Shown: one piece after another, positions 1 through 64,000 of the stretch
How the letters are laid out: every line of letters begins with the position of its first letter
Position numbering within the stretch: position 1 is the stretch's first letter
NCBI GenBank assembly: GCA_000004695.1
Contig: CM000151.3
Location: 5,280,001-5,344,000 of the forward strand
Direction of reading: 5' to 3'
Origin: Dictyostelium discoideum
Taxonomy: Eukaryota
Length of the DNA: 64,000 nt
Made by a program: the position numbers and the translations under genes
Notes under the pieces: model-generated
What the model was told of the DNA's origin: nothing
Seen by the model: only the letters and a program-made list of their open reading frames with translations
Databases searched by the model: none

Positions 1-648
1 GGCACCACTCTTCTTCTCGTCAGAGGCATTGATGTTCTCACCCATTAAAATCACAAATGCGACCAATACTAAAATCATACCAAACACTATCCAATTGCTC
101 CAAGTCATGAATGGGTTGATGGAGAGGTATGGCAAACGAATGATTGCATGTAAAACAATTGCTAATGCATAGGCGTAGGCACCACGTTCACGACGTACTG
201 CTGATTTTACATTGGCAAAACTATTGCATTGAGCTAACCAATCGAGAGCAACTGCAACCGATACGAAAAAGGTTTTGGTGACATGTGGTGATGAGAAAAT
301 TCCAAATTCGTCATTCTTGATCGATGCCTTGTCAATGGCCCATGGGAAAATTGCAAAGAATGCTAATAATTGTGCTACCAAACGGATTGGTAAATTGAAA
401 CGTGATACTATTCTATTGATAAATCCAATACCTAAAAATATTGGTGTAAAAATTGCTAATAATGCTGCCTCCCAACCTGTGAACCCCATAAATCCCATTG
501 GGAAAAACCAAATAACTGATATAAATTCTACCATTAAACTCCAATTTACAAATGCTAATATACCATCTGCTAATAACAATATTAAATATTGTTTATTATA
601 TCCACCTCCATAATTTTTACCTTTATTATTAATTGGTGTTGTTGACAT
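1..648 (-). CDS. Multi-pass membrane protein, 5' part only; the gene continues past the window start
   Basis: Minus-strand ATG at 648-646, with the frame open to position 1. Translation starts MSTTPINNKGKNYGGGYNKQYLILLLADGILAFVNWSLMVEFISVIWFFPMGFMGFTGW... and contains at least 5 hydrophobic helices. The segment is GC-richer than the poly-A/T flank at 650-900. I do not recognise a family. Confidence 0.6.
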   Translation of the reverse strand, partial: MSTTPINNKGKNYGGGYNKQYLILLLADGILAFVNWSLMVEFISVIWFFPMGFMGFTGWEAALLAIFTPIFLGIGFINRIVSRFNLPIRLVAQLLAFFAIFPWAIDKASIKNDEFGIFSSPHVTKTFFVSVAVALDWLAQCNSFANVKSAVRRERGAYAYALAIVLHAIIRLPYLSINPFMTWSNWIVFGMILVLVAFVILMGENINASDEKKSGA

Positions 649-718
649 TTTTTTTTTTTTCTATTTCTTTTTTTTTGTTTATTTCTTTACTTAAAAAAAA
701 AAAGTCAAACAATTAAAG

Positions 719-754
<36 letters not shown>

Positions 755-1470
755 AAAAAAATTAATTAACTCATCAAAAAAAAAAAAAAATAAAAAAAAA
801 AAAATAAAAAATAAAAAAAAAAAAAAATATTTTGTTCCAAACTTACTGAAAAAAAATATTTTAATTTTTTTTTTTTTTTTTATTTGTAATGATTTAATTT
901 TATTCAAATTATGGATTTAGTATAGATAAATAGAACATTCAAAAATACACAAAATGGTATGAAATATATATTATACCAATATTATTCCTTCTGTTTTTTT
1001 TTTTTTTTTTTTTTCCAATCAAAAATTTTATTTTTAAAAATAAATTATTTACCACTCAATTTTTTGTAATTATTTTTTTTTGATGGACAAAAAGTAGGGA
1101 ATAAATATATAAAAAATAGATTTCTTATAATTTTTTTTCAATTATTAAATCAATTAAAAAAAAAAACAAAAAAAAATTATTTGATTTTAAAATTAAAAAA
1201 AAACATTAAAATCTATTTTAAAAAAAAATGGCGTTCGCTAAATAATTTGATTTCTTATTTTGATCAATTGGTTTTCAGACCTTTTTTTTTTGAAATTTTT
1301 ATTTTATTTTATTTTATTTTATTTTTGTTAATTTTTTTATTATTTTTATATTAATACATATACATGCAGTGTGTTTTTTTTTTTTTTTCACCCACAACCC
1401 AAAAACTGGAATTGAAAGTGGAGAATTTAAATAGAAATATTTATATTGTTTAAATAATTTTTTTAAAAAT

Positions 1471-2615
1471 TTAATTTTTTTTAATATATAACTCTGATGA
1501 CTCAGCATCAGTAGTAACAGTATTAAGATGAATATTGGATTTAGTTGAGGATGATGTTGATTTCTTAATACTTGAAGAACTTGCAAATCTTTTATCAAAA
1601 GCATATAAAATTGATATGGCAGGTATGATTTCAGTGATTATTAAACCAATGAAAGTAAAGATTATACTAGTGACAGCTTTTACAGAGATTAAAATTATGA
1701 AAATTGAATGAAGTATGAAAGCAACTGATAGAATGATAGTTAGAGTTTTAATTTTTGATTGATTACTCGAATAGGAAGTAGCAGCAGCACCAGCAGCACC
1801 ACTACCTTTACTATTTGAAATTAAATTCCTCATTAATTTAACAATTGAACTACCTAAATAAATAAAAGCAATACCAATTAAAAGTGATAGTAATGCTTGT
1901 ACCACTGAATAAACTATTGATACCACTTGTTGAGGTGTTGAATTTTTCATTTCTTCAAATATTAATCCAACGCAATCTGTATTTGGTTGATAGGGTGTAT
2001 ATTGGAATACTAAAACAATAGCAATGAAAAACAAGTAAATCATAGAGTTTACAGAGGCTACAATTGTGTAGAGTCTTTTTTTCATATTACCAGCTGATGG
2101 ATTAAATTTTAAAACTACAAATACAATTACATACCAAAGTGCAATGATAATACTAAACGATGATAGATAAATGAATGTTGGTAGTACCACTAATACATAA
2201 TCGGATGAAGGTACATCAGTTAATGCACCACTTGGAAGTACAAAGAAATAAATACCTCTCATTATAATGAATGTTGATACTGAAACAATTAATAAATGAG
2301 TTAATTGTAATGGTTTCTTTGATTTAAATCTTTCAATTAAAAATTCAATGGTTTGGAATAAACCATAAATACCAACTAAAATGAAAAAGCATGCTAAAAT
2401 ATAAACTAATACAGTGGTTTTCTTATCTAATACTTGTTTATCTTTATCCTCCCAATCTGATACTCTATTAATTGGATAAATTATAATCTCTTTAATTCCT
2501 TCAGTTATATTTTCAATATTTGAACAATAATAATTAATATTATTAATTAATTTTAATTTTGCTTCACTATTTAATGGTATTAATTTATTATTAACACCAT
2601 CAATACTTTCATTAC

Positions 2616-2652
<37 letters not shown>

Positions 2653-5405
2653 TGATAATTTTATTGCAAAATCATAAATTGGATATGATTTTAAATTTAT
2701 TGATGTAATATTAAAATTCATACAAATTAAAAAATTTTTAAAACCAAATTCAGATTTTAAAATTATACCATCATTTAAAAGTGTACCAATGATTGCATCA
2801 TTTGAATTTAAAATTGCAAAATTATCAGGTTTAAGATAAGATATGAAATTATTTGATAATGGTTGTGGAGTTGAAATTGAATAAATGGTTTTAGAAATTT
2901 GAGATATTGATATCATTTCACAACCATGTGAAATTGAATCATTTTTGAAATTTAATAAACCATTAAAGAATGAAATCGATGTTTGTTCACCATTACAAAC
3001 TATTGATTGAGCCATAATGAGATTGGTTGATTGGAAACATTCTGAATTTCCACCAACATTACAACTACATAAAATTGAATTTAAATAGTTTTCTCTCTTT
3101 TCTTTTTGACAAAATGCTTCTGATGAATATAAAACTGACACTTGTTTATCGGTAGCTTGAACTATTTTCTCATAAAATTTTTGATAATTTAAAACATCTT
3201 TATATTGATATTGAGTGGTGAATGTTTTATTTTCATACCATTTCGATTGAACAAAAACACCTGGTAACCATACTGCATCAACCCATTGAAATTTATTCAT
3301 CCATTTAGTGGCACTACCTGATAAATTATGTTGTTGATTACAATTATTTTCATTCATTTCATTAAATCTAAAATTGTATGGTAAATTATTTGGATTTAAC
3401 ATATCAACTGAATCTTTATAAAATAAATCAATAGTTCTACAACCCATATATGATAAACATTCATCTTTATTAGTTGAAGGTTTCCACCACCATTTTGTTG
3501 TATTAACTCCTTGCTGTTGACAAAGTTCTTTATTTGGTATATCAAATTTTGGATAACAACCTAATGGTGAATCATATTCATCATAGAGTTTACAAGATTT
3601 TATAGATGTTGTATCAACTGTATGATTTGAAATACATTTACCTAAACCATTTGGATAAGGATGTTCATCATCTTTTTCAATTTGATCATAAAAGTATTGA
3701 TAATCAGAACAACGTCCTCTATTTAAACATTCTTGTTTAGTTGTACATTCAATTGGTTTTAAATAACAAAAATCTCTGATAGTATCTAAAATATCATATT
3801 CATCTGGTTTTGTTAAATTCCATACTGGACCTATACAATTATCACTATCTTTTGATGGACAATCAATCCAAGTATAACCACCATCATTGCAATCTTGTTG
3901 ATTAGTGATTGTTGTATAACAAAAGTTATCAATAAATTGAAAACCTGTTACTGATTCACAAAGTGTTGAATCCATTACATATGAAGAATCGGTTTCATTA
4001 AATTTAAACCATAAGCAATTTTCAATTAAACCTTTACATTCATAACCACATGGTTCAGAACAACTACCTCTACTATTTTCACAATCATCTTTATAAATAT
4101 TTGGAATATAACTACCATCGGCTAAAAGACACATTGATAATCCTAGTTCACAAGTTGTTTGATCAATGGTGACATCTTGGGTTGGAGAGAATGGATAATC
4201 TTGATCATATTGAATATCGGGTGAACCAACATGAGATAAAGAACCATTATAAATATGACAAAGTGTTGAGTTTACATCAGTACAATATCCACAAAAACTA
4301 TGTGATGTTGTAAATTTAGTTAATGGTCTACAACGGAAATAAAACTCTGAATAAACTTGTTGGTTATACCCTTTTGGTAACATTAAAAAGTACGCATCAC
4401 AATTAACTTGTTCTGGATTCTCTAAAATTGTTGAATAATCAATCTTTTCAAAAATCCAACCTCTAAGTAAATTTTGAGTTTTATAGGTAATTTCATTTGA
4501 TTGATCAATAAGATTTCCAGTTTCAGAGTTAATATTATTTGTTATATAGTATTTATAAGTTGAATGTTTTGAATAACTTCCTTCAATAACCCAATCTTTA
4601 AATTTTAATTCATTATGAATTGAATTGATAATTGTTGAATTTATATCCAATGTTGAAATTAATGAATAAAGAGTACCCAATGGAATCGCATTCAAAACAC
4701 ATTCAATATAATCATTATCGGTAATTTCATAATTTACAATACATTTCCTAGTGAATAAATCACATTTTCTTGTTCCATGATTAAAACTTTTACAATCATC
4801 ATCAAAAGTACAAAAAGGTGGTTCTAAAATTTTAATTCTACATTTTCTAAGTGCATCATATGTATTTAAATAAGTATTTGTAATTTCTAATCTTGGAATT
4901 TTACATTTATCTTGTTCTTCTCCTCCTTCTCCTCCTCCTTCTAAAAATGATGAGGAATATTTTTGTGTAATATATTGATCTAAAACAATTGATGTACAAT
5001 CTAAACTAAAACATTGATTTGTAATTTTATTAGATTCATAATCTTGAATTTTTAAACTTTGAGTTTTAATTGTTTTTTTTAAACATACTTGAGAGAATAA
5101 TAAATGAAAATTACAACATGGATCTAATTGATAAAGTGGATCTGATATTAAATATGGACATTGATAAGATGTTACATTTGTTTCAAAATTTTCTAATTTT
5201 AAATAATTTAAAATTGAATTTTCACAACCAATCCAATTACTTGTAGATTGTAATAAACCAAGTTTATATTTCCAATTATTTATATCTTTAATATTATCTT
5301 TATTATTCATACTTGTATTAATTATTTCTTGAACTTTTTGAAATTCTTTATAATTACATTCTTGAATTAATTTTAAATTAAAATCTTTAATTTTTAATTT
5401 AATAA

Positions 5406-5439
<34 letters not shown>

Positions 5440-6993
5440 TTATTATTAATAAATTTATTATTAATAAATTTATTATTAATAAATTTATTATTTTATTATT
5501 TTATTATTATTATTATTTTTTTTTAAAAAACTTACATCACCATCAAAATTAAAAAGATTTGATAAAAATTCAATTTCAATATTTAAAGAATCTTCAAGAT
5601 TTAAATATTCAATTATACCTTTACCATAATTTATTGAAAGTATTAAAGCAACTTGATAAGATTTTCCTTTTAATTTAAAATTATCTTGTAAATCATTTTC
5701 CATTATTTGATAATTAAAACCAGGAATAAATTGTAATGATCCAGGTACTGGCCATAATGGATTAATATTATCGATTGGTGATAGAATTGAATAAGGATTA
5801 CAAGAACTAAATTTTGGACAATAGAAATTTTGATTACTTTTTGTTATAATCTTTGAAGATTGAATCAATGCTAATGATGCCTCTAATAAACCCATTGAAC
5901 TAATTGGTTTCATAATTAAACCTTGACTCTTTATAATTGATATTGAATTTGGATAACCTAAAGAATCTTCACAATATTCATTTAGGCAATCCATTTTCAA
6001 GTATAATAATGTTGGATTTTCAAAATAAATTGTTAAACTATTAAATTTATTATAACCATCATCTTTAAAATAAAATAAAAATAAAGAATTAGTAAATTTT
6101 TAAAAAATGATTTTTTTTTTTTTTATTTTTTTTTTATACTTACAACTTTTAATAATCCATTTTGAATTTTGATCATTTGGTTCAGTAATTAAAGGATCAT
6201 CAGTTATAAATAAAGTTGATTCTTCAGCAAAGAAATTAATTAAATAAAATCCAGGATCTTTTACATCAAAACTATATAAAGGATCAGCTATTGTTAAATG
6301 ATTACCCAGGTTTATACATGTATGGTTTGAATCAATATTTACACAATTGGTTGTGTAAGTGTCACCATCTATTGAGGTTGGAATATTTTGATAATTAATT
6401 TCAATTGAAAAAGTTGCTTCGAAAGTTATTGGTGAAATATCCAAGAAATAAGTACCAACATAATACAATAGATTACTACTTTCTGGGCAAACATTTAATA
6501 GTATCTCACTTTCTAATGAATTGAATCTATAAAAATCTTTTTTAAAATGTGAACCAATCATATCTCCATTTAGTATTGTAAATGTGAAAGTTCCTTTGAT
6601 AGGTATCAACTTTATTGTAAAACCTAAATTTGGTTTATCATTTAAAAATCTAAATTGGGTGATGTTTTTGAGAGTATAGTTTGTTGTTGTTGGTGTTGTT
6701 GTTTGGCTAATTTCTAAATTCACCCATTGTTCTGTTTCATCCAATTCAATGCATTTAGGGTTTACACAATTTTCTGTTGGATTATTGGATTTAGTATAAT
6801 CACATAAACATGTACTTTCTGTATCATTATTAAATGTAATTACATTCCCAGTATCAACAGTAAGTGGGCACCCAATTGCAGAATAACGATATAAATCTTC
6901 ATCAAATTCTATATCATATAATGCATACGAAATATCGACCCCCATCGTTGTCACATTCTTATTATAAACAATTTTTTTGATATTACATTTATT

Positions 6994-7044
<51 letters not shown>

Positions 7045-7216
7045 ATGGGTTAGTTTGGTTTGTTACCAAAAAAAAAAAAAAAAAAAATTTCAAAAAAAAA
7101 AATTTCAAAAAAAAAATAGTAAAAATAAAAAAAAACATGTCAAAGTATGAAATTGTGTAATTACCTTTAACCAAAAAAATAAAATAAAAAAGAAATAATA
7201 TTATTGTGGCTTTCAT
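1471..7216 (-). CDS. 7TM receptor-like protein with a ~1,100-aa Cys-rich ectodomain and a signal peptide; at least 4 exons
   Basis: Last exon 1471..5406 is the track ORF extended 96 nt upstream to the acceptor tttttaaaaag|GTTATT; it ends in 7 predicted TM helices and a short tail. Exon 5536..6062 joins in phase (GAT GGT GAT|GTAAGT donor at 5535-5530; acceptor ...tttaaag|AT GAT GGT at 6062). Exon ?..6144 ends AGT T|GTAAGT (donor at 6143-6138); all three junctions are frame-consistent with the three track ORFs. A probable exon 1 starts at ATG 7216-7214 and encodes the signal peptide MKATIILFLFYFIFLVKG, followed by a GTAATT donor. The exon1/exon2 junction (poly-A-containing intron around 6960-7165) is not resolved. 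Confidence 0.7.
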
Positions 7217-7810
7217 TTTTATTTTTGTTCTAAACAAAATAAAAATAAAAAAAAAAAAATAATTTAAAAAAAAAAAAAAAAATATGAAAATAAAACTTTA
7301 TTTTTAGATTTTTTTTTTATTTCAAAGAAGAAGATTTTAAAAATAATTTGAAAAAAGTGAAAAAAAATCTAAAAAATTTTTTTTTTTTTTTTTATTTTAA
7401 TCACTTTTTTAATTTTTATAAACTTTATATAAAATCACATTTATTTTTTAAGAAAACCAAGAATCCCAGTTGTCAGAGAAAATTTGATTTATTTTATTTG
7501 TTTAATTTTTGTTTTTTTTTTTTTTTTTTTGTCAATTAAAATTCAAAGAAGATTTATTTATTTTTTTACACTAATTTTTTTATTATTGATTATTTTTTTT
7601 TTTATAGATTATTTTTTTTAAATTTTTTTTTTTATCTATTTTTTTTTTATATTATTAATATTTACAAAAAAATCAATTTTTTCATTTTTCTGAAAATATT
7701 ATAAAATTGTATATTATAAAATAATATATAATTTTATAATATTAATAAAATTATATATATTATTTTATATTAAGAGATAACTCTAAAATTTTTGGTGATT
7801 ATTATTATTA

Positions 7811-7815
7811 TTTTT

Positions 7816-7879
<64 letters not shown>
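7811..7879. repeat. Pure poly(T) homopolymer of about 70 nt
   Basis: Uninterrupted T run read directly from the sequence, in the intergenic region before the tRNA island. Confidence 0.9.
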
Positions 7880-7881
<2 letters not shown>

Positions 7882-8313
7882 TCAAAGAGTGTGTTGATGG
7901 AAGTGATAAATTGGTCTAAGTCGGGGTGGGAGTTTTGATTTTTTGAAAATAAAATTTTCCATTTATTTCTTTAATAAGTCTTTTTATAGGAAAAATAAAA
8001 TATTTTTTTTTTTTTTTTTTTCGTTTCAAATTTTGAATTGTATTATTACTTTTGATAAAAACATCTTTTTTGTCCAAACTTTTTTCTAAATCTTTTTTTA
8101 TTTTATCGTATGGCCGTGATTGATGTTGATGACATATTTAAATTGGTTTTTTTTATTGGAGTTTTATCCACAATTTCGCTTATTTTTTGTAGGCATTTGT
8201 GTTGCTTAATATTTGTGGTGTTGTTTGTAATTTTCATCTTCTTTTCTTTTTATTTATTTTATTTTTCCTTTAAAAAGTTAAAAATCTGGAAATTTTCTGA
8301 TTAAATTGGGTTC

Positions 8314-8350
<37 letters not shown>

Positions 8351-8578
8351 TTATAGAGAGTACTGAGTGAATTATTTTATTTTTAGAGATGTTTAGGAAG
8401 TGCTATTGCGTGAAGAGGTGAGTTCCATTGTCTTCTATATTGTAATAGCTTTAGCGAGATTAATGAGTCTAATTTATTTTGTTCCTCTGGCCGTTGCTTT
8501 GATTTGATTCTTAATGTTTTGTTTATAACCACTTGTATCCTATTTTTTCTTGTAGAAAATCGAAATTTTCCATAAAAA

Positions 8579-8668
8579 GCCCGTGTCGTATAGTGGTTAT
8601 TATATCTGTCTTGTACTTGTTACAAAAGCGATAACAGAGGGTCCTCAGTTCGATTCTGAGCTCGGGCA
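8579..8668 (+). tRNA. Intron-containing tRNA; my fold gives anticodon UGU (Thr) with a 17-nt intron after position 37, but the isotype is uncertain
   Basis: Acceptor GCCCGTG / CTCGGGC+A has one T-T mismatch. D-arm is GTAT-AGTGGTTA-TTAT. Anticodon stem TCTGT/ACAGA flanks 24 nt, which fits a 7-nt loop CTTGTA..A plus an intron CTTGTTACAAAAGCGAT. Variable loop GGGTC. T-arm CTCAG-TTCGATT-CTGAG. Followed by T7, a Pol III terminator. Confidence 0.6.
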
Positions 8669-10017
8669 CTTTTTTTTAAAAACCATCTTGATGGTCGTCT
8701 GTTCAATTCTTTTAATGAAACTAAATCAAATATTGAATTATATGAATTGGTGAAAGGACTATATTTGGAAGTACCTATTCCGAATTGGAATATAATAATC
8801 TTTCCATGTTAAATTTTATTAATCAGTATATTCTTTGGATCTTTAAAATTGGATCTTTTGGAAGGGATTTTCAAATTTTTACATTTTTGGAAGTTAGCTT
8901 TAGTGCAACACTTTTTTTTACCTGTGAACTTCTAGGGATTTCCTTGAGTCAGCGGTGTTTTTTAAATTGTATTTTATTTTTTTATTTTTTTTTTTTTTTT
9001 TAAATATAAATAAATTATTTCACAGATTTGGATCTTCAGCAATAATTGTTTATTTCGTTTATTTAGATCAGATTTAGATCTTTATTTTGTAAAGATCAAG
9101 TAAAAAATTAATTTATATCTAAAAAAAAAAATATATGGCCATCAATTTGCGATACCACACTGAATTGTTGAACATTAACACAATAATTTATATAAATGAT
9201 TTATTAGTTAAAAATACTCGCCTAAATTATTGCTCATGTTTTTTCAGAATCTTGTAATAGAAAAATATAATAAAATTAAATAAATATATATAAATTAAAA
9301 TAAAGTAATAATAATAAGTTGATGTTATCGAAAATATCTATAATTATAAATGTTTTTTATTATTGAAAATTTTTAATTTTTATATTTGAGATTTAAAATT
9401 ATGTTTATGAGTTTTTCAATTGATTGACATTAAAAACTCACCACGTGGCTTTTTCCAAAAGTCTAATTATATAAACATAAAATATTTTAGTTTGCGAGCG
9501 AGATTGTATCTAATTTATTATCTTGATAAAACATAATTTTATTGTATCAATTTAATTATTACACAATTATAATACAACACTGAATGGTTCTATAAAGCTA
9601 TAAGCTATGACCTCTAGACATTTTTCATATAAAAACACAATAATATCGATATTACACCAGATATGGATTTGTAATCAACTCTACAGTGATGACAAAATTC
9701 AATACTCAATATTAGACTCGATTTTATTCTCAAAAAATGGTATAAATCTGAATCCTGGGGCCACATAAATAATGTAAAAAATTTTAAACTATCAAATTTT
9801 GAGCAATTGAGTATCAATATATTTAAGCTATAACTCCAAAATAATAATAAATATTCTTAAATCAATTTTTTTATAAAAAAAAAAATCTAAACACTTATTA
9901 TTACTAAAGATCTAAATAAGGATTTGGGTCAAATTATTCAAATTATAATTTGCCACTAAAATTTTCCGAGATGACCAAGATTCGAACCTATGCTGTTTGT
10001 TTTATCCATAAAAAAAG

Positions 10018-10088
10018 TGCCGCGACCTGGAATCGAACCAGGGTCAACAGAGCCACAATCTGATGTACTACCACTATACTATCACGGC
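10018..10088 (-). tRNA. tRNA-His (anticodon GTG)
   Basis: Reverse complement reads GCCGTGATAGTATAGTGGTAGTACATCAGATTGTGGCTCTGTTGACCCTGGTTCGATTCCAGGTCGCGGCA. 7-bp acceptor stem with one G-U pair. D-stem GTAT/GTAC. Anticodon loop TTGTGGC. T-arm CCTGG-TTCGATT-CCAGG. Discriminator A. Confidence 0.85.
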
Positions 10089-10182
10089 GAATTTTACAAA
10101 AAGTGTCAAATTTGTGCTTTTTTTGTTATTACCAATTTTTTTACATAGTTTGGTCAATAATCGGGCAGAAACACAAAAATTG

Positions 10183-10241
10183 TATTAACTAAACCAATCG
10201 AACCAGGGTTATCAGAGCCATAATCTGATGTACTATCACCA
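10183..10241 (-). pseudogene. Degenerate partial copy of the tRNA-His gene (tandem duplicate about 170 bp upstream)
   Basis: ccaatcgaaccagggttatcagagccataatctgatgtactatcaccatactcacggcgaattt aligns with the intact gene at about 85% identity. It lacks the 3' acceptor strand, its T-stem no longer pairs, and the anticodon loop is mutated to TTATGGC. Confidence 0.6.
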
Positions 10242-10526
10242 TACTCACGGCGAATTTGATGTTTCTATGCCAATAATATATGAATGGTAAAAAATGAAGC
10301 TTTATCAATATTGTTTGTTTAATTAAAGAAAATATAACTAAATTTATTATCACTGTCAAACTGTGTGGGATAGTTTGTTTGATATTAAAAAACAAAAACA
10401 TCCGAGTATTTTATTTAAAAGTCCATAATTTATGATGCAATCTCATATTTATCAAAAAAATTTCACATTTAACTTTAATATCAAAATAATTTAAAAAAAC
10501 AAAAAAAAAAAATATAAATAGTTTTA

Positions 10527-11786
10527 TTAATTTCTTTGTATTCCATTTATTTTAAAGGAGGTAATACTCTTTTTTGTTTGTATTATTTTTTCTATTTCTT
10601 TGGTTAGTTTTTCATCTTCATCTTTAATACCTATTGTTAAACTATTGACCTTTTTGGGAAGAAATGAAAGGGATTCAATGTTTGTAAAGTTTGAACCAAG
10701 AGTTAGTGATGTTACAAATGGTGGAATACTGTTTGCTTTTAAATTTATATTATAATTGTGTAATTGTAAATCTGTTACAGAATAAGGTAGAAATCTTTTA
10801 TTAACAGGTTGTGTAAAATTAAAACCACATCTAAGTACTAATATTGATTCGTTTGGAAGATTAGTGCCATTTTCTTCAATGTTAAATTCATTGCCTAAAT
10901 CTAAATATTTAACAGATTCTGGTATTGAATCAAATTCAAGGTTTTGATTTAATTTATTAAATAAAAGATATTGAACAGATTGTGGTATTGCTCCTGGTAT
11001 TATCATTTTGTCATAAAAAGATAATGAAAGGTAGTTAATATCATTACCAATTGATTCTAATAAATCTGGTTCATTAGTTTCTAATTCTAATCTCTTTATA
11101 TTTGGTGATAAATACTTTTCAAATACTGAATCGCCTTCAATTTGAGTCTAAATATTAAATTTGTAAAAAAAAAAATTAGAATTTGGTTTCTTTCTTAGCA
11201 ATTTGTTTTTAACACTTACATTAGATAAAGATGTAATTAAACTTTCAATACAATGTCTAGCGTTTGTATCATACTGTAAACAATTTTGAATTATATTTTT
11301 AAATGAATTGGATAAGTGTTTTGGTATAGGAGGAATACCTTTATCATCTCTTTTAGACTTGGACAAATCCAAACCAGCCATTTCAATCATTGTACAACCA
11401 ATACAAAAAATATCAGATTTACTACCTGCTTTACCATTTTGTAATTTAACTTCTGGTGCCATATGTGAATCTGTACCTACAAATGAAAAATACTTTGAAC
11501 TCTTTTCAATTTGTTTTGATAATCCAAAATCTATGAATTTTACAATGATTTCATTATTTTTATCTTGAACCAAAAAGATGTGATCACCTTTAATATCACG
11601 ATGAATAACACCTGATTCGTGAATTTTCCTAAGTGCTTTGACGATTTTAATCATTAAAGATTTTATTTCTTCCTCTTCAAATCTTTTATTTGGTTTTTGT
11701 TTTATTAAGTCTGAAATGGATGTGGCATCTTCAATGTATTCTGTATAAATGTATTCCCCAATCTTCCTGAAAATGCTCATTATCAT
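10527..11786 (-). CDS. FNIP-repeat protein with a protein-kinase C-lobe (HRD and DFG intact); 2 exons
   Basis: Exon 11220..11786 contains VIHRDIKGDHIFL, IDFGLS and GTDSHMAPE. Donor TCT AAT|GTAAGT at 11219-11214, a 72-nt intron, and acceptor aatatttag| at 11148. Exon 10527..11147 continues in frame into FNIP repeats (LPxSVxxLxLGxxFNxxI). No Gly-loop or VAIK lysine is encoded upstream of MIMSIFRKIGEY, so the 5' end may be incomplete. Confidence 0.65.
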
Positions 11787-13512
11787 TTAACATATTATCT
11801 GTTGATTGATTAAATGTGTTTAAAGGTGGTGATTTTTTAAAATTAACTATTTTACCATTGATGTTTATTGATGTGATATGCGATGGTATATATTTTTTTA
11901 ATTCCTCTATTTTGATATCGTTTTTGAAACCAAATTTCAAATTGATTATTGATGAAGGAAGATTTGATAATGATTCAAAGTGAGCGAAATTTGAACCAAG
12001 GGTTAGCATTATTATTGATCGAGGGATACTATTAGGTAGTATTTTTAAATTGTAATTGTATAATTGTAGATCTGTAACTGATGAAGGGATGTATCTTTGA
12101 TTAATGGTAAATGTAAATCCAGTTCTTAGTGTTAGTATCGAATCTTCAGGAATTAAAATTCCATACTTTTCAATATCAAATCCATCACCAAAGTCTAAAA
12201 ATTCTGGAAGAGTTAAGTTTATTTCGTTTTGAGAAAATTGATTTAATTTATTAAATACAAGATGTTTAACAGATTGAGGAATTGATCGTTTTTTAAGAGG
12301 ATGGTTGAATGATGGTAGCTTTAAATACTTAATACTGTCTGGTAATATACCTGGATCTAAAGGATAGTTGTATGATTGTAATATTAAGTACTCTACACCA
12401 TTAAATATTACCTTACTTTCAAGTGGTTGATTGTAGGTTGGTAATTCTAAATATTTTATACCATGAAAAGTTGGTGGAACAATTACCTGATTGAAAAGTG
12501 GTAATGTGGTACATTCATTTGGAAGGTAAATTGGTTCTATTGTTTCCACTACGCTGTTTTTAATTACATAGTTGTACAATTCATTGGAATTGAATCTAGC
12601 ATTTGGTTTGATTTGTAAACAATGTTGGATAATGTTTTTAAAATGATTTGATAAATGATCAGGGATTACAGGAATACCATTAATATCTAGCAATTTTAGG
12701 TCACCACCTACAATTTCAATTAATGATGAATCATTAATTTCAAAATGTAATTCTGAATCAAATATGGAATGGTCAAAACCAATTATTTTAATAAAATCTG
12801 TAGGTAACATTTTATCATTTTCATCATAAAGTATAAGAATATTTTGGCATTTAATATCAAAATGAATTATACCCATATCATGAATACTCTTTATTGATTT
12901 TATTATTTCAGTAGCTACAATAAATTGTTCTTTTTTATTTAACTTTCCAAATAATCTAGATAATGGAATTGCTTTATCAATATATTCTAAATAAACGTTA
13001 AAAGTATTATTTCCATCTTTACCATACCCATACAACTTTGGAGAGCATTTGCAAATATTTAAAATATCTATAATCCCGACCTATTAACAATGGGTTAATT
13101 AAATTTATAATGGAGGAAATTTAAAGAGATTTTAAATAAGTATGCTTACATTTTTATGTTTTTTGGTATAATAAACTTTATTTTCTGAAATATTTTTTTG
13201 AGGTTTATATTCTTCATGAATATATTGAATAATTTCCCAGTTTTGTTCGACATGTATTGGGTTATCTGATAATTTGAGATCTCTAACCCTAGTGGTTAAT
13301 GTTTCAGATGTGGGCAATTGTTTATTGCATGGTAAATGGAGACATTCCACACTATTTGGTAATGTTCCTGGTGTGAGTGCTTGATTATAGGATGATAAAT
13401 CGAGACATTCCACACCATTTGGTAGTACTCCTGGTGTGAGTGCTTGATTATAGGATGATAAATCGAGATATTTTACAAAAGGTGAGACTTCGGCGGTAAA
13501 AACAAATTCTTT
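11731..13512 (-). CDS. Tandem paralogue: FNIP-repeat pseudokinase (HFD and GFD in place of HRD and DFG); no in-frame ATG found, so possibly a pseudogene
   Basis: Exon 11731..13080 (450 codons): degenerate kinase core KLYGYGKDGNNTFNVYLEYI...MGIIHFDIKCQNIL...IIGFDHS followed by about 10 FNIP repeats. It joins in phase to an upstream exon ending AAT|GTAAGC (donor 13149-13144; acceptor ttaatag| at 13081). The upstream exon frame (FNIP-like repeats plus a degenerate N-lobe) is open from a TGA near 13513 down to 13150 and contains no ATG, and no upstream ATG exon is evident before the DOCK gene 3' end. Confidence 0.5.
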
Positions 13513-13774
13513 TCATGTTGTTGGGATAACTCGAGTTATCTTTTTCAAAAAAAACTTTTTTGTTCAGAATTAATTCAATTATTCACTAATAGTTCCAATA
13601 TTATTTATTCACAACCAAAATAAAAAATATTAAAAAAAAAAAAAAAGAAAAAATTTCAATAATAATTTTTATTTTATTTTATTATTACAACAATTTATTT
13701 AAATAGTTTTTTTTTTTTTTTTTTTTTTTTTAATTTTATATATATATATTTTTAGTTTTTTTTTTTTTTTTTTT

Positions 13775-16700
13775 TTAGTCAGATTTAAAACCACTAGAAA
13801 GACGTTGAGTAAAAGATTTTCTACTAACATGAGAAGTTGATAATAAATTATTAAAATTTGAATCATCATCATTCTCTAATGAAATTGTACTACCACTACC
13901 AGTTGAATTTCTATTTGGATTTGAACTATTTCTATTATGAGATTTTGTTGGAGTATTGTTACCACTACTTGAACCAGTATTATTAATCATTGAGGAATTT
14001 AATTGAATAACTGGAGAACCACTACCACCAAAATTATTACTACTTCCATAGATACTACTATTACTAAGATTATTATTACTACTAGTGCCATTAGAATTTG
14101 AATTTAAAGTTGGATAATAGGAGCCTTCTGGTGGTAAAACACCTAAAGACTCCATTAAATCAGTTAATTGAATATAACCTTGTTCCATTTCTTCTTGGAA
14201 TTCTTGAGAGGATTGATTTTCAACTAAACCTTTATTAATGAATAATGCTTCAGAGCAACTACCCAAAAATAATGATAAACTTTTCTTTAACTTTTTAATT
14301 TGTTCCAATGGATAATTATAGGCACCACTTGTTGGGTCAGTTGCCAAAAATACTCTACAAATTTCCTGTGGACCAATGTTAACTTGTAATCTTAGAGTAC
14401 CTTGAAGTACTTGTTGAAGTGTTTTTGGATTTGGTACTTTTGAACGAACTTCATTTGAAATGGTTTCAGTTCGTTGATCAATGGTTTCAATTGAATTTTC
14501 AATGGGTGACAAGATAACCTCTTGTTTTGAAATCACAGAGATACGTTTCTTTGTATATGGGAAATAGTTTGATGTCTTTAGAATGGTTTTACGTTTATAT
14601 TGTTCAGCGATTGAATTTGCACGACCTGCACCACTTTCAATGAATGGAGTTTCGAAAATGAATCGATTCAAATGAACGATTCTATCGAATGGAGTTCTAC
14701 GACCAACCAATTCCTCCTCAGTAAAGTAGGGTACAACAGAGGTAATTTGAAGATAACATTTGGCAGCATCTTGTTCAATCGATGAAATATCTACAGTTGA
14801 ACCTTCAATGATTACAATTGAATCCTCTGGTACAGAGAGTTTCTTTGAATAAAGTGATTTCAAACGATCTTTAATCTCGACCAATCTTGTAATCTTTGGT
14901 TCTTTATAGATGAATTCTTTACCATTCATCTCTTCAAATCTCTTTCCATAGAGACCAACTCTATAGTATGAACCAAGCATACGAGATTGAGTATTTGTAC
15001 ATTCAACAATTCTCTTGAAAATATCTTGTAAATCACCATGACAACGTGCCAACTCTTGATAATTTAAATGTTCTTCATGAACTGGTAATAACAATTTATA
15101 GACCAAATTTGCAATTTCAAAATATTCACTCTCTTTTAAGAGTAAAATAGCTTCTTGAACCAATTTCAAAAAGAAATCCAATGTAAACGATTGATTATCA
15201 TCGGCTCCATCTTCTTCACGTTCAATGAATGTATGAGATTCCTCTAAAGAGTTTTTATTAATTGCCATGAAATTATTTGAACCATTAATAGTTGGAATTG
15301 GTTTACCAATCAATGATAGATATTCAGCTACCAATGAAGACATATGTAAATAACATTGAGCTGCCTCTACATAATTCTCTTGAGTACGATGGAAATCTGC
15401 TAAACCTTGTAACCAACAAATACGAGTATCAGCATTACTTTTATTATTATCAGCGATACGATGATATAAATCGGCCACCATTTCAGGATCATCACGATGA
15501 TTATTAATCTTTATATTATCAATTACAAATGTATGTAAACGTTTGGTTAGATCTTCAATTTGTTTTGAGAATGATTTAGTACCAGCTTTATCAGCTTGAG
15601 CATAGGCATAGGAATTAATTGTATCCAATGATTTCTTTAAGAAATAATCATCATTGATACTTTTTACTATTGTTGATAAACCAATTGTAACTTGAGTTTT
15701 TGTACGTACGAAATTCTTTTTAGTTTGTTCGAAATTCTTTCTAAATAGAATATAGGTGAATGCTGATGCCTCTTCACGTGTGGTTTGATTCACTGAATTA
15801 CAATGACGAATTACTGCATTACAAAGATCCAAACAGAATGAATTATTATTTTCAAATAATATCTTTGGGAATCTATAAATGAATTGACGTAATGTTGCAT
15901 AAAGTTTTGGTACCAATTGAACTGGTTGATTCTTTTTTAACATTGAATGTAAAAGATTGAATATCTTTTCAATTACATCGAAATAATGTGTTGTTTTAAG
16001 ATCTCTATCGTATTCACACATAAATTCATCAACAACATCTAAAACTACAGATCCAACTTCCAATGCTAAATGACTCTCTAATCTATCATCATAATCTGAA
16101 ATATTAATTTTATTTTGTGCTAATGTACTTTTCATTCTTTTTTCATTTCTAAGTGTACCACTACCTGATGAAACATCTCTTGTTGTACTTGGTGAATAAT
16201 TTGAATTATTATTTTGATTTTGATATCCTGATCCTGATCCATTTAATGATGATGTTGATGTTGATTCAATTAAACTACCACCACTACTACCACTTGAACC
16301 ACTACTTTTTGATGAATAACCTGAACCACTACCACCACCACTACTTGTTACAAATGATGTTGATAATAAATTTGAATTACTTGTACTATTAATTAAAATA
16401 GTTGAAGATGATGGACTACCACTAACATTATTATTATTATTATTACTACTACCAACATTATTATTATTAGAATAATTATTTTCTAAAACACTCTTTCTTG
16501 AATCAACTCTTTTTTCACGTAATGATCTATTATATAATTTTTTACTACCATATGGTGAATTTCTAGAATTTGAATAAAAATCTTCTAAAATTGATTTAGC
16601 AGTTGAAGTACGTAAAGATGTTGAAGATTCAACTTTATCCATTAAAATTTCTTTACCAACAAATTCGAAAATCTCTAAACATTGATTTAAAATATCAAAT

Positions 16701-19667
16701 AATGTTACATATTTTGCTTTTGGTTCTTCACGCCACCAAATCTTTATTAGATTGATATGAATAGTTTTCAAAAGATAAATGAATGAAACTAAAATATTTC
16801 TTTTCATAATAAAAGAATCATCTTTAATATTATCCCAATTATTTACTACAATGGTTAAATAAGGTGTGAAAACACCAACGATTCTTTGTTTATTTGATTG
16901 ATCGAACCATCTTGTATCCATTTCTAATCTTGTTAGGGTATCTCTTAATGAATTTGCAGCATCCATACGAATTAAAGGTATTTTTGAACCAATACCAGCG
17001 CTAATATTATTTAAAAGTAAATCTGAAAGGAAATGTTTTGAAGAGGTTAAAATATTTGTCAACTTTGAGGTTGAATCGATTCTAAATGGTAATGGTATAT
17101 TCAATTGAACGAAATAATCATTTTGGCAAATGATTCTAAGGAATTCGAATTTCAATTCATAGATTTCCATTTCATTCTCACCACCGATTTGATTGTTATG
17201 AGTGAAATCGTTGACTGCACGATCAATGATTTTAAATACATAACCCCGATCAGCTATTGAAACCAAACAAGATATGAAACCTGCTAAACTTCTAATTAAT
17301 TCTTTAGCCAATTTAAAGGTATGTTTTGCACGTGTTGATGATTCCCATCTTAGAATTGAAATCAATTTCGCCAATTGTGGTCTAACACCAACGAATCTAC
17401 CCTTACGAGTTTTATTCTCTTCTCTCTTATTACGTTCAATCAATGATAATGCCATTGATTTATGAATTACTTGAAAGAAGAATCTAGAGAATCTAAGAAT
17501 ATTTTCAGAGTTTTGTTCTTGGAATCTAACCAATTCTAACCATGTTTTAATTAAAACCTCATATGTTGGTAAAAATTCAATATTACTACCTGCTTGATTG
17601 TTTACATTTGAGAAAACATATTTAACATAACGATCCGATATAGTACTACCAACATCATTAACCATTGATAATATTTCACCAATAGTTATAAATGTTACCA
17701 TTGATAACTCTGATGAATGTTGTTGATTTGTCATTAATCTAAATAATTGATTCATTAAAATTGGGAAAAATTGAATTATACATTCTAATTTACTTGATGG
17801 TAACAATTTAATTGATTTAATTAATTGTTCCATTGTTGAATTTGATGGTGATATATTCGTTGTTGTTGTTGTTGTTGTTGTTGTTGTAGTTGTTGAATTA
17901 TTATTATTATTATTATTACTATTTGATAAATTTTGAGATGAAATTGTTGGTGAAGTTAAAATTGAAGGTGAAGTTACTGATGGTGTTGAAGTTGGAGTTG
18001 GTGATAAACTTGGTGAAGCTAAACAATTATTTATAAATGAAAACTGTGAAATATTATTAAAGAAACTATTTAAATAATCATCAGTTGAATGAATGGATGA
18101 TACTAATTTTGAACGTACTTGAAAGATTGGTTTCTTATTATCAATATATTTGATTGTTGCCTCTTGATCACGTCTAGTATAACGTGATGGGAATTCATAA
18201 GCCAATGGTAAATTGAAAACTTCTTCACCAATCATCTTTCCATATTGAATGATTGGTAAAACACCATAAGCCACTGGTTGATCGACTAAATCACCACCAC
18301 CACTACTCTTTTGACAAGCGATATGATAGAATGTGAATAGAATATGTAAAGATGGTGATGGTGATAATGGTAATCTAATCTTAATTTCATCATTGAAAAC
18401 TGGTGTTTTTGAATGATAGGTAACTTGTGTATACGCTTTGGAATTGAATGATTGAGTTTTACTCTTACCATAGATTGCTTTCAAACCTTCTGGACATAAT
18501 GGATTCTCATCAGTCTCTAATAATTGTATTTTACATGTAAGATTTCTAGCTGCAAATGATCCACTACGATTTGATAAATTCAATGTCTCTGGATATAAAT
18601 AAAGATTATTTACAAATTCTGTATTAATTTCAAATCTTTGATTTGATGAAAATTCATGACATTCTTTAATAATATTTTCAATACCAATATTTGATGGTAT
18701 TTTACCAGGTTGATTAATATTATTATTATTTTGTTCAGTACTATTTTGAGTTGTTGTTGTTGTTGATTGTTGTTGTTGTTGATCTAATTGTGGTAAATCA
18801 ATTTTAATTAAAGAACTATTTAAAATAAATTTTTTATTATTTAAATAAGGTGATTGTTGATCATTTGGTAAAATTTCTTTAATATCAACTAAACACTGAC
18901 CAGGAATAATTTTTAATTTCTTTGCAGAAGCACTTTTTGAACCTTCTGATAAAGTTGAATCCAACATTGAAGAATCAGTCATTTCTGAACGATGACGATA
19001 GAGTGGACGAATTGGGGTATCTTCACCTACACCCTCTTCAAAAACTGGTACACAACCCCAACAGAAAGCTTGTCTAAATGCACCCAATCTTGTGCAAGAT
19101 GATTTAATTGATTCTTTGAATTTATCCTTTTCCTTTTCTTTCAAGTTCATTTTAATGTATGGTTCAGAATGATCCTCTAAATCACCGGTTAAAACTTTTT
19201 CAACCTTAAGTATCAAATAAATATTCTCCAACTCTGATGAAGATCGGGCGGTAACATTAAATATTGCAGATTTTGCCAATGTTACATCATCGACAACCAC
19301 ATCTTTTGATGAGGCACCCGATGAAGTTGTTATATGACTAGTGGTCATTTTAAAGGATTTATCATTGATGAAATCGAAATAGAATGTCTCTGATAATCTT
19401 GCTTTCTTTTGAATATCATATAAATACATTGAACAATAGAATGGTTCAGGTTCATCATCACCATCCCAAAATTTAAATGATAAATCTTTGAATGTAACTT
19501 GAATAATTCTTTTCTTTTCTTTTTGATATGGTGTTGGTTCTTGATATTGTACAGTTGGTTCTGATAATGTAAAATATGAATATAATCCAAATTCTGTATT
19601 ATTATTTTCACCATTATTATTATTATTATTGTTATTACTATTATTATTATTTTCACCATTATTATTT

Positions 19668-19701
<34 letters not shown>

Positions 19702-20728
19702 TGTTAATTAAAACTTTCTCCTTTCTAAATTGTCTTTCTAAATAATGTAAATGTAATTTATCAGGTTTATCAGTTTTAAGTGTATTTTGAATTTGAAATT
19801 GATGTTGTTGTGATAAATAATTAACTTCTTTAAGATTTTGTTGTTGTTGAAATTGTAATGCTGCCATTTGTTGTTGTTGTGGTGTTTGTTGTTGTGGTGC
19901 TAATTTGGCTTCTAATGCTGCTTCCGATGCTATCTTTTGAGCTTGTGATATACTAATATTAACATTACTATTTAAATTATTAATATTTACAATTGGTTCC
20001 GTCTTAAACTCAATTCTTTCCTCTGTCAATTGATGTACTATTGCACCTGGTGTTTCGTTTTTATAATAATTAAATGTTTTCAATGATTTCCATGTATTAT
20101 TTGAATAAAATTTAATACAATCATCAATATGTTGATTCTTATTTTCTTTATAATCCTATAAATATTTTTAAAAAAAAAATAATTAATAATTAATAATTAA
20201 TAATAAAAAACAACAATTAATAATAATTATTATTATTATTTTTAAAATACAAACAAATGGATTAGATTTAATTCTATTTTCTTTTGGTAAATTTTCAATT
20301 TGATTTTGTGTTGCATCATCAGGGATTACAACTAATTCTCTAGAGACTTCTCTATTGATTTCTTTAGATTCATAGTAATATCTTTCGAAATCGAATGGAT
20401 AATCTTCTTCTTTTTCAATTTCATCCTCTAATAGAATCGATGGGATTTGTCTTGTATTTCTCTTTTGGTAGTTTTCATTATATTGTGCCAAGTCACTGGT
20501 TGAATTTGATACTGAAACATTACCACTACTACCACCACCACCATTGGATATTGATGATGTTGATGATGATGCTGATGATATCGATTGTGATAATATTGAT
20601 GAGTTTGGTGATGATGATGACATTGAGGTTGGTAATGTTTGACTATTACTTGATCCTGTTAAATTCATACTACTACCACCTGTCGATTTTCTACTCTTTA
20701 AAAATGTAGAAACTTTTTTACCTTCCAT
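13775..20728 (-). CDS. DOCK-family Rho/Rac guanine-nucleotide exchange factor with DHR-1 and DHR-2; 2 exons, about 2,284 aa
   Basis: Exon 1 20255..20728 (Ser-rich N-terminus) ends CCA TTT|GTTTGT. A 99-nt intron 20156..20254 ends tatag|. Exon 2 13775..20155 is in phase. A DHR-1 C2-like motif, ARNLTCKIQLL...LHILFTFYHIACQ, matches the DOCK180 DHR-1 core. The C-terminal DHR-2 region reads ...RMLGSYYRVGLYGKRF...IVHLNRFIFETPF. Confidence 0.8.
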
Positions 20729-21704
20729 TATTTTTTTTTTTTTATTTTTTTTTTTTATTTTTTATTTATTTTTTTTTTTTTCTAAATTTAGATTTTTATT
20801 TATATTTTATAAATCTAGAAAAAAAATAATAATAAAATAAAATTTTGTTTATATCTTTGGTTTTTTTTTTTTCTTTTTTTTTTTTTTGTGTTTTTATTTT
20901 CTATTTTTTAATTACACTAATAAAATAAGTTTAAAATTAGAATTTGACTTTTTTTTTAATTCAAAAATAAAAAAAAAATAAAAAAATAAAAAAATGATAA
21001 AAAAAAAAATAATAAAAATAAAAATAAAAAATAAAAAACCAAACCAATAATAAAAAATTTATTAATAAATTTTTTATTTTTGGTACGAGTTGTTAAACCC
21101 CATAAATTAATCTATTTTTAAAACTTACAATATATACAAATATATATGTTACCAACCAACAAAAAATCAAAAAAAAAAAAATAAAAAAATAAAAAAATAA
21201 TAAAAAAAATCAAAAAAAAAAAAAAAAAAAAAATTTTAAAAAAGAAAAAAAAAAAAAAAAAAAAAAAAAACAAAAAACCAAAAAAAAAAAAAAAAAAAAA
21301 AAATAAAATAAAATAAAAAAATATTTAATCAAGGTTTTAAAATTATTTCATTGATCAAAAATGATGATTCCCAACATCAATTTTTTATTAAAAAAAAAAA
21401 AAAAAAGATATCTTTATTGTTAAATATATTTTTTATTTTTTTTATTTTTTTGGGTTTTGTTTTTTTTATATTTTATTTTACAACGTTGTAAATGACTTAA
21501 TTTGGATTTCCTTTTTTTTATTTTTTTAATTTTAAATTTTTAATTATTATTTTATTTTTATTTCAATTACTTAATAGTCAAAAAAATTATTTTATTTTAT
21601 TTTATTTTATTTTATTTTATTTTATTTTAATTTATTTTATTTTAATAACTAAAATTTTTTTTTTTTTTTTGGAAAAAATCTTTTATGATAATGCGAGCTT
21701 TAAA

Positions 21705-21736
<32 letters not shown>

Positions 21737-22019
21737 CAAAAAATATTTTTTTTTTTATTTTTTTTTTTAATTTTTTTTTAATTTTAAAATTGTTGTCTGA
21801 AAAAAAATAGAATCATTAATTTAAATAAACTAAAATTTGTGGTTGTTTTTATTTATTTATTTATTTTTATTTATTTATTTATTTTTATTTATTTATTTTT
21901 ATTTATTTATTTTTATTTATTCATTTTTTTTTTTTCAAATTTTTTTTTTTAATTTTTTAATTTTTTTTTTTTTATTTAATTTTTTATATTTATTTATTTT
22001 GTAATATTCATTTGCTACA

Positions 22020-22053
<34 letters not shown>

Positions 22054-22162
22054 AAAACTCGTAATAACTTTAAACTGTAAAATAAAAATAAAATTAAAGA
22101 TATTAAAAATAATTACACATCAAAATAATTTTTGTTATTAATTTTTTTTTTTTTAAAAATTG

Positions 22163-22194
<32 letters not shown>

Positions 22195-22344
22195 ACATTC
22201 AATAATTAAAAAAAAAAAAAACAATACCAGTAAATAATTTTAAAAAAAAAAAAAAAAAAAAGATATAGATAGAGAGGGGAGCAAAAGAGAGAGAGAGAGA
22301 GAGAGAGGAAATAAAAAACATAATAGAGAAGTGATAATCAAATA

Positions 22345-31304
<8,960 letters not shown>

Positions 31305-31439
31305 AAAATTAATTAAAAAAAAAAAAAAAGTAATAAAAAAATAATATTTTGTAGCATATAGTAAAAAAAATTATCAAATATTTATTTTATTTATTTTTTT
31401 ATTTTATTTTATTTTATTTTAATTATTTATTTAATTTAT

Positions 31440-33176
31440 TTAATTAATTAATTTTTCCTTTTTCTTTAAAACTAACTTTATGGAATCAATTGTTAAATTT
31501 TTACAAATTGAAGATAATTTTGAAGAATCTAATAAAATTGTTCCATTTTCTTTTGTTAAATTCCAATCACTAATATTAATATTTGGATCAATTTCATTTC
31601 TTAAAATATCTTTTAACTCTAAAAATGTATGATCTAAAATTGCTTCAATTTCAAAAGTTTGTAAAAATTTTTCAGAATTAATATCTTGAATGATATCGAT
31701 TGTAACTGTAATAGTTTTTGGTTCTATTGAAAAAATAGGTTGTTTAGTTGTTGTATGTTTAATTGGAGAAATAATATTATTAATTGTTGATTGTAAAAAT
31801 GATGTTTCATTTGATTTTGAAGGAGCTAAATTTTGATTTTGATTTTTACTTTGAGTTATTAAATCTTTTTCATTTTTAATTTTACAAAGTTGAACTGCTT
31901 TTGTTAATAATCTAAGATATTGAATATCTTTTGAAATATCTTTAGTTGTTTCATTTTCAGTGTAATTATTAATAATAAAAGTATTTGATTTTTGAATTGA
32001 TAATTCATTTACTTTATTTAAAAGTTCTTGGAAAACATTTTTAGTTAGTGAATCAACAAATGTAATTGCCATCAAAGGTGTTATACCAACTTTTATAACT
32101 TCTTGAATTTTTTTTTCAATTTTTGACATTGCTGTTGCATCATTGAAATTTCTAATTGAAACAACAAATATGAAACAATCAATACGATATTCTTCATTTG
32201 GTAGTTGAATTAAACAATCATTTTTTGATGTACCATGATGAATTCTACCCTCGGCTTTATGTTTTAACTCAACATCAGTATCTACAAAACCCCATGTATC
32301 GGTCCATACAATATCGATATCCTTAAAAGATTCTTGAACAGGATGAATATCATATTTTGATTGTAAAATTTCTTTTAATGATGTACAATCCACAGATCTT
32401 GTAACATGGTCACCATTTGAACGATTTGCAATAAAATATTCAACAAAATCAAATGTTGGATTAAATAAATTTACAAATCCATTTAAACATGTACTTTTAC
32501 CATTTCCAATACCACCTTCAACACCAATTGAAACTCTATATTTTGATTTTAAGTCACCTAAAAAGTAACAAATATTTAACCAAATGAATCCTTCAATTAT
32601 ATTTTCTTTATCATTAAATAATTCAATATTAAATTCAATATGCGATGGGAAATTTTGATATTGGCTCTTTTCAATTTGACCCTTTTTATAATCTAATCTA
32701 ATTGTTTCTTCATATGGGTGACCAAATAAAATATCATTTTTAATTTGAATTGTATATCCAGAGTAATATTTACTTGGTAAAAATTTAATTTTTGAACCAG
32801 ATGGTATACATGATGTATTTCCATCTGGTTTTAAAACTATGTCTAAATATAAATCATCTTTAATTGATTGAGTTTCATTTGAATGTGGAAAAACTTCAAT
32901 ATTAATTGGACAATTAATTGATGATCCTTGTTCTGAATTTAAATCTGAACTTTTCAATAAATTTGAAATATCTTTACTTGGATTTTTGCTAAATGGAATC
33001 ACAACTATATCTGGTAATAATGTTTGTAAATTCTTAACTCCTTCTTCACCACAACCTGCAATACCATAAATAAAATTATTTTCTAAACTCATAATTTCAA
33101 CTAAACCATCTGATGAATCATCACTTGATATTCCACTTTTTAAAATTAAAAAAAAGAAAAAAAAAATATTAATCAC
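31440..33176 (-). CDS. Divergent P-loop GTPase-like protein (G1 GGIGNGKST, G3 DTWG, no canonical NKxD); the 5' end is uncertain
   Basis: Continuous 578-codon track ORF. The first ATG in the frame gives MSLENNFIYGIAGCGEE.... Motifs VSIGVEGGIGNGKSTCLNGF, DIDIVWTDTWGFVD and CFIFVVSIRNF suggest a TRAFAC-class GTPase (immunity-associated-GTPase-like), followed by a long alpha-helical C-terminal region. Confidence 0.6.
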   Translation of the reverse strand: MINIFFFFFLILKSGISSDDSSDGLVEIMSLENNFIYGIAGCGEEGVKNLQTLLPDIVVIPFSKNPSKDISNLLKSSDLNSEQGSSINCPINIEVFPHSNETQSIKDDLYLDIVLKPDGNTSCIPSGSKIKFLPSKYYSGYTIQIKNDILFGHPYEETIRLDYKKGQIEKSQYQNFPSHIEFNIELFNDKENIIEGFIWLNICYFLGDLKSKYRVSIGVEGGIGNGKSTCLNGFVNLFNPTFDFVEYFIANRSNGDHVTRSVDCTSLKEILQSKYDIHPVQESFKDIDIVWTDTWGFVDTDVELKHKAEGRIHHGTSKNDCLIQLPNEEYRIDCFIFVVSIRNFNDATAMSKIEKKIQEVIKVGITPLMAITFVDSLTKNVFQELLNKVNELSIQKSNTFIINNYTENETTKDISKDIQYLRLLTKAVQLCKIKNEKDLITQSKNQNQNLAPSKSNETSFLQSTINNIISPIKHTTTKQPIFSIEPKTITVTIDIIQDINSEKFLQTFEIEAILDHTFLELKDILRNEIDPNINISDWNLTKENGTILLDSSKLSSICKNLTIDSIKLVLKKKEKLIN

Positions 33177-33399
33177 TTTTTTTTTTTTTTTTTTTTACTT
33201 TTGATAAACAATAATTATTATAACTTTTAAATTTACCTTGAAAATATTATAATATTAGAAATAGAAGTATCTGATCTAAATGACTCAATATTTTTATAAC
33301 ATTCTTGTAAAGCCAATCCAAAATTTGCTTGGTTACTTGTTTTGGAAAATTTTACTAAAAAAAAAAAAAAAAAAAATTATTTATAATTTCATATAAAAA

Positions 33400-33684
33400 T
33401 TAAAATATAAAATATAAATACTTACTCTCTTTTATTGAATCCCTTAATAAAATTGGTTGTTGATCAAATTCAAAAATTTGTAAAACCTCCTCATTATAAG
33501 TAATAATTTGTATTTCCGATTCTTTTTGTGTTTTTTGAAGATTTTGAATAAAAGTTTTGATTGAAACATTGTATAAAGCCATATTTAAAGTGTTTTCTAC
33601 TAAAATAGAAAAATACAACTTATCACTTTCTACATTTTGCAATGATTTTATTTCTGTTTTTAAAGCTTGTCTTTGGATATTCAT
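33400..33684 (-). CDS. Possible upstream exon or small ORF adjacent to the GTPase-like gene
   Basis: Coding-like 94-codon ORF (MNIQRQALKTEIKSLQ...) ending at a GTAAGT donor after AAA GAG A. A phase-matched acceptor (ggtttag|TTGAA, giving ...KE-I-EIMSLENN) exists but has a weak polypyrimidine tract, so the linkage is unproven. Confidence 0.3.
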   Translation of the reverse strand: MNIQRQALKTEIKSLQNVESDKLYFSILVENTLNMALYNVSIKTFIQNLQKTQKESEIQIITYNEEVLQIFEFDQQPILLRDSIKESKYLYFIF

Positions 33685-33821
33685 TTTCTATTTTAATATT
33701 TTTAAAATAAAAAGAATAAAAAAATAAAAATTATTTTATACCTTTTTCTTTTTTTTTTTTCTTTTTTGAAAGGCTTAAATTTTTAAAAAAACCTAAATTA
33801 GGATTTTTTAAGAGTTTTTTT

Positions 33822-33868
<47 letters not shown>

Positions 33869-33974
33869 AAGTCGGACTCAAAATATTGAAATTTTCTTTT
33901 TCAAAAACTCATAAAAAAAATATTTTTAAGAAATAATTATTTTTAAACAATTTAAGTTTGTAGATAATTGCTAT

Positions 33975-34011
<37 letters not shown>

Positions 34012-34060
34012 GTAATTAATTTGACCAATAATAGAAGTTTATTTATGTTTTTTTATTTTT

Positions 34061-34109
34061 TGGGACAGGGATCGAACCAACGATCTTAACTTCGAATGTA
34101 ATATAAAAC
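34061..34109 (-). other. tRNA-like 3' fragment (..GTTGGTTCGATCCCTGTCCCA) directly abutting tRNA-Met
   Basis: Contains a T-loop-like GGTTCGATCC motif and a CCCA end but does not fold as a complete tRNA. A partial copy of the tRNA-Met 5' end plus its flank recurs at 34342-34365. Confidence 0.4.
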
Positions 34110-34182
34110 TGTCAAGTCAGAGGATCGAACTCTGGACCTTAGGATTATGAGACCTACGCTCTACCAACTGAGCCAACCTGAC
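34110..34182 (-). tRNA. Elongator tRNA-Met (anticodon CAT)
   Basis: Reverse complement reads GTCAGGTTGGCTCAGTTGGTAGAGCGTAGGTCTCATAATCCTAAGGTCCAGAGTTCGATCCTCTGACTTGACA. Anticodon loop CTCATAA. T-loop TTCGATC, which is not the initiator GATCGAAA. The 31-39 U-U mismatch typical of elongator tRNA-Met is present. Confidence 0.85.
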
Positions 34183-34867
34183 ATCTTGATGTTTTTTTAT
34201 TTTTTTTTGCTGGAATCGATGTACTAACTTTTTCCCAAAAATTCTCCATTTTAATTATTTAGCATCTCAAGGAGAAGCAACTAATAATTGCGTTATCCAA
34301 TTCAAAAAAAAAAACTTGTTCTAAAAAAATCTAGCAACTAAGCCAACCTGACATGTTGATGTTTTTTTGTAATAAAGCTTATTTATTAATTTAAGTTGTT
34401 TTGTTTTTTGAAAATTCTTGGTAGGTTTAAGTTGATAAAACAGTTTTGGAATAATTGACTATCTTTTGATGATCTTCTCTTCTTGTTTTACTGAGAGCCG
34501 ACTATATCTGTTCAACTAAAATCTAAATACATGGGAAACAAATTTCTAAACTTCCTTTATAAAATTAAGAGGCCTAGAAAACCTACAACTATTACTTTTT
34601 TAAATTTAACTAACATAATAAAAAAATAAGATAATAAAATAATAATAATAACCATGGTATAATAAATTGTCTTATTGAGAGAAAAAAAAAAAAAAAAAAA
34701 AAATTATATATATATATATAAATATATAATAACTAATTTACAAATATTACATACTCTAAAAAAATATTATTTTAATGTGTAAATGTGTTTGAAAGTCATT
34801 ATTATTTATTTTCTCTAAATATTATAAAGATAATTTAACAAACACTCTTTTCTTGGAGAATAAATTT

Positions 34868-34902
<35 letters not shown>

Positions 34903-35971
34903 TAAAATAATAATAATGGGATTTTTATAGTTTTTTTTTTTTTGAAGAGAAAAAGAGTGTTTGTTAAATATAATTTCAAAAAAAAAAAAAACATAAAGTG
35001 TCAAAAATTTAAAAAAAAAAAAGAAATCAATCAATTAGGTCATATCTATTTTTAATTAATATAAATAGAAAATAAAAATAATTAATATATTGAAAAAGTA
35101 AGTGAAAAGTAATTTAATGAGGCGCTAGTCAGAAAATCGCCTCTATTTTTTTTTTTTTTGCTTTTATTTTTTTTTTTCTATACAGCCCACCTTTTAAAAA
35201 AGATCAAATATTGATAATATTTAAATTAGACAATCAAAAAAAAAAAAAATAAAAAAAAATTCATTTTCCCTTTTTTTTTTTTTTTTTTTTATTAAATTCA
35301 AACAATAATCTAAATTTATTAATTGTTAATATGAATTAAGTATAGATAAATAGAGCACTCAAAAATACATTTTAATATAAAAATTAAAAAAAATGAATGT
35401 AAAATCATTTTACATTCTGTTTTTTAGATTTTTTTTTTTAATTTTTTTTTAATTTTTTTTTTCACTTTTAAATATAAAAAAAAACTTTTTTTCACCCACC
35501 CTAGAGCATTTTGTTCAATTATTAATCTAACAATTAAAAAAAAAATTTATCTCCTATTGACCAATTAATCCCTTTTTATAATAAAAAATTTTTAAAATAA
35601 AATAAAAGAAATTTACATTACAACCCTAATACTGAATGTTTACCATAACGAATTTATTTTTTTTATTTTTAAAATTTCCAAAATAAATTATTTTAAATTG
35701 TAAATTACATTTTTTTGGTCCAAATCGCACTGTTATTAAAAAACTTTATCTATATATATACTTTTTTTTTTATTAATAATTAATTAATTAATTAATTTTA
35801 TTTTTTTTTTTTAAAATTTTAATTTCTTTTATTTTTTTTTAATATAAAAACTTTTAAATTTTTTATAATTTAATTTAAATATTACACTAATTTCTATCTT
35901 ATAATTCTCTAGAAAAAGAAAAATAGAAAAATAAAAAATAAAATATAAAAAAATAAAAATAAAATAAAAAA

Positions 35972-36184
35972 ATGAATAAAATAATTCTCATTGCACTATT
36001 GTTATCAATTGCCATCTCTGGAGCATTTTGTTCAATTACCGAATGTATAAAACATTGCGAAGATACTTATGATTTATGTGTTACCCATTATACCACTCCA
36101 CTCCCACCAATAGAAACTTGTGCATTGGCATTGGGTGATTGTTTATATTACTGTAAATATCCTTATCTATCTCCATCCCCATAA
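35972..36184 (+). CDS. Small secreted cysteine-rich protein, 70 aa, with a predicted signal peptide
   Basis: MNKIILIALLLSIAISGAFC signal peptide followed by 8 Cys in 50 residues. The ORF is GC-richer than the flanks. No homolog recognised. Confidence 0.45.
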   Translation: MNKIILIALLLSIAISGAFCSITECIKHCEDTYDLCVTHYTTPLPPIETCALALGDCLYYCKYPYLSPSP

Positions 36185-36921
36185 TATGCAGTTTATAAAT
36201 AAATATAGAAATCAATTGGTAATTGAATTTTAATTTATCGTCTTTCCAACTATACTCAAAATTCAATTTTTCCAATTATCTAAATTATAACAATCAACAA
36301 GCCCCTTTTAATTAACTATGCCAACTAAGTTGGAGCGAAAAATAAAAGGAAATTCTAAATATAAACTAAATTAAAAATCCATTTCTTTTCCTTTCTTTTC
36401 TTTCTTTTTATTGTTTTTTTTTTTTTTTTTTCTGGGTATTTATTATTTTTTGTTGTGCAACAGATATTAAAAAAAATTAAAATTATAACTGTTTCTTAAT
36501 TAATAAAAAACAAATTCCTTTTTTTGAATAATTATGACACACTATCAACTGTAAAAATCGATAGATAATCACCACCATTACCACTTGATAATTCGTAAGT
36601 TTACGTTCATCATTATTAAAATAAATCTTTTTTATAAAGATTAAAAAATAAAATTTTAGATTTAAAAAAAAATATTCGAGTTTTTTTTTATTTTAATTTA
36701 AATATTTTTTATTAATAAAAAAAAAAAGTATGAAAAAACTGGTAAAATGATTATATTGTTTTGGAAGTTTTTTTTTTAAAAAAAAATTAAAATAAGAAAA
36801 GGGATTATGGTGTCATTAATTAATTTTTAATTTTTTTTTAATTTTTTTTTTTTTTAAAAAAAATAAAAAAAAACAAAAAAAAAAAAATAAAAAAAATAAA
36901 AAATTTTTTTTTTTTCTTTTT

Positions 36922-36953
<32 letters not shown>

Positions 36954-36980
36954 AAATAATTTTTTATAAATAAACAGATA

Positions 36981-37304
36981 ATGAGATCTGCAACCAAATT
37001 AATTAAAAACGTAAACATCAATAGATGTGTTCAATCAAATGTTGTTAGATCAACTAGTAGATTAATTAATAATAACAGTATCAACACTGTTAGACAATTT
37101 ACTTCATCATCATCCTCATCATTCACTTCATTATTCAACAATAATAATGTGAATAATACAAATATTAAATATCAACGTTTTTACTCATCTGCAAATGATG
37201 TAGTTATTAAAGTACCATCAATGGGTGACTCTATTTCTGAAGGTACAATCGTTGCTTGGACAAAGAGTAAGTATTTTTTTTTTATTTTATTTTTTGCTTT
37301 TAGG

Positions 37305-37380
<76 letters not shown>

Positions 37381-38500
37381 GGATTTTTTGAATTTCAGAA
37401 TTTTAATATAATTTTTTTATTTTTATTTTTTGTTTTACAATAATTTTTTTCATTTTATTTTTATAGATGTTGGTGATAGTGTTAGAGTTGATGAAGTTGT
37501 TTGTAGTATTGAAACAGATAAAGTTACAATTGATATTAATGCACCAGTTTCAGGTACAATTGTAGAATTATTTGCCAAAGAAGGGGAAAATGTTACAGTA
37601 GGTAATGATCTTTACAAAATTGCCAAAGGTGAAGTTGCAGCAGCACCAAAAGTTGAAGCACCAAAAGCAGCAGAAGCACCAAAAGCAGCAGCACCAACAC
37701 CAGCACCAAAAGCAGCTGAAACACCAAAAGCAGCACCAGCACCAAAATCTGAAGCACCAACCCCAGCACCAAAATCAACTACCACCACCACCTCAACAGG
37801 ACCATCAGAAACACGTGTTAAAATGACACGTATTCGTCAAAGAACAGCACAAAGATTAAAGGATTCACAAAATACAGCAGCAATGTTAACAACATTCAAC
37901 GAATTAGATATGTCAGCTCTCATGAACATGAGAAAGACCTACAAAGATGAATTTGAAAAGAAACATGGTGTTAAATTTGGTTTCATGAGTGCATTTGTAA
38001 AGGCATCAACCATCGCCCTCAAAGAACAACCAATCGTCAATGCCTCAGTCGAAGAGAATGATATCGTCTATCACAATAACGTTAATATCAATGTTGCAGT
38101 CTCAGCACCAAGAGGTTTAGTTGTCCCAGTCATTCGTAACTGTGAAAACTTGTCATTTGCTGACATTGAAAAGGAGATTGGTCGTCTCTCTGGTCTCGCT
38201 CGTAATGATGCTTTAGCCATCGAAGATAGTATCGGTGGTACTTTCACAATTTCAAATGGTGGAGTTTTCGGTTCAATGTTTGGTACCCCAATCATTAATC
38301 CACCACAATCTGCCATCCTTGGTATGCACGCCATCAAAGATAGACCATACGTTGTCAATGGTCAAGTTGTAGTTAGACCAATCATGTATTTAGCTCTTAC
38401 CTATGATCACAGAATTATCGATGGTAGAGAAGCCGTAACTTTCTTAAAGAAAATTAAAGATGTTCTCGAAAATCCAGAAAGAATTTTATTAGAATTATAA
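36981..38500 (+). CDS. odhB: Dihydrolipoamide succinyltransferase, the E2 component of 2-oxoglutarate dehydrogenase (DLST); 2 exons
   Basis: Exon 1 36981..37266 ends ACA AAG A|GTAAGT. The 200-nt intron contains a poly(A) run of about 66 nt. Exon 2 37467..38500 follows ttatag|. A single lipoyl domain (IETDKVT) is followed by an Ala/Pro-rich linker and a catalytic domain. The segment [30 protein letters not shown]...[10 protein letters not shown]...[10 protein letters not shown]...[14 protein letters not shown] closely matches human DLST and E. coli SucB. Confidence 0.9.
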
Positions 38501-38634
38501 ATTAAAAATAAAATTTAAAAATAAAATAAAAAAAAAAAAAAGAAAAAACAAAATTTTAAAAATATAAATATTAATATATTGTAAAATCTATTTAAATTTG
38601 TTAAATATTGTATTTATAAAATAATTAATATTTT

Positions 38635-38831
<197 letters not shown>

Positions 38832-39127
38832 TACAATAATTCTTATAAATGTTTTTCCATCACAATATTTTTAATAATCAAACCACTTTGTTGATCCCCT
38901 TTGTATGGAGAATTTTGTAATGTTTTGGAATATTGAGCAAATTTGGCAGGATTTTTTAATATATGGTCATAACAATTAAATTACTTTTTTTTTTACTATT
39001 TCAATTATTATTATTATTTTTATTTTTATTAAAATATTTGAATATATAAAAAAAAAAAAAAAAAAAGGGGGAGGGGCAGTTTGTATGGGGAAATGCAAAT
39101 GGTTTTTATTTTTTATATTTTTAAAAA

Positions 39128-39458
39128 TTAATTTTTAAAAAAATTAAATACTAATTTTGAAATTAATTTTTGATCAGATGATTTTTGAAGTGTTTTTAAA
39201 CCATTTTCAATTATTTCTTGATCAACATTTATAGATTTTAAATCTACAATTAATAAATGAATAAAATTGTAATCAAATTCTGGATGACCTTGAAATGATA
39301 AAATATTATATGTACCTGGTTTTAATTTTGATTCTCTTAACATTCCTTGAGCACTTGATAGTTCAGTTGCGCCAATTGATATCATATCATTTGGTATTAT
39401 TGTTACATGATCTTGATGAATTTGGTATAAAGAAATTTCATCGTCATTTAAAATCATT

Positions 39459-39489
<31 letters not shown>

Positions 39490-40028
39490 TATTATTATTT
39501 ATTAAATTTGAAAAAATATTTGAAACTTGTTTTTCCAATTTAATAGTATGTTGACCGATTTCCCAACCTTTTTGATTCTTTTCACATTTTCCTCCAAGTG
39601 CTTCAGCAATAATTTGATGACCAAAACAAATACCAAAAATTTTAATATTATTATTTGCCAATTCTGATATTCTTTGTTTTAATAATAAAATCCATTCATC
39701 TTGATCATAAGCATTTGCAATACTACCTGTAATAATATAACCATCCCATGAAAATGGATCACTTGGCCATTCTTTATCAAATGAACTGAATCTTTGTGTT
39801 ATTATTTCATATTCATTTTCATTTTCACCATATCCTCTAATAAAATTATCATATAATTTAAAAAAATCCTCTTTATTTAAATATTCTAATGATTCGTCAG
39901 TAACAACTAAAAAAAATTCAAAATATAAAAAAAAAAAAAAAAATTAATAAAGATATAAAAATATAAATATAAAAAAAAAAAAAGTTTTAAAATCTACCAA
40001 TTGCAATTTTCAATGTAGGTCTTAACAT
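39128..40028 (-). CDS. Class I glutamine amidotransferase-like (GATase1) domain protein; 2 exons
   Basis: Exon 1 39998..40028 (MLRPTLKIAI, ends ATT G|GTAGAT). Intron 39907..39997. Exon 2 39128..39906 follows ttttttag|TT GTT ACT. GATase1 signature GICFGHQ (catalytic Cys) and the downstream HPE motif are present. Confidence 0.75.
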
Positions 40029-40534
40029 TTTTGTTTAGGAAAAAAAAAAATAAGTAATAATAAAAAAAAAAGAAAAAATTGGCATACCAATTTCTCGCAT
40101 AAAATTTAACTTGTGCTTTTTTGAAATTGTTGTGTTGATCAGAAAAAAAAACAAAAAAAAAAACCAAAAGATTTTTCAAATTTTTTTTATTGTTTGACCC
40201 AAATAATCTTTTTCAAAAAAAAAAAAAAAAAAAAAAGATTCGACAACCATTTTTGTTAATTAATGTCTTCTTCTTCGCCAATGTTCCATTCTTTTTTTTT
40301 CTTTTTATTTGTTTGGATTTGTTTTTTTTTTTTTTTTTTTTTTTTATCTTCCATAATCCCTATTAAATTTATTTCTGTGATTGATTGTTAAAACTATTTA
40401 TAGATATTAACATTATAGAGGTGGTTTGTTTATTAAAAAAATTCAATTAAAAGTAATCAGTGGTAATTTAAAACTACAAATTTATTTGATTATTAATTAA
40501 TACAAAATTATTATCACTATTTCTATACATTTAT

Positions 40535-42385
<1,851 letters not shown>

Positions 42386-43068
42386 TTCTTTTTTTTAATA
42401 ATTTAAAAAAAAAAAAAAAATTAAAAAAAAAATTTTAAAAAAAATTTAAAATTATTAATTAAAATAATTTTTTACTTTCTATTTTTTTTTTTTTTTATTT
42501 TAATTCACTTTCTATTTTTATTTAATTTTTTCTGATTTTTCAGTTTATTTTAATTTTTTTATTTTATTATTTTTTATTTATTATTTTATATTTAAATATA
42601 TGATACTAATTTTATGTATAAAAAAAAAAAAAATAAAAAATAAAAACAACAAATGCTGGATGGTTTTTTTTTTTTTTTTTTTTTTTTTTGTCTATGGCAA
42701 AGAGTGGGAAATTTCAATAAAAAAAAAAAAAAAAAGTTAAAAAAATTGAAAATAAAAAAGTTTAAAAACAACTAAATTAATTTTTAAAGTGTTTCCTTTA
42801 CATATTAATTAATCTTAATAGATGTTTATAAATTTTCACATATCTTTTGTTTAGCAAAACACCTATTATTATTTTTTTTTTTTTTAAAAATTTTTTTTTT
42901 TTATTTTTTTTTGTTTCTTTTTTTATTTCTTTTTTTATTTCTTTTTTTATTTCTTTTTTTTTTTAAAATAAAGCTTGTCTGTTTTGTTGGTTCCTTTTTT
43001 TTTTTTCTTGAGTTCCAATACTTGTTTTTTTTATTTATTTTATTTTATATTATTTTATTTTTATTTAT

Positions 43069-43344
43069 TTATTCTTGTTTTGGGGTATTTTCTTTAAAAT
43101 CTTTTGCAAGAGCTTCGTTGACAACTAATTTTCTACCATTGATTTCATTATCAGAATTTATGGCATTTTGAACAGATTCTTTTGATTCAAATTGGACAAA
43201 ACCAAAACCTTTGGAACGTTTAGTAACTCTATCTAATACAACATAACAATCTTTGATATTACCAAATTGTGAGAAATGATTTTTGAGTGCTTCTTTGCAA
43301 ACGGACCATGGTAAACGGGTGACAAAAATTTTATTTAAAGACAT
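43069..43344 (-). CDS. Small single-RRM protein, SLIRP-like (SRA stem-loop-interacting RNA-binding protein)
   Basis: RNP-2 IFVTRL and RNP-1 KGFGFVQF are present. The overall pattern IFVTRLPWSVCKEALKNHFSQFG...GFGFVQFESKESVQNAINSDNEINGRKL parallels human SLIRP (IPWTAASSQLKEHFAQFG...[26 protein letters not shown]). Confidence 0.7.
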   Translation of the reverse strand: MSLNKIFVTRLPWSVCKEALKNHFSQFGNIKDCYVVLDRVTKRSKGFGFVQFESKESVQNAINSDNEINGRKLVVNEALAKDFKENTPKQE

Positions 43345-43613
43345 TATTTATTTGTTTGTTTGGGATGTTGAAAAAAAAAATTTTAAAAAAATTTTAAAAA
43401 AAAAAAAACATATTCCAAAAAACTAAAAAAAATCGAAAAAAAAAAAAAATGAAAATAAAAAAATAAAAATAAAAAAAAATTAAAAAAAAACGAAAGAGTA
43501 ATAAAACGAATTTTAACGTTAATATTATTTATTTTATTTTTATTAAATGATAATGATATTTATTTTATTTTATTTTATTTTTTCTTATTTAAATAACAAA
43601 CTAACGTGTATGT

Positions 43614-43647
<34 letters not shown>

Positions 43648-44203
43648 TTATTATTTTTTTTTTAGATTTTTATTTTTTTATTTTTATTGATTTATTATTT
43701 TTTGCTGATTATTTTTCTCTAGATTATCAATACCTTGTTATTAATATTTTTTTTTATTTTTTAATTATTTTTTTTTTTTTTGAATTAATTTCCATAAAAA
43801 AGAGTCGTTTTAATCTAATTTTATAAAATTAGCCTCCGACCAATATATTTTACATATTTTATTTTACATATTTGTTTTTTTTTTTTTTTTTTTTTTTTTT
43901 TATTTCAAAAAATAAATAAATGACTATTATTAAAATCTTATTTAAATATAGTAAAAAATTGTCTTTTTAAAATTTAATATTATTTTTTCTTTGAAAATTT
44001 ATTTATTTTTGAAGTGCCAGTTTAAAAAAAAAAAATTGTTTGCTGGGAAAAAAAAAAAAAAAAAGTCTGGGTTTTGAAAGTAATTTTTTTACTATTTTAT
44101 CCAAAAAAAGCTAATTTTTTATTAGTGTTTTGGTGAACTTATGATTATTGATTAAAAATAGGGTATAATAATTTGAAAAAAAAAAAAAAATAAAAAAAAA
44201 AAA

Positions 44204-44238
<35 letters not shown>

Positions 44239-44373
44239 CGACCCTTTGCTTGGTTTTAATAATAAAACTCAAATTACAAATAAAATAATACTAAACAAAA
44301 AAAAAAAAAAAATTAAAACTTTATTTATTATTTATAAACTTTTATGTATTTGTTACCGAAAAAAAAAAATTTT

Positions 44374-44401
<28 letters not shown>

Positions 44402-44407
<6 letters not shown>

Positions 44408-44500
44408 TTTACAAAAATGATTTTGATTTTTAACGAAAAACCAATGGTTTTTGTAAATTAATCCCGAAAATTTAATATGCGCGGGCCAGGCGCACATATT
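44402..44500 (+). other. Two tandem perfect or near-perfect hairpins followed by a T-run; a candidate small ncRNA or regulatory element
   Basis: GATTAATTTACAAAAA-(31 nt)-TTTTTGTAAATTAATC is a 16-bp perfect inverted repeat. It is followed by AAATTTAATATGCGC-gggccag-GCGCACATATTAAATT, an approximately 20-bp stem with a GC-rich core in an otherwise >90% AT region, then T16. The element lies 290 bp upstream of the gpdA ATG. Confidence 0.4.
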
Positions 44501-44764
44501 AAATTTTATTTTTTTTTTTTTTATATTTTTATTTTATTTTATTTTTTTAATTTTTTTAATTTTTTTTTTTTTTTTCAAAAATTGCTTGTGAACACACAAA
44601 TTTTTTTTTTTTTTTTTTTTATTATTTTTTTCATTTTTCTTTACACAATAAAAAGTATAATTATTTATTTATTATTACTAAAATTAATTTTTTGTTTTAT
44701 TAATTTTTTTTTTTTTTTTTTTTTTACTCTTTCTCTCTTCAGATTTTTCAAATAAATAAATAAA

Positions 44765-45948
<1,184 letters not shown>

Positions 45949-46204
45949 ATAAAAAAAATAAATAATAATAAAAACAAATAAATTTGTTTTTTGTATAAAA
46001 AAAAAAAAAAAAAAATTTGGATTAAAACGTTATTTTTTGATGTGTCATCACTTTTTTTTTTTTAATTTAAATTTTTTGGTGTGCCATCACTTTTTTTTTT
46101 TTTTTTTTAGGTTTTGATCAAAATTTTTTTTTTTTTTTTATTATTATTATTAAAAATAACTTTTGTGACCACAAAAAAAAAAAAAAAAAATAAAAAAAAA
46201 TAAA

Positions 46205-47517
46205 ATGAAATTAATTAATATCTGTATTTTTATTTTTGCAATTATTTGTATTGAATCAACATTTGGTTTTTATACTGATAATTCAAATGTTATTAATTTA
46301 ACCAAAAAGAATTTCCAACAACAAGTTTTAAATTCACAACAAAATTGGATGGTTGAATTTTATGCTCCATGGTGTAAGTTTTTAATTTCTTTTTTTTTAA
46401 AAAAATTTCTTTTTTTATTAATACATTTTTTATTTTTTATAATAATTAATAAATAGGTGGACATTGTAAATCATTAAAACCAGAATATGAAAAAGTATCA
46501 AATAATTTAAAAGGATTAGTAAAGATTGGAGCAATTAATTGTGATGAAGAGAAAGAACTTTGTGGTCAATATCAAATTCAAGGTTTTCCAACATTGAAAT
46601 TCTTTTCAACAAATCCAAAGACTGGTAAAAAAGGTCAACCAGAGGATTATCAAGGTGCACGTTCAGCATCAGAGATTGCTAAATTCTCATTAGCAAAATT
46701 ACCATCAAATCATATTCAAAAAGTTTCACAAGATAATATCAATAAATTCCTTACTGGTACCAGCGATGCTAAAGCATTGCTATTCACTGATAAACCAAAA
46801 ACCACTGATCTCTATAAAGCATTATCAGTTGATTTCTTTAAAACCTTAACATTGGGTGAAGCTAGAAATTTAAATAAAGAAACTTTAGAGAAATTCAATA
46901 TTGATAAATTTCCAACACTTTTAGTCTTTACAAATGATGATGGTGAAACTTTTACAAAATTCGATGGTAAATTAACTCATTCAACAATTTATAAATTTTT
47001 AGAACCATTCTCAAAAAAATCAAATAATGATAACAATAATAACAATAATAATAATAATAATGAAGAATCAACAAAAACAACAACAACTGAAAAAGATCCA
47101 GCATCTGAAAAATTTATTGAAATTAAAGATGAAAAATCATTTGAAAAATCATGTTCAACTGGATTATGCATTGTTGCATTATTTGATCAATCATCAATTG
47201 ATGATAAAGAATTAAATGAAAAATATTTAGAACTTTTAAATACAGTTTCACAAAATTTCATTGGTAGAATGAAATTCGTTTGGGTTGATGTCTCTGTTCA
47301 TGATAAAATCGTTCCACAATTCGATTTATCTGGAACTCCAAATATTTTCGTTATCAATAATAGTAAAAAGAGATACACTCCATTCATGGGTTCCTTCTCT
47401 GATGAATCTTTAAACTCATTCTTTAAATCTGTTTTATCAGGTCTTAAAAAAGCAATTCCATTCACTGATTCTCCAAAATTTAATTCACAACAAAAAAAAC
47501 AAAAAGATGAACTTTAA
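46205..47517 (+). CDS. Thioredoxin-domain protein of the PDI family (signal peptide, one WCGHCK active site); 2 exons
   Basis: Exon 1 46205..46373 ends TGG T|GTAAGT. Exon 2 46457..47517 follows aaatag|GT GGA CAT TGT, reconstituting YAPWCGHCK. An N-terminal signal peptide MKLINICIFIFAIICIESTFG is present. The C-terminal ~250 aa are a non-catalytic domain. Confidence 0.85.
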
Positions 47518-47537
47518 AAAAATATAAAATAATAAAA

Positions 47538-47584
<47 letters not shown>

Positions 47585-47660
47585 CACACACCCCCGTGTT
47601 TTTCACATGTAAAAAAAAAAAAAAAAAAAAAAAATTTAAAAAAAATTCTATATATTATTT

Positions 47661-48276
47661 TTATTTTTCTTCTAATTCTACTAAAACACCATTCATTGAT
47701 TTTGGATGTAAGAAAACAACTGGTTTACCATGAGCACCAATCTTTGGTGTTGGATCAATAATTCTAACATTTTCTGCTAATAAAGTTTTGACTGCATGAT
47801 GAATATCATCAACTTCTAAACAAATATGATGAATACCACCTGATGGATTCTTTTTTAAAAAATTTTCAATTGGTGATTTATCTCCAAATGGATGGAGTAA
47901 TTCAATTTTTGTATTTTCTAATCCAACAAATACTGTTGTTACACCATGTTCAACTTGATTCTTTTTTTAAAGAAAAAAAATAAAATAAAATAATAAAAAA
48001 AATAAAAAATGAAAAATTAATATTTAGATTTGATTATTAAATATATTTTATAATTATAAAATTAAAATACTTTACCACTGGTTCACTAACATCAGCACCA
48101 AAAACATTTTTGTATAAATCCATTGACTCTTGTAAATTTGGTGTGGCAATTGCAACATGATTTAATTTACCAATTCCAATTTTACCAATAATATTACCAA
48201 TTTTGCTACCACTTCCGGTATTGGTACTAAATGATCTACTATTTGTTAAGGTTGTTTTAATTAATTGTTTGAACAT
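47661..48276 (-). CDS. Methylmalonyl-CoA epimerase (glyoxalase/VOC fold); 2 exons, 166 aa
   Basis: Exon 1 48076..48276 (mitochondrial-type presequence, then KLNHVAIATPNLQESMDLYKNVFGADVSEPV; CCA GTG|GTAAAG). Exon 2 47661..47960 follows aaaaaaag| and reads NQVEHGVTTVFVGLENTKIELLHPFG...GGIHHICLEVDDIHHAV...GAHGKPVVFLHPKSMNGVLVELEE, near-colinear with human MCEE. Confidence 0.85.
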
Positions 48277-49125
48277 TGTTTTGGTTGTATTTTTGAAATT
48301 TAAAAAATAAAAAAAAAATTAAAAAATTAAAAAATGAAATTTTTATTTTTTTTTTTTTATTTTTTTTTTTTAACAATCAAAAAATGAAATTTTATGTTTT
48401 TCATTTTTTTTACAACTATAATATATATAATTTTTTTTTTTTTTTTTTTTTTTTTTTTCACCAAATGTTTTTACAAAATCTAATATAATTCCCTAATTAA
48501 AAAAAATAAAAATAGGAGTAAAATATTACTCCTATTTTTACGGTTATTTCTATTGGTTTGAAAATGAGAATATTATTTTAAATTGTGGATATACCAAAAA
48601 TAAAATAATTAATAAATTTTAATTTCCCAAATAGAAAAAAAAAAAAATATCTTATATAAAAAAAAAAAAAAACGAAAAAACAGAAAAAAAAAGTTTTACA
48701 AATTATCACTGGGGAAAAATTCTGTGGTGGTGTATTTGTTTAAACAAATTTAAATATTTAATCTGTTTGATCTTTAAATTTCCTTTTTTGTAAGTTTTTT
48801 TTTATTACTTTTTATTTTTTATTTTTTTTTTTTTTTTATTTTATTTTTATTTTTTTTTTTTTTTTTTTATTTTTTGCCATAGTGAGGCCAAGTAAAAAGT
48901 TAAAATATGGAAAAAATGGTAAATTAAAAAAATTTTATAGCATGCGTTATTATTGCGTGCAAAATGAAATCCCATGTTTTTTTTTTTTAATTTTTTTTTT
49001 TTTTTTTAATTTTTTTTTTTTTAATTTTTTTTTTTCTATTTTTTTCATTTTTTTTTTTTTTTTTTTTTTCTTTTTCATTTTGATTAATTTATTTATTTAT
49101 TCAAATATATATTATATTAAATAAA

Positions 49126-49745
49126 ATGTTTGCCAGATTAGCCAGAGCTAACTACTTAAAGGTAATTATTCTTTAAGTTTTAATACTAAAAAAAAAAAAA
49201 AAAACTACAATTCAAATAAAAAATAAAATACCAAATAAATTTAATTAATAAAATACAATGAATAAATACAATAAAAAAACCGATTTATATAATTTGAAAA
49301 TAAATTTTGCTAATTAATTTTTTTTTAAATTTTTTTTTTCTTTTCTTTTACATTTATATTTTATAATTAAACATTAGAATTCAGGTAGATACTTCTCTAC
49401 TGAGCCAGTATGTATTTGCAATTATAATTGAACATCAAAAAAAAAAAAAAAAAAAAAAATTTTTAAAAAAAAAAAAAAAAAAACGACAAGTCAAATGTCA
49501 AATGATTGGGGGGTCTTCAATATTAATATCAATATATTTTTATTATTATTTTTATTTTTATAAATTTTAGACCTTAAAAGAAAGATTAGTTCAAATCATC
49601 CCAGGTAAAATTGAACAAGTTAAACAATTAAAAACTGAACATGGTGACAAAATCATTGGTACCTGTACTGTTGCACAAGTAATTATCAATTTATTGTTTA
49701 AAAATCATATTATCAATCAATCAATCAATCATTTCAATATATTCT

Positions 49746-49783
<38 letters not shown>

Positions 49784-51062
49784 TTTACTAATTTAAAATT
49801 TTAAATATATATAAATTATTATTATTTTAGGCTTATGGTGGTATGAGATCAGTTAAATCATTAGTTACTGAAACATCATCATTAGATCCAGAAGAAGGCA
49901 TTAGATTCCGTGGTTTAACAATCCCAGAATGTCAAGAGAAATTACCAAAAGCTCCAGGTGGTGCTGAACCATTACCAGAAGGTATTTTATGGTTACTTTT
50001 AACTGGTGAAGTTCCAACTGAATCACAAGTTAAAACCTTATCAAAAGATTTAGCTAAACGTGCTGGTTTACCAAAACACGTCACCTCAATGATTAAAGCA
50101 TTCCCAGAGCAAATGCATCCAATGTCACAATTGGCCGCTGCTATTTTAGCACTCCAAGGTGAAAGCAAATTCGTCAAAGCCTACAATGATGGTGTCAAAA
50201 AAGATAAATATTGGGAATCAACTTTAGAAGATTCTTTAGATGTCATTGCCAAATTACCAGAAGTTGCAGCTCTCATCTATCAAAACACATATAAAAAGAG
50301 TGATATCACTCACAAAATCGATGAAAACCTCGATTGGTCTGCCAATTTCAATCGTATGTTGGGTTACACCTCAAAAGATTTCGATGAACTCATGAGACTT
50401 TACCTCACCATTCATACTGATCATGAAGGTGGTAACGTTAGTGCTCATACAACTCATTTAGTAGGTTCCGCCTTATCTGACAGTTATTTATCATTAAGTG
50501 TATGTATTATTATATTATTTTTAAAAAAAAAACCAATTTAAACACACTAAATATAATTTGTACTAATTCAAAAAATTTTCTATTTTTTTTTTTTTCCAAT
50601 TTAAAAATTTAATAGGCTGGTATGTGTGGTCTTGCTGGTCCATTACATGGTTTAGCCAATCAAGAAGTACTTTCATGGACAATGAAATTACAAGAAAAAT
50701 TAGGAAACAAAGAAGTCTCAAATGAAGTTTTATCAGAAGCCATCTGGGAAGGTTTAAACGCTGGTCGTGTTGTACCAGGATTTGGTCATGCCGTCTTAAG
50801 AAAGACTGATCCACGTTACACTTGTCAACGTGAGTTTGCTCTTAAACATTTACCACAAGATCCATTATTCAAATTAGTCAGCCAAATCTACGAAGTTGTT
50901 CCAGATATTTTAACTAAACACGGTAAAACCAAGAACCCATATCCAAATGTTGATGCTCACTCTGGTTGTTTATTACAATACTATGGCTTAAAAGAAGTAT
51001 GTTTTCTTTTTTTTTTTATTTTATTTTTATTATTTCCCCATCTTTAATAGTGACTAACCATA

Positions 51063-51112
<50 letters not shown>

Positions 51113-51271
51113 CATAACTTCTACACTGTTTTATTCGGTGTTTCAAGAGCCATTGGTGTTTTATCATCATTAGTTTGGGATCGTATCTTAGGTCACCCAA
51201 TCGAAAGACCAAAATCAGTCACCACTGAATGGATTTCATCTTACGTAAACTCTGACCAATCAAAAAAATAA
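49126..51271 (+). CDS. Citrate synthase, mitochondrial type; 5 exons, about 450 aa
   Basis: Exons 49126..49161 ([12 protein letters not shown]|GTAATT), 49571..49678, 49831..50499 (..SLS|GTATGT), 50616..50996 (..YYGLKE|GTATGT) and 51113..51271. Every junction is in phase. Motifs [25 protein letters not shown] and [15 protein letters not shown] are classic citrate-synthase active-site segments. Confidence 0.9.
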
Positions 51272-51811
51272 ATTTAAGTAATAAAATCTAAAAAAAAAAA
51301 AAAATAGATATCGACAAGTAAAAAATATTTTTTGGTTCTACATTCAAATTTTTAATTGGTTTTTTAAAAATTCCTTTGTGATTAATTTTATTTAAAACAT
51401 TTTTTTTTTTTTTTTATTTATGTAAATTATTTTTTTTATATTTAAATAATTTATGGTTGATAATTGGAAAAGTAACAATAGAATTTGACCCAAATCTTTG
51501 GAAATGTATTTCAAATATTGGAATTACTGATAAATGGAAAAAATAAAACCTTGGGACTCTAATAATAAATAATCATTATGAATGATATTAACAAATTTAA
51601 ATTGGATTATCTAAACAATTATTTCCATATTTTTTTTTGTTTTAATCCAATTTTAACTAAAACTTAAATAATATAAAAAAAAAATAATTTCTTTCTTGCT
51701 ATTTTTTCTCTTTTTTTATTTATTTGTATGTTTTTTTTTTACTTTTATTTATATGTTTTTTTTTTTTTTTATTTTTTTATTTTTTTTTATTTTTTTTATT
51801 TTTTTATTCAA

Positions 51812-51966
51812 TTATTTATTAAAGTTAAAGGAAAGTAAGGCCATAAGACATTTTTGGAATTCATAATCTGTTTTTGAGAAACTATTACTATAATCACTTT
51901 GTTCAATGTATTTTTGGAGTGATCTATTTTAAAAAAAAAATTTATGTTAGAAGTTTATAAAATGAG

Positions 51967-52015
<49 letters not shown>

Positions 52016-54539
52016 ATACTTTTCCATTTGCTCTCTAATTGAAAGTAAAAGATGGCAAGATAAAGTTGGAATGTAAAATTTAATTTGAGTTCCATTTATG
52101 GAGACAGTTGAATTTTCAGTTGAAGTTTGATTGAAAATTGGAGTTGAGCCAAAGAGTAACAAAGAGATTTCAGGAATTCTTGTGATCGTTTTAATAAAGG
52201 TTAACTTTGTTTTGAACTTCTCTTCAAAGATAACCCAATTTTCCTTTGGATTAAGTTCTTGGAATAAATTGTAAACGATTGAAGAAGGATGTAAAAAGGT
52301 ATTTTCAGAGAGGGTTTTAAATTCTCTTTTCTTTCTTTGTCTAGCAATATTTGGGAAAAGACCAGAACAAATGATTGCTCTGATAATATCTAAATTATTA
52401 CTATTTTCATTAAAGAAGCTATTATTAACGAAACCATCACGAAGTTGAGCATTGATAATACCTAAATCATTAATGGTTGATAGTAATTGTTTCTTTACTT
52501 TCAAGATTTGTTGTAACAATGGAATTGATAAGAAATCTTGACAATATTGATCCTCTGTGCCATCCATTCTTGATTGTAACCAACCATTAAATATATTTAA
52601 AAATGATAAATGATCACTTTGTAATTCTGGATATAAATTCTTTGGTTGTTGTGGTTGTTGTTGATAATAATTATTATAATAGCTATTGTTGTTATTATTA
52701 TTATTATTGTTATTATTATCATTACCTTGATTATATAAAGTTGTTATAGGATTCTTTTGATTAGAGAAAGAAGCAATTGTTAAGATTGGATCTAAACATC
52801 TAAAGTAACTACCAAGAATAATCATTTTACCAATTCTTGGATCAACAGGAATAAATGATAATTGTAAACCTAATGGAGTTAATTCTTGATTAGCATTTAA
52901 TGCACCCAAATCGATGAGAAGATTGATTGCATTATCGATAGATTTAGTTTCGGGTGGTTCTAATGCTTCAGAGAGGAAACCAATTACATCACCCAAAACC
53001 AAAACTTTAACTTGAAGACAAAGTTCATGCAATGGCATACGACGCATTTCAGACAATTGAAATTCTTCCAAAGTATTGTAACGATCTCTTGAAACCATAT
53101 GATAGCAAACACCATCTTTTCTAACACGACCAGCTCTACCACGTCTTTGTTTCAAAGATGATTTACAAGCCCAAACGGTTTGGAAGAGGGTTAAATCTCT
53201 TTGAGTTTCATGATATTTTAATTTAACCTTTGCAGAGTCAATAACGTAGACGACATCGTTGATTGTAATTGAAGTCTCAGCAATATTGGTGGAGAGTACG
53301 ATCTTTCTAATTTTTGGTGGTGGCTTTTCAAATACTTTTGCTTGTAATTGCATTGAAACACTTGAATGTAATGGTAGAATTAAGAATTCATTTTCATTTC
53401 TAAGCATTGGATGTCTTCTCATCAATTCTCTAGTTTGCGAGATATCTTCCCAACCTGGTAAAAATATAAGGATTGAATCTTCCGAAGTTGATGATACTTT
53501 GGTTACAATGTGTACAATCAATTGTAAAATCATTTCATGGTCGACATCATCCGATTGTTCATCACGATAACTTATGGTTGGATCATTCAATTGTTTTGAA
53601 ATATCTTCCAAGAAATATTCTTGTGCAATATGATGATATGATGTTAATTTAATAACTGGACATGTTCCAAAATAAGCTGATACTAAACTATTATCCATTG
53701 TTGCACTCATTAAAATTACTCTTAAATTATTATTATCTGCTAATAATTTCTTTAAAATAATTAATAAGAAATCACTATATTTATATAAAAGATAATGTTA
53801 ATAAAATGTTTTAATTTTAAAAATATATATTTTTTTAAAATAAATATATATATATATTTTTACATACGTATGAATATCTCTTTCATGAACTTCATCAATG
53901 AATAAATGACTAACATTATGTAATTTCATATCAGAATACATTCTTTTTAAGAGAATACCAGGAGTACAAACCAATAATTTTGAAGTACCTAATGGTTGAA
54001 CATTATCAAATCTAATTTGATAACCAACTGTATCACCAACTTTTTCCAATCTTTCATATGCCATTCTTTCTGCTGCACCCAATACAGAGATACGTCTTGG
54101 TTGAGTCATAACGATATTACAATAAGGTGCATGACCTGAATCGATCATATCTTCAATTACAAATTGTGGAATTTGAGTGGTTTTACCACAACCAGTATCA
54201 CCCATAATAATGATGATTTGATTATTCTTTATAGATTCAATCAAATGTGAACGTTGTTTGAAAATTGGTAACTCTGTTCTCTTTTGATAGATTCTCTTAT
54301 ATTCAGCTGTTTGTCTCTTATTATGTTCGTAAGCTCTTCTTTCAATACCAATATCTGATAACTCTTCAAATGATTTTACATCCAATAATGTTTGTTGTGG
54401 TGTATATGTATTGATCTTTTTATTTAATTGTAAAATCTTTCTTGGATAAAATTCATTATTTTGATATGTAACACTTTCTAATGTTTCTCTTGATTGTTGA
54501 TAAATTTCTGGTGGTATATCATAATTAATTTTAAACTTT

Positions 54540-54597
<58 letters not shown>

Positions 54598-55875
54598 CAA
54601 ATGTATTTAAATATTTGTAAAATATAGATTGAAAAAAAAAAATATAAAAACTTACAAATTCATCAGATAAAGTTGAGGATTTTGGTGCTTTATATTCTGG
54701 TTGAATTAATTCATTCTCTAATAAATATTCACAAGCATCAACAGCAGCTAAATTTTCAGATAATTTTTTATTATCAGATTCAGTTATTGTAATCTTTTGA
54801 ACTACACCTTGAATTGGTAAATACATTTCAACAACAAATGTTTTTGAAAATTTCATGAGGCTACCTCTTGATGTTTCATGACTTCTATATACATTATTCT
54901 CTGGGTATCCAAATTGTTTACAATATTGTTCAATCTTTCTTTTTGCTGCATCAAATTTCCAACTTATACCAGATGGACCTAAAATACCATCTTTGTATTT
55001 TAAAAATAAAAAATTATTATGTTGAAAGAAAAAAAAGAAAAAATAAAAAATAATAAAAACATACTTATACCACCATTACTATGACTTAATAAACAAGAGT
55101 TTTCAAATTCTAAACAACTTGATCTAATACCTTTTTGTTGAACCAATTTCTTTGATTCATCAAATTGAGAATCTGGAACTGTTTCCATTTGTAGTTCACC
55201 ACCGCCACCACCACTTCCGCCACCGCTTGCCATATCTGAGGGGAAATTAGTAGTGGATGAGCCTTTATTTGAGGAATTGATTAAACCCATTTCAGCTAAT
55301 ACCCTACAAGCTTTTTCTGCACATTGAGTTTTAGATTCATTCTTACTTGAACCTTTACCTGTAATTTTCATTGAATCCCTACCCAAATGTGTTGGAAATG
55401 GGAGTTCTAATATAGTTTCAAATGTTTGATTTGGTGGTAAACCATGCGATGTTGATGATATATATTGATCATTTGGTCTCTTTCCTAATTTAATCATGTA
55501 TTGATTTAAGAATCCTTTAGAATTCTCGATTGTAAATATATTATTACTTCCACTACCACTTCCTCCACTACCTCCACTACCTCCACTACCCCCACTACTA
55601 CTACTACTAATATTAAAGTTACTATTTAAATTACCTAATAAAATTGATGAAAATGATAATTGTTATGGTGATGGTGTTAATAATAAGTTTAATATATATT
55701 TGATTTGATTTGAATGAATAGTAATGTTGAAAGAAGAGAAAAAGAAGAAAAATAACGATGGTGATAGTGTTGATAAAGATGATAAGTCAATATTACCTCC
55801 AACATTACTTGTATATCTAAAACTTGGTGATTCAACTGGTGGTATTGTTTGTCGATTATAACCACCATAATTTTG

Positions 55876-55926
<51 letters not shown>

Positions 55927-56387
55927 ATTATTATTATTATTGTTATTATTGTTATTATTATAGCCACCCATTCCACCATTATAACTGGATTGACCTAATC
56001 TATCGTAACTACTTAAATATTCATCATTTAGTTTATTACTATCATTATGGTGAAGTAATTGAAATGGATCACCTGCATAAACTGGTGCAGGTTGTTCGAA
56101 ATGATTGATTGGGTTTGATAATAATGGTTGTTGTTGTTGTAAAATTGGTGGTGTTTGTTGGTAATTATTAATATTATTCTCAAGTCCACTATAATTATTA
56201 TTATTGTTATTATTATTATTATTATTCAAACTATTTAATCCACTGTTAATAATATTATTATTAATATTATTATTATTATTATAAGATGTTTGCCCTTGGT
56301 TGTTATTATTATTATTGTTGTTACTATTATTATTATTATTATTATAAGATGTTTGTCCTTGGTTATTATTGTTGTTATTGTTATTAC

Positions 56388-56439
<52 letters not shown>

Positions 56440-56648
56440 ATTGATATTACTATTACTTGTATTATAAACTTTATTTCCTCCTTTATTTAAATAGCTATTG
56501 TTTTTATTTCCAAAAACGCTATTCCCTCTGTAGTTATTGTTTGAATTATTGAAGTCATTATTATAACTATTATAGTTATTGTAGTTATTATAATTAGATC
56601 TACCACCGCTACTAAAGTTGTTATTATAGTTATTATTATTATTATTGC

Positions 56649-56700
<52 letters not shown>

Positions 56701-56940
56701 GTTGTTGCTATTGTAACTGTTGTTATTATTATTGTTGCTATTGTAACTGTTGTTATAGCTATTATTGTAGCTCATGGTGTTTCTAAACCTTTTATTATTA
56801 TTATTAGGATCAAATTCCTCTGAATTGTTAAGAGGAAATGAATTGTCCTGAAAGTATGGTCTATCTGTTTTACCTATTTTTCTAATCAAAACTTTTAAGT
56901 ATGAAATAGATTTTAAGTTTTTTAATATATTATATTCCAA
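51812..56940 (-). CDS. DEAH-box RNA helicase, DHX9 (RNA helicase A)-like: N/Y/G-rich N-terminus, two dsRBDs, helicase core, HA2/OB; 6 exons proposed
   Basis: Exons on the minus strand: 55797..56940 (N/Y-rich; GGA G|GTAATA), 55065..55634 (dsRBD1, ENSKGFLNQYMIKLGKRPNDQY...SKTQCAEKACRVLAEMGL; ATA A|GTATGT), 54656..54990 (dsRBD2, ISWKFDAAKRKIEQYCKQFGYPENNVYRSHE...; GAA TTT|GTAAGT), 53868..54535 (motif I GDTGCGKTTQIPQF, motif II DEVHERD; CAT AC|GTATGT), about 52020..53774 (tatag|T GAT TTC.. LMSAT, VLSTNIAETSITINDVVYVIDS, HA2/OB; GAA AA|GTATGT before a ~45-nt poly-A) and, tentatively, 51812..51923. The helicase core is DHX9-like throughout. Without the last splice the ORF would read through poly-T as poly-Phe. 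Confidence 0.75.
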
Positions 56941-57298
56941 TCGAATTGAAACCGAGAGAAAAAATATTTTTTAACAAAATTTCAAAAAAAAAAAAAAAAA
57001 AAAAAAAATTTAAATATAAAAAAAAAATTATGAAAAAAAAAAATAAAAAAATTAAAAAAATTAAAAAAATAAAAAATTTTCATTTAATTAAATAAAAAAA
57101 TAATAATAATAATAATAATTATAATAAAAATAGAACTCTATTAATAATTATATGAATTTAAATATATATATATATATATATAATTTAAATTATTTATTAT
57201 TTAATTTTAAGAAATAATAAAAAAAACTATTACTATTAGCACAATTATTTTTATTTTTATTGTTATTTTTCTTTTTTTTTTTTTTTTTTTTTTTTTAT

Positions 57299-57676
57299 TT
57301 ATTTAACATAAAGTGTTGGATCTATTCTGTACATATTACCATATTGAATTGAAGGTGTTTGTTTTTCATCAACTTCAACAACACACACTGACATTGCTAA
57401 AATTTAAAAAATAAAATAAAATAAATTAGTTTTAATTAATTTTTTGAGATGATAATAATTTATTATTTATGAAAAAAAAAAATAATAATAAAATAACATA
57501 CTATCTTGATCAACGATTCTATATGTTACAATTACAGTTGAATGAGGTTGAAAAAAATTTAATACTGCCACATTATTGAAAGAAAAGAATTTACCATGAC
57601 ATGGTGTCCCAATATATGTCCATTCTAAATAAGTTTCTAAATTTTTTGGTGCTGTTTTAAACTAATTACAATAATT

Positions 57677-57726
<50 letters not shown>

Positions 57727-58172
57727 AAATAATATTATTTAATCAGTACATTGAAATGATAACACACTAAACATAGTATTTTTTTTTTTTTTTTTTTTTT
57801 TTTTTCACCTTCATAGTATAACCAAAATGTAATTCATTTTTGTTTAAACTTTTACCAAAACTCCATTTTAAATTTCTAGAGCCAGGCTCTGTATCATATT
57901 TTGTAAATTCTTCAATCTATTTATAAAATTACTCCCACCTATTAGTATCTTTACAAAAATCTATATTGATATCATATGAAATCATTTGATTGATATCATT
58001 TGATTATGATATGATATGATGTGATATGATGTGAGATGATACATACAAAAACTACAGTATTACTTGTTCTTATATGGTGAAATAGACCACCAAACTCTTT
58101 CCACTCTAGATTTCTTTTCCATGAACCAAGAAGATATGTGTAAAAATCATTATCTTGAATGTGAAACTATAA

Positions 58173-58208
<36 letters not shown>

Positions 58209-58359
58209 ATGTTTTTTTTTTTTTAAAAAAAAAAAAATTATATTAGATTAGATAAGATTAGATTAATTAGGTATAAAAAACTTAATTGAAATTTTAATCA
58301 TTGATAAATTACCCTCATAGGTTTTGGTACCCCCTCTATATTGGTTCCACTATTCCCTC

Positions 58360-58447
<88 letters not shown>

Positions 58448-58585
58448 GCTATTATTATTATTATTATTATTGCCACCAATATTATTACTATTATTATTAT
58501 TATTAAAATTATGTATTTGCTGAATCCTAGGTGATGTGCCTGACAAAACAGGCGCTACACTTATTTTTCTCCAATTATTATCCAT
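57299..58585 (-). CDS. Hypothetical protein: poly-N N-terminus plus a conserved-looking ~160-aa C-terminal domain; 5 exons, about 252 aa
   Basis: Exons 58313..58585 (MDNNWRKISVAPV..., ends AGG|GTAATT), 58047..58166 (tttatag|TTT CAC.., 40 codons, GTT TTT|GTATGT), 57809..57916 (aaatag|ATT GAA.., 36 codons, AAG|GTGAAA), 57502..57661 (gtaattag|TTT AAA.., GAT A|GTATGT) and 57299..57396 (tttag|CA ATG.., stop TAA). All five are phase-consistent and were found outside the ORF track. I could not assign a domain family. Confidence 0.65.
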
Positions 58586-58678
58586 GTTTTACTTTATTTT
58601 ATTTTATTTTTATTTTTATTTTTATTTTTATTTTTTTTTTTATTTTTTTATTTTTATTTTTAACTTAAAAAACTTTTG

Positions 58679-58736
<58 letters not shown>

Positions 58737-58927
58737 AAAATAAAACAAATTCGAGGTAAAGCAATATATAGATTAGTTTGAATAAAAAAATAATAAAAAA
58801 TAATAATAATAAAAAAAAAATAATAATAAAAAAAAGGGTAACATACGAATTCTTCACAACAACATTATCTAACAAACCACTTTTTTTTTATTTTATTTTA
58901 TTTTTATTTTTTTTTTATAATAAAATT

Positions 58928-58958
<31 letters not shown>

Positions 58959-59599
58959 TACTATTTTTTTTTTTTTTTTTTTTTTATTTATTTTCCCTTT
59001 TTAATTAAAACTGTATACTTAATCCTACTTTGGATATAATATATTTGTACAAATATCTAAATAATTTTTTTTTTGTTTTTTTATTTTATTTTGTTTTTTT
59101 TTATTTTGTTTTTTTTTTTATTTATTTTTTTTTTTTTTTTTTTTCAATTTTTAAAATTTTTTTTTTTATTTTTATTTTTTTTTATTTTTTTTATTTTAAA
59201 AAAAAAAACCAAACCAAAATCCTCCTCAGAATTTTTAATAGTAGGAAAAAAAAAAAAAAAAAAAAGATCACATCAAAAAAAAAATATTAATATTAAGTAA
59301 CTTTACAACAATCAGTATGCTAAAAAACCAAAATAAAAATAACAGTAGCAATAATAATATAACATTATCATTTAGAGTCATCAAATTAAATACATATTGG
59401 GGTTATTTTAGTTCAGGATAAAGAAAAAATAATAATAATAAAAAAAAAAAAAAAAAAAAAAAAATCAACAACACAGCATAACACAACACAATACAATTTT
59501 TTTTTAAAAAAAAAAAGAAAACAAAAAAAAAAAAAAAATTAAAAAGTAATATTAAACTGAAAATAAAATTTAAACGAAAGAAAGAGAAAAATCAAAGAA

Positions 59600-60709
<1,110 letters not shown>

Positions 60710-60769
60710 TCCTTAATAACCAACCATTCTATACCTGGTATTAAAAAAGTGTTTGGACAATAATAATAA

Positions 60770-60955
<186 letters not shown>

Positions 60956-61038
60956 TGTTCTAAAATCAATAATAGCTACAAACTCTATTATATCTATATA
61001 TAACAATAAAATCAAATATCAATACAATCATTAAATGT

Positions 61039-61073
<35 letters not shown>

Positions 61074-61224
61074 AATAATTAATTAAATAAATACTTAATA
61101 ATGTAAATAAATAATCCTCCTTTTTTTTTTTTTTTATTTTTTTTTTATTTTATTTTTTTCATTCACATATGTGATTTGTGTTTTTTTTTTTTTTTTCATT
61201 TATTATACTTAAGAGTGATTGGTT

Positions 61225-62916
61225 TTATTTAATATAAGTTATCATATTTTGTTTTTTATATCCACCCCATGATGAATAATAATTAAAATTATCAAATTTA
61301 AATGATTTAATATGTGGATATTTTTTAATTAAATTATAAAATATGAATCTTTCAGAGTAGTAGCCTAAATAAACCCAATTTGTATTAAACACTATGGAAT
61401 GAAAGTGAATAATATTTTGATTTCTTTTAATTATATTTTTAAATATTTGTGGAGTATTTGATGATTTAAGTGTAAACTTTTTCAAAGATTTAATTGATAC
61501 CACTAAATTTGTAATTTCTTTAAAAAATGAAAATGAATTTAAGTTTGAATTATCAATATTAGAAGGCCATTCGAAATCACCTTTATCCTGTAAAACACTA
61601 TTACAAAATTGGTTAATTATTAAATGTTGTAATCTACTATTATTATTACTAAACAATTCTGAAACTATTTTCCAATTTATTTTTACAAGTTTTTCATATT
61701 CATTGATATTATTTGACATTTGTGAATAATCAATATTAATCAATGGTTTATATCTTTGATTATTTATACAATTAATACATGGAGATAATGAATATTTCAA
61801 TTTCTCTTGATCATTTGATAAGAAATACATTAAATTCTTAAAACAGAAATTTACAGAAACTTCTTTCAATCGATTTGATGAACTTAATATTAATGCAATA
61901 TCTTCAAGTGTTAAATCTAAAATACCAACTGTTATTAAACTTTCAATTATTGATAAATAATTAATACCATTATTAAATGTATTATCATTAATACCATTAT
62001 CATTAACTCCTGATAATAAGTAAAGAAATGATTTAGAAGATATTTTTAAAAATGTAATGTTTTTAATTGAATGTGACCATTTATTAAAAAAATTTAATAT
62101 TTCTATCTTATTTTCATTATTATTTTCACAATAATATATATTTATTGTATAAATTTTAGAAACTTTTAATGTTTGACTGGGATCATCAATTATTCTAAGT
62201 TGCGAAAATTCTTTTAAGTTAATTTTATTAATAAAACCACCAATTAATGGATCATTCTCATAGTTTGGAATATTGACATGAGTTGACCTATTAAAACATA
62301 ATGATGATGATAATTCTTTATCTTTATTTGTTGTTGTTATAATTATCTTTTTAATAATAATCATTCCTTCTGAATCTGAATCTGAATCTGAAGATGATGA
62401 TGAAGATGATGATGATGGTGACGATTTTAAAATCATAAGTTCATTTTTATCATTAATTTTTAAAGTTAAATTGATTTTCGATAAAAAAGATATTAATTGA
62501 TCCATTGATTCACATTTTAAATATTTACAATTTGAAAGTTTAATTATTGAATAATCATTAGTTATTTTGGTTGGTGATGGTTCAATGTCGATGTTGACAA
62601 TGTTATCATTAGATATAGCAGTGTTTAATAATTTATAATTAATTTTATAAACATTTATATTGTTTGAAACAATTTGAAACCAATCTTTACAAACTAATGA
62701 TAGCTTTAATATTAATTGATTTAATTCAATATTAATTTCAAAATATTCTAAACCATTAAATTTATTTTTATTTTTACTATAATAATTTATAAATCGACAT
62801 AATTTAAAAACAATTGAATTTTGAATATATGTTGGTAATTTTGAAAAATTATTATTATTATTATTATTTTTATTATCAAAGATGTAATTTGATATATTTT
62901 TTATAATGCTTTTCAT
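61225..62916 (-). CDS. Asn-rich F-box-like/LRR-like hypothetical protein; paralogue of 40535..42385
   Basis: 563-codon ORF. It shares LPTYIQNSIVFKLCRFINYY (compare LPLYIQKQIIKLLCNHINYN), LSLVCKDWFQIVSNNINV (compare LSLALVNKDWFKTLSDNIRV), NFCFKNLMYFLSNDQEKLKYS and a C-terminal PHIKSFKF motif with the 40.5-kb gene. Confidence 0.7.
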   Translation of the reverse strand: MKSIIKNISNYIFDNKNNNNNNNFSKLPTYIQNSIVFKLCRFINYYSKNKNKFNGLEYFEINIELNQLILKLSLVCKDWFQIVSNNINVYKINYKLLNTAISNDNIVNIDIEPSPTKITNDYSIIKLSNCKYLKCESMDQLISFLSKINLTLKINDKNELMILKSSPSSSSSSSSSDSDSDSEGMIIIKKIIITTTNKDKELSSSLCFNRSTHVNIPNYENDPLIGGFINKINLKEFSQLRIIDDPSQTLKVSKIYTINIYYCENNNENKIEILNFFNKWSHSIKNITFLKISSKSFLYLLSGVNDNGINDNTFNNGINYLSIIESLITVGILDLTLEDIALILSSSNRLKEVSVNFCFKNLMYFLSNDQEKLKYSLSPCINCINNQRYKPLINIDYSQMSNNINEYEKLVKINWKIVSELFSNNNSRLQHLIINQFCNSVLQDKGDFEWPSNIDNSNLNSFSFFKEITNLVVSIKSLKKFTLKSSNTPQIFKNIIKRNQNIIHFHSIVFNTNWVYLGYYSERFIFYNLIKKYPHIKSFKFDNFNYYSSWGGYKKQNMITYIK

Positions 62917-63556
62917 TTTACTATTTTGGGGTGCTATAAATAATCAATTTAAATAAAATTAAAAAAAATATATGTATTTCCACACTGTTTATTATTAAAA
63001 TAAGATTGTGATATAAATATCTGAGAATTTTAAAAAAAAAAAAAAAAAAAATTAAAAGAAACATAATTTTATTAAAAAACTCAAAAAAATATCTTTTTTA
63101 TATTTATAAAGTTATTTTTTGTTATAATAACTTTCTGAAAAAATCTTTTATTGATCTTTATTTTAAATAAATATTTTCAATCCTTTAATAATTTCAATAA
63201 AATGTTTAAGGTTAAATGTTTTTTTTTTTAATTGATTATTTTTTTTATTTTGTTTAAATTAATTTTTTCATTGATATTTTTTTTTTATTTATATGTTTAA
63301 AATTTGGTATATCTTTGGCCATAAAAATGATGTTTTTTTGGCTATAATATTATTTAATCCTATTTTCTTTCAAATAAAATTAATCAAAAACCCAAAAAAA
63401 AAAAAAAAAAACAGGAAAAACGAAATGGTACAACCCAACCCTTTAGATGGTTTTTTTTTTTTTTTTTTTTTTATTTTTCTAATTAAAAAATTTAAAGTAT
63501 AAAATGATAAATTTTAAATTTTTTTAAAATCATTACTTTTATAAACTCAAATTTAA

Positions 63557-64000
<444 letters not shown>

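Follow-up and report, generated by a model that had tools for sequence, protein, structure and literature searches.

Retrotransposons are common neighbors of tRNA genes in Dictyostelium discoideum, where, according to published counts, 61% of tRNA genes are occupied by a TRE. By the published mechanism, the non-LTR retrotransposons TRE5 and TRE3 find tRNA genes through the RNA polymerase III transcription complex assembled there (TFIIIB/TFIIIC) and insert by target-primed reverse transcription, mostly giving 5'-truncated copies; when the same tRNA gene is targeted repeatedly, the copies stack. TRE5-A has the layout AB-ORF1/ORF2-BC (PMC3159450). Its 3' B-module is unique to this family, with TRE5-B and TRE5-C having none, and its 134-bp C-module, followed by oligo(A) at the 3' end, is essential for retrotransposition (PMC3159450). 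TRE5-B has no C-module (PMC3159450). The published insertion distance of TRE5-A is 37-90 bp (~50 bp) upstream of a tRNA gene. [quoted passage not shown] The LTR retrotransposons DGLT-A and Skipper-2 also occur at tRNA genes, 13-33 bp upstream or 8-23 bp downstream. Finally, an external B box has been published for ~80% of D. discoideum tRNA genes.

Here, we describe a locus of this ordinary and already known kind, in which broken TRE5 and TRE3 copies flank two tRNA genes. We are highly confident that it is a D. discoideum tRNA-gene landing pad for these tRNA-targeted elements, with their debris stacked, and the published mechanism would apply to it at each step, from recognition to stacking. 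The locus is part of a stretch of 64,000 nucleotides (“the window”) from chromosome 2 of D. discoideum AX4. It lies between a gene at 5488-6954 and a DOCK-like gene that ends at 13775. An earlier note on this DNA had proposed that blocks of unusual composition at 8300-10300 are remnants of tRNA-targeted TRE elements. ORF2-tail homology to copies in other Dictyostelium assemblies bears out this proposal; the range was too short at the left, where the feature reaches 7816, ~500 bp further. We identified TRE sequences by homology to retrotransposon copies in loci from those other assemblies (L-numbered loci and P-numbered proteins), so the family names TRE5 and TRE3 are based on structure and on unnamed homologues, not on reference consensus sequences.

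The two tRNA genes and their downstream motifs

The two tRNA genes, on plus and minus strands, are convergent. Three further features belong with them:

8579-8669, plus strand: tRNA-Thr(UGU) gene (Rfam, 47.7 bits; ARAGORN with introns)
8700-8710, plus strand: predicted external B box of tRNA-Thr, TGTTCAATTCT, 31 bp past the gene, 4 consensus mismatches
9978-9988, minus strand: predicted external B box of tRNA-His, GGTTCGAATCT, 29 bp past the gene, 1 consensus mismatch
10017-10088, minus strand: tRNA-His(GUG) gene (ARAGORN; Rfam, 65 bits)
10196-10257, minus strand: partial tRNA-His copy (89% identity over 64 bp to 10031-10094, at an offset of 169 bp)

Both genes had been recognised earlier, as an intron-containing tRNA on the plus strand and an intact tRNA-His on the minus strand, and both assignments are confirmed by Rfam and ARAGORN. 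The tRNA-Thr intron is 17 nt long (8616-8632, after position 37; ARAGORN -i).

The motifs downstream of the genes were scored against the B-box consensus GGTTCGAATCC. A B-box-like motif lies 29-37 bp downstream of 13 of 16 tRNA genes, a set that includes Rfam-supported and unchecked genes and excludes an ARAGORN tRNA-Leu at 60030 without Rfam support. The tRNA-Ala gene in L003 is trailed by TGTTCAATTCC, near-identical to the motif at tRNA-Thr. An “isolated T-arm-like motif” had been reported at 9970-10000. The motif is indeed present, on the minus strand; it is a predicted external B box of tRNA-His, of the kind seen at 13 of the 16 genes, rather than a tRNA fragment. Both tRNA genes of the locus are thus predicted to keep external B boxes ~30 bp downstream. 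Such boxes should not be taken for tRNA fragments.

The degenerate tRNA-His copy ~170 bp from the gene, which had also been noticed, comprises 6 nt of 5' flank and, less a 2-nt deletion, tRNA positions 1-58; it breaks off within the B box, most of which it retains together with an A box. Rfam gives no tRNA call for 10196-10257. The copy had been listed among possible retroelement remnants; we found no link to any retroelement, and the copy is probably a local, DNA-level duplication.

TRE3 pieces in the spacer and the order of insertion

By homology, the spacer between the two genes is occupied by decayed ends of TRE3 elements (ORF2 and 3' UTR). They represent at least two subfamilies; the minus strand carries two of them, the plus strand one or two:

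8735-8955, minus strand: M2, a decayed TRE3 ORF2 tail ending in SFHQFI and a stop codon (TRE3-tail profile; colinear peptides)
8968-9061, minus strand: M1, a TRE3 3' UTR (9061 to 9004) and poly(A) (9001 to 8968)
9090-9131, plus strand: P1, a probable TRE3 3' UTR end with A11, repeating the M1 tail in inverted form
9152-9169, plus strand: left copy of an 18-nt direct repeat, ATACCACACTGAATTGTT (right copy, 9572-9589)
9170-9571, no strand: X-core, an AT-rich segment of 402 bp with no match found
9572-9961, plus strand: P2, a 5'-truncated TRE3 with ORF2 tail, stop codon, A-run and degenerate 3' UTR (profile and homology)

One line of evidence is a profile built solely from the TRE3 tails in L003, L005, L006 and L007, the L006 tail being one that extends an RVT_1 ORF2 (P0040) across an inserted element and is colinear with the zinc-finger region of P0038. 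Across the 64-kb window, this profile has only two matches below E 1, one in P2 (9581-9793, plus strand; E 5e-31) and one in M2 (8889 to 8735, minus strand; E 1.1e-10). The P2 ORF2 tail, which reads EWFYKAISYDL, then HQIWICNQLYSD and KKWYKSESWGHINNVKNFK, has 75% nucleotide identity to L006 and L007 with frame-coherent tblastx matches; its extension out to 9961 is statistically borderline. M2 has colinear peptide matches that include NFKDPK and the terminal QFI with its stop codon. Because M2 has neither a 3' UTR nor a poly(A), target-primed reverse transcription cannot have left it in its present form. The M1 UTR matches the L007/L006 3' UTR over its full length (score 31, against a maximum of 27 in 200 shuffles) and runs straight into the A-run. 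P1 is 88% identical over 42 nt to L006 14167-14207 and forms a 30-nt, 90% complementary inverted repeat with M1, making it a probable TRE3 3' UTR end in low-complexity, statistically weak sequence. A 3' poly(A) is clear in M1, is represented by A11 in P1 and by an internal A-run only in P2, and is missing from M2.

The earlier reading of block 8680-9000 as TRE3 is therefore correct, with a minus-strand ORF2 tail (E 1e-10). Its reading of block 9120-9990 is correct for 9572-9961, a TRE3 ORF2 tail (E 5e-31); the ~400 bp of 9170-9571 match nothing. Two other interpretations of the spacer were discarded. Twin-priming inversion of a single TRE3 copy is contradicted by plus- and minus-strand pieces that overlap in element coordinates and differ in subfamily. 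A Skipper-2 LTR with TG..CA ends at 8689-8907 was superseded by the TRE3 match; the LTR-type elements in L006 and L009 do not match the region, and no LTR pair was delimited in L006.

X-core has no match in the 11 fetched loci, the rest of the window, Rfam, or proteins. It is bracketed by a direct repeat of 16/18 nt (9152-9169 and 9572-9589). A short motif had been noticed to recur here, and ACACTGAAT is indeed found at 9157 and 9577; a lone repeated 9-mer is at chance level in block-shuffled controls, and the repeat really extends to 16/18 nt. With the reading frame reconstructed, the left copy of the repeat may be the upstream continuation of P2. A 420-bp tandem duplication was rejected, as just the first 18 nt are alike. 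It is a long shot that X-core, interrupting the TRE3 ORF2 tail, is an uncharacterised mobile element of non-autonomous type whose insertion duplicated its target site, or else that TRE3 lands ~380 bp away or inverted where convergent tRNA genes share a ~120-bp spacer.

The arrangement of the TRE3 pieces is not the textbook one. In the fetched loci, each of the five TRE3 tails with a nearby tRNA is on the downstream side of that tRNA and shares its orientation, agreeing with the literature. At this locus, the same-orientation tRNA is ~900 bp (P2) and ~1060 bp (M2) from the 5' ends of the copies, against the published 14-305 bp, and it is the tails of M2 and P2, not their heads, that point toward the nearer tRNA: the M2 tail is 66 bp from the 3' end of tRNA-Thr, and the P2 tail 56 bp from that of tRNA-His. 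The blocks had been said to match TRE geometry at both tRNA genes. This is so for the TRE5-A copy 37 bp upstream of tRNA-Thr (see below), but not for the TRE3 pieces, with their tails facing the nearer tRNA.

We suggest the following order of events: (i) tRNA-Thr and tRNA-His would once have been ~120 bp apart; (ii) the minus-strand TRE3 copies, targeted to tRNA-His, would have arrived first; (iii) the plus-strand copies, targeted to tRNA-Thr, would have arrived later, at the far edge of the minus-strand copies; (iv) later deletions, probably between A-runs, would have removed one TRE3 tail as well as the C-module of the TRE5-A copy. Even under this order, the plus-strand copies are still ~380 bp from tRNA-Thr, outside the published 14-305 bp. 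Stacking can account for the TRE3-to-tRNA distances only in part.

It is possible, if rather unlikely, that the TRE3 pieces instead had the nearer tRNA as their target and inserted inverted, or that their order reflects deletions and rearrangements, with no clean insertion sequence. The 66- and 56-bp distances of the M2 and P2 tails from the tRNA 3' ends would then fall within the normal TRE3 window, and the loss of the M2 tail requires a deletion anyway. [quoted passage not shown] Neither inversion of the whole spacer, which would leave the geometry unchanged, nor a lost tRNA gene inside 9062-9581, where there is no tRNA or B-box trace, accounts for the arrangement. A convergent tRNA pair with interleaved TRE3 tails in both orientations constitutes a small natural test of TRE3 integration distance and orientation.

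TRE5 debris upstream of the tRNA-Thr gene

All TRE5 sequence at the locus lies to the left of tRNA-Thr and on the opposite strand:

7816-7879, minus strand: 64-nt poly(A) of the distal stub (T-run on the plus strand; read from the sequence)
7880-7949, minus strand: TRE5-B-like stub, last ~22 ORF2 codons, ending in SKNQNSHPDLDQFITSINTLFE and a stop codon (homology to the TRE5 fragment in L008)
7933-7962, minus strand: possible second copy of the tRNA-Thr upstream flank at 8543-8573 (local alignment score 16)
8003-8022, minus strand: A-run after the 3' B-module (colinearity with L001/L002)
8023-8318, minus strand: TRE5-A 3' B-module, including the ORF1 start MKITNNTTNIKQHKCLQK (homology to L001/L002)
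8319-8349, minus strand: A-run separating ORF2 from the 3' B-module (colinearity with L001/L002)
8353-8541, minus strand: TRE5-A ORF2, last 63 codons, two stop codons (protein and nucleotide homology)
8542-8578, no strand: 37-bp flank between the TRE5-A 5' end and tRNA-Thr (junction alignment)

A six-frame query of the blocks matched one protein, P0004 (RVT_1, 1001 aa), at its C-terminus. The ORF2 tail has 76-79% amino-acid identity to P0004 and its cluster of RVT_1 proteins (E 1e-23), and its nucleotide identity is 84% to L002 and 95% to L003 14438-14647. The full elements in L001 and L002 consist of repeated A-modules, one B-module, ORF1, ORF2, another B-module (98.8% identity between the two), a C-module and oligo(A), conforming to the published layout; the L001 element bears a 15-bp target-site duplication, and its start lies 49 bp upstream of a tRNA. 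The window at 8003-8530 matches the 3' end of the L002 element (84% over 546 bp). The 3' B-module is 85-88% identical to both B-module copies in L001 and L002, and the N-terminus of the ORF1 protein P0006 aligns within it. Two tandem TRE5 copies were considered for the left block and rejected, since ORF2, A-run and B-module are the internal TRE5-A layout of L001/L002.

The TRE5-A copy is truncated at its 5' end at ~8541, opposite in strand to tRNA-Thr and with its 5' end toward the tRNA 5' end. ORF2 homology, a 3' B-module, and a 37-bp upstream position with facing 5' ends all identify it as TRE5-A, and the earlier reading of block 8340-8575 as a TRE5 insertion upstream of the tRNA is confirmed. 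The C-module is absent: past 8003, where in L001/L002 the same A-run leads to a spacer and C-module, the A-run of the B-module abuts the stub of another TRE5 family. This absence is probably a secondary loss. As for target-site duplications, the TRE5-A junctions offer only an A-rich candidate, compared to the ~12-16 bp expected for TRE5-A. A possible repeat of the tRNA-Thr flank, ~30 nt long and 40 nt away, scores 16, with a null 99th percentile of 15 and a null maximum of 19 (p ~0.01); the insertion of TRE5-A could have produced it as a long target-site duplication, although the match is suggestive only.

Distal to this copy, the sequence at 7880-7949 best matches the ORF2 end of a TRE5 fragment in L008 (14674-14745; score 44.5, null scores reaching at most 23) and also matches the C-termini of P0020 and P0022. 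Its poly(A) directly follows the ORF2 stop codon, with no C-module. This stub is an older, very short, 5'-truncated copy of a second TRE5 family, putatively TRE5-B-like. A diverged C-module was rejected for 7880-8002, which encodes the ORF2 C-terminus of another TRE5 family.

We consider it improbable that the left debris, from 8541 to 7816, represents just one composite element, from one TRE5 subfamily and with ORF2 tail, B-like module and C-like tail, rather than TRE5-A next to an older stub. The pieces do abut with no gap, TRE5-C is known just as a published 879-bp partial consensus, and identity of the window copy to TRE5-A is no more than 84-88%, yet 95% to the L003 fragment. On the other hand, neither TRE5-B nor TRE5-C has a 3' B-module, and the C-modules of TRE5-C and TRE5-A share 78% identity (PMC3159450), whereas the last 70 bp here are the ORF2 C-terminus of another family, unlike the L001/L002 C-module. 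A possibly duplicated tRNA flank also lies between the two pieces.

Composition of the locus and comparison with known systems

The blocks had been described as non-coding-looking and of atypical composition. The first description is half right: a large part of the GC-richer DNA consists of decayed ORF2 3' ends, coding sequence of retrotransposons. The second holds for 8300-8700 (GC 29-35%) and 8700-9000 (~25%), against 8-14% for the intergenic flanks; the third block varies internally, with only 13% at 9200-9400 and 20-27% at 9400-9900. Searched against the window by loose blastn, the region gave mainly AT-rich low-complexity matches, likewise with the filter off. A Pfam scan of nine large ORFs of the window and one exon-sized ORF found no retroelement domain, and a protein search with a flanking 284-aa ORF gave no matches. 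A 563-aa ORF of the window has exactly the sequence of DDB_G0275319 from D. discoideum AX4.

It is very improbable that the GC-richer blocks are unique functional non-coding DNA (promoters, untranslated regions, unannotated small RNA genes): although 9170-9571, 10089-10195 and 10258-10526 have no Rfam or protein match, and part of them could be ordinary unique sequence, the GC-rich parts match retrotransposon ORF2 tails repeated at other tRNA genes (E 1e-10 to 1e-147), Rfam at E<=1 finds nothing in 7500-11000 beyond the two tRNAs and a weak, sub-threshold match over tRNA-His, and the idea is already refuted for 7880-8541, 8735-9061 and 9572-9800.

The value of this locus is mainly in annotation, as one more case of the well-known piling-up of TRE5 and TRE3 copies beside tRNA genes in D. 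discoideum. A TRE5-A copy without its C-module and a TRE3 copy without its tail point to deletions between A-runs that reshape the debris after insertion.

The closest known systems are the TRE families themselves. The left copy resembles TRE5-A (formerly DRE) in its ORF2 C-terminus, A-run, 3' B-module with ORF1 start, 5' truncation and facing position at 37 bp; unlike full TRE5-A copies from other assemblies, it has no C-module, and it is only 84-88% identical to them. The stub resembles TRE5-B, or another TRE5 family without a C-module, in passing from ORF2 stop codon to poly(A), and it shares its tRNA and orientation with the TRE5-A copy that it lies distal to; just ~70 bp and the tail survive, and the family name is putative. 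The spacer pieces resemble the TRE3 family (TRE3-A to TRE3-D) in having ORF2 C-terminal tails, 3' UTR and poly(A) in tRNA-downstream DNA. They differ from TRE3 copies elsewhere in pointing their tails at the nearer tRNA, with the tRNA of like orientation ~0.9-1.1 kb off, and in that one copy has no 3' end. The predicted external B boxes show no difference from the known ex B in consensus match, position ~30 bp downstream, or recurrence at most tRNA genes examined. More distantly, the locus recalls Ty3 and Ty1 of yeast at RNA polymerase III genes, where tRNA genes are likewise safe insertion sites and repeated insertions accumulate debris; unlike TREs, Ty3 and Ty1 are LTR elements that use an integrase, insert upstream only, and encode unrelated proteins.

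tRNA genes, external B boxes and the repeat library

An earlier note on this DNA described an intron-containing tRNA on the plus strand, an intact tRNA-His on the minus strand, and a degenerate His copy beside it, and all three are real. The tRNA genes and their external B boxes are as follows:

8579-8669 (+): tRNA-Thr(UGU), 17-nt intron after position 37; Rfam 47.7 bits, and ARAGORN run with introns
External B box of tRNA-Thr: offset 31 bp, 4 mismatches to consensus
10017-10088 (-): tRNA-His(GUG); ARAGORN and Rfam, 65 bits
9978-9988 (-), GGTTCGAATCT: external B box of tRNA-His, offset 29 bp, 1 mismatch to consensus
34109-34183 (-): tRNA-Met(CAU); external B box GGTTCGATCCC, offset 31 bp, 2 mismatches to consensus

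The tRNA-Thr was missed in the whole-window Rfam scan, although its 47.7 bits exceed the gathering threshold of 29, and was recovered solely by a local Rfam E-value scan; speed filters can drop intron-containing tRNAs. The partial His copy (10196-10257, minus strand) is 89% identical to 10031-10094. The alignment begins with 6 nt of common 5' flank and covers tRNA positions 1-58, from which 2 nt are deleted, before the resemblance ends within the B box. No match was found for the DNA separating the copy from the intact tRNA-His, or for the DNA to its right; the copy, a partial tRNA-His duplicate, is a minor curiosity of the locus. A minus-strand ORF series at 10527-13035 encodes protein-kinase and FNIP-repeat domains and appears to represent one or two multi-exon genes, whose 3' end is just 270 bp from the copy.

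The note had also taken GGTTCGAATCT for an isolated T-arm fragment of a tRNA, a reading that does not hold. We scanned 150 bp 3' of each of 17 ARAGORN tRNA calls, drawn from the window and from nine fetched Dictyostelium loci (L001-L009). A B-box-like motif lies 29-37 bp downstream in 13 of these, or in 13/16 once a tRNA-Leu call at 60030 that Rfam does not support is removed. External B boxes accompany ~80% of tRNA genes in D. discoideum and serve as a TRE3 landmark (PMC5911963). Because this published feature recurs at most tRNA genes, GGTTCGAATCT belongs to the tRNA-His gene unit. The tRNA-Leu(CAG) call itself (95 nt, 60030-60124, inside a 369-aa ORF at 59600-60709) is probably a false positive, since Rfam reports no tRNA at this position with a cutoff as loose as E<=1. 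The surroundings of tRNA-Met (34068-34183) have no TRE match at E<1e-8 by blastn against L001-L006, which hold TRE5 and TRE3 copies, so this gene may be free of TRE.

The blocks flagged as atypical in composition stand out for the most part: GC content is 29-35% at 8300-8700 and ~25% at 8700-9000, compared with 8-14% in neighbouring intergenic DNA. The third block, however, is uneven, with 13% at 9200-9400. None of the large window ORFs scanned has a retroelement domain. When all open six-frame pieces of the blocks were concatenated as a protein query, a single protein was matched, at its extreme C-terminus: P0004 of 'Dictyostelium cf. discoideum' (1001 aa, with a reverse-transcriptase domain). 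A search with P0004 returned several groups of Dictyostelium reverse-transcriptase proteins, and the loci encoding P0004-related proteins, each with 10-kb flanks, form our small repeat library (L001 to L011). Elsewhere, the ORF at 61228-62916 is identical to DDB_G0275319 of D. discoideum AX4. A 284-aa ORF at 6100-6954 (-) resembles an exon of a secreted protein; none of 5.8 billion protein sequences, AX4 entries included, matches it at E<=1e-10, and it may represent a pseudogene or a gene that lacks annotation.

TRE5 remnants upstream of tRNA-Thr

The TRE5 element proposed upstream of the plus-strand tRNA is present as a TRE5-A remnant. The segment 8003-8530 is 84% identical over 546 bp to the 3' end of the L002 element, and 83% identical to that of L001. 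The 5' part of the full elements in these loci consists of ~215-bp tandem units, an A-run, and a 332-bp module with the ORF1 start codon; then come ORF1, ORF2, an A-run, the 332-bp module again (the two copies are 98.8% identical), another module, and oligo(A). This is the published TRE5-A layout, AB-ORF1/ORF2-BC, in which the 3' B-module is unique to TRE5-A (PMC3159450). The L001 element starts 49 bp upstream of a tRNA-Val and is flanked by a 15-bp target-site duplication. The window copy comprises:

8541->8353 (-): final 63 ORF2 codons, with two stop codons; 76-79% amino-acid identity
8349->8319 (-): A-run after ORF2
8318->8023 (-): B-module with ORF1 start
8022->8003 (-): second A-run

The 5' truncation of the copy falls at about 8541, which leaves 37 bp to the start of tRNA-Thr, and the 5' ends of element and tRNA face one another. 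Both features agree with published TRE5-A insertions, which lie 37-90 bp upstream of tRNAs with the element 5' end towards the tRNA 5' end. Unlike a complete TRE5-A, the remnant has no C-module behind its second A-run, a module required for retrotransposition (PMC3159450); it would have been lost after insertion, with recombination or slippage involving the flanking A-runs as the simplest route. In L003, from another D. discoideum isolate, a TRE5-A ORF2-tail fragment (14438-14647) shares 95% identity with window 8319-8528; its truncation lies within ~10 nt of the window copy's 5' position, and it stops at the A-run, without a B-module.

Further from the tRNA, 7949->7880 (70 bp) encodes ..SKNQNSHPDLDQFITSINTLFE followed by a stop codon, the ORF2 C-terminus of a TRE5 family other than TRE5-A. 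The best match is a fragment in L008 (score 44.5; null maximum 23), the C-termini of proteins P0020 and P0022 match as well, and a 64-nt poly(A) (7879->7816) follows directly. A TRE5 tail without a C-module fits TRE5-B, which has none (PMC3159450). Because the stub lies beyond the TRE5-A copy, it is the older insertion. The 30-nt segment 7962->7933 resembles the 37-bp tRNA flank (8573->8543; score 16 vs a null 99th percentile of 15), a modest indication that it could be a long target-site duplication from the TRE5-A insertion.

TRE3 tails between the convergent tRNA genes

TRE3 remnants had been predicted downstream of both tRNAs, and both sides bear this out. The segment 9584-9794 (+) is 75% identical to L006 13742-13961 and L007 6853-6634, with frame-coherent tblastx matches. 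The L006 counterpart is a C-terminal ORF2 tail whose upstream part is P0040 (reverse-transcriptase domain), with an inserted element between them; tail and P0040 align in order with the zinc-finger region of P0038. L003 and L005 carry versions of this tail that have diverged further. A profile of four tails (L003, L005, L006, L007), none from the window, was searched across the whole 64-kb window and matched:

9581-9793 (+): TRE3 tail P2, E 5e-31
8889->8735 (-): TRE3 tail M2, E 1.1e-10
9048->8988 (-): weak match M1, E 4.7
46680-46766: further, unrelated weak match, E 5.9

The M2 peptide is colinear with the L003 type, sharing ..NFKDPK.. and a terminal ..SFHQFI before the stop codon. M2 probably extends to about 8955; its 3' UTR and poly(A) are absent, and the external B box of tRNA-Thr lies 27 bp past its stop codon. 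M1 is an L006/L007-type 3' UTR (direct alignment score 31 vs a null maximum of 27), with a long A-run (9001->8968) directly after it. A 30-nt inverted repeat, 90% complementary, joins M1 to 9102-9131, which also resembles a TRE3 3' UTR end and poly(A) in plus orientation; we tentatively regard the latter as a plus-strand tail, P1. P2 probably continues past its stop codon, includes an A-run (9875-9885) and ends near 9961, the final part being borderline; the distance left to the tRNA-His external B box would be 17 bp.

Between P1 and P2 lies a 402-bp piece (9170-9571, 13-24% GC). Searches of Rfam, the protein database, all eleven loci and the remaining window sequence gave no match for it. The piece is flanked by an 18-nt direct repeat (9152-9169 and 9572-9589; 16/18 identical) that includes the recurring ACACTGAAT motif of the earlier note; the 9-mer alone recurs no more than by chance. 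The right repeat copy is the start of P2 homology, and excising the 402 bp yields a frame ..YMAINLRYHTEWFYKAISYDL.. resembling ..RFHKEYFEW.YKAIDYDL.. of other TRE3 copies, the match upstream of the piece being short and by itself not significant. Given the direct repeat and the rejoined TRE3-like frame, 9170-9571 may be an insertion within P2 with a target-site duplication. Its ends show neither poly(A) nor clear inverted repeats.

Two side observations concern TRE3-bearing loci. A MITE-like element with terminal inverted repeats CAGCAATGAAAATAACACC.. and an interior of repetitive TTTAAA-type units lies inside the L006 TRE3 ORF2 (12744-13500), with a second copy (14215-14400) after the element's poly(A). 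A 119-bp stretch of the window (13538-13653), placed between the FNIP-repeat kinase gene and a DOCK-like gene, shows 80% identity to L005 8826-8941. In L005 this DNA directly precedes an ORF1-like gene belonging to a TRE3-type element. Rfam finds no tRNA or other family at window 12900-13900.

Order of the elements and comparison with known loci

The order is tRNA-Thr(+), its external B box, M2(-), M1(-), P1(+), P2(+), the external B box of tRNA-His, and tRNA-His(-). Each tail therefore points towards the nearer tRNA, on the opposite strand. The expected geometry holds for TRE5-A but not, with respect to the nearer tRNA, for the TRE3 tails. TRE3 is described as lying downstream of its tRNA in the same orientation (PMC5911963), and all five TRE3 tails of the fetched loci with a neighbouring tRNA are placed 3' of it on its own strand. 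Only ~66 bp beside tRNA-Thr and ~55 bp beside tRNA-His are element-free, and the two genes were probably ~120 bp apart originally. We propose that tRNA-His first attracted M2 and then M1, which inserted ~55 bp downstream of this gene, and that tRNA-Thr later attracted P2 and then P1, which landed where M1 has its 5' edge, ~380 bp downstream of their target. Such a two-step history would preserve the normal TRE3 orientation rule. The ~380 bp exceeds the 14-305 bp published for D. discoideum TRE3s, and the loss of the M2 tail would demand an additional deletion.

The interpretation of these blocks as TRE debris is right in essence, and the finding is real. The locus adds only minor curiosities: TRE3 tails on both strands interleaved between two tRNA genes that converge, a TRE5-A remnant lacking its C-module, an unassigned 402-bp piece with a flanking repeat, and a partial tRNA-His duplicate. 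Its type is already well known. A TRE is present at 61% of tRNA genes in D. discoideum. The stacking of TRE5 upstream and TRE3 downstream has been on record since the 1990s (PMC5911963, PMC3159450).

Follow-up and report, generated by a model that had tools for sequence, protein, structure and literature searches.

The kinase-like locus at positions 10527-13512 on the minus strand of a 64,000-nucleotide stretch of Dictyostelium discoideum AX4 chromosome 2 (the window) is very probably a single decayed gene, fnkF_ps, a non-processed (duplicated) pseudogene of the STE/Dicty3/FNIPK subfamily. This subfamily of FNIP-repeat kinases is specific to Dictyostelium. The original prediction had described a tandem pair of paralogous genes, a reading that we abandon here: its two units are domains a and b of one dual-kinase-domain gene, which is collinear with an intact Dictyostelium firmibasis protein and shares the architecture of fnkE. 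The two ORFs are paralogous modules, 35% identical to each other, and the locus runs in the dual-domain (fnkE-type) order of FNIP repeats, kinase a, FNIP repeats, kinase b and FNIP repeats. Assignment to the FNIPK subfamily follows from the combination of kinase-like domains with FNIP repeats (PF05725) and from nearest relatives that are Dictyostelium fnk genes. Frame-disrupting lesions fall in sequence conserved among intact relatives, and the retention of two canonical introns (69 and 72 nt) argues that the locus is not a retrocopy.

The pseudogene status of the locus has already been published; the sequence features are real and the case is an ordinary one. The entry for this locus in Table S2 of Goldberg et al. 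2006 (PLoS Genet 2:e38) gives DDB0203080p as FNIPK-F_ps, a 'pseudogene' with 'dual-domain' organization and class FNIPK/FNIPK, annotates it as 'kmc/partial kd' with the motifs HFDIKCQN/HRDIKGDH and GFD/DFG, and records that it 'lacks G52 and K72'. Over the 400 residues compared, the window translation is identical to the conceptual protein of that entry, MKRICFYRRSLTF-X-VKYLDLSS...HFDIKCQN...GFD, in which X denotes a frameshift. A search of the literature on fnkE and fnkF found nothing besides this kinome paper. We add a nucleotide-level map of the lesions (Table 1), a comparison with the intact D. firmibasis gene, a differently broken copy in D. cf. discoideum, and an estimate of how recently inactivation occurred. 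The pseudogene belongs to a lineage-specific kinase family and was already published, and the importance of these additions is small beyond annotation hygiene.

Table 1. Coordinates of features at the fnkF_ps locus, in window positions
Feature	Position	Strand	Remarks
DOCK stop codon, upstream edge of AT-rich spacer	13777-13775
AT-rich spacer, former promoter and 5′ UTR region	13517..13774	-	GC 4-15% per 100-nt window vs 23-41% in flanking coding DNA
Ancestral start ATG (13516-13514) and 22-codon out-of-frame stub	13448..13516	-	MKRICFYRRSLTFCKISRFIIL*
Exon 1 open frame, 121 codons	13150..13512	-	2-3 FNIP repeats (from 13476) and degenerate domain-a N-lobe remnant
Intron 1, 69 nt	13081..13149	-	GTAAGC...TAG; includes stop codons
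Kinase domain a, ancestral pseudokinase	12560..13080	-	Pkinase match, profile positions 43-145 only
Middle FNIP block and linker to kinase domain b	11767..12559	-	FNIP PF05725, 7 stretches; collinear with D. firmibasis P0122 residues 330-610
Deletion junction	11731..11766	-	EDWGI 11766-11752 = first strand of kinase domain b
Kinase domain b from beta5 onward	11220..11786	-	Pkinase 5.7e-33, profile positions 74-258
Intron 2, 72 nt	11148..11219	-	GTAAGT...TTTAG
C-terminal FNIP block of domain b and stop TAA (10529-10527)	10527..11147	-	FNIP 6e-20

Architecture and lesions of the locus

The upstream frame is open from 13512 to 13150 and again from 13080 to a TGA at 11733-11731. The earlier figure of about 570 stop-free codons is correct as a count (121 + 449), but only once the first intron is spliced out; a GTAAGC donor occupies the same position, after KHKN, in the D. 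cf. discoideum copy (L001). The exon 1 region is 65% identical to fnkE residues 288-394, the N-terminal overlap available for comparison, and the N-lobe of domain a survives as the remnants NWEII (13242-13228) and KVYYTKKHKN (13179-13150). Further along are HFDIKCQN (12864-12841, with HFD at 12864-12856), GFD (12780-12772) and, in the linker ahead of domain b, ININGKIV (11868-11845). A Pfam scan for kinase and FNIP (PF05725) domains, proposed as a check in the original prediction, detected both domains in both units. The upstream unit scored 1.5e-37 for FNIP and 3.5e-10 for Pkinase (40.2 bits, profile positions 43-145 of 263); the Pkinase score of the downstream unit was 114.9 bits, and both units lie above the PF00069 gathering threshold of 31.7 bits.

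That the upstream unit is catalytically dead, as had been proposed, is borne out by its HFD and GFD motifs, the deletion of its APE region, and the absence of a Gly-loop or VAIK motif. Reading HFD and GFD as marks of decay, on the other hand, was mistaken. HFDIKCQN and GFD also occur in domain a of the intact fnkE, and these motifs are therefore ancestral to domain a, a pseudokinase trait kept in intact relatives; the D. firmibasis domain a likewise carries HFDIKCEN. What is specific to this copy is that the activation segment, APE and subdomain IX have dropped out in frame between ∼12770 and 12727: where fnkE domain a reads GVTETHMAPEIKLK...SDIWSLGCT and the D. firmibasis protein VGTETHMAPEMK...SDIWSLGCT, the window has only FDSELHFEINDSSLIEIVGG.

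A larger lesion separates the two units. About 293 nt, a small intron included, are missing at ∼11753 (293 mod 3 = 2), taking with them the Gly-loop to beta4 of domain b, and alignment found no counterpart in the window of D. firmibasis residues 613-684, which span these elements. The left side of the junction was misplaced by MAFFT, and its position was set by exact string matching, which put the break between 11753 and 11752 to within a few bases; beyond it the upstream frame reads out of frame to the TGA. The corresponding sequences are NEHFQEDWGIHLYRIH* in the window, NEHFEEEWEIISTLGSGNFGKVFKA... in the D. cf. discoideum copy and EHKIDDWEIISTLGKGNFGIVF in D. firmibasis. The deletion joins EDW to YIYTEYIED out of frame, so that the upstream frame ends at 11731 and domain b is left stranded in another frame. 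Candidate splices across this junction, GTAAAA...TTTTCAG and other GT/AG combinations, were read by eye and gave a stop or the wrong frame.

The downstream ORF starts at 11786 with a fortuitous ATG, at a point where the upstream unit is still coding; it extends to 11220 and, after the second intron (11219-11148), from 11147 to 10527, for a total of 395 aa. The downstream gene was said to keep HRD and DFG. Both were found, within HRDIKGDH at 11603-11580 (HRD at 11603-11595, with H in place of the catalytic-loop Asn) and at 11531-11523, and they are flanked by YIYTEYIED and by an APE motif (HMAPE, 11465-11451). Neither unit has a Gly-rich loop (GxGxxG) or a VAIK lysine, again as proposed, and the missing loop has a different cause in each: ancestral degeneracy in domain a and the copy-specific ∼293-nt deletion in domain b, where the D. 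cf. discoideum copy still encodes GSGNFGKV and LCAIK.

It is also conceivable, though quite unlikely, that the locus comprises two separate functional genes, a pseudokinase-FNIP gene expressed from a non-ATG or cryptic start and an N-lobe-less C-lobe-FNIP gene expressed from ATG 11786. Both ORFs are long and stop-free, and the downstream one has an ATG start and a canonical intron. Against this, the two ORFs share 56 nt (11731-11786) that are read in different frames, an overlap not mentioned in the original prediction, and there is no AT-rich promoter spacer between them: GC content is 26-29% across the junction, compared with the far lower values of the true intergenic spacer (Table 1). ATG 11786 has no counterpart in homologues, which read through WEIISTLG..., and in the upstream unit no in-frame Met occurs until just ahead of HFD. 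The downstream product would also be devoid of beta1 to beta4 and helix C, without which ATP binding by a kinase is impossible. In Table S2, moreover, the locus appears as a pseudogene (Goldberg et al. 2006, PLoS Genet 2:e38).

At the 5′ end, the locus is separated by the AT-rich spacer from a DOCK-family gene (DOCK-C2 plus DHR-2 lobes A-C). The original prediction had found no in-frame ATG upstream. Indeed none precedes HDMGIIHFD, but a start does exist as ATG 13516, one frame off and followed by a stop after 22 codons. The stub that it opens is homologous to the start of fnkE (MKRICFYRR vs MQKIKEGYRRR) and to that of the D. cf. discoideum copy, MQKIKKEYKMRQ, and the frameshift relative to the FNIP frame falls at ∼13477, 13 codons past the ancestral ATG. 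From the ATG to the YLDL codons the window has 46 nt, 26 nt fewer than the 72 nt, in frame, of the D. cf. discoideum copy. Right after the start codon there has been a net loss of sequence, so that ATG 13516 no longer shares a frame with the first FNIP repeat. Splicing through GTAAAA...CAG, read by eye, gives an in-frame TGA.

Could the frameshifts be errors in the reference, or be bypassed by unusual splicing or programmed frameshifting, so that a single dual-domain gene is still intact? A short T run (ACCTTTTGTAAAA) coincides with the 5′ shift and could conceivably hide a one-base miscall. The region, however, falls short of the sister copy by 26 nt and not by 1 nt, domain b has lost ∼293 nt of coding sequence, which is no one-base error, the activation segment of domain a is missing too, and the candidate splices tried restore neither frame. 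Goldberg et al. 2006 (PLoS Genet 2:e38), moreover, kept a category of its own for gene models mended from reads, yet gave this locus a 'p'. We therefore regard an intact gene as extremely improbable.

Under the single-gene reading, the ancestor would have had the fnkE-type order, with N-terminal FNIP repeats, a pseudokinase domain a with HFD and GFD and no Gly-loop, a FNIP block, an active-looking kinase domain b with GxGxxG, AIK, HRD, DFG and APE, and a C-terminal FNIP block. Three lesions disable the AX4 copy: the 5′ frameshift, loss of the domain-a activation segment, and the ∼293-nt deletion in domain b. The two halves together contain zero nonsense codons and zero small indels in 965 codons, and in this respect they are unusually intact for a pseudogene.

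Relatives and age of inactivation

Protein homologue searches identified fnkD, fnkA, FNIPK-G and a D. firmibasis protein of 1074 aa, KAK5575136.1 (P0122), as the closest homologues of the locus. The D. firmibasis protein is collinear along the whole locus, with residues 169-612 corresponding to window positions 12990-11752 and residues 685-1072 to 11753-10533, at 48% identity in the domain-a half and 58% in the domain-b half (residues 685-1072). Unlike fnkF_ps it is intact: its domain b is complete, spanning Pkinase profile positions 2-260, and its domain a has kept the activation segment. FNIPK-G_ps (DDB0229868p) is another AX4 pseudogene of the same subfamily that is likewise disabled by frameshifts; it differs in having a single kinase domain, a retained N-lobe and another genomic location. 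The downstream ORF finds its best protein-database matches, at ∼50% identity, in relatives of FNIPK-G_ps (P0026, P0028 and P0029).

The intact AX4 dual-domain FNIP kinase fnkE (FNIPK-E, DDB0229870) has the same architecture and motifs as the locus. It was not among the homologue-search matches, and our comparison with it covers partial protein sequence; P0031, followed as a lead to the fnkE locus, gave a different FNIPK C-terminal fragment (L002). As in fnkF_ps, domain a of fnkE combines HFDIKCQN and GFD with a degenerate N-lobe (WEIIKPQKNISENKVYYTTKHKN); its domain b has HRDIKSDH and DFG, and the domain-b activation segment is nearly identical to that of the window. In contrast to the window, fnkE retains the domain-a activation segment and the domain-b N-lobe (WEIISTICSGNECKV...LCAIK) and has zero frameshifts. 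It also has ∼367 aa of N-terminal FNIP repeats where the window has 2-3 repeats, so the window copy appears to be N-terminally shortened.

The similarity to fnkE raises the question of whether a transcribed pseudogene might act at the RNA level, for example in antisense or decoy regulation of this close paralogue. One 47-residue stretch of domain b shows ∼96% protein identity to fnkE, and IEK.SKY.SFVGTDSHMAPEVKLQNGKAGSKSDIFCIGCTMIEMAG is almost exactly common to fnkE domain b and the window. Among the 15 kinase pseudogenes of the kinome paper, 9 are reported to have yielded an EST or RT-PCR product (Goldberg et al. 2006, PLoS Genet 2:e38). A purely RNA-based function would not, however, be expected to retain long ORFs, and the D. 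cf. discoideum sister copy has undergone rearrangement and inversion and lies in different genomic surroundings. We consider such a role very unlikely.

The D. cf. discoideum copy was compared with the window by BLASTN with low-complexity filtering, an unfiltered run being swamped by low-complexity matches. The two copies share a 7-codon insertion, QYI[H/Y]EEY, that is absent from fnkE, which argues that they are sisters. Gene neighborhoods differ between the two, and strict orthology is thus not proven. The D. cf. discoideum copy retains an in-frame start, GSGNFGKV and LCAIK. Its lesions are all different from those of AX4 and comprise two deletions, one of 1.27 kb affecting domain a and one of 187 nt, an inverted stretch of ∼390 nt and 4 small frameshifts. 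Since the lesions are wholly different, inactivation appears to have been independent. We infer that the common ancestor of the two copies was probably intact and that each lineage lost fnkF independently and recently, which would explain why 570 + 395 codons are still stop-free. Of all substitutions ∼5.8% would create a stop, and the AX4 and D. cf. discoideum lineages have each diverged by ∼5% since the two copies split; the former figure, taken together with the stop-free state, implies a neutral divergence since inactivation of at most ∼2%. Of the alternatives originally offered, a very recent pseudogene or a pseudokinase expressed from a non-obvious start, it is the recent pseudogene that agrees with the evidence. 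Independent recent death in two close lineages offers a small example of rapid turnover among FNIP kinases. Gene conversion from fnkE is a process that might distort rate estimates at this locus.

Selective constraint and possible products

Pairwise dN/dS between the window and the D. cf. discoideum copy is 0.41-0.84. For a constrained kinase domain a value of ∼0.1 is expected; the observed values lie far above it, and we count them in support of a pseudogene, although for the AX4 lineage by itself the two halves disagree. When changes are polarized with the D. firmibasis protein, the domain-b half has accumulated 9 amino-acid changes in the AX4 lineage and 23 in that of D. cf. discoideum (p = 0.02), with 0 and 4 small indels, respectively. 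Later inactivation or some residual constraint could account for this difference, and a downstream half that evolves more slowly than a dead copy also speaks for a functional downstream gene of the kind considered above. Exon 1 of the domain-a half behaves otherwise: here the AX4 lineage has 11 changes and the dead D. cf. discoideum copy 7, so the upstream unit is evolving at least as fast as a dead copy, contrary to what two functional genes would predict.

A related scenario, which we judge unlikely, is that fnkF worked as a dual-domain gene until after the split between D. discoideum and D. cf. discoideum, and that in AX4 the stranded 395-aa ORF from ATG 11786, a kinase C-lobe with FNIP repeats but no N-lobe, is still translated as a partly constrained, non-catalytic scaffold, a 'half-kinase' born of a frameshifting deletion. 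In a collection of 15 billion proteins that includes D. discoideum assemblies, no protein matches either ORF; neither the spliced downstream protein nor any of three unspliced ORF products had an exact match on record, and a homologue search with domain a alone gave zero matches. The AX4 protein DDB_G0275319, whose gene lies ∼48 kb away in the window, is present in the same collection, and the lack of any protein model for the locus among its D. discoideum assemblies speaks for a pseudogene and further disfavors two separate functional genes. Returning to a single decayed gene, we expect no kinase function from the locus, and low-level transcription is possible. Automatic gene models in new Dictyostelium assemblies (P0027, for example) hide lesions of the kind mapped here and should not be taken as real proteins.

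A single dual-domain FNIP-kinase gene

The two overlapping minus-strand units that the original prediction read as a tandem pair of FNIP-repeat kinase genes (Table) are the halves of one dual-domain gene. The description of the sequence itself held: frames, motifs, FNIP repeats and truncated kinase domains were verified by translation and by a Pfam scan that matched Pkinase and FNIP in both units, and the roughly 570 stop-free codons upstream were recovered as 121 + 449 once the 69-nt intron is removed. The units share module order and 35% identity. FNIP matches (1.5e-37 upstream, 6e-20 downstream) are accompanied by partial Pkinase matches covering profile positions 43-145 and 74-258 of 263, respectively, and neither unit has a VAIK region or, as had been claimed, a Gly-loop. 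The downstream ORF carries HRDIKGDH, DFG and HMAPE.

Features of the FNIP-kinase locus in the window
Feature	Position	Strand	Details
Upstream frame, first exon open part	13512-13150	minus	121 codons
Intron in upstream frame	13149-13081	minus	69 nt, GTAAGC...TAG
Upstream frame, second part	13080 to TGA 11733-11731	minus	449 codons
HFDIKCQN, upstream frame	12864-12841	minus	
GFD, upstream frame	12780-12772	minus	
Downstream ORF	ATG 11786 to 10527	minus	395 aa
Intron of downstream ORF	11219-11148	minus	72 nt

Several observations argue against a gene pair. The reading frames share 56 nt (11731-11786) in different frames, an overlap that had gone unremarked. In 100-nt windows, GC content is 4-15% from the DOCK stop to 13550 and 11% past 10527, values typical of Dictyostelium intergenic DNA, and it remains at 26-29% across the junction of the units (~11753), with no low-GC spacer. 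An exhaustive HMMER search retrieved P0122 (KAK5575136.1), an intact 1074-aa D. firmibasis protein with the order FNIP repeats, kinase a (HFDIKCEN), FNIP block, kinase b, FNIP block, which is collinear with both frames: by tblastn, residues 169-612 correspond to 12990-11752 and residues 685-1072, in the other frame, to 11753-10533. The intervening residues 613-684 (WEIISTLGKGNFGIVF...VSICAIKK...YYGYGIDENDSL), Gly-loop through beta4, have no counterpart in the window. The upstream frame ends ...NTFNQSTDNMLNDNEHFQEDWGIHLYRIH*, and the EDWGI near this end is the conserved opening of the FNIP-kinase catalytic domain (compare EDWEF in protein P0028). Two functional genes are unlikely, since no promoter spacer separates the ORFs, homologues show nothing equivalent to ATG 11786, a usable start is missing from the upstream unit, and the downstream kinase lacks beta1 to beta4 and helix C, without which a kinase cannot bind ATP.

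The locus is the already known pseudogene fnkF_ps. Goldberg et al. 2006 (PMC1420674) enter DDB0203080p in their Table S2 as FNIPK-F_ps (fnkF), a dual-domain pseudogene labelled 'kmc/partial kd' and noted to lack G52 and K72; the conceptual sequence given there equals the window translation (400 residues) and carries an X marking a 5′ frameshift. The abbreviation 'kmc' stands for 'kinase motif-containing', meaning at least one recognisable kinase motif with at least three others missing. Homologue searches and exact look-ups in the protein collection returned no protein for either ORF, consistent with pseudogene status.

Lesions and the sister copy

The upstream unit was rightly described as dead and start-less: it lacks the Gly-loop and VAIK lysine, and no in-frame ATG precedes the methionine of HDMGIIHFD. 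An ATG at 13516-13514 begins MKRICFYRRSLTF..., similar to the start of the intact dual-domain AX4 paralogue fnkE (MQKIKEGYRRRHDY). Counted from the sequences, 46 nt separate it from the first YLDL codons, as against an in-frame 72 nt in the sister copy described below, and the stub therefore stops after 22 codons. HFD and GFD, in contrast, had been taken as marks of degeneration; they are not decay of the window copy, because domain a of intact fnkE likewise carries HFDIKCQN/GFD and the same degenerate N-lobe (WEIIKPQKNISENKVYYTTKHKN). Specific to the window copy is that the activation segment of domain a has been lost in frame: the window has just FDSELHFEINDSSLIEIVGG, where fnkE retains GVTETHMAPEIKLK...SDIWSLGCT and P0122 retains its equivalent.

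The D. cf. discoideum gene model P0027 led to a sister locus, L001 (L001:4940-7200, GCA_054859205.1 JBTAPH010000040.1); the deposited 274-aa model is an artefact that skips over lesions. The two copies show 83-94% nucleotide identity and have in common a 7-codon insertion, QYI[H/Y]EEY, which fnkE lacks, and are therefore each other's closest relatives. L001 retains an in-frame start (MQKIKKEYKMRQDYII...), about eight FNIP repeats, the same intron after KHKN, the linker and an intact domain-b opening (EEWEIISTLGSGNFGKVFKARNIDGFING). On its opposite strand, an inverted segment of ~390 nt encodes SKVSLCAIKKIEKKDKL, then, after a small intron, KLSTEVEILDKLKDNEHSMKYYGYGYDEDYNLYIYTEYIED...HRDIKGDH; since this is the domain-b N-lobe, the downstream unit of the window descends from a form in which it was complete. 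Against the 'restored' L001 sequence the window is short by ~293 nt (293 mod 3 = 2) at ~11753/11752, between TGGGGAAT and ACATTTATAC. This one deletion took out the N-lobe, caused the change of frame and created the stop at 11731.

L001 is damaged in quite other ways. Besides the inversion, 1.27 kb with the whole of domain a and the middle FNIP block (window 13089-11824) have been deleted, a further deletion took 187 nt (window 11282-11095), and four small indels shift the frame. The two copies have no lesion in common, and the simplest inference from their sequences is an intact gene in the common ancestor, lost independently in each lineage. It is unlikely that reference-sequence errors produced the apparent lesions of the window copy, which are losses of tens to hundreds of bases.

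Age of inactivation

Nei-Gojobori comparison of the window with L001 gave omega values of 0.41 for exon 1 of the domain-a half (dS 0.37, dN 0.15), about 0.8 for the domain-b kinase part (dS about 0.07, dN about 0.055) and 0.62 for the C-terminal FNIP block (dS 0.144, dN 0.089), all averages over a clearly dead lineage and the AX4 lineage, and much higher than the value of about 0.1 expected of a constrained kinase. Polarised with P0122, a distant outgroup that left 21 changes unassigned, the small counts of amino-acid changes in the domain-b half were 9 in AX4 versus 23 in D. cf. discoideum (p = 0.02); exon 1, polarised with fnkE, gave no significant difference (11 in AX4 versus 7).

A random substitution in the two ORFs would create a stop in about 5.7-5.9% of cases, so that 965 stop-free codons limit neutral divergence to at most about 2% (5% level); divergence since the L001 split is about 5% per lineage. 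This limit and the non-shared lesions suggest that the AX4 copy died recently and agree with the 'very recent pseudogene' offered as one alternative in the original prediction. Possible gene conversion from fnkE and the neighbourhood of L001 (alanyl-tRNA synthetase, DUF5898, peroxiredoxin), which differs from that of the window, qualify this dating. With recent inactivation, no function need be invoked to account for the long ORFs. The slower evolution of the downstream ORF and its lack of indels would fit a residual role as a scaffold, which is nevertheless improbable; an RNA-level role of the locus has no support.

Neighbourhood and family

GC content across the window ranges from 9 to 35%. 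The gene immediately upstream of the locus belongs to the DOCK family (DOCK-C2 and DHR-2 lobes A, B and C; 13775-20728, minus) and apparently has a single intron of 99 nt (20254-20156); its GTTTGT donor is unusual, and no other GT/AG pair keeps the frame. The predicted spliced product is 2284 aa. A tRNA-His(GTG) lies at 10017-10088 (minus), ~440 bp beyond the stop codon of the pseudogene, and there are no convincing ORFs in 7000-10300. Further tRNAs are predicted at 34109-34183 (Met) and 60030-60124 (Leu, 95 nt). An ORF at 61228-62916 (minus) exactly matches AX4 DDB_G0275319. The exact product of a 207-aa ATG ORF at 45325-45948 (+) is recorded only in Logan read-assemblies (4 contigs), with no name given and no AX4 protein record listed.

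Models for fnkA, fnkD and FNIPK-G are present in the protein collections; fnkE (DDB0229870, AX4) was not found there, even by a domain-a-only query, and is either absent from the deposited AX4 proteome or very differently modelled in it. In another D. discoideum strain (GCA_054859355.1), an isolated FNIP-kinase C-terminal fragment at L002:6800-7840, modelled as the 252-aa P0031 that begins mid kinase C-lobe, appears to be either one more pseudogene of the family or a gene model that is truncated. The D. purpureum protein P0123 (XP_003283808.1, 1438 aa) has three kinase domains (HRDVKSAN, HRDIKGDN and HRDIKGSN), each followed by an FNIP block; the kinase-plus-FNIP module has evidently undergone intragenic tandem multiplication more than once in the family.

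Follow-up and report, generated by a model that had tools for sequence, protein, structure and literature searches.

DDB_G0275033 of Dictyostelium discoideum carries a divergent septin/GIMAP-related G domain between a VWA/beta-sandwich unit and a ubiquitin-like domain

Introduction

Septins, GIMAPs, Toc proteins and IRGs are GTPases that are activated by dimerisation. Variants of the G4 motif are known, with N-R-W-D in mitofusins and T-L/V-R-D in GBPs, and G5 is poorly conserved across GTPase families.

Septins have been reported missing from Amoebozoa and Excavata (PMC11238149), and reviews of D. discoideum give one GBP as its sole immune-type large GTPase (PMC5758549). A GTPase-VWA fusion of patchy eukaryotic distribution, cpRAS-VWA, is also found in D. 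discoideum; its circularly permuted Ras-family domain, with the motif order G3-G4-G5-G1-G2, lies N-terminal to a Sec23-trunk-type VWA domain (Elias and Novotny 2008; PMC2430557). Here, we describe the D. discoideum protein DDB_G0275033, whose G domain, unlike those of septins and paraseptins, is embedded between a VWA/beta-sandwich unit and a ubiquitin-like (UBL) domain.

Results

Gene structure and identity

The gene was mapped to the minus strand of the window, the whole 64-kb stretch of D. discoideum DNA that was analysed. The splice model that closes the reading frame has three exons (33684-33426, 33354-33237 and 33135-31440):

33426..33684, minus strand: exon 1, 259 nt, from Met1 (ATG at 33684) to the first base of codon 87
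33355..33425, minus strand: intron 1, 71 nt, AT-rich, GTAAGT...TAG; the frame is closed only after its removal
33237..33354, minus strand: exon 2, 118 nt, residues 87-126
33136..33236, minus strand: intron 2, 101 nt, GTAAAT...AAG
31440..33135, minus strand: exon 3, 1696 nt, including the TAA stop at 31442-31440

The 690-aa spliced product is 100% identical to DDB_G0275033 of strain AX4 over 100% of its length, and tblastn of this model against the window gave three colinear blocks. A 578-codon ORF at 31440-33176 and a 94-codon ORF at 33400-33684, both on the minus strand, are in the ORF list, and the shorter one had been singled out by a sequence-only reading of the locus. Its suggestion that the shorter ORF is the first exon holds for the first 86 codons, and the GTAAGT donor is present at 33425-33420, but the last 8 codons are intronic. 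The single upstream exon that it envisaged is actually two, the 118-nt exon 2 having been overlooked, and the first 14 codons of the 578-codon ORF (33176-33136) are intronic as well.

DDB_G0275033 is therefore a real gene, already annotated as an uncharacterised "VWFA domain-containing protein", with no prior study: a literature search for the locus tag returned zero papers. No paralogues were found within the 64-kb window. The protein has neither a signal peptide nor a transmembrane segment; it is a predicted cytosolic protein with the module order MIDAS-less VWA, Ig-like beta-sandwich, G domain, linker and UBL domain:

32949..33621, minus strand: VWA domain, residues ~22-188, spanning both introns
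32580..32915, minus strand: beta-sandwich (Ig-like) linker domain, residues ~200-311
31833..32579, minus strand: divergent TRAFAC-class G domain, residues 312-560
31722..31832, minus strand: low-complexity disordered linker of variable length, residues 561-597
31455..31721, minus strand: ubiquitin-like (beta-grasp) domain, residues ~598-686

The modules flanking the G domain

What had been taken for a long N-terminal extension is the VWA domain plus the beta-sandwich. Pfam PF00092 is passed by residues 41-163 (28.0 bits for a cut-off of 23.8), in a match that crosses both exon junctions, and Foldseek returned ANTXR2, integrin beta I-like and vWF A1 domains with E values of 1e-8 to 1e-6. The MIDAS motif (DxSxS...T...D) is degenerate: the first element reads E30-N-T32-L-N34, G-x-T is replaced by QAN (Ala for Thr) and TDG by FSSG (Ser for Asp). 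Distant family members retain DxSxS, GT and TDG in the MIDAS alignment; judging from these residues, the metal site has been lost in the DDB_G0275033 clade.

The beta-sandwich has about 7 strands in the AF2 model (pLDDT 75-91) and is kept throughout the family, always immediately N-terminal to the G domain. A profile of this domain found no credible relatives among PDB sequences and Pfam. The best full-length structural match is ANTXR2, which itself consists of a VWA domain followed by an Ig-like domain, the order that is common to DDB_G0275033. The VWA fold is also shared with Rpn10, TFIIH p44/Ssl1, the BRCA1-A component MERIT40, copines and ANTXR-type proteins. Several of these VWA adaptor relatives work in ubiquitin-linked complexes, but none has a G domain or a UBL domain, and the MIDAS loss of the DDB_G0275033 clade is a further difference.

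The C-terminal half had been described as coiled, whereas in the models a single long alpha5 helix (526-560) is followed by a disordered linker and then by a beta-grasp domain. The linker has pLDDT values below 50 over residues 559-597 in AF2 and is heavily gapped in the family alignment. For the terminal domain the AF2 model gives a beta-beta-alpha-beta-beta topology, and its family profile matched the ubiquilin-2 UBL (2.2e-6), ubiquilin-1 (1.5e-5), ubiquitin (2.5e-4) and ISG15 (3.7e-4); the Pfam ubiquitin model was weakly matched, in 4 of 19 members. The protein ends in ...LVLKKKEKLIN with no C-terminal Gly-Gly, a terminus that indicates an integral domain and not a modifier.

Motifs and fold of the G domain

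The elements of the G domain follow the order beta1-G1-alpha1-G2-beta2-beta3-G3-alpha2-insert-beta4-alpha3-beta5-G4 equivalent-alpha4-beta6-NNY-long alpha5, and the following motifs were mapped:

32493..32516, minus strand: G1/Walker A GGIGNGKS, residues 333-340
32400..32402, minus strand: Thr371 of HVT, presumed to coordinate Mg as the G2/switch-I threonine; the model has it in the alpha1-beta2 loop
32289..32300, minus strand: G3/Walker B DTWG, residues 405-408, after model strand 401-405
32052..32063, minus strand: G4 equivalent T-F-V-D, residues 484-487, at the end of beta5
31962..31970, minus strand: N-N-Y at the G5 position after beta6, residues 515-517

Both motifs on which the original GTPase proposal was built are present. 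GGIGNGKS(T) (residues 333-341) is the sole GxxxxGK[ST] of the protein and DTWG its sole DxxG. In a set of 41 homologues, G333, G338, K339 and S/T340 of G1 are each found in 41/41 and G336 in 40/41. Thr371, for which Mg coordination is presumed, is likewise invariant (41/41), with His369 in 34/41. The Asp and Gly of G3 are in 41/41 sequences and the Trp in 30/41. Position 409, directly after DTWG, is Phe in DDB_G0275033 and L/I/F/M/V in 30/41; as this residue is hydrophobic, there is no catalytic Gln. Within the switch-II insertion, G422 is conserved in 39/41, and position 423, an arginine-finger candidate, is R/K in only 22/41.

The G4 motif had been called absent or replaced, with no NKxD. 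It is replaced: [NT]KxD is found nowhere in the protein, and T-F-V-D, in which the Thr and Asp are retained and Lys has become Phe, occupies the equivalent position. Close family members read I-T-F-x-D with an invariant ITF, and the wide family (n = 41) reads [T32/N6]-[F20, K only 2]-x-[D32/N6]. TFxD was aligned with AKAD of septin-3 and with TFAD of coral proteins. After beta6 the sequence is I-N-N-Y-T, which is not SAK-like, with N516 in 33/41 and Y517 in 39/41; the N-N-Y motif may contact the base. The spacing of the motifs fits a G domain, with 65 residues from G1 to G3, 76 from G3 to the G4 equivalent and 28 from G4 to the post-beta6 motif.

The model of the G-domain core (pLDDT 93, pTM 0.91) puts G1, switch I and DxxG where a G domain should have them, at beta1/alpha1, switch I and beta3; in the full-length AF2 model the switch regions are of low confidence. 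The G1, switch and G3 motifs are not due to chance: G1, Thr371 and the Asp and Gly of DxxG have a conservation of 100% across 41 diverse homologues and fall at the expected model positions. Foldseek of the core, a check proposed along with the original reading, gave MFN1, GIMAP2, EF-Tu, Irga6, Irgb10 and BDLP as top matches, all of them GTPases. Every whole-domain structural neighbour of the predicted model is a GTPase, and a non-GTPase fold was not seen.

Classification of the G domain

Searching PDB sequences with the family profile (A3) identified septin-3 (E 1.2e-8, from G1 to beta6), followed by septin-12, septin-9 and Cdc12. By hhalign, the profile was aligned to Pfam-positive Septin/AIG1/MMR_HSR1 G domains of corals with a probability of 96.4% and an E value of 1.3e-9, with G1, DxxG and TFxD in register. 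The sequence match to IRGB10 was limited to the P-loop (E 8e-4).

Single-sequence scans of Pfam, NCBIfam and PADLOC detected the VWA domain only and left the G domain unmatched. Weak matches to DNA_pol3_beta and MinC in these scans were taken as noise. ABC exporter, NadR, phosphoribulokinase and CoaE were returned below threshold, over the P-loop only, by phmmer and by the close-family profile against the PDB. These assignments were rejected since ~25 residues are covered and fold searches contradict them.

Membership in AIG1, IIGP, GBP, Dynamin or MMR_HSR1 had also been put forward for checking, and no such Pfam model was passed by the protein or its close relatives. Pfam Septin matched neither the full protein nor, at E<=10, the cores of 10 close relatives. 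Among distant family members, P0076 passes MMR_HSR1 (23.1 for a cut-off of 21.9) and the short member P0067 falls just under the Septin cut-off (24.7 vs 26.2 bits). DDB_G0275033 is related to the septin, AIG1, IIGP, GBP, Dynamin and MMR_HSR1 families and a member of none, and its G-domain family is without a Pfam model of its own. The data support a true TRAFAC-class GTPase domain that has diverged strongly and belongs to the septin / AIG1-GIMAP / Toc ("paraseptin") neighbourhood. The earlier description as a divergent, lineage-restricted and possibly IAN/GIMAP-like GTPase is supported by the septin profile match, the coral hhalign result and the motif spacing.

Comparison with described GTPases

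Several differences separate DDB_G0275033 from septins and the paraseptins (PF00735; AIG1/GIMAP, PF04548; Toc34/159): it fails the Septin and AIG1 models and has T-F-x-D for AKAD. It also lacks the septin unique element and the polybasic region of septins, and after beta6 it continues with one long helix and a disordered linker. The G domain is structurally similar to those of GIMAP2/4/7, while the protein appears to lack the membrane anchor and the C-terminal amphipathic helices of GIMAPs. Compared with mitofusin/Fzo1, BDLP and the IRGs Irga6 and Irgb10, it is without the helical-bundle stalk, the transmembrane or lipid anchor and significant sequence similarity.

The closest Pfam-recognised relatives that were found are the multi-G-domain proteins P0065 and P0102 of the coral Porites. 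They share the T-F-A-D form of G4 and an Asn-Asn after beta6 (F-N-N-S in the coral), but differ in having tandem G domains and a DTPGFGD-type G3, in passing curated GTPase models, and in having no VWA, beta-sandwich or UBL domain. We also considered identity with cpRAS-VWA and rejected it: the motif order of DDB_G0275033 is canonical (G1 at 333, G2 at 371, G3 at 405, G4 equivalent at 484), its VWA domain is N-terminal and its G domain is septin-like.

Distribution and evolutionary rate of the family

At E<=1e-3 the family comprises 96 cluster representatives from Dictyostelia, Variosea, Discosea, Archamoebae, the aphelid Amoeboaphelidium and the heterolobosean Pharyngomonas. HVT, DxWG and NY are family-specific motifs, and outside the invariant G1, Thr371, Asp405 and Gly408 the ~40 highly divergent members share only ~20-25% identity. 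The terminal modules vary: VWA or B-box domains occur at the N-terminal end, and UBL, SAM, zinc ribbons or a kinase at the C-terminal end. A further protein search with a broad profile returned 7 proteins and no named relatives, and literature searches found no paper on amoebozoan proteins that combine a VWA domain with a septin/GIMAP-like one. This VWA-linked, septin/GIMAP-like GTPase family is a so far unnamed, fast-evolving, amoebal one.

In D. firmibasis the orthologue lies in synteny and shares 57-59% identity, vs 93% for the adjacent Furry gene. With a dN of 0.25 vs 0.031 for Furry, DDB_G0275033 evolves about 8-fold faster. Its omega of 0.27 (0.046 for Furry), which is approximate because dS is ~0.9 and near saturation, places it under purifying selection. 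Fast divergence, copy-number change and the swapping of terminal modules suggest a conflict/defence-type or regulatory role and argue against housekeeping; relaxed constraint on a gene that the cell can do without could explain the rapid evolution equally well.

Discussion

The reading that we favour, and consider rather likely, is that DDB_G0275033 is a VWA/beta-sandwich/G/UBL protein with a divergent septin/GIMAP-related GTPase domain, and that it works as a switch or scaffold whose dimerisation is gated by nucleotide. From its motifs, the G domain would bind a nucleotide triphosphate, most likely GTP, and Mg2+ through G1, Thr371 and DTWG. On the guanine side, Asp487 is retained, and Phe485 could replace the base-stacking surface that usually comes from the Lys side chain. 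Because a catalytic Gln is missing, as in its nearest relatives, the protein is by analogy probably one of the G proteins that are turned on when nucleotide makes them dimerise. With a triphosphate bound, the switches would become ordered and self-association through the G interface would become possible, and hydrolysis would reset the system. The VWA domain and beta-sandwich may form the end that binds partners or targets, independently of metal in this clade, and the UBL domain may link the assembled state to ubiquitin-binding receptors, for example proteasome or autophagy adaptors. The architecture and the evolutionary rate hint at a possible defence or ubiquitin-linked role.

A wider version of this proposal, to which we assign a rather low probability, would place DDB_G0275033 in an ancient eukaryotic "VWA-paraseptin" family, present in aphelids and in two lineages without septins (Amoebozoa and Heterolobosea), that recognises guanine by T-F-x-D, with Phe for Lys, and whose members are nucleotide-gated, self-assembling sensors or adaptors in cell-autonomous defence or ubiquitin-dependent quality control, an amoebal functional counterpart of the GIMAPs, IRGs and GBPs of animals.

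The altered G4 could also mean that this active P-loop NTPase has lost guanine specificity, with ATP or NTPs in general as its substrate, or xanthine nucleotides where the motif is N-x-x-N. The second G4 position, which is Lys in 2/41 and Phe in 20/41, the occurrence of N-x-x-N in 6/41, and the weak hits that single sequences gave over the P-loop (ABC exporters, NadR, dephospho-CoA kinase and phosphoribulokinase) all point in this direction. We nevertheless find such a change of substrate unlikely, as 32/41 sequences, DDB_G0275033 among them, retain the specificity Asp, and TFxD is in register with the G4 of septins and coral GTPases. The kinase and ABC matches are restricted to the ~25-residue P-loop while the structural neighbours are all GTPases, and functional GTPases with a non-Lys G4 are known (NRWD in mitofusin, TLRD in GBPs).

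Less probable still is a pseudo-GTPase, that is, a static scaffold, nucleotide-bound or empty, in a protein whose sole function is to link VWA partners to UBL receptors. Such a protein would fit the missing catalytic Gln, the lack of a clear arginine finger and the fast protein evolution, and the MIDAS already lost from the VWA domain of this clade would be a precedent for active-site decay. The invariance of G1, Thr371, Asp405 and Gly408 in ~40 divergent members is, however, a pattern typical of retained catalysis, and the approximate omega of 0.27 speaks for purifying selection.

That DDB_G0275033 is an overlooked true septin of Dictyostelium, able to form cytoskeletal filaments, is very improbable, even with septins as the top sequence-profile matches in the PDB and with P0067 almost at the Pfam Septin cut-off. 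The protein and its close relatives do not match that model, and G4 is TFVD and not AKAD. The alignments end at beta6 (~profile position 219 of 255) and leave the septin unique element uncovered; a beta-sandwich and not a polybasic helix precedes beta1, and the VWA...UBL layout is unlike that of septins. Mitofusin, GIMAP, Toc and EngB are structurally as close or closer, and surveys devoted to septins detected none in Amoebozoa or Excavata (PMC11238149). Finally, an ABC, AAA+ or kinase-type ATPase with coincidental G1- and G3-like motifs, to which the top single-sequence PDB matches (ABC exporter and NadR, E 0.14-0.29) might have pointed, is already effectively refuted.

Social amoebae and several other protists thus have a septin/GIMAP-related G-domain family that is unmodelled in the domain libraries searched and is housed in modular, quickly diversifying proteins. 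Should DDB_G0275033 be a minor lineage-specific adaptor, the gain would be an improved annotation of one hypothetical protein. If it is the dimerisation-activated switch that we favour, it would provide a genetically tractable system for studying how paraseptin-type GTPases connect to ubiquitin-like signalling, a natural experiment in guanine recognition without the NKxD lysine, and a missing outgroup for the evolution of septins, GIMAPs and Toc.

Gene Model and Genomic Neighborhood of DDB_G0275033

The three-exon product matched an annotated protein of Dictyostelium discoideum AX4, identifying the source of the window (GC content of ~15-33%; coding tracts with poly-Q and poly-N). Both ORFs of the sequence-only reading were found on the minus strand in an ORF listing of the window, and reading of that strand revealed two short AT-rich GT...AG introns, stretches of which (33425-33400 and 33176-33136) lie inside those ORFs. 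The following exons were mapped:

33684-33426, minus strand, exon 1, in-frame join
33354-33237, minus strand, exon 2, 118 nt
33135-31440, minus strand, exon 3, in-frame join

Together they give an in-frame CDS of 2073 nt (690 codons) with a product identical to DDB_G0275033 (100% identity, 100% length). Since the splice closes the frame and yields this protein, the 94-codon ORF proposed as the 5′ exon is indeed that exon, although the 118-nt second exon had been overlooked. The gene is already annotated and is therefore not new; its name in the sources is only "hypothetical protein / VWFA domain-containing protein", and no description of its G domain or family was found in the sources searched. 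By tblastn, the protein matched the window in exactly three colinear blocks, and no paralog was found within the 64 kb.

The surrounding features are:

23850-31304, plus strand, Furry/MOR2-PAG1 cell-morphogenesis homolog, convergent, its stop 135 bp from that of DDB_G0275033
34109-34183, minus strand, tRNA-Met(CAT) gene, ~425 bp upstream of the DDB_G0275033 ATG
34331-34367, minus strand, ~37-nt near-duplicate of the tRNA 5′ flank and first ~22 nt of the tRNA, ~170 bp farther upstream
~34060-34080, minus strand, T-arm-like "GGTTCGATCCC" remnant past the tRNA
33790-34000, intergenic, upstream of DDB_G0275033, with ~39 T at ~33868-33830 and ~32 A at ~34009-33978 (minus-strand reading)

The near-duplicate was read by comparing 34367-34331 with 34197-34161 on the minus strand; these repeats may reflect partial duplication of the tRNA or a scar left by a tRNA-targeted retroelement. 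Very long homopolymer runs are typical of Dictyostelium promoters and can cause assembly or length errors. The Furry homolog carries a ~47-residue poly-Q tract. Because its Pfam MOR2-PAG1_N match begins at model position 226/559 and the D. firmibasis ortholog is ~300 aa longer, the ATG at 23850 is probably not its true start, which would lie in an exon farther upstream.

Domain Architecture

The full-length AlphaFold2 model (input of 14 dictyostelid homologs; pLDDT 71) contains four folded modules and a linker:

residues ~1-188, VWA
residues ~203-311, beta-sandwich
residues ~327-560, alpha/beta P-loop domain with a long terminal helix
residues 559-597, disordered linker
residues 600-684, beta-beta-alpha-beta-beta C-terminal domain

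The only Pfam domain above threshold is the VWA (residues 41-163, 28 bits vs. a cut-off of 23.8), a match that crosses both exon junctions. A Foldseek search of the PDB with this model returned VWA proteins, the best being ANTXR2, itself a VWA and Ig-like protein, followed by ITIH1, integrin beta I-like domains, Sec23, TFIIH p44, and the BRCA1-A complex. The MIDAS residues DxSxS...GT...TDG are kept in distant family members and are replaced by E-N-T-L-N, "QAN", and "FSSG" in DDB_G0275033 and its close relatives, so that the metal-ion site is lost in the latter. No sequence relatives of the beta-sandwich were detectable by profile searches of PDB sequences and Pfam. A profile of the C-terminal module (19 family members) matched the ubiquilin-2 UBL (E 2.2e-6), then ubiquilin-1, ubiquitin, and ISG15. 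The terminal ...KKKEKLIN has no Gly-Gly, and the UBL is therefore an integral one. What had been described as a coiled C-terminal half is instead made up of a single long helix (alpha5), a linker of low complexity, and this UBL.

The P-Loop Domain Is a Divergent G Domain

A motif scan bore out the initial observation: GGIGNGKS(T) (residues 333-341, window 32516-32493, minus strand) and DTWG (residues 405-408, window 32300-32289, minus strand) are the sole Walker A and DxxG motifs, and no [NT]KxD occurs anywhere in the 690 aa. Single-sequence and close-family searches were uninformative: beyond sub-threshold, P-loop-local matches to ABC proteins, NadR, and kinases, they gave only faint signals past DxxG, for EF-Tu, Ras, Rheb, and RsgA. 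The core (residues 300-550) was searched exhaustively as an HMM against 1.84 billion cluster representatives, of which 96 were recovered at E<=1e-3 (50 at E<=1e-10). In an alignment of 41 diverse cores (A3; mean identity 27%), G333, G338, K339, S/T340, Thr371, Asp405, and Gly408 are invariant, and Gly422, Asn516, Tyr517, and Asp529 nearly so. The core model from A3 (pLDDT 93, pTM 0.91) has the canonical order beta1-P-loop-alpha1-beta2-beta3-DxxG-alpha2-beta4-alpha3-beta5-alpha4-beta6-alpha5. The A3 profile significantly matched septin G domains, first septin-3 (E 1.2e-8, profile positions 22-219 on residues 15-195), then septin-12, septin-9, and Cdc12, aligning the family "ITFVD" with the septin G4 "AKAD". 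Weak matches of the family HMM were to proteins of coral (Porites) that Pfam recognizes with its Septin, AIG1, and MMR_HSR1 models; when their G domains were aligned profile to profile with the family (probability 96.4%, E 1.3e-9), G1, DxxG, and "TFAD/TFVD" fell in register. Neither a non-GTPase fold nor aberrant motif spacing was seen. The GTPase interpretation is supported, with corrections, and the rival of lowest weight, a non-G-domain ATPase as suggested by the P-loop-local matches, is effectively excluded.

In close relatives, beta5 ends in an invariant I-T-F-x-D. Across the 41 cores, the G4 position reads [T32/N6]-[F20, K only 2]-x-[D32/N6]: the specificity Asp and the Thr/Asn are retained in most cores, and Phe usually takes the place of Lys. 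The side chain of this Lys packs against the guanine ring in a canonical G domain; by analogy, the Phe could stack there in its place. The Lys is absent from mitofusin (NRWD) and GBPs (TLRD), which are functional GTPases. Among the rival explanations, altered nucleotide specificity weighs most. Asp-to-Asn changes at G4 switch Ras and EF-Tu to xanthine nucleotides, and an N-F-x-N sub-clade of the family (P0023, P0026, P0034, P0041, and others) has this Asn and may have a changed nucleotide preference. Next in weight is a pseudo-GTPase scaffold. No conserved arginine finger was established among the 41 cores, and the position equivalent to Ras Gln61, next after DxxG, is hydrophobic in 30/41, as in septins, GIMAPs, and other dimerization-activated GTPases; the catalytic residues are invariant.

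DDB_G0275033 is related to the known GTPase families without belonging to any: it passes none of the curated Pfam Septin, AIG1, IIGP, GBP, Dynamin, or MMR_HSR1 models. A true septin, third in weight among the rivals and prompted by the profile match, is effectively excluded; unlike septins, the protein has no septin unique element and no polybasic region. The cpRAS-VWA family, known from Dictyostelium, was excluded by motif order. On these grounds, the description that fits best is of a separate family, itself without a Pfam model, within the septin / AIG1-GIMAP / Toc ("paraseptin") neighborhood; 10 diverse full-length members all lacked a family-level Pfam match on the G domain.

Distribution, Modularity, and Evolutionary Rate

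Family members were found in the following sources:

Dictyostelia: Dictyostelium spp., Cavenderia, Acytostelium, Tieghemostelium, Synstelium
Variosea: Nematostelium, Phalansterium
Discosea: Pellita
Archamoebae: Pelomyxa
aphelid: Amoeboaphelidium
heterolobosean: Pharyngomonas
environmental contigs

Amoebozoa and Excavata lack septins according to surveys of that family (PMC11238149), and a review of D. discoideum defence lists one GBP only among immune-type GTPases, with this family unmentioned (PMC5758549).

The constant unit is the beta-sandwich plus G domain, and both ends vary. The N-terminus is a VWA or, in the paralogous P0017 (D. citrinum, 777 aa), a sub-threshold B-box-like zinc finger (zf-B_box, 20.7 bits vs. 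a cut-off of 24.1) followed by a predicted helical region of some length, giving the shared core a TRIM-like front end. The C-terminus is a UBL, a SAM domain (P0085), double zinc ribbons (P0032), or a second VWA with a protein kinase (P0044).

The D. firmibasis ortholog is syntenic, being likewise convergent with the Furry gene. Identity between the two species is 57-59% for DDB_G0275033 and 93% for Furry. Nei-Gojobori estimates, with omega approximate because dS is near saturation, were:

DDB_G0275033 pair: dN 0.25, dS 0.94, omega ~0.27
Furry pair: dN 0.031, dS 0.68, omega ~0.05

DDB_G0275033 thus evolves ~8-fold faster at the protein level than its neighbor, yet it is constrained, as fits a functional gene. 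Copy number varies: AX4 shows one member of the subfamily and D. firmibasis three. In another assembly, the adjacent P0005/P0012 (ACTFIW_009973/ACTFIW_009974, same contig), one of them full-length and the other truncated, without linker and UBL, point to tandem duplication and decay. Several other short fragments (P0015, P0016, P0021, P0022, and P0049) resemble pseudogene remnants or wrongly annotated exons.

Most likely, we infer, DDB_G0275033 works in the cytosol as a switch gated by a triphosphate, probably GTP, and would self-associate via its G interface, as do its relatives among the septins, GIMAPs, Toc proteins, IRGs, and mitofusins. The VWA/beta-sandwich end would bind partners without a metal ion, and the UBL would be offered to ubiquitin receptors. 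Architecture and evolutionary rate hint at a possible role in conflict or defence, or in regulated turnover.

What the first reader, a model, noticed from the sequence alone, without database searches (positions are those of the whole stretch)
44402..44520. Tandem perfect palindromes with a GC-only core 290 bp upstream of gpdA
A 16-bp perfect inverted repeat (GATTAATTTACAAAAA..TTTTTGTAAATTAATC) is followed by a second about 20-bp stem, TTAATATGCGC(gggccag)GCGCACATATTAA. The core GCGCGGGCCAGGCGCAC is the only GC-rich 17-mer for hundreds of bp, and the element is followed by T16. Candidates are a structured ncRNA, a transcription-factor site for the strongly expressed glycolytic gene, or a terminal inverted repeat of a miniature DNA element.
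Basis: seen in the sequence. Interest (0 to 1): 0.55.

Follow-up and report, generated by a model that had tools for sequence, protein, structure and literature searches.

The report
Strain-specific palindromes in gpdA promoter
Two adjacent hairpin-forming inverted repeats upstream of the Dictyostelium GAPDH gene are real, but they occur only in this strain's lineage and look like by-products of replication template switching laid over an older conserved promoter module, so this is an instructive but ordinary mutational feature.

Summary
A 16-bp perfect inverted repeat (44402-44417 / 44448-44463) is followed 3 nt later by a 17-bp stem with one mismatch (44467-44483 / 44491-44507). That stem closes on the GC-richest 17-mer of the whole 64-kb window. 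The window is Dictyostelium discoideum AX4-type.

Nine orthologous gpdA promoters show the palindromy is not conserved. Two other D. discoideum strains, D. cf. discoideum and D. citrinum all lack the left arm of repeat 1. In the window that arm was made by a 12-nt insertion that is the exact reverse complement of the sequence 30 nt downstream. The perfect 13-bp arms of repeat 2 are also unique to the window. A third perfect repeat 4 kb away (48507-48540) has the same signature. The 46-bp segment between the arms has flipped orientation at least twice among species.

These are the hallmarks of template-switch (quasi-palindrome) mutation. What is conserved are two short motifs inside the element, one of them an exact 14-mer shared with D. 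purpureum. These are probably gpdA cis-regulatory sites.

There is no support for a known ncRNA family, a conserved RNA structure or a transposon. A lineage-specific new hairpin RNA cannot be excluded without expression data.

The parts
44402..44417 (+). IR1 left arm GATTAATTTACAAAAA. Positions 44406-44417 (AATTTACAAAAA) are a 12-nt insertion found only in the window's lineage. The insertion is the exact reverse complement of 44448-44459.
   Evidence: Searches give the coordinates. Alignments show the 12 nt absent in L006, L007, L009, L003 and L004. One search gives P about 5e-6 that a random 12-mer of local composition is the one required.
44418..44447 (.). IR1 spacer. It is part of a 46-bp block (44418-44463) that is conserved in sequence but found in either orientation among species. 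It carries motif M1 on the minus strand at 44426-44441. M1 reads GTTTTTCGTTAAAAAT in the window and GTTTTTCACTAGAAAT in the other D. discoideum strains.
   Evidence: The block is forward in the D. discoideum strains, L009 and D. citrinum. It is reverse in L008 (alignment score 57 against 30) and in D. firmibasis (43 against 29). The null maximum was 40-42.
44448..44463 (+). IR1 right arm TTTTTGTAAATTAATC. This is the ancestral template arm, present in all D. discoideum strains and, with one change, in L009.
44463..44476 (+). Motif M2, CCCGAAAATTTAAT. It is a conserved promoter motif that also forms most of the IR2 left arm.
   Evidence: It matches exactly in L006, L009 and D. purpureum L002:3721-3734, and occurs as 1-3-nt variants in L007, D. 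citrinum, D. dimigraforme, L008 and D. firmibasis. The D. purpureum promoter aligns with the D. discoideum promoter starting at this motif, with a score of 35-41 against a shuffle maximum of 24.
44467..44483 (+). IR2 left arm (13 bp perfect, 17 bp with one mismatch).
44479..44495 (.). GC core GCGCGGGCCAGGCGCAC (loop GGCCAGG at 44484-44490). It is present in the three D. discoideum strains and truncated in L009 (GCGCGGCCAGG). It is absent in L008, D. citrinum, D. dimigraforme and D. firmibasis. D. purpureum has a different GC-containing palindromic island (CCAGAGCTCT) at the same place.
44491..44507 (+). IR2 right arm CGCACATATTAAATTTT. The perfect 13-bp part CATATTAAATTTT is unique to the window. 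L006 and L007 read CATAATAATTTTT, which gives 11 of 13 complementary positions.
44374..44398 (.). A25 run on the left flank. On the minus strand it reads as T25 directly after the two hairpins.
44509..44522 (.). T14 run on the right flank.
44587..44598 (.). A second conserved promoter box, TGTGAACACACA. D. citrinum carries its exact reverse complement TGTGTGTTCACA, and L008 a shorter inverted form TGTGTTCACA. This is a micro-inversion of a 4-nt loop between the TGTG and CACA arms.
44765..45948 (+). gpdA (GAPDH) gene with three exons. The spliced product is identical to D. discoideum AX4 XP_643857.1.
48507..48540 (.). An independent perfect inverted repeat (15-bp arms, 4-nt loop) that is also private to the window's lineage. 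It is not part of the promoter element. It shows the same mutational signature.

Best explanation
The element is a piece of the gpdA upstream regulatory region on which short-range template switching during DNA replication (quasi-palindrome mutation) has built two perfect hairpin-type inverted repeats in the AX4 lineage.

Shown:
- The right arm of IR1 and the left arm of IR2 are old sequence shared with relatives.
- The left arm of IR1 was made by a 12-nt insertion that copies the opposite strand of the sequence 30 nt downstream. This extended a pre-existing 4-bp GATT/AATC repeat to 16 bp.
- The right arm of IR2 differs from conspecific strains at clustered positions, and those differences raise its complementarity to 13 of 13.
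- The same 46-bp block has been inverted at least twice among species.
- D. citrinum independently grew its own 10-bp flanking repeat around that block.

Inferred:
- The nascent strand folded back on, or switched to, the complementary template at the short repeat, copied a stretch and then returned.
- The palindromy itself has no conserved function.
- The conserved motifs M1 (GTTTTTCAYYAGAAAT) and M2 (CCCKAAAATTTAAT), and perhaps the GC box, are protein-binding sites that drive or modulate gpdA transcription and work in either orientation.
For: Identity of the window:
- The window is AX4-type D. discoideum.

The 12-nt insertion:
- Alignments of nine orthologous promoters show the insertion only in the window.
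- The outgroups L009 and D. citrinum lack it, so it is derived.
- The chance that a random 12-mer is the exact arm-extending reverse complement is about 5e-6.

Hairpin stability in relatives:
- For hairpin 1, only the window folds significantly on both strands (z = -4.4 and -5.1). D. citrinum strain 1, with its own different repeat, has z = -3.5. L006, L007, L008, L009 and D. firmibasis are between about -1.3 and +0.5.
- For hairpin 2, the window has z = -4.6, L006 and L007 -1.3 to -2.5, and L009 between about -1 and +0.5.
- There is no covariation. In 340 of 500 shuffles the score was as high as observed, and 8 of the 16 IR1 pairs exist only in the window.

Inversion of the block:
- The block is reverse-oriented in L008 and D. 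firmibasis and forward in the others.
- On a tree where L008 nests inside the D. discoideum complex, this requires at least 2 inversions.

The same process elsewhere:
- A third perfect repeat at 48507-48540 is also private to the window. Its right arm replaces non-complementary sequence found in L006 and L007.
- Perfect repeats are 3- to 14-fold over-represented across the window.

Conserved motifs.

Literature:
- It is also known to explain mutation clusters and create perfect hairpins (PMC5453318, PMC8794818).
Against: - The polarity of the IR2 arm changes could not be resolved, because L009 and more distant species are too diverged there.
- At least two or three separate events within 110 bp in one lineage must be assumed. 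This is plausible, because repeats promote further switching, but it is still a coincidence under strict neutrality.
- The window has 3 private perfect repeats in 9.2 kb, against 0-1 in each of the nine comparator sequences (eight genomes). This could hint at selection, a lineage-specific mutational bias or an assembly difference.
- L006 and L007 are nearly identical in this promoter, so they count as one comparator lineage.
- In both hairpins the single mismatch is a G.U wobble on the minus strand and A.C on the plus strand. This is weak evidence for a minus-strand RNA.
- No expression, binding or population data were available.
- No independent AX4 assembly could be retrieved.
Confidence: 0.7

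Rival explanations
1. A newly born, lineage-specific hairpin RNA. For example, a miRNA-like precursor or a structured divergent transcript made from the minus strand of the gpdA promoter region and ending at the T25 run.
For: - The fold is strong and slightly better on the minus strand (-36.9 kcal/mol, z = -6.2).
- Both stem mismatches become G.U on the minus strand.
- On the minus strand, T25 follows the element.
- Hairpin 1 has about -0.3 kcal/mol per nt, which passes the -0.2 threshold used for D. discoideum miRNA hairpins.
- Template switching is reported to generate new miRNA hairpins (bioRxiv 10.1101/2023.04.19.537475).
Against: - There is no Rfam match.
- No DUSE lies about 60 nt upstream on either strand.
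- The sequence is not in the miRNA supplement of PMC6161686.
- The structure is absent in conspecific strains, with no covariation.
- Both mismatches being G.U on the same strand has a 50% chance expectation.
- T runs are everywhere in this genome.
Confidence: 0.08
2. The palindromes themselves are functional DNA elements. They could be binding sites for dimeric factors, or cruciform-forming sequences that tune the strong gpdA promoter, and they were selected in the AX4 lineage.
For: - They lie over conserved promoter motifs.
- The IR2 right arm is an inverted second copy of the A/T part of M2.
- GC-rich boxes in very AT-rich Dictyostelium promoters are typical regulatory elements (own knowledge).
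- D. citrinum independently evolved a flanking repeat around the same block.
Against: - The arms are absent in other D. discoideum strains, which also must express GAPDH highly.
- The 16-bp arms are 30 bp apart, far longer than any usual factor site.
- In AX4, motif M1 is degraded rather than improved.
- The unrelated intergenic repeat at 48507-48540 shows the same signature, which argues for a mutational process rather than promoter-specific selection.
Confidence: 0.12
3. A miniature transposable element, or a transposon excision footprint. The arms would be terminal inverted repeats, or the GC core would be inserted filler DNA.
For: - Terminal-repeat-like arms are present.
- The GC core looks like a 17-21-nt insertion compared with L008, D. 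citrinum, D. dimigraforme and D. firmibasis.
Against: - The arm and the core are each single copy in the 64-kb window and absent elsewhere in the nine 9-kb loci.
- There are no direct duplications flanking either repeat.
- The interior of IR1 is orthologous promoter DNA in every species.
- The arm arose by a local inverted duplication.
- D. purpureum also has a GC island at the same position, so the core may be old.
- There was no hit in the metagenome scan or in the literature sequence search.
Confidence: 0.04
4. A sequence artefact. The palindromes would be assembly or cloning errors in the reference, or the comparator long-read assemblies would have mis-resolved them.
For: - Three private perfect repeats occur in the window, against 0-1 in each of the other genomes.
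- No independent AX4-type assembly could be retrieved.
Against: - L006, L007 and L009 agree with each other on a specific alternative sequence, not on a collapsed or ambiguous one.
- The differences include substitutions as well as the insertion.
- The surrounding alignment is clean.
Confidence: 0.04

Closest known systems
Short-range template-switch (quasi-palindrome) mutations. Löytynoja & Goldman 2017, PMC5453318. Abraham & Hazkani-Covo 2021, PMC8604942.
   Same: - A cluster of changes or an insertion is exactly the reverse complement of nearby sequence.
- An imperfect short repeat is converted into a longer perfect one (arm homogenisation).
- The spacer between the arms is inverted in related lineages.
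- The events recur at the same site.
   Different: - Those studies describe human, great-ape and yeast genomes. No description for Dictyostelium was found in the searchable library.
- Here several events overlie one promoter module of a housekeeping gene, in a genome with 23% G+C.
Creation of RNA hairpins and new miRNA genes by template switching. Mönttinen & Löytynoja 2022, PMC8794818. bioRxiv 10.1101/2023.04.19.537475.
   Same: A perfect stem of 16 or more bp appears in one step in one lineage. The resulting hairpin has the thermodynamic quality of a precursor.
   Different: There is no evidence that this locus is transcribed or processed. It lies in a promoter, not in a known transcript.
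Minute inversions of hairpin loops in AT-rich non-coding DNA, for example chloroplast spacers (own knowledge: Kelchner & Wendel 1996).
   Same: Short segments bounded by inverted repeats flip recurrently and homoplastically among close relatives. Here this applies to the 46-bp block and to the TGTG-AACA-CACA box.
   Different: This is a nuclear promoter. The flipped segment carries conserved motifs, so orientation-independent function is implied.
Dictyostelium Class I RNAs and DUSE-driven ncRNA genes (Kjellin et al. 2021, PMC7919456).
   Same: A small GC-richer island in an AT-rich intergenic region, with a stem and a downstream T run. M2 contains CCC like the DUSE element.
   Different: - There is no DUSE consensus at about -60.
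- There is no 11-nt motif.
- There is no terminal short stem with G...CUGU ends.
- The structure is not conserved within the species.
- There is no Rfam hit.
Miniature inverted-repeat elements of D. discoideum such as thug-S (mentioned in PMC6161686).
   Same: Inverted repeat arms that can fold back.
   Different: The element is single copy in all sequence available here, has no target-site duplication, has an orthologous interior and has an arm created in place.

Membership tests
Template-switch (quasi-palindrome) mutation product | The derived sequence differs from the ancestral one by a clustered change or insertion, not by scattered substitutions. | tested here: met
   There is a 12-nt insertion at 44406-44417 relative to L006, L007, L009, L003 and L004. 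There is a 5-of-9-nt cluster at 48522-48530 relative to L006 and L007.
Template-switch (quasi-palindrome) mutation product | The new sequence is the exact reverse complement of a nearby pre-existing sequence and extends an existing short repeat. | tested here: met
   AATTTACAAAAA is the reverse complement of TTTTTGTAAATT at 44448-44459 and adjoins the pre-existing GATT/AATC repeat. P is about 5e-6.
Template-switch (quasi-palindrome) mutation product | Outgroups show that the non-palindromic state is ancestral. | tested here: met
   This holds for IR1: L009 and D. citrinum lack the insertion, and the tree is. For the IR2 right arm and for 48507-48540 the polarity is inconclusive, because the outgroups are too diverged.
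Template-switch (quasi-palindrome) mutation product | Spacer inversion between the same arms in related lineages. | tested here: met
   The block is reverse-oriented in L008 and D. firmibasis and forward in the D. discoideum strains, L009 and D. citrinum.
Conserved structured ncRNA (any Rfam family) | A match to a curated covariance model. | tested here: not met
   No hit at the gathering threshold in the window apart from two tRNAs. No hit at E <= 10 in 43900-44900.
Conserved structured ncRNA (any Rfam family) | The structure is conserved with compensatory changes in relatives. | tested here: not met
   z-scores are between about -1.3 and +0.5 in L006, L007 and L009. The covariation score is no better than in shuffles, 340 of 500.
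Dictyostelium Class I RNA | A DUSE element (WCCCAYAA, with CCC) about 60 nt upstream of the start, or upstream of a TGTG box. | tested here: not met
   The nearest consensus match is at 45332-45339, inside a gpdA exon. The feature definition comes from PMC7919456, and the consensus string comes from own knowledge.
Dictyostelium Class I RNA | A 42-65-nt RNA with a short terminal stem and a conserved 11-nt motif. | tested here: not met
   The element is 106 nt with two long internal hairpins, and no family match was found.
D. discoideum miRNA precursor | A hairpin with folding energy below -0.2 kcal/mol per nt. | tested here: met
   Hairpin 1 folds at about -18 to -19 kcal/mol, with the stem-loop spanning 62 nt. 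The criterion is from PMC6161686.
D. discoideum miRNA precursor | DrnB-dependent 21-nt 5p/3p reads with a 2-nt overhang. | not testable with these tools
   No read data were available. The sequence is absent from the held supplement of PMC6161686.
Miniature inverted-repeat transposable element | Multiple dispersed copies. | tested here: inconclusive
   There is one copy in the 64-kb window and none elsewhere in the nine 9-kb loci. The whole D. discoideum genome was not searchable here.
Miniature inverted-repeat transposable element | Presence or absence of the whole element, with a target-site duplication, at the orthologous site. | tested here: not met
   The interior and one arm are present in all relatives, only 12 nt are added, and there are no flanking direct repeats.
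cis-regulatory (factor-binding) promoter motif | Phylogenetic footprint: a short motif conserved at a similar distance from the ATG in otherwise unalignable promoters. | tested here: met
   M2 is exact in D. purpureum at -280 and in the window at -302. M1 is found in 8 of 9 relatives, in either orientation.
cis-regulatory (factor-binding) promoter motif | Protein binding, or an effect on transcription. | not testable with these tools
   This needs EMSA, ChIP or reporter deletions.

The most novel reading that the evidence does not exclude
The double hairpin is a gene caught at birth. In the AX4 lineage, template switching would have turned part of the gpdA upstream region into a transcribed, Dicer-competent or otherwise functional hairpin RNA on the minus strand, as a divergent transcript ending at T25. 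This would make it a dated example of new small-RNA locus origin in Amoebozoa.
Probability: 0.06. Interest if true: 0.6.

Novelty: new member of a known kind. Interest (0 to 1): 0.3.

Why it matters
This is a clean, polarised example of how perfect hairpins can arise in one step by replication template switching in an extremely AT-rich eukaryotic genome. The ancestral and derived states are both visible in sequenced relatives.

It is also a caution. Statistically striking palindromes in Dictyostelium intergenic DNA need not be functional elements, ncRNA genes or transposons.

As a by-product, the comparison defines candidate gpdA cis-elements: M2 CCCKAAAATTTAAT, M1 GTTTTTCAYYAGAAAT and the TGTGAACACACA box. 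These are conserved across Group 4 dictyostelids, tolerate inversion and could be tested directly. gpdA is widely used as an expression control in this organism.

Tried and rejected
- Rfam at the gathering threshold on the whole window, and at E <= 10 on 43900-44900: nothing but two tRNAs.
- ARAGORN: no tRNA near the element.
- The generic repeat finder was swamped by A/T runs. It was replaced by a custom perfect-repeat scan with a complexity filter.
- Exact-protein look-ups to obtain an independent AX4-type assembly all failed. These used the RRM ORF, the AX4 GAPDH and the 616-aa ORF.
- A metagenome scan for the 21-nt core found 0 hits.
- A literature full-text search for the arm and core sequences found 0 papers.
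- The miRNA supplement of PMC6161686 was searched for arm and core substrings: 0 hits.
- A DUSE consensus search found none in a suitable position.
- A bacterial-type intrinsic terminator (hairpin plus T run) was considered and dropped, because the organism is a eukaryote with ubiquitous T runs.
- E2F-like and STAT/GAS-like readings of the core and of M1 were considered from memory only. They are not claimed.
- An H/ACA snoRNA (two hairpins) was rejected. The hinge is 3 nt, there are no H or ACA boxes and there is no pseudouridylation pocket.

Full report
**What the window is.** The sequence is 23% G+C, with poly-Asn ORFs and short AT-rich introns. Splicing the three GAPDH exons (ATG at 44765) gives a 335-aa protein. 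It is identical to D. discoideum AX4 XP_643857.1 and differs by 1-38 residues from eight relatives. The element lies in the 1.4-kb spacer between a small minus-strand RRM ORF (43069-43344) and gpdA.

**Checking the observation.**
- IR1 has 16-bp perfect arms at 44402-44417 and 44448-44463 with 30 nt between them. The spacer pairs partly with itself.
- IR2 starts 3 nt later. It has 13-bp perfect arms (44467-44479 / 44495-44507). These continue, across one C.A mismatch, to 17-bp arms around the loop GGCCAGG.
- The T run that follows is 14 nt, not 16.
- With low-complexity arms excluded, the 64-kb window has 2 perfect repeats of at least 16 bp against 0.13 expected. It has 6 of at least 14 bp against 0.43 expected. 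Two of them sitting side by side is far beyond chance.
- The 131-nt segment folds with z = -5.1 on the plus strand and z = -6.2 on the minus strand. As DNA, z = -5.2.
- The GC core (15 of 17 G+C) is the GC-richest 17-mer of the whole window.

**Known RNA families.** Rfam finds only two tRNAs in the window and nothing, even at E <= 10, within 500 nt of the element. The DUSE promoter element that precedes Dictyostelium Class I and other small RNA genes (PMC7919456) is absent at any suitable distance. The arm and core sequences are not in the miRNA supplement of PMC6161686 or in any searchable paper.

**Comparative data.** The GAPDH protein search and the cluster listing led to nine orthologous loci:
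- D. firmibasis (L001)
- D. purpureum (L002)
- two D. citrinum (L003, L004)
- D. dimigraforme (L005)
- two further D. discoideum strains (L006, L007)
- two D. cf. discoideum (L008, L009)

Over gpdA plus the next gene, the window differs from:

| Comparator | Divergence |
|---|---|
| L006 / L007 | 1.7-2.3% |
| L009 | 3.9% |
| L008 | 4.8% |
| D. citrinum | about 8% |
| D. firmibasis / D. dimigraforme | about 11% |
| D. purpureum | 23% |

The neighbour-joining tree places L008 and L009 inside the D. discoideum complex, with D. citrinum outside it. In the promoter itself, L006 and L007 are almost identical to each other and differ from the window at 7% of aligned positions. They therefore count as one comparator lineage.

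**The palindromes are not conserved.**
- L006, L007, L009 and D. citrinum all have the IR1 right arm (TTTTTGTAAATTAATC or a close variant) and the spacer, but not the left arm.
- Where the window reads GATT-AATTTACAAAAA-TGATTTTG, they read GATT-TGATTTTG.
- The extra 12 nt are the exact reverse complement of 44448-44459. They adjoin a pre-existing GATT/AATC pair, so a 4-bp repeat became a 16-bp one. The chance of this for a random 12-mer of local composition is about 5e-6.
- The outgroups lack the insertion, so it is derived in the window's lineage.
- The IR2 right arm is CATATTAAATTTT only in the window. L006 and L007 have CATAATAATTTTT (11 of 13 complementary), and L009 is more different still. 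The polarity of these changes could not be resolved.
- For hairpin 1, only the window folds significantly on both strands (z = -4.4 and -5.1). One D. citrinum strain has z = -3.5 with its own, different 10-bp repeat GGATATGATT/AATCATATCC. L006, L007, L008, L009 and D. firmibasis lie between about -1.3 and +0.5.
- Counting the window's pairs across the alignment gives no covariation. In 340 of 500 shuffles the score was as high as observed, and half of the IR1 pairs exist in the window alone.

**The spacer block flips.** The 46-bp block TGATTTTGATTTCTAGTGAAAAACCAATGGTTTTTGTAAATTAATC is forward in the D. discoideum strains, L009 and D. citrinum. It is reverse-complemented in L008 (score 57 against 30) and in D. 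firmibasis (43 against 29). The null maximum was 40-42. Its core motif is also in the reverse orientation in D. purpureum. Given the tree, at least two inversions, or sorting of an old polymorphism, are needed. A second conserved box, TGTGAACACACA at 44587-44598, is the exact reverse complement TGTGTGTTCACA in D. citrinum, with a shorter inverted form in L008.

**The same signature elsewhere.** The only other long perfect repeat in the part of the window covered by the comparators is at 48507-48540 (15-bp arms, 4-nt loop). It is also private to the window. L006 and L007 have the left arm, followed by non-complementary AATAAAAAT where the window has TTACTCCTA.

**Mechanism.** The three observations are arm extension or homogenisation by reverse-complement copying, inversion of the spacer, and recurrence at one site. 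[quoted passage not shown] I therefore conclude, with confidence about 0.7, that the perfect palindromes are products of this mutational process and have no conserved function as palindromes. The reverse-complement copying is shown. The replication-fork mechanism is inferred.

**What is conserved.**
- Motif M2, CCCKAAAATTTAAT (44463-44476), forms most of the IR2 left arm. It is exact in L006, L009 and D. purpureum (at -280, against -302 in the window). It occurs as close variants in all the other species.
- The D. purpureum promoter aligns significantly with the D. discoideum promoter, starting at this motif (score 35-41, shuffle maximum 24).
- Motif M1, GTTTTTCAYYAGAAAT, lies in the block and is kept in either orientation in 8 of 9 relatives. 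It is partly degraded in the window.
- The GC core is present in D. discoideum, truncated in L009 and absent in four other species. D. purpureum has a different GC-containing palindromic island at the same position, so the age of the core is unclear.
- These footprints suggest real gpdA cis-elements. That is an inference from conservation only.

**Rivals.**
- A newly born hairpin RNA is not excluded. The minus strand folds slightly better, both mismatches are G.U on that strand, and T25 follows on that strand. This evidence is weak, so I give it about 0.08.
- Selection for the palindromes as DNA elements gets about 0.12.
- A transposon or excision footprint gets about 0.04.
- A sequence artefact gets about 0.04.

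**Caveats.**
- The whole D. discoideum genome could not be searched.
- No independent AX4 assembly could be fetched.
- No expression data were available.

**Verdict.** The feature is real and statistically striking, but it is explained by a known mutational mechanism acting on a conserved promoter module. The ncRNA and transposon ideas are not supported. I found no description of template-switch mutations in Dictyostelium in the searchable library. I therefore file it as a new member of a known kind, with modest interest.

Noticed in passing
window 48507-48540: A perfect inverted repeat, TAAAAATAGGAGTAA-aata-TTACTCCTATTTTTA, lies between the glyoxalase and citrate synthase genes. L006 (around 7823) and L007 (around 7861) have only the left arm, so it is a second lineage-private repeat with a template-switch signature.
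   Followed up: yes
window 44587-44598; L003:3844-3855; L004:3835-3846; L008:3813-3822: The conserved promoter box TGTGAACACACA appears as its exact reverse complement TGTGTGTTCACA in D. citrinum. L008 has a shorter inverted form, TGTGTTCACA. This is a 4-nt loop flip between the TGTG and CACA arms, and it is homoplastic on the species tree.
   Followed up: partly
window 40535-43344 against L001-L005 positions 1200-3100: There is a synteny break just upstream of gpdA. The D. discoideum complex has a poly-Asn ORF (616 aa) and a 91-aa RRM ORF there. D. citrinum, D. firmibasis, D. dimigraforme and D. purpureum have a 2-oxoacid dehydrogenase E2 gene at that position.
   Followed up: no
window 43069-43344 (minus strand): A 91-aa RRM-type ORF is not called as a gene in the other assemblies, but its start is conserved in L006 and L007 (MNKIFVTRLPWSV...). 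It may be an unannotated or multi-exon gene that shares the intergenic region with gpdA.
   Followed up: partly
window 5447-5490 and 7695-7758: There are clusters of overlapping 12-14-bp perfect AT-only inverted repeats. Across the window, perfect repeats of at least 14 bp are about 14-fold over expectation.
   Followed up: no
L003:3686-3695 / 3736-3745: D. citrinum strain 1 has its own perfect 10-bp repeat GGATATGATT/AATCATATCC around the same promoter block. It appears to have been made by a short insertion next to the CCCG of motif M2. Strain 2 (L004) has 9 of 10 positions complementary.
   Followed up: partly
window 60030-60124: ARAGORN calls a 95-nt tRNA-Leu(CAG), probably intron-containing, that Rfam did not report at the gathering threshold. 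The other tRNAs are at 10017-10088 (His) and 34109-34183 (Met).
   Followed up: no
GAPDH residue 268 (window about 45750): The window and AX4 have Asp at position 268. All seven 335-aa relatives in the D. discoideum-group cluster that could be compared position by position have Glu there, so this is an AX4-lineage private substitution.
   Followed up: no

Follow-up and report, generated by a model that had tools for sequence, protein, structure and literature searches.

A chain of short open reading frames (ORFs) on the minus strand of Dictyostelium discoideum contig CM000151.3 (assembly GCA_000004695.1) had been read, from the letters of the DNA alone, as a five-exon gene ending in a domain of about 160 amino acids (aa) that could not be named. 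The locus raises two questions: whether this chain is a real gene, and what its product might do. The stretch analyzed here, hereafter the window, comprises the 64,000 nucleotides (nt) from positions 5,280,001 to 5,344,000 of the contig, and all coordinates below are window positions. The window is about 22% GC and contains poly-Asn-coding AAT tracts and homopolymer-rich spacers, which are typical of the AT-rich DNA of Dictyostelium. Of the five exons, the program-made list shows just two as ORFs that start with ATG: exon 1, in an ORF of 95 aa, and exon 5, in one of 31 aa. Short open frames are not rare in such DNA; on the minus strand between 50 and 64 kb, stop-free windows of 40 codons amount to ~22%, which speaks for the reading that no real gene exists and that the proposed exons lined up by chance. 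Evidence on this point came from the gene structure, an independent annotation, comparisons with other dictyostelids, and transcripts of a relative.

Exact spliced mapping and scripted exon assembly placed a five-exon gene on the minus strand from 58585 to 57299, with four GT...AG introns and a continuous ATG-to-stop frame of 759 nt that encodes 252 aa. Exon 1 (58585–58313, −; 91 codons) starts with an ATG at 58585, which is immediately preceded by an in-frame stop, and encodes the N-terminal motif MDNNWRKISVAPVLSG, which is conserved, along with a linker of poly-Asn and a GVPKPMR segment. The linker corresponds to an Asn-rich low-complexity tract of AAT repeats (58504–58352, −; residues 28–78), in which 44 of the 51 residues are Asn. 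Intron 1 (58312–58167, −; 146 nt, 14% GC) follows in phase 0 and reads GTAATT...TAG. Exon 2 (58166–58047, −; 40 codons) opens the predicted barrel domain described below, contributing a short N-terminal helix and strands 1 and 2, and carries the near-invariant motif G-x-W-K-R-N-L-E-W. It is followed by intron 2 (58046–57917, −; 130 nt, GTATGT...TAG), whose GC content (24%) is the highest among the introns and which includes a short stretch of imperfect tandem repeats resembling ATCATATCAC (57990–58045, −). Exon 3 (57916–57809, −; 36 codons) encodes the predicted barrel strands 3 and 4 (LKWSFG...GYTMK), and intron 3 (57808–57662, −; 147 nt, GTGAAA...TAG) is 9.5% GC with long A runs. Exon 4 (57661–57502, −; 160 nt, or 53 1/3 codons) ends in phase 1; it encodes the predicted strands 5 to 8 and the next turn, and carries the highly conserved motifs EW...G..C.G and TYR..D. 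Intron 4 (57501–57397, −; 105 nt, GTATGT...TAG, 7.6% GC) is in phase 1, and exon 5 (57396–57299, −) consists of 95 coding nt (31 2/3 codons) and a TAA stop codon (57301–57299), encoding the final two predicted strands (MSVCVVEVD and SIQYGNMYRI) and a C-terminal tail. The stop codon overlaps with AATAAA motifs, which may serve as the poly(A) signal. Overall, GC content is 8–24% in the introns versus 22–30% in the exons, and no paralogue of the gene was found within the 64-kb window. Its neighbors are a poly-Asn-rich gene at 59600–60709 and a gene that ends near 56940.

Most details of the sequence-only reading stood up to this mapping. The sizes that it had given for exons 2 to 5 (40, 36, 53, and 32 codons), their coordinates, and the peptide strings that it had quoted are all correct; the intron phases match at every junction (0/0/0/1), and TAG is the acceptor of all four introns, both as it had proposed. 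The donors need one amendment: GTATGT and GTGAAA are present, but GTAAGT occurs nowhere in the gene, the donor of intron 1 being GTAATT. The gene had also been called newly assembled, which holds relative to the ORF list only; the product and its orthologues are already public as hypothetical proteins. Exact database look-ups of the model product, the exon 1 ORF, and four neighboring ORFs of the window, made with the reference AX4 annotation in view, returned no record.

One of these public proteins is KAM9965150.1 (ACTFIW_004955), which is annotated independently in another D. discoideum assembly (GCA_054859355.1) and is identical to the 252-aa model except in the length of the poly-Asn tract; this length accounts for every difference between the 252 aa encoded here and the 241 aa of KAM9965150.1. 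The tract is thus a coding microsatellite polymorphism between the two D. discoideum assemblies, and the barrel domain is unaffected by it. By spliced mapping, the KAM9965150.1 locus (L001) has the same five exons as the gene in the window. The coding and noncoding parts of the two loci have diverged very differently. Across exons 2 to 5, only 3 of 483 nt differ, all of them synonymous and with no indels: one synonymous difference in the 120 nt of exon 2, none in the 108 nt of exon 3, two synonymous differences in the 160 nt of exon 4, and none in the 95 nt of exon 5. The introns, by contrast, contain 54 mismatches and 58 gap columns in ~530 nt. Intron 3 holds in-frame stops and is 147 nt long in the window versus 134 nt at L001, and it therefore cannot be coding. 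Its donor (57808–57803, −) is a weak GTGAAA in the window and GTAAAA in the other assembly.

The same pair of loci differ outside the exons as well. Between 57299 and 58900 of the window and L001, introns and flanks show ~10% mismatches and many indels, and a neighboring 369-aa protein carries several amino acid substitutions relative to the L001 assembly. This seems much for a single species, and the two assemblies, both labeled D. discoideum, may represent distinct lineages, with alignment noise in low-complexity sequence possibly inflating their divergence. The 369-aa protein is encoded by an Asn-rich ORF on the plus strand (59600–60709, +) that ends in ...GGDDD and a stop codon, whereas its annotated L001 counterpart continues as ...GGDDDESLITNHSIPGIRKVFGQ; the discrepancy points to a short 3′ intron or to differing sequence, and the exact product of the ORF has no database record.

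Other dictyostelids share most of the exon–intron structure. The orthologues of Polysphondylium violaceum and Acytostelium subglobosum have four exons, and their three introns match introns 1, 2, and 4 in position and phase. Exons 3 and 4 of D. discoideum correspond to one 268-nt exon in both species, and since their lengths add up exactly (108 + 160 = 268 nt), intron 3 is an insertion specific to D. discoideum. Four contigs of ~1 kb, each from a different JGI sample, encode a 90%-identical orthologue (P0001) in one uninterrupted frame. The 3′ end was read in only one of them (L005), which ends in a poly(A) run and in which the sequence runs contiguously across the three junctions that correspond to introns 1, 2, and 4. 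Because they lack introns and L005 is poly(A)-ended, the four contigs look like spliced, polyadenylated mRNAs. Introns 1, 2, and 4 have RNA-level support from this related species, and the support for intron 3 is comparative only. In an alignment of 28 sequences, no gap falls at any of the four junctions. Exon 1 is also represented elsewhere: counterparts of its N-terminal segment, MDNNWRKISVAPVL, and of its C-terminal one, VPKPMR, are present in Polysphondylium and Heterostelium orthologues, with a PKPxR/K segment common to both.

Collectively, these data leave the chance-assembly reading with practically no probability. Homologues with E values down to 6e-97 align gap-free to each of the four downstream exons, an independent annotation is identical, the intron positions are conserved in other dictyostelids, spliced transcripts exist in a relative, and exons and introns contrast sharply in divergence; this evidence already refutes it. 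We regard it as virtually certain that the locus is a genuine, spliced, protein-coding D. discoideum gene of five exons and 252 aa, as the sequence-only reading had claimed.

The comparison also bears on the public models of two orthologues. The deposited Cavenderia fasciculata model DFA_01743 ends in ...QFGNIFCK by way of a splice to a distant exon. The Cavenderia genome (GL883010.1; L004:2791-2877) encodes the conserved C-terminus (MSVCVVEVDEKQTPSIQFGNMYRIDPSIY) contiguously, and the 3′ end of the deposited model is therefore wrong. The Heterostelium model PPL_01935 (P0008) has a similarly aberrant C-terminus, and its 3′ end is probably wrong, too.

How widely is the protein distributed? The product of exons 2 to 5 (161 aa) matches 35 proteins with 99–100% coverage and E values down to 6e-97, several of these homologues being derived from transcriptomes (of Physarum and in several Trinity assemblies). 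When the family profile was run exhaustively against 1.84 billion representatives, it recovered only 294 proteins at E ≤ 1e-3, indicating a small family. Its members include the dictyostelids Dictyostelium, Polysphondylium, Acytostelium, Cavenderia, and Heterostelium; other Amoebozoa (Physarum, Balamuthia, Acanthamoeba, and Endostelium); the oomycetes Thraustotheca, Pythium, and Globisporangium; and Naegleria, the jakobid Stygiella, the chlorarachniophyte Lotharella, and a hemimastigophoran. All members with a named source are protists; among the matches that carry an organism name, which are a minority, none is from an animal, a fungus, or a land plant. A further protein search with a broad alignment gave no additional named taxa among the matches listed. 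Identity to the 161-aa domain is 77% in Acytostelium, 70% in Physarum, 59% in Balamuthia, ~50% in oomycetes, and 41% in Naegleria. The orthologues and family members KAM9965150.1, KAF2076589.1 (P. violaceum), DFA_01743, PPL_01935, ACA1_028150, and THRCLA_21388, whose identity outside the poly-Asn tract ranges from 100% (KAM9965150.1) down to 50%, are all without an assigned function, and searching the literature by locus tag, or for nitrobindin in connection with Dictyostelium, found nothing.

Two unusual architectures were encountered in these searches. The protein P0084 (358 aa, from an ENA metagenome contig) carries a PDZ domain (PF00595, E 5e-7) N-terminal to the barrel; the fusion could be genuine and hint at protein–protein scaffolding, or two genes may have been called as one. 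P0133 and its cluster (Saprospiraceae, Candidatus Defluviibacterium) are giant T9SS-sorted repeat proteins in which 20 stretches match profile positions 97–146. Their match has a summed E of 4e-23 and covers one third of the profile, and the apparent homology is probably a repeat artefact.

The claim that the C-terminal ~160 aa contain no nameable domain held in the searches of Pfam and of solved structures. The 252-aa protein has no Pfam match even at E = 10, and no credible Pfam family is common to the 28 aligned members at E up to 1. The YdgV model (PF23502) hit 9 of the 28 members, covering only 17–21 residues of its 33 positions at 15–18 bits against a cut-off of 27 bits, and was set aside as noise. 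The Balamuthia homologue is labeled as a SKICH domain-containing protein (PF17751); this label has no HMM match behind it and implies an Ig-like β-sandwich, which is not the predicted fold. Neither the protein nor the family profile had a meaningful match among PDB sequences, the hits to a sulfotransferase and to NELF-E (E ≥ 0.07) being due to chance. Judged by sequence comparison, the 161-aa C-terminal domain defines a small, strongly conserved, protist-wide family that lacks a Pfam entry.

To predict its fold, a 171-aa construct was modeled with AlphaFold2 using the 28-sequence alignment (residue numbers from here on are those of the construct). The model (pLDDT 92.2, pTM 0.84) shows a short helix (residues 18–22) followed by ten consecutive β-strands. 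Marks of the calycin class are a helix at the N-terminus, G-x-W in the first strand, and an Arg in the last strand; in proteins of this class, the basic last-strand residue packs across the conserved Trp. The domain sequence carries all three marks: among 51 diverse members, G24 of the strand 1 G-x-W is invariant, W26 is conserved in at least 90%, and R163 in the last strand is nearly invariant. The predicted model is, as in calycins, a closed antiparallel up-and-down β-barrel within the range of 8–10 strands. We conclude that the C-terminal domain is, with high confidence in the predicted model, a soluble ten-stranded up-and-down β-barrel of the calycin type.

Foldseek placed this model closest to the S-type phycobiliprotein lyases CpeS/CpcS, namely 4tq2 (GtCPES; E 2.3e-6, TM 0.62) and 3bdr (TeCpcS/Ycf58; E 9.5e-5), at a sequence identity of only 10–12%. 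In the structural ranking, nitrobindin scored below CpeS, and fatty acid-binding proteins (FABPs) scored clearly below the group of CpeS, BFA1, and nitrobindin. For a profile-level comparison, the sequences of 3bdr and 4tq2 were obtained by querying the PDB with a CpcS-like sequence, and CpcS/CpeS profiles were then built. Using hhalign, the family profile aligned to the CpcS/CpeS profile with a probability of 0.2% and an E of 0.26–0.3, a result obtained with a shallow template profile (Neff ~2.2) where a deeper one might still detect something; the alignment covers only the N-terminal F-F-x4-G-x-W segment. The profile is shallow because the 120 matches listed are all at least 76% identical to 3bdr. 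PF09367 matched neither the protein (E up to 10) nor any of the 28 members (E up to 1).

The residues with which the lyases work could likewise be compared. GtCPES holds its bilin inside the barrel by conserved, buried Glu and Arg residues and then hands it to an acceptor protein; its pocket residues are E136, R146, and R148, with W75 at the rim (bioRxiv 10.1101/2020.03.31.018853). A segment that holds all three pocket residues, E-E-R-x-W-F-A-x-P-x-L-R-x-R, is conserved between 3bdr and 4tq2. In a sequence-level comparison, no counterpart of it was found in two alignments of the family. The protein is like the S-type lyases in its predicted architecture but does not belong to PF09367. The hosts differ as well: dictyostelids, oomycetes, and Naegleria are heterotrophs that are not known to have phycobiliproteins, so that both the known substrate and the known acceptor of the lyases are absent. 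It is improbable, in our estimate, that the family represents a divergent branch of the S-type bilin lyase barrel lineage, acting as a cytosolic heme or biliverdin chaperone or transferase in heterotrophic protists and delivering or attaching the pigment to a conserved partner.

Three other barrel families offer alternative functions. The first is that of FABP/CRBP (PF00061), by which the protein would be a passive intracellular carrier of lipids or fatty acids. In the model, the helix-turn-helix lid of these carriers is absent, a loop of 6 residues being all that connects the first two strands (residues 24–34 and 41–53); the FABP and lipocalin models of Pfam do not match the protein; and, besides the low structural rank of FABPs, the 50% identity between Amoebozoa and oomycetes is far above what is usual for lipid carriers. 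We consider a passive carrier unlikely.

The second alternative is an enzyme with its active site in the barrel, like the nitrobindin-type heme peroxynitrite isomerases or the OlmO/OssO spirocyclases. Nitrobindin, the C-terminal domain of THAP4, and Rv2717c belong to PF08768 (DUF1794), and the window protein matches neither this THAP4_heme-bd model nor related ones. In nitrobindin, a proximal His ligates the heme, whereas no His is invariant or nearly invariant in the alignments of the family, leaving no candidate proximal heme ligand. Among the 51 diverse members, moreover, only three Gly residues are strictly invariant, which leaves no universal catalytic residue. An enzyme of this kind has, in our view, a low probability.

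The third alternative follows BFA1, an assembly chaperone for the chloroplast ATP synthase: the protein would bind a partner through the exterior of the barrel and hold no small ligand. BFA1 is a structural neighbor that acts on proteins rather than small molecules, which counts against a ligand-based mechanism for the family. However, BFA1 and DUF3598 proteins (5yvf and 2o62) are plastid or cyanobacterial proteins of 270–320 residues with tandem CpcS/CpcT-like barrels, BFA1 itself having two barrels in ~320 residues, whereas the window protein is a single barrel from heterotrophic protists without sequence similarity to either. No partner of it is known. We rate a chaperone of this type as doubtful, about on a par with the carrier and the enzyme.

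Set against these alternatives, the handling of a small ligand is the mechanism that we prefer, tentatively. The protein consists of three parts: a short N-terminal motif that dictyostelids conserve, a poly-Asn linker that is disordered and varies in length, and the 161-aa barrel domain. In orthologues of several lineages, only 5–20 residues precede the barrel and a hydrophobic leader is absent, nor was a signal or transit peptide found; these short N-termini suggest a soluble, probably cytosolic protein. The charged or polar residues conserved within strands are K27, R28, N29, E31, R134, Q157, and R163. C107 is the best-conserved Cys but is not universal in the wider family, and the neighboring His varies, which argues against a covalent or axial-ligand role for either. 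Barrels of this type keep a ligand in their interior; by analogy, the barrel would hold a small amphipathic ligand against buried polar or charged residues (R28, R134, Q157, and R163), their inward or outward orientation and the cavity being predicted solely by the alternation along the strands. A tetrapyrrole (heme or bilin) or a carboxylate lipid could serve as the ligand, its identity being a guess from the same analogy. Seven consecutive residues are conserved in strand 1, so both of its faces must be constrained, and divergence is unusually slow, as the identity between Amoebozoa and oomycetes attests; for these two reasons, a ligand that is presented to a conserved partner or acted on is more likely than one that is passively carried. 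This ligand-handling mechanism is plausible but falls short of probable, whereas the account as a whole (a spliced gene, a poly-Asn linker, a calycin-type barrel, and cytosolic handling of a small ligand) is, on balance, slightly favored.

The N-terminal motif, M-D/E-N-(N)-W-R-K-I-S-V/I-A/T-P-V-L, spans the first 15 codons (58540–58585, −) and occurs in dictyostelid orthologues only. Its R-K-I-S presumably resembles the consensus of basophilic (PKA-type) kinases.

Taken together, these results confirm a correct gene model in the D. discoideum genome and identify at least one orthologue whose public model has a wrong 3′ end. They add verified splicing, a protist-wide family without a Pfam entry, and a predicted fold that stands beside the bilin lyase and nitrobindin barrels. 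The family is unusually well conserved and spans several eukaryotic supergroups. With a fold assigned, a protein so far labeled hypothetical becomes the subject of a hypothesis, namely that it binds a ligand and hands it over, which can be tested in an organism amenable to routine knockouts. If the bilin lyase lineage reading were true, the family would represent a tetrapyrrole-handling step previously undescribed in non-photosynthetic eukaryotes.
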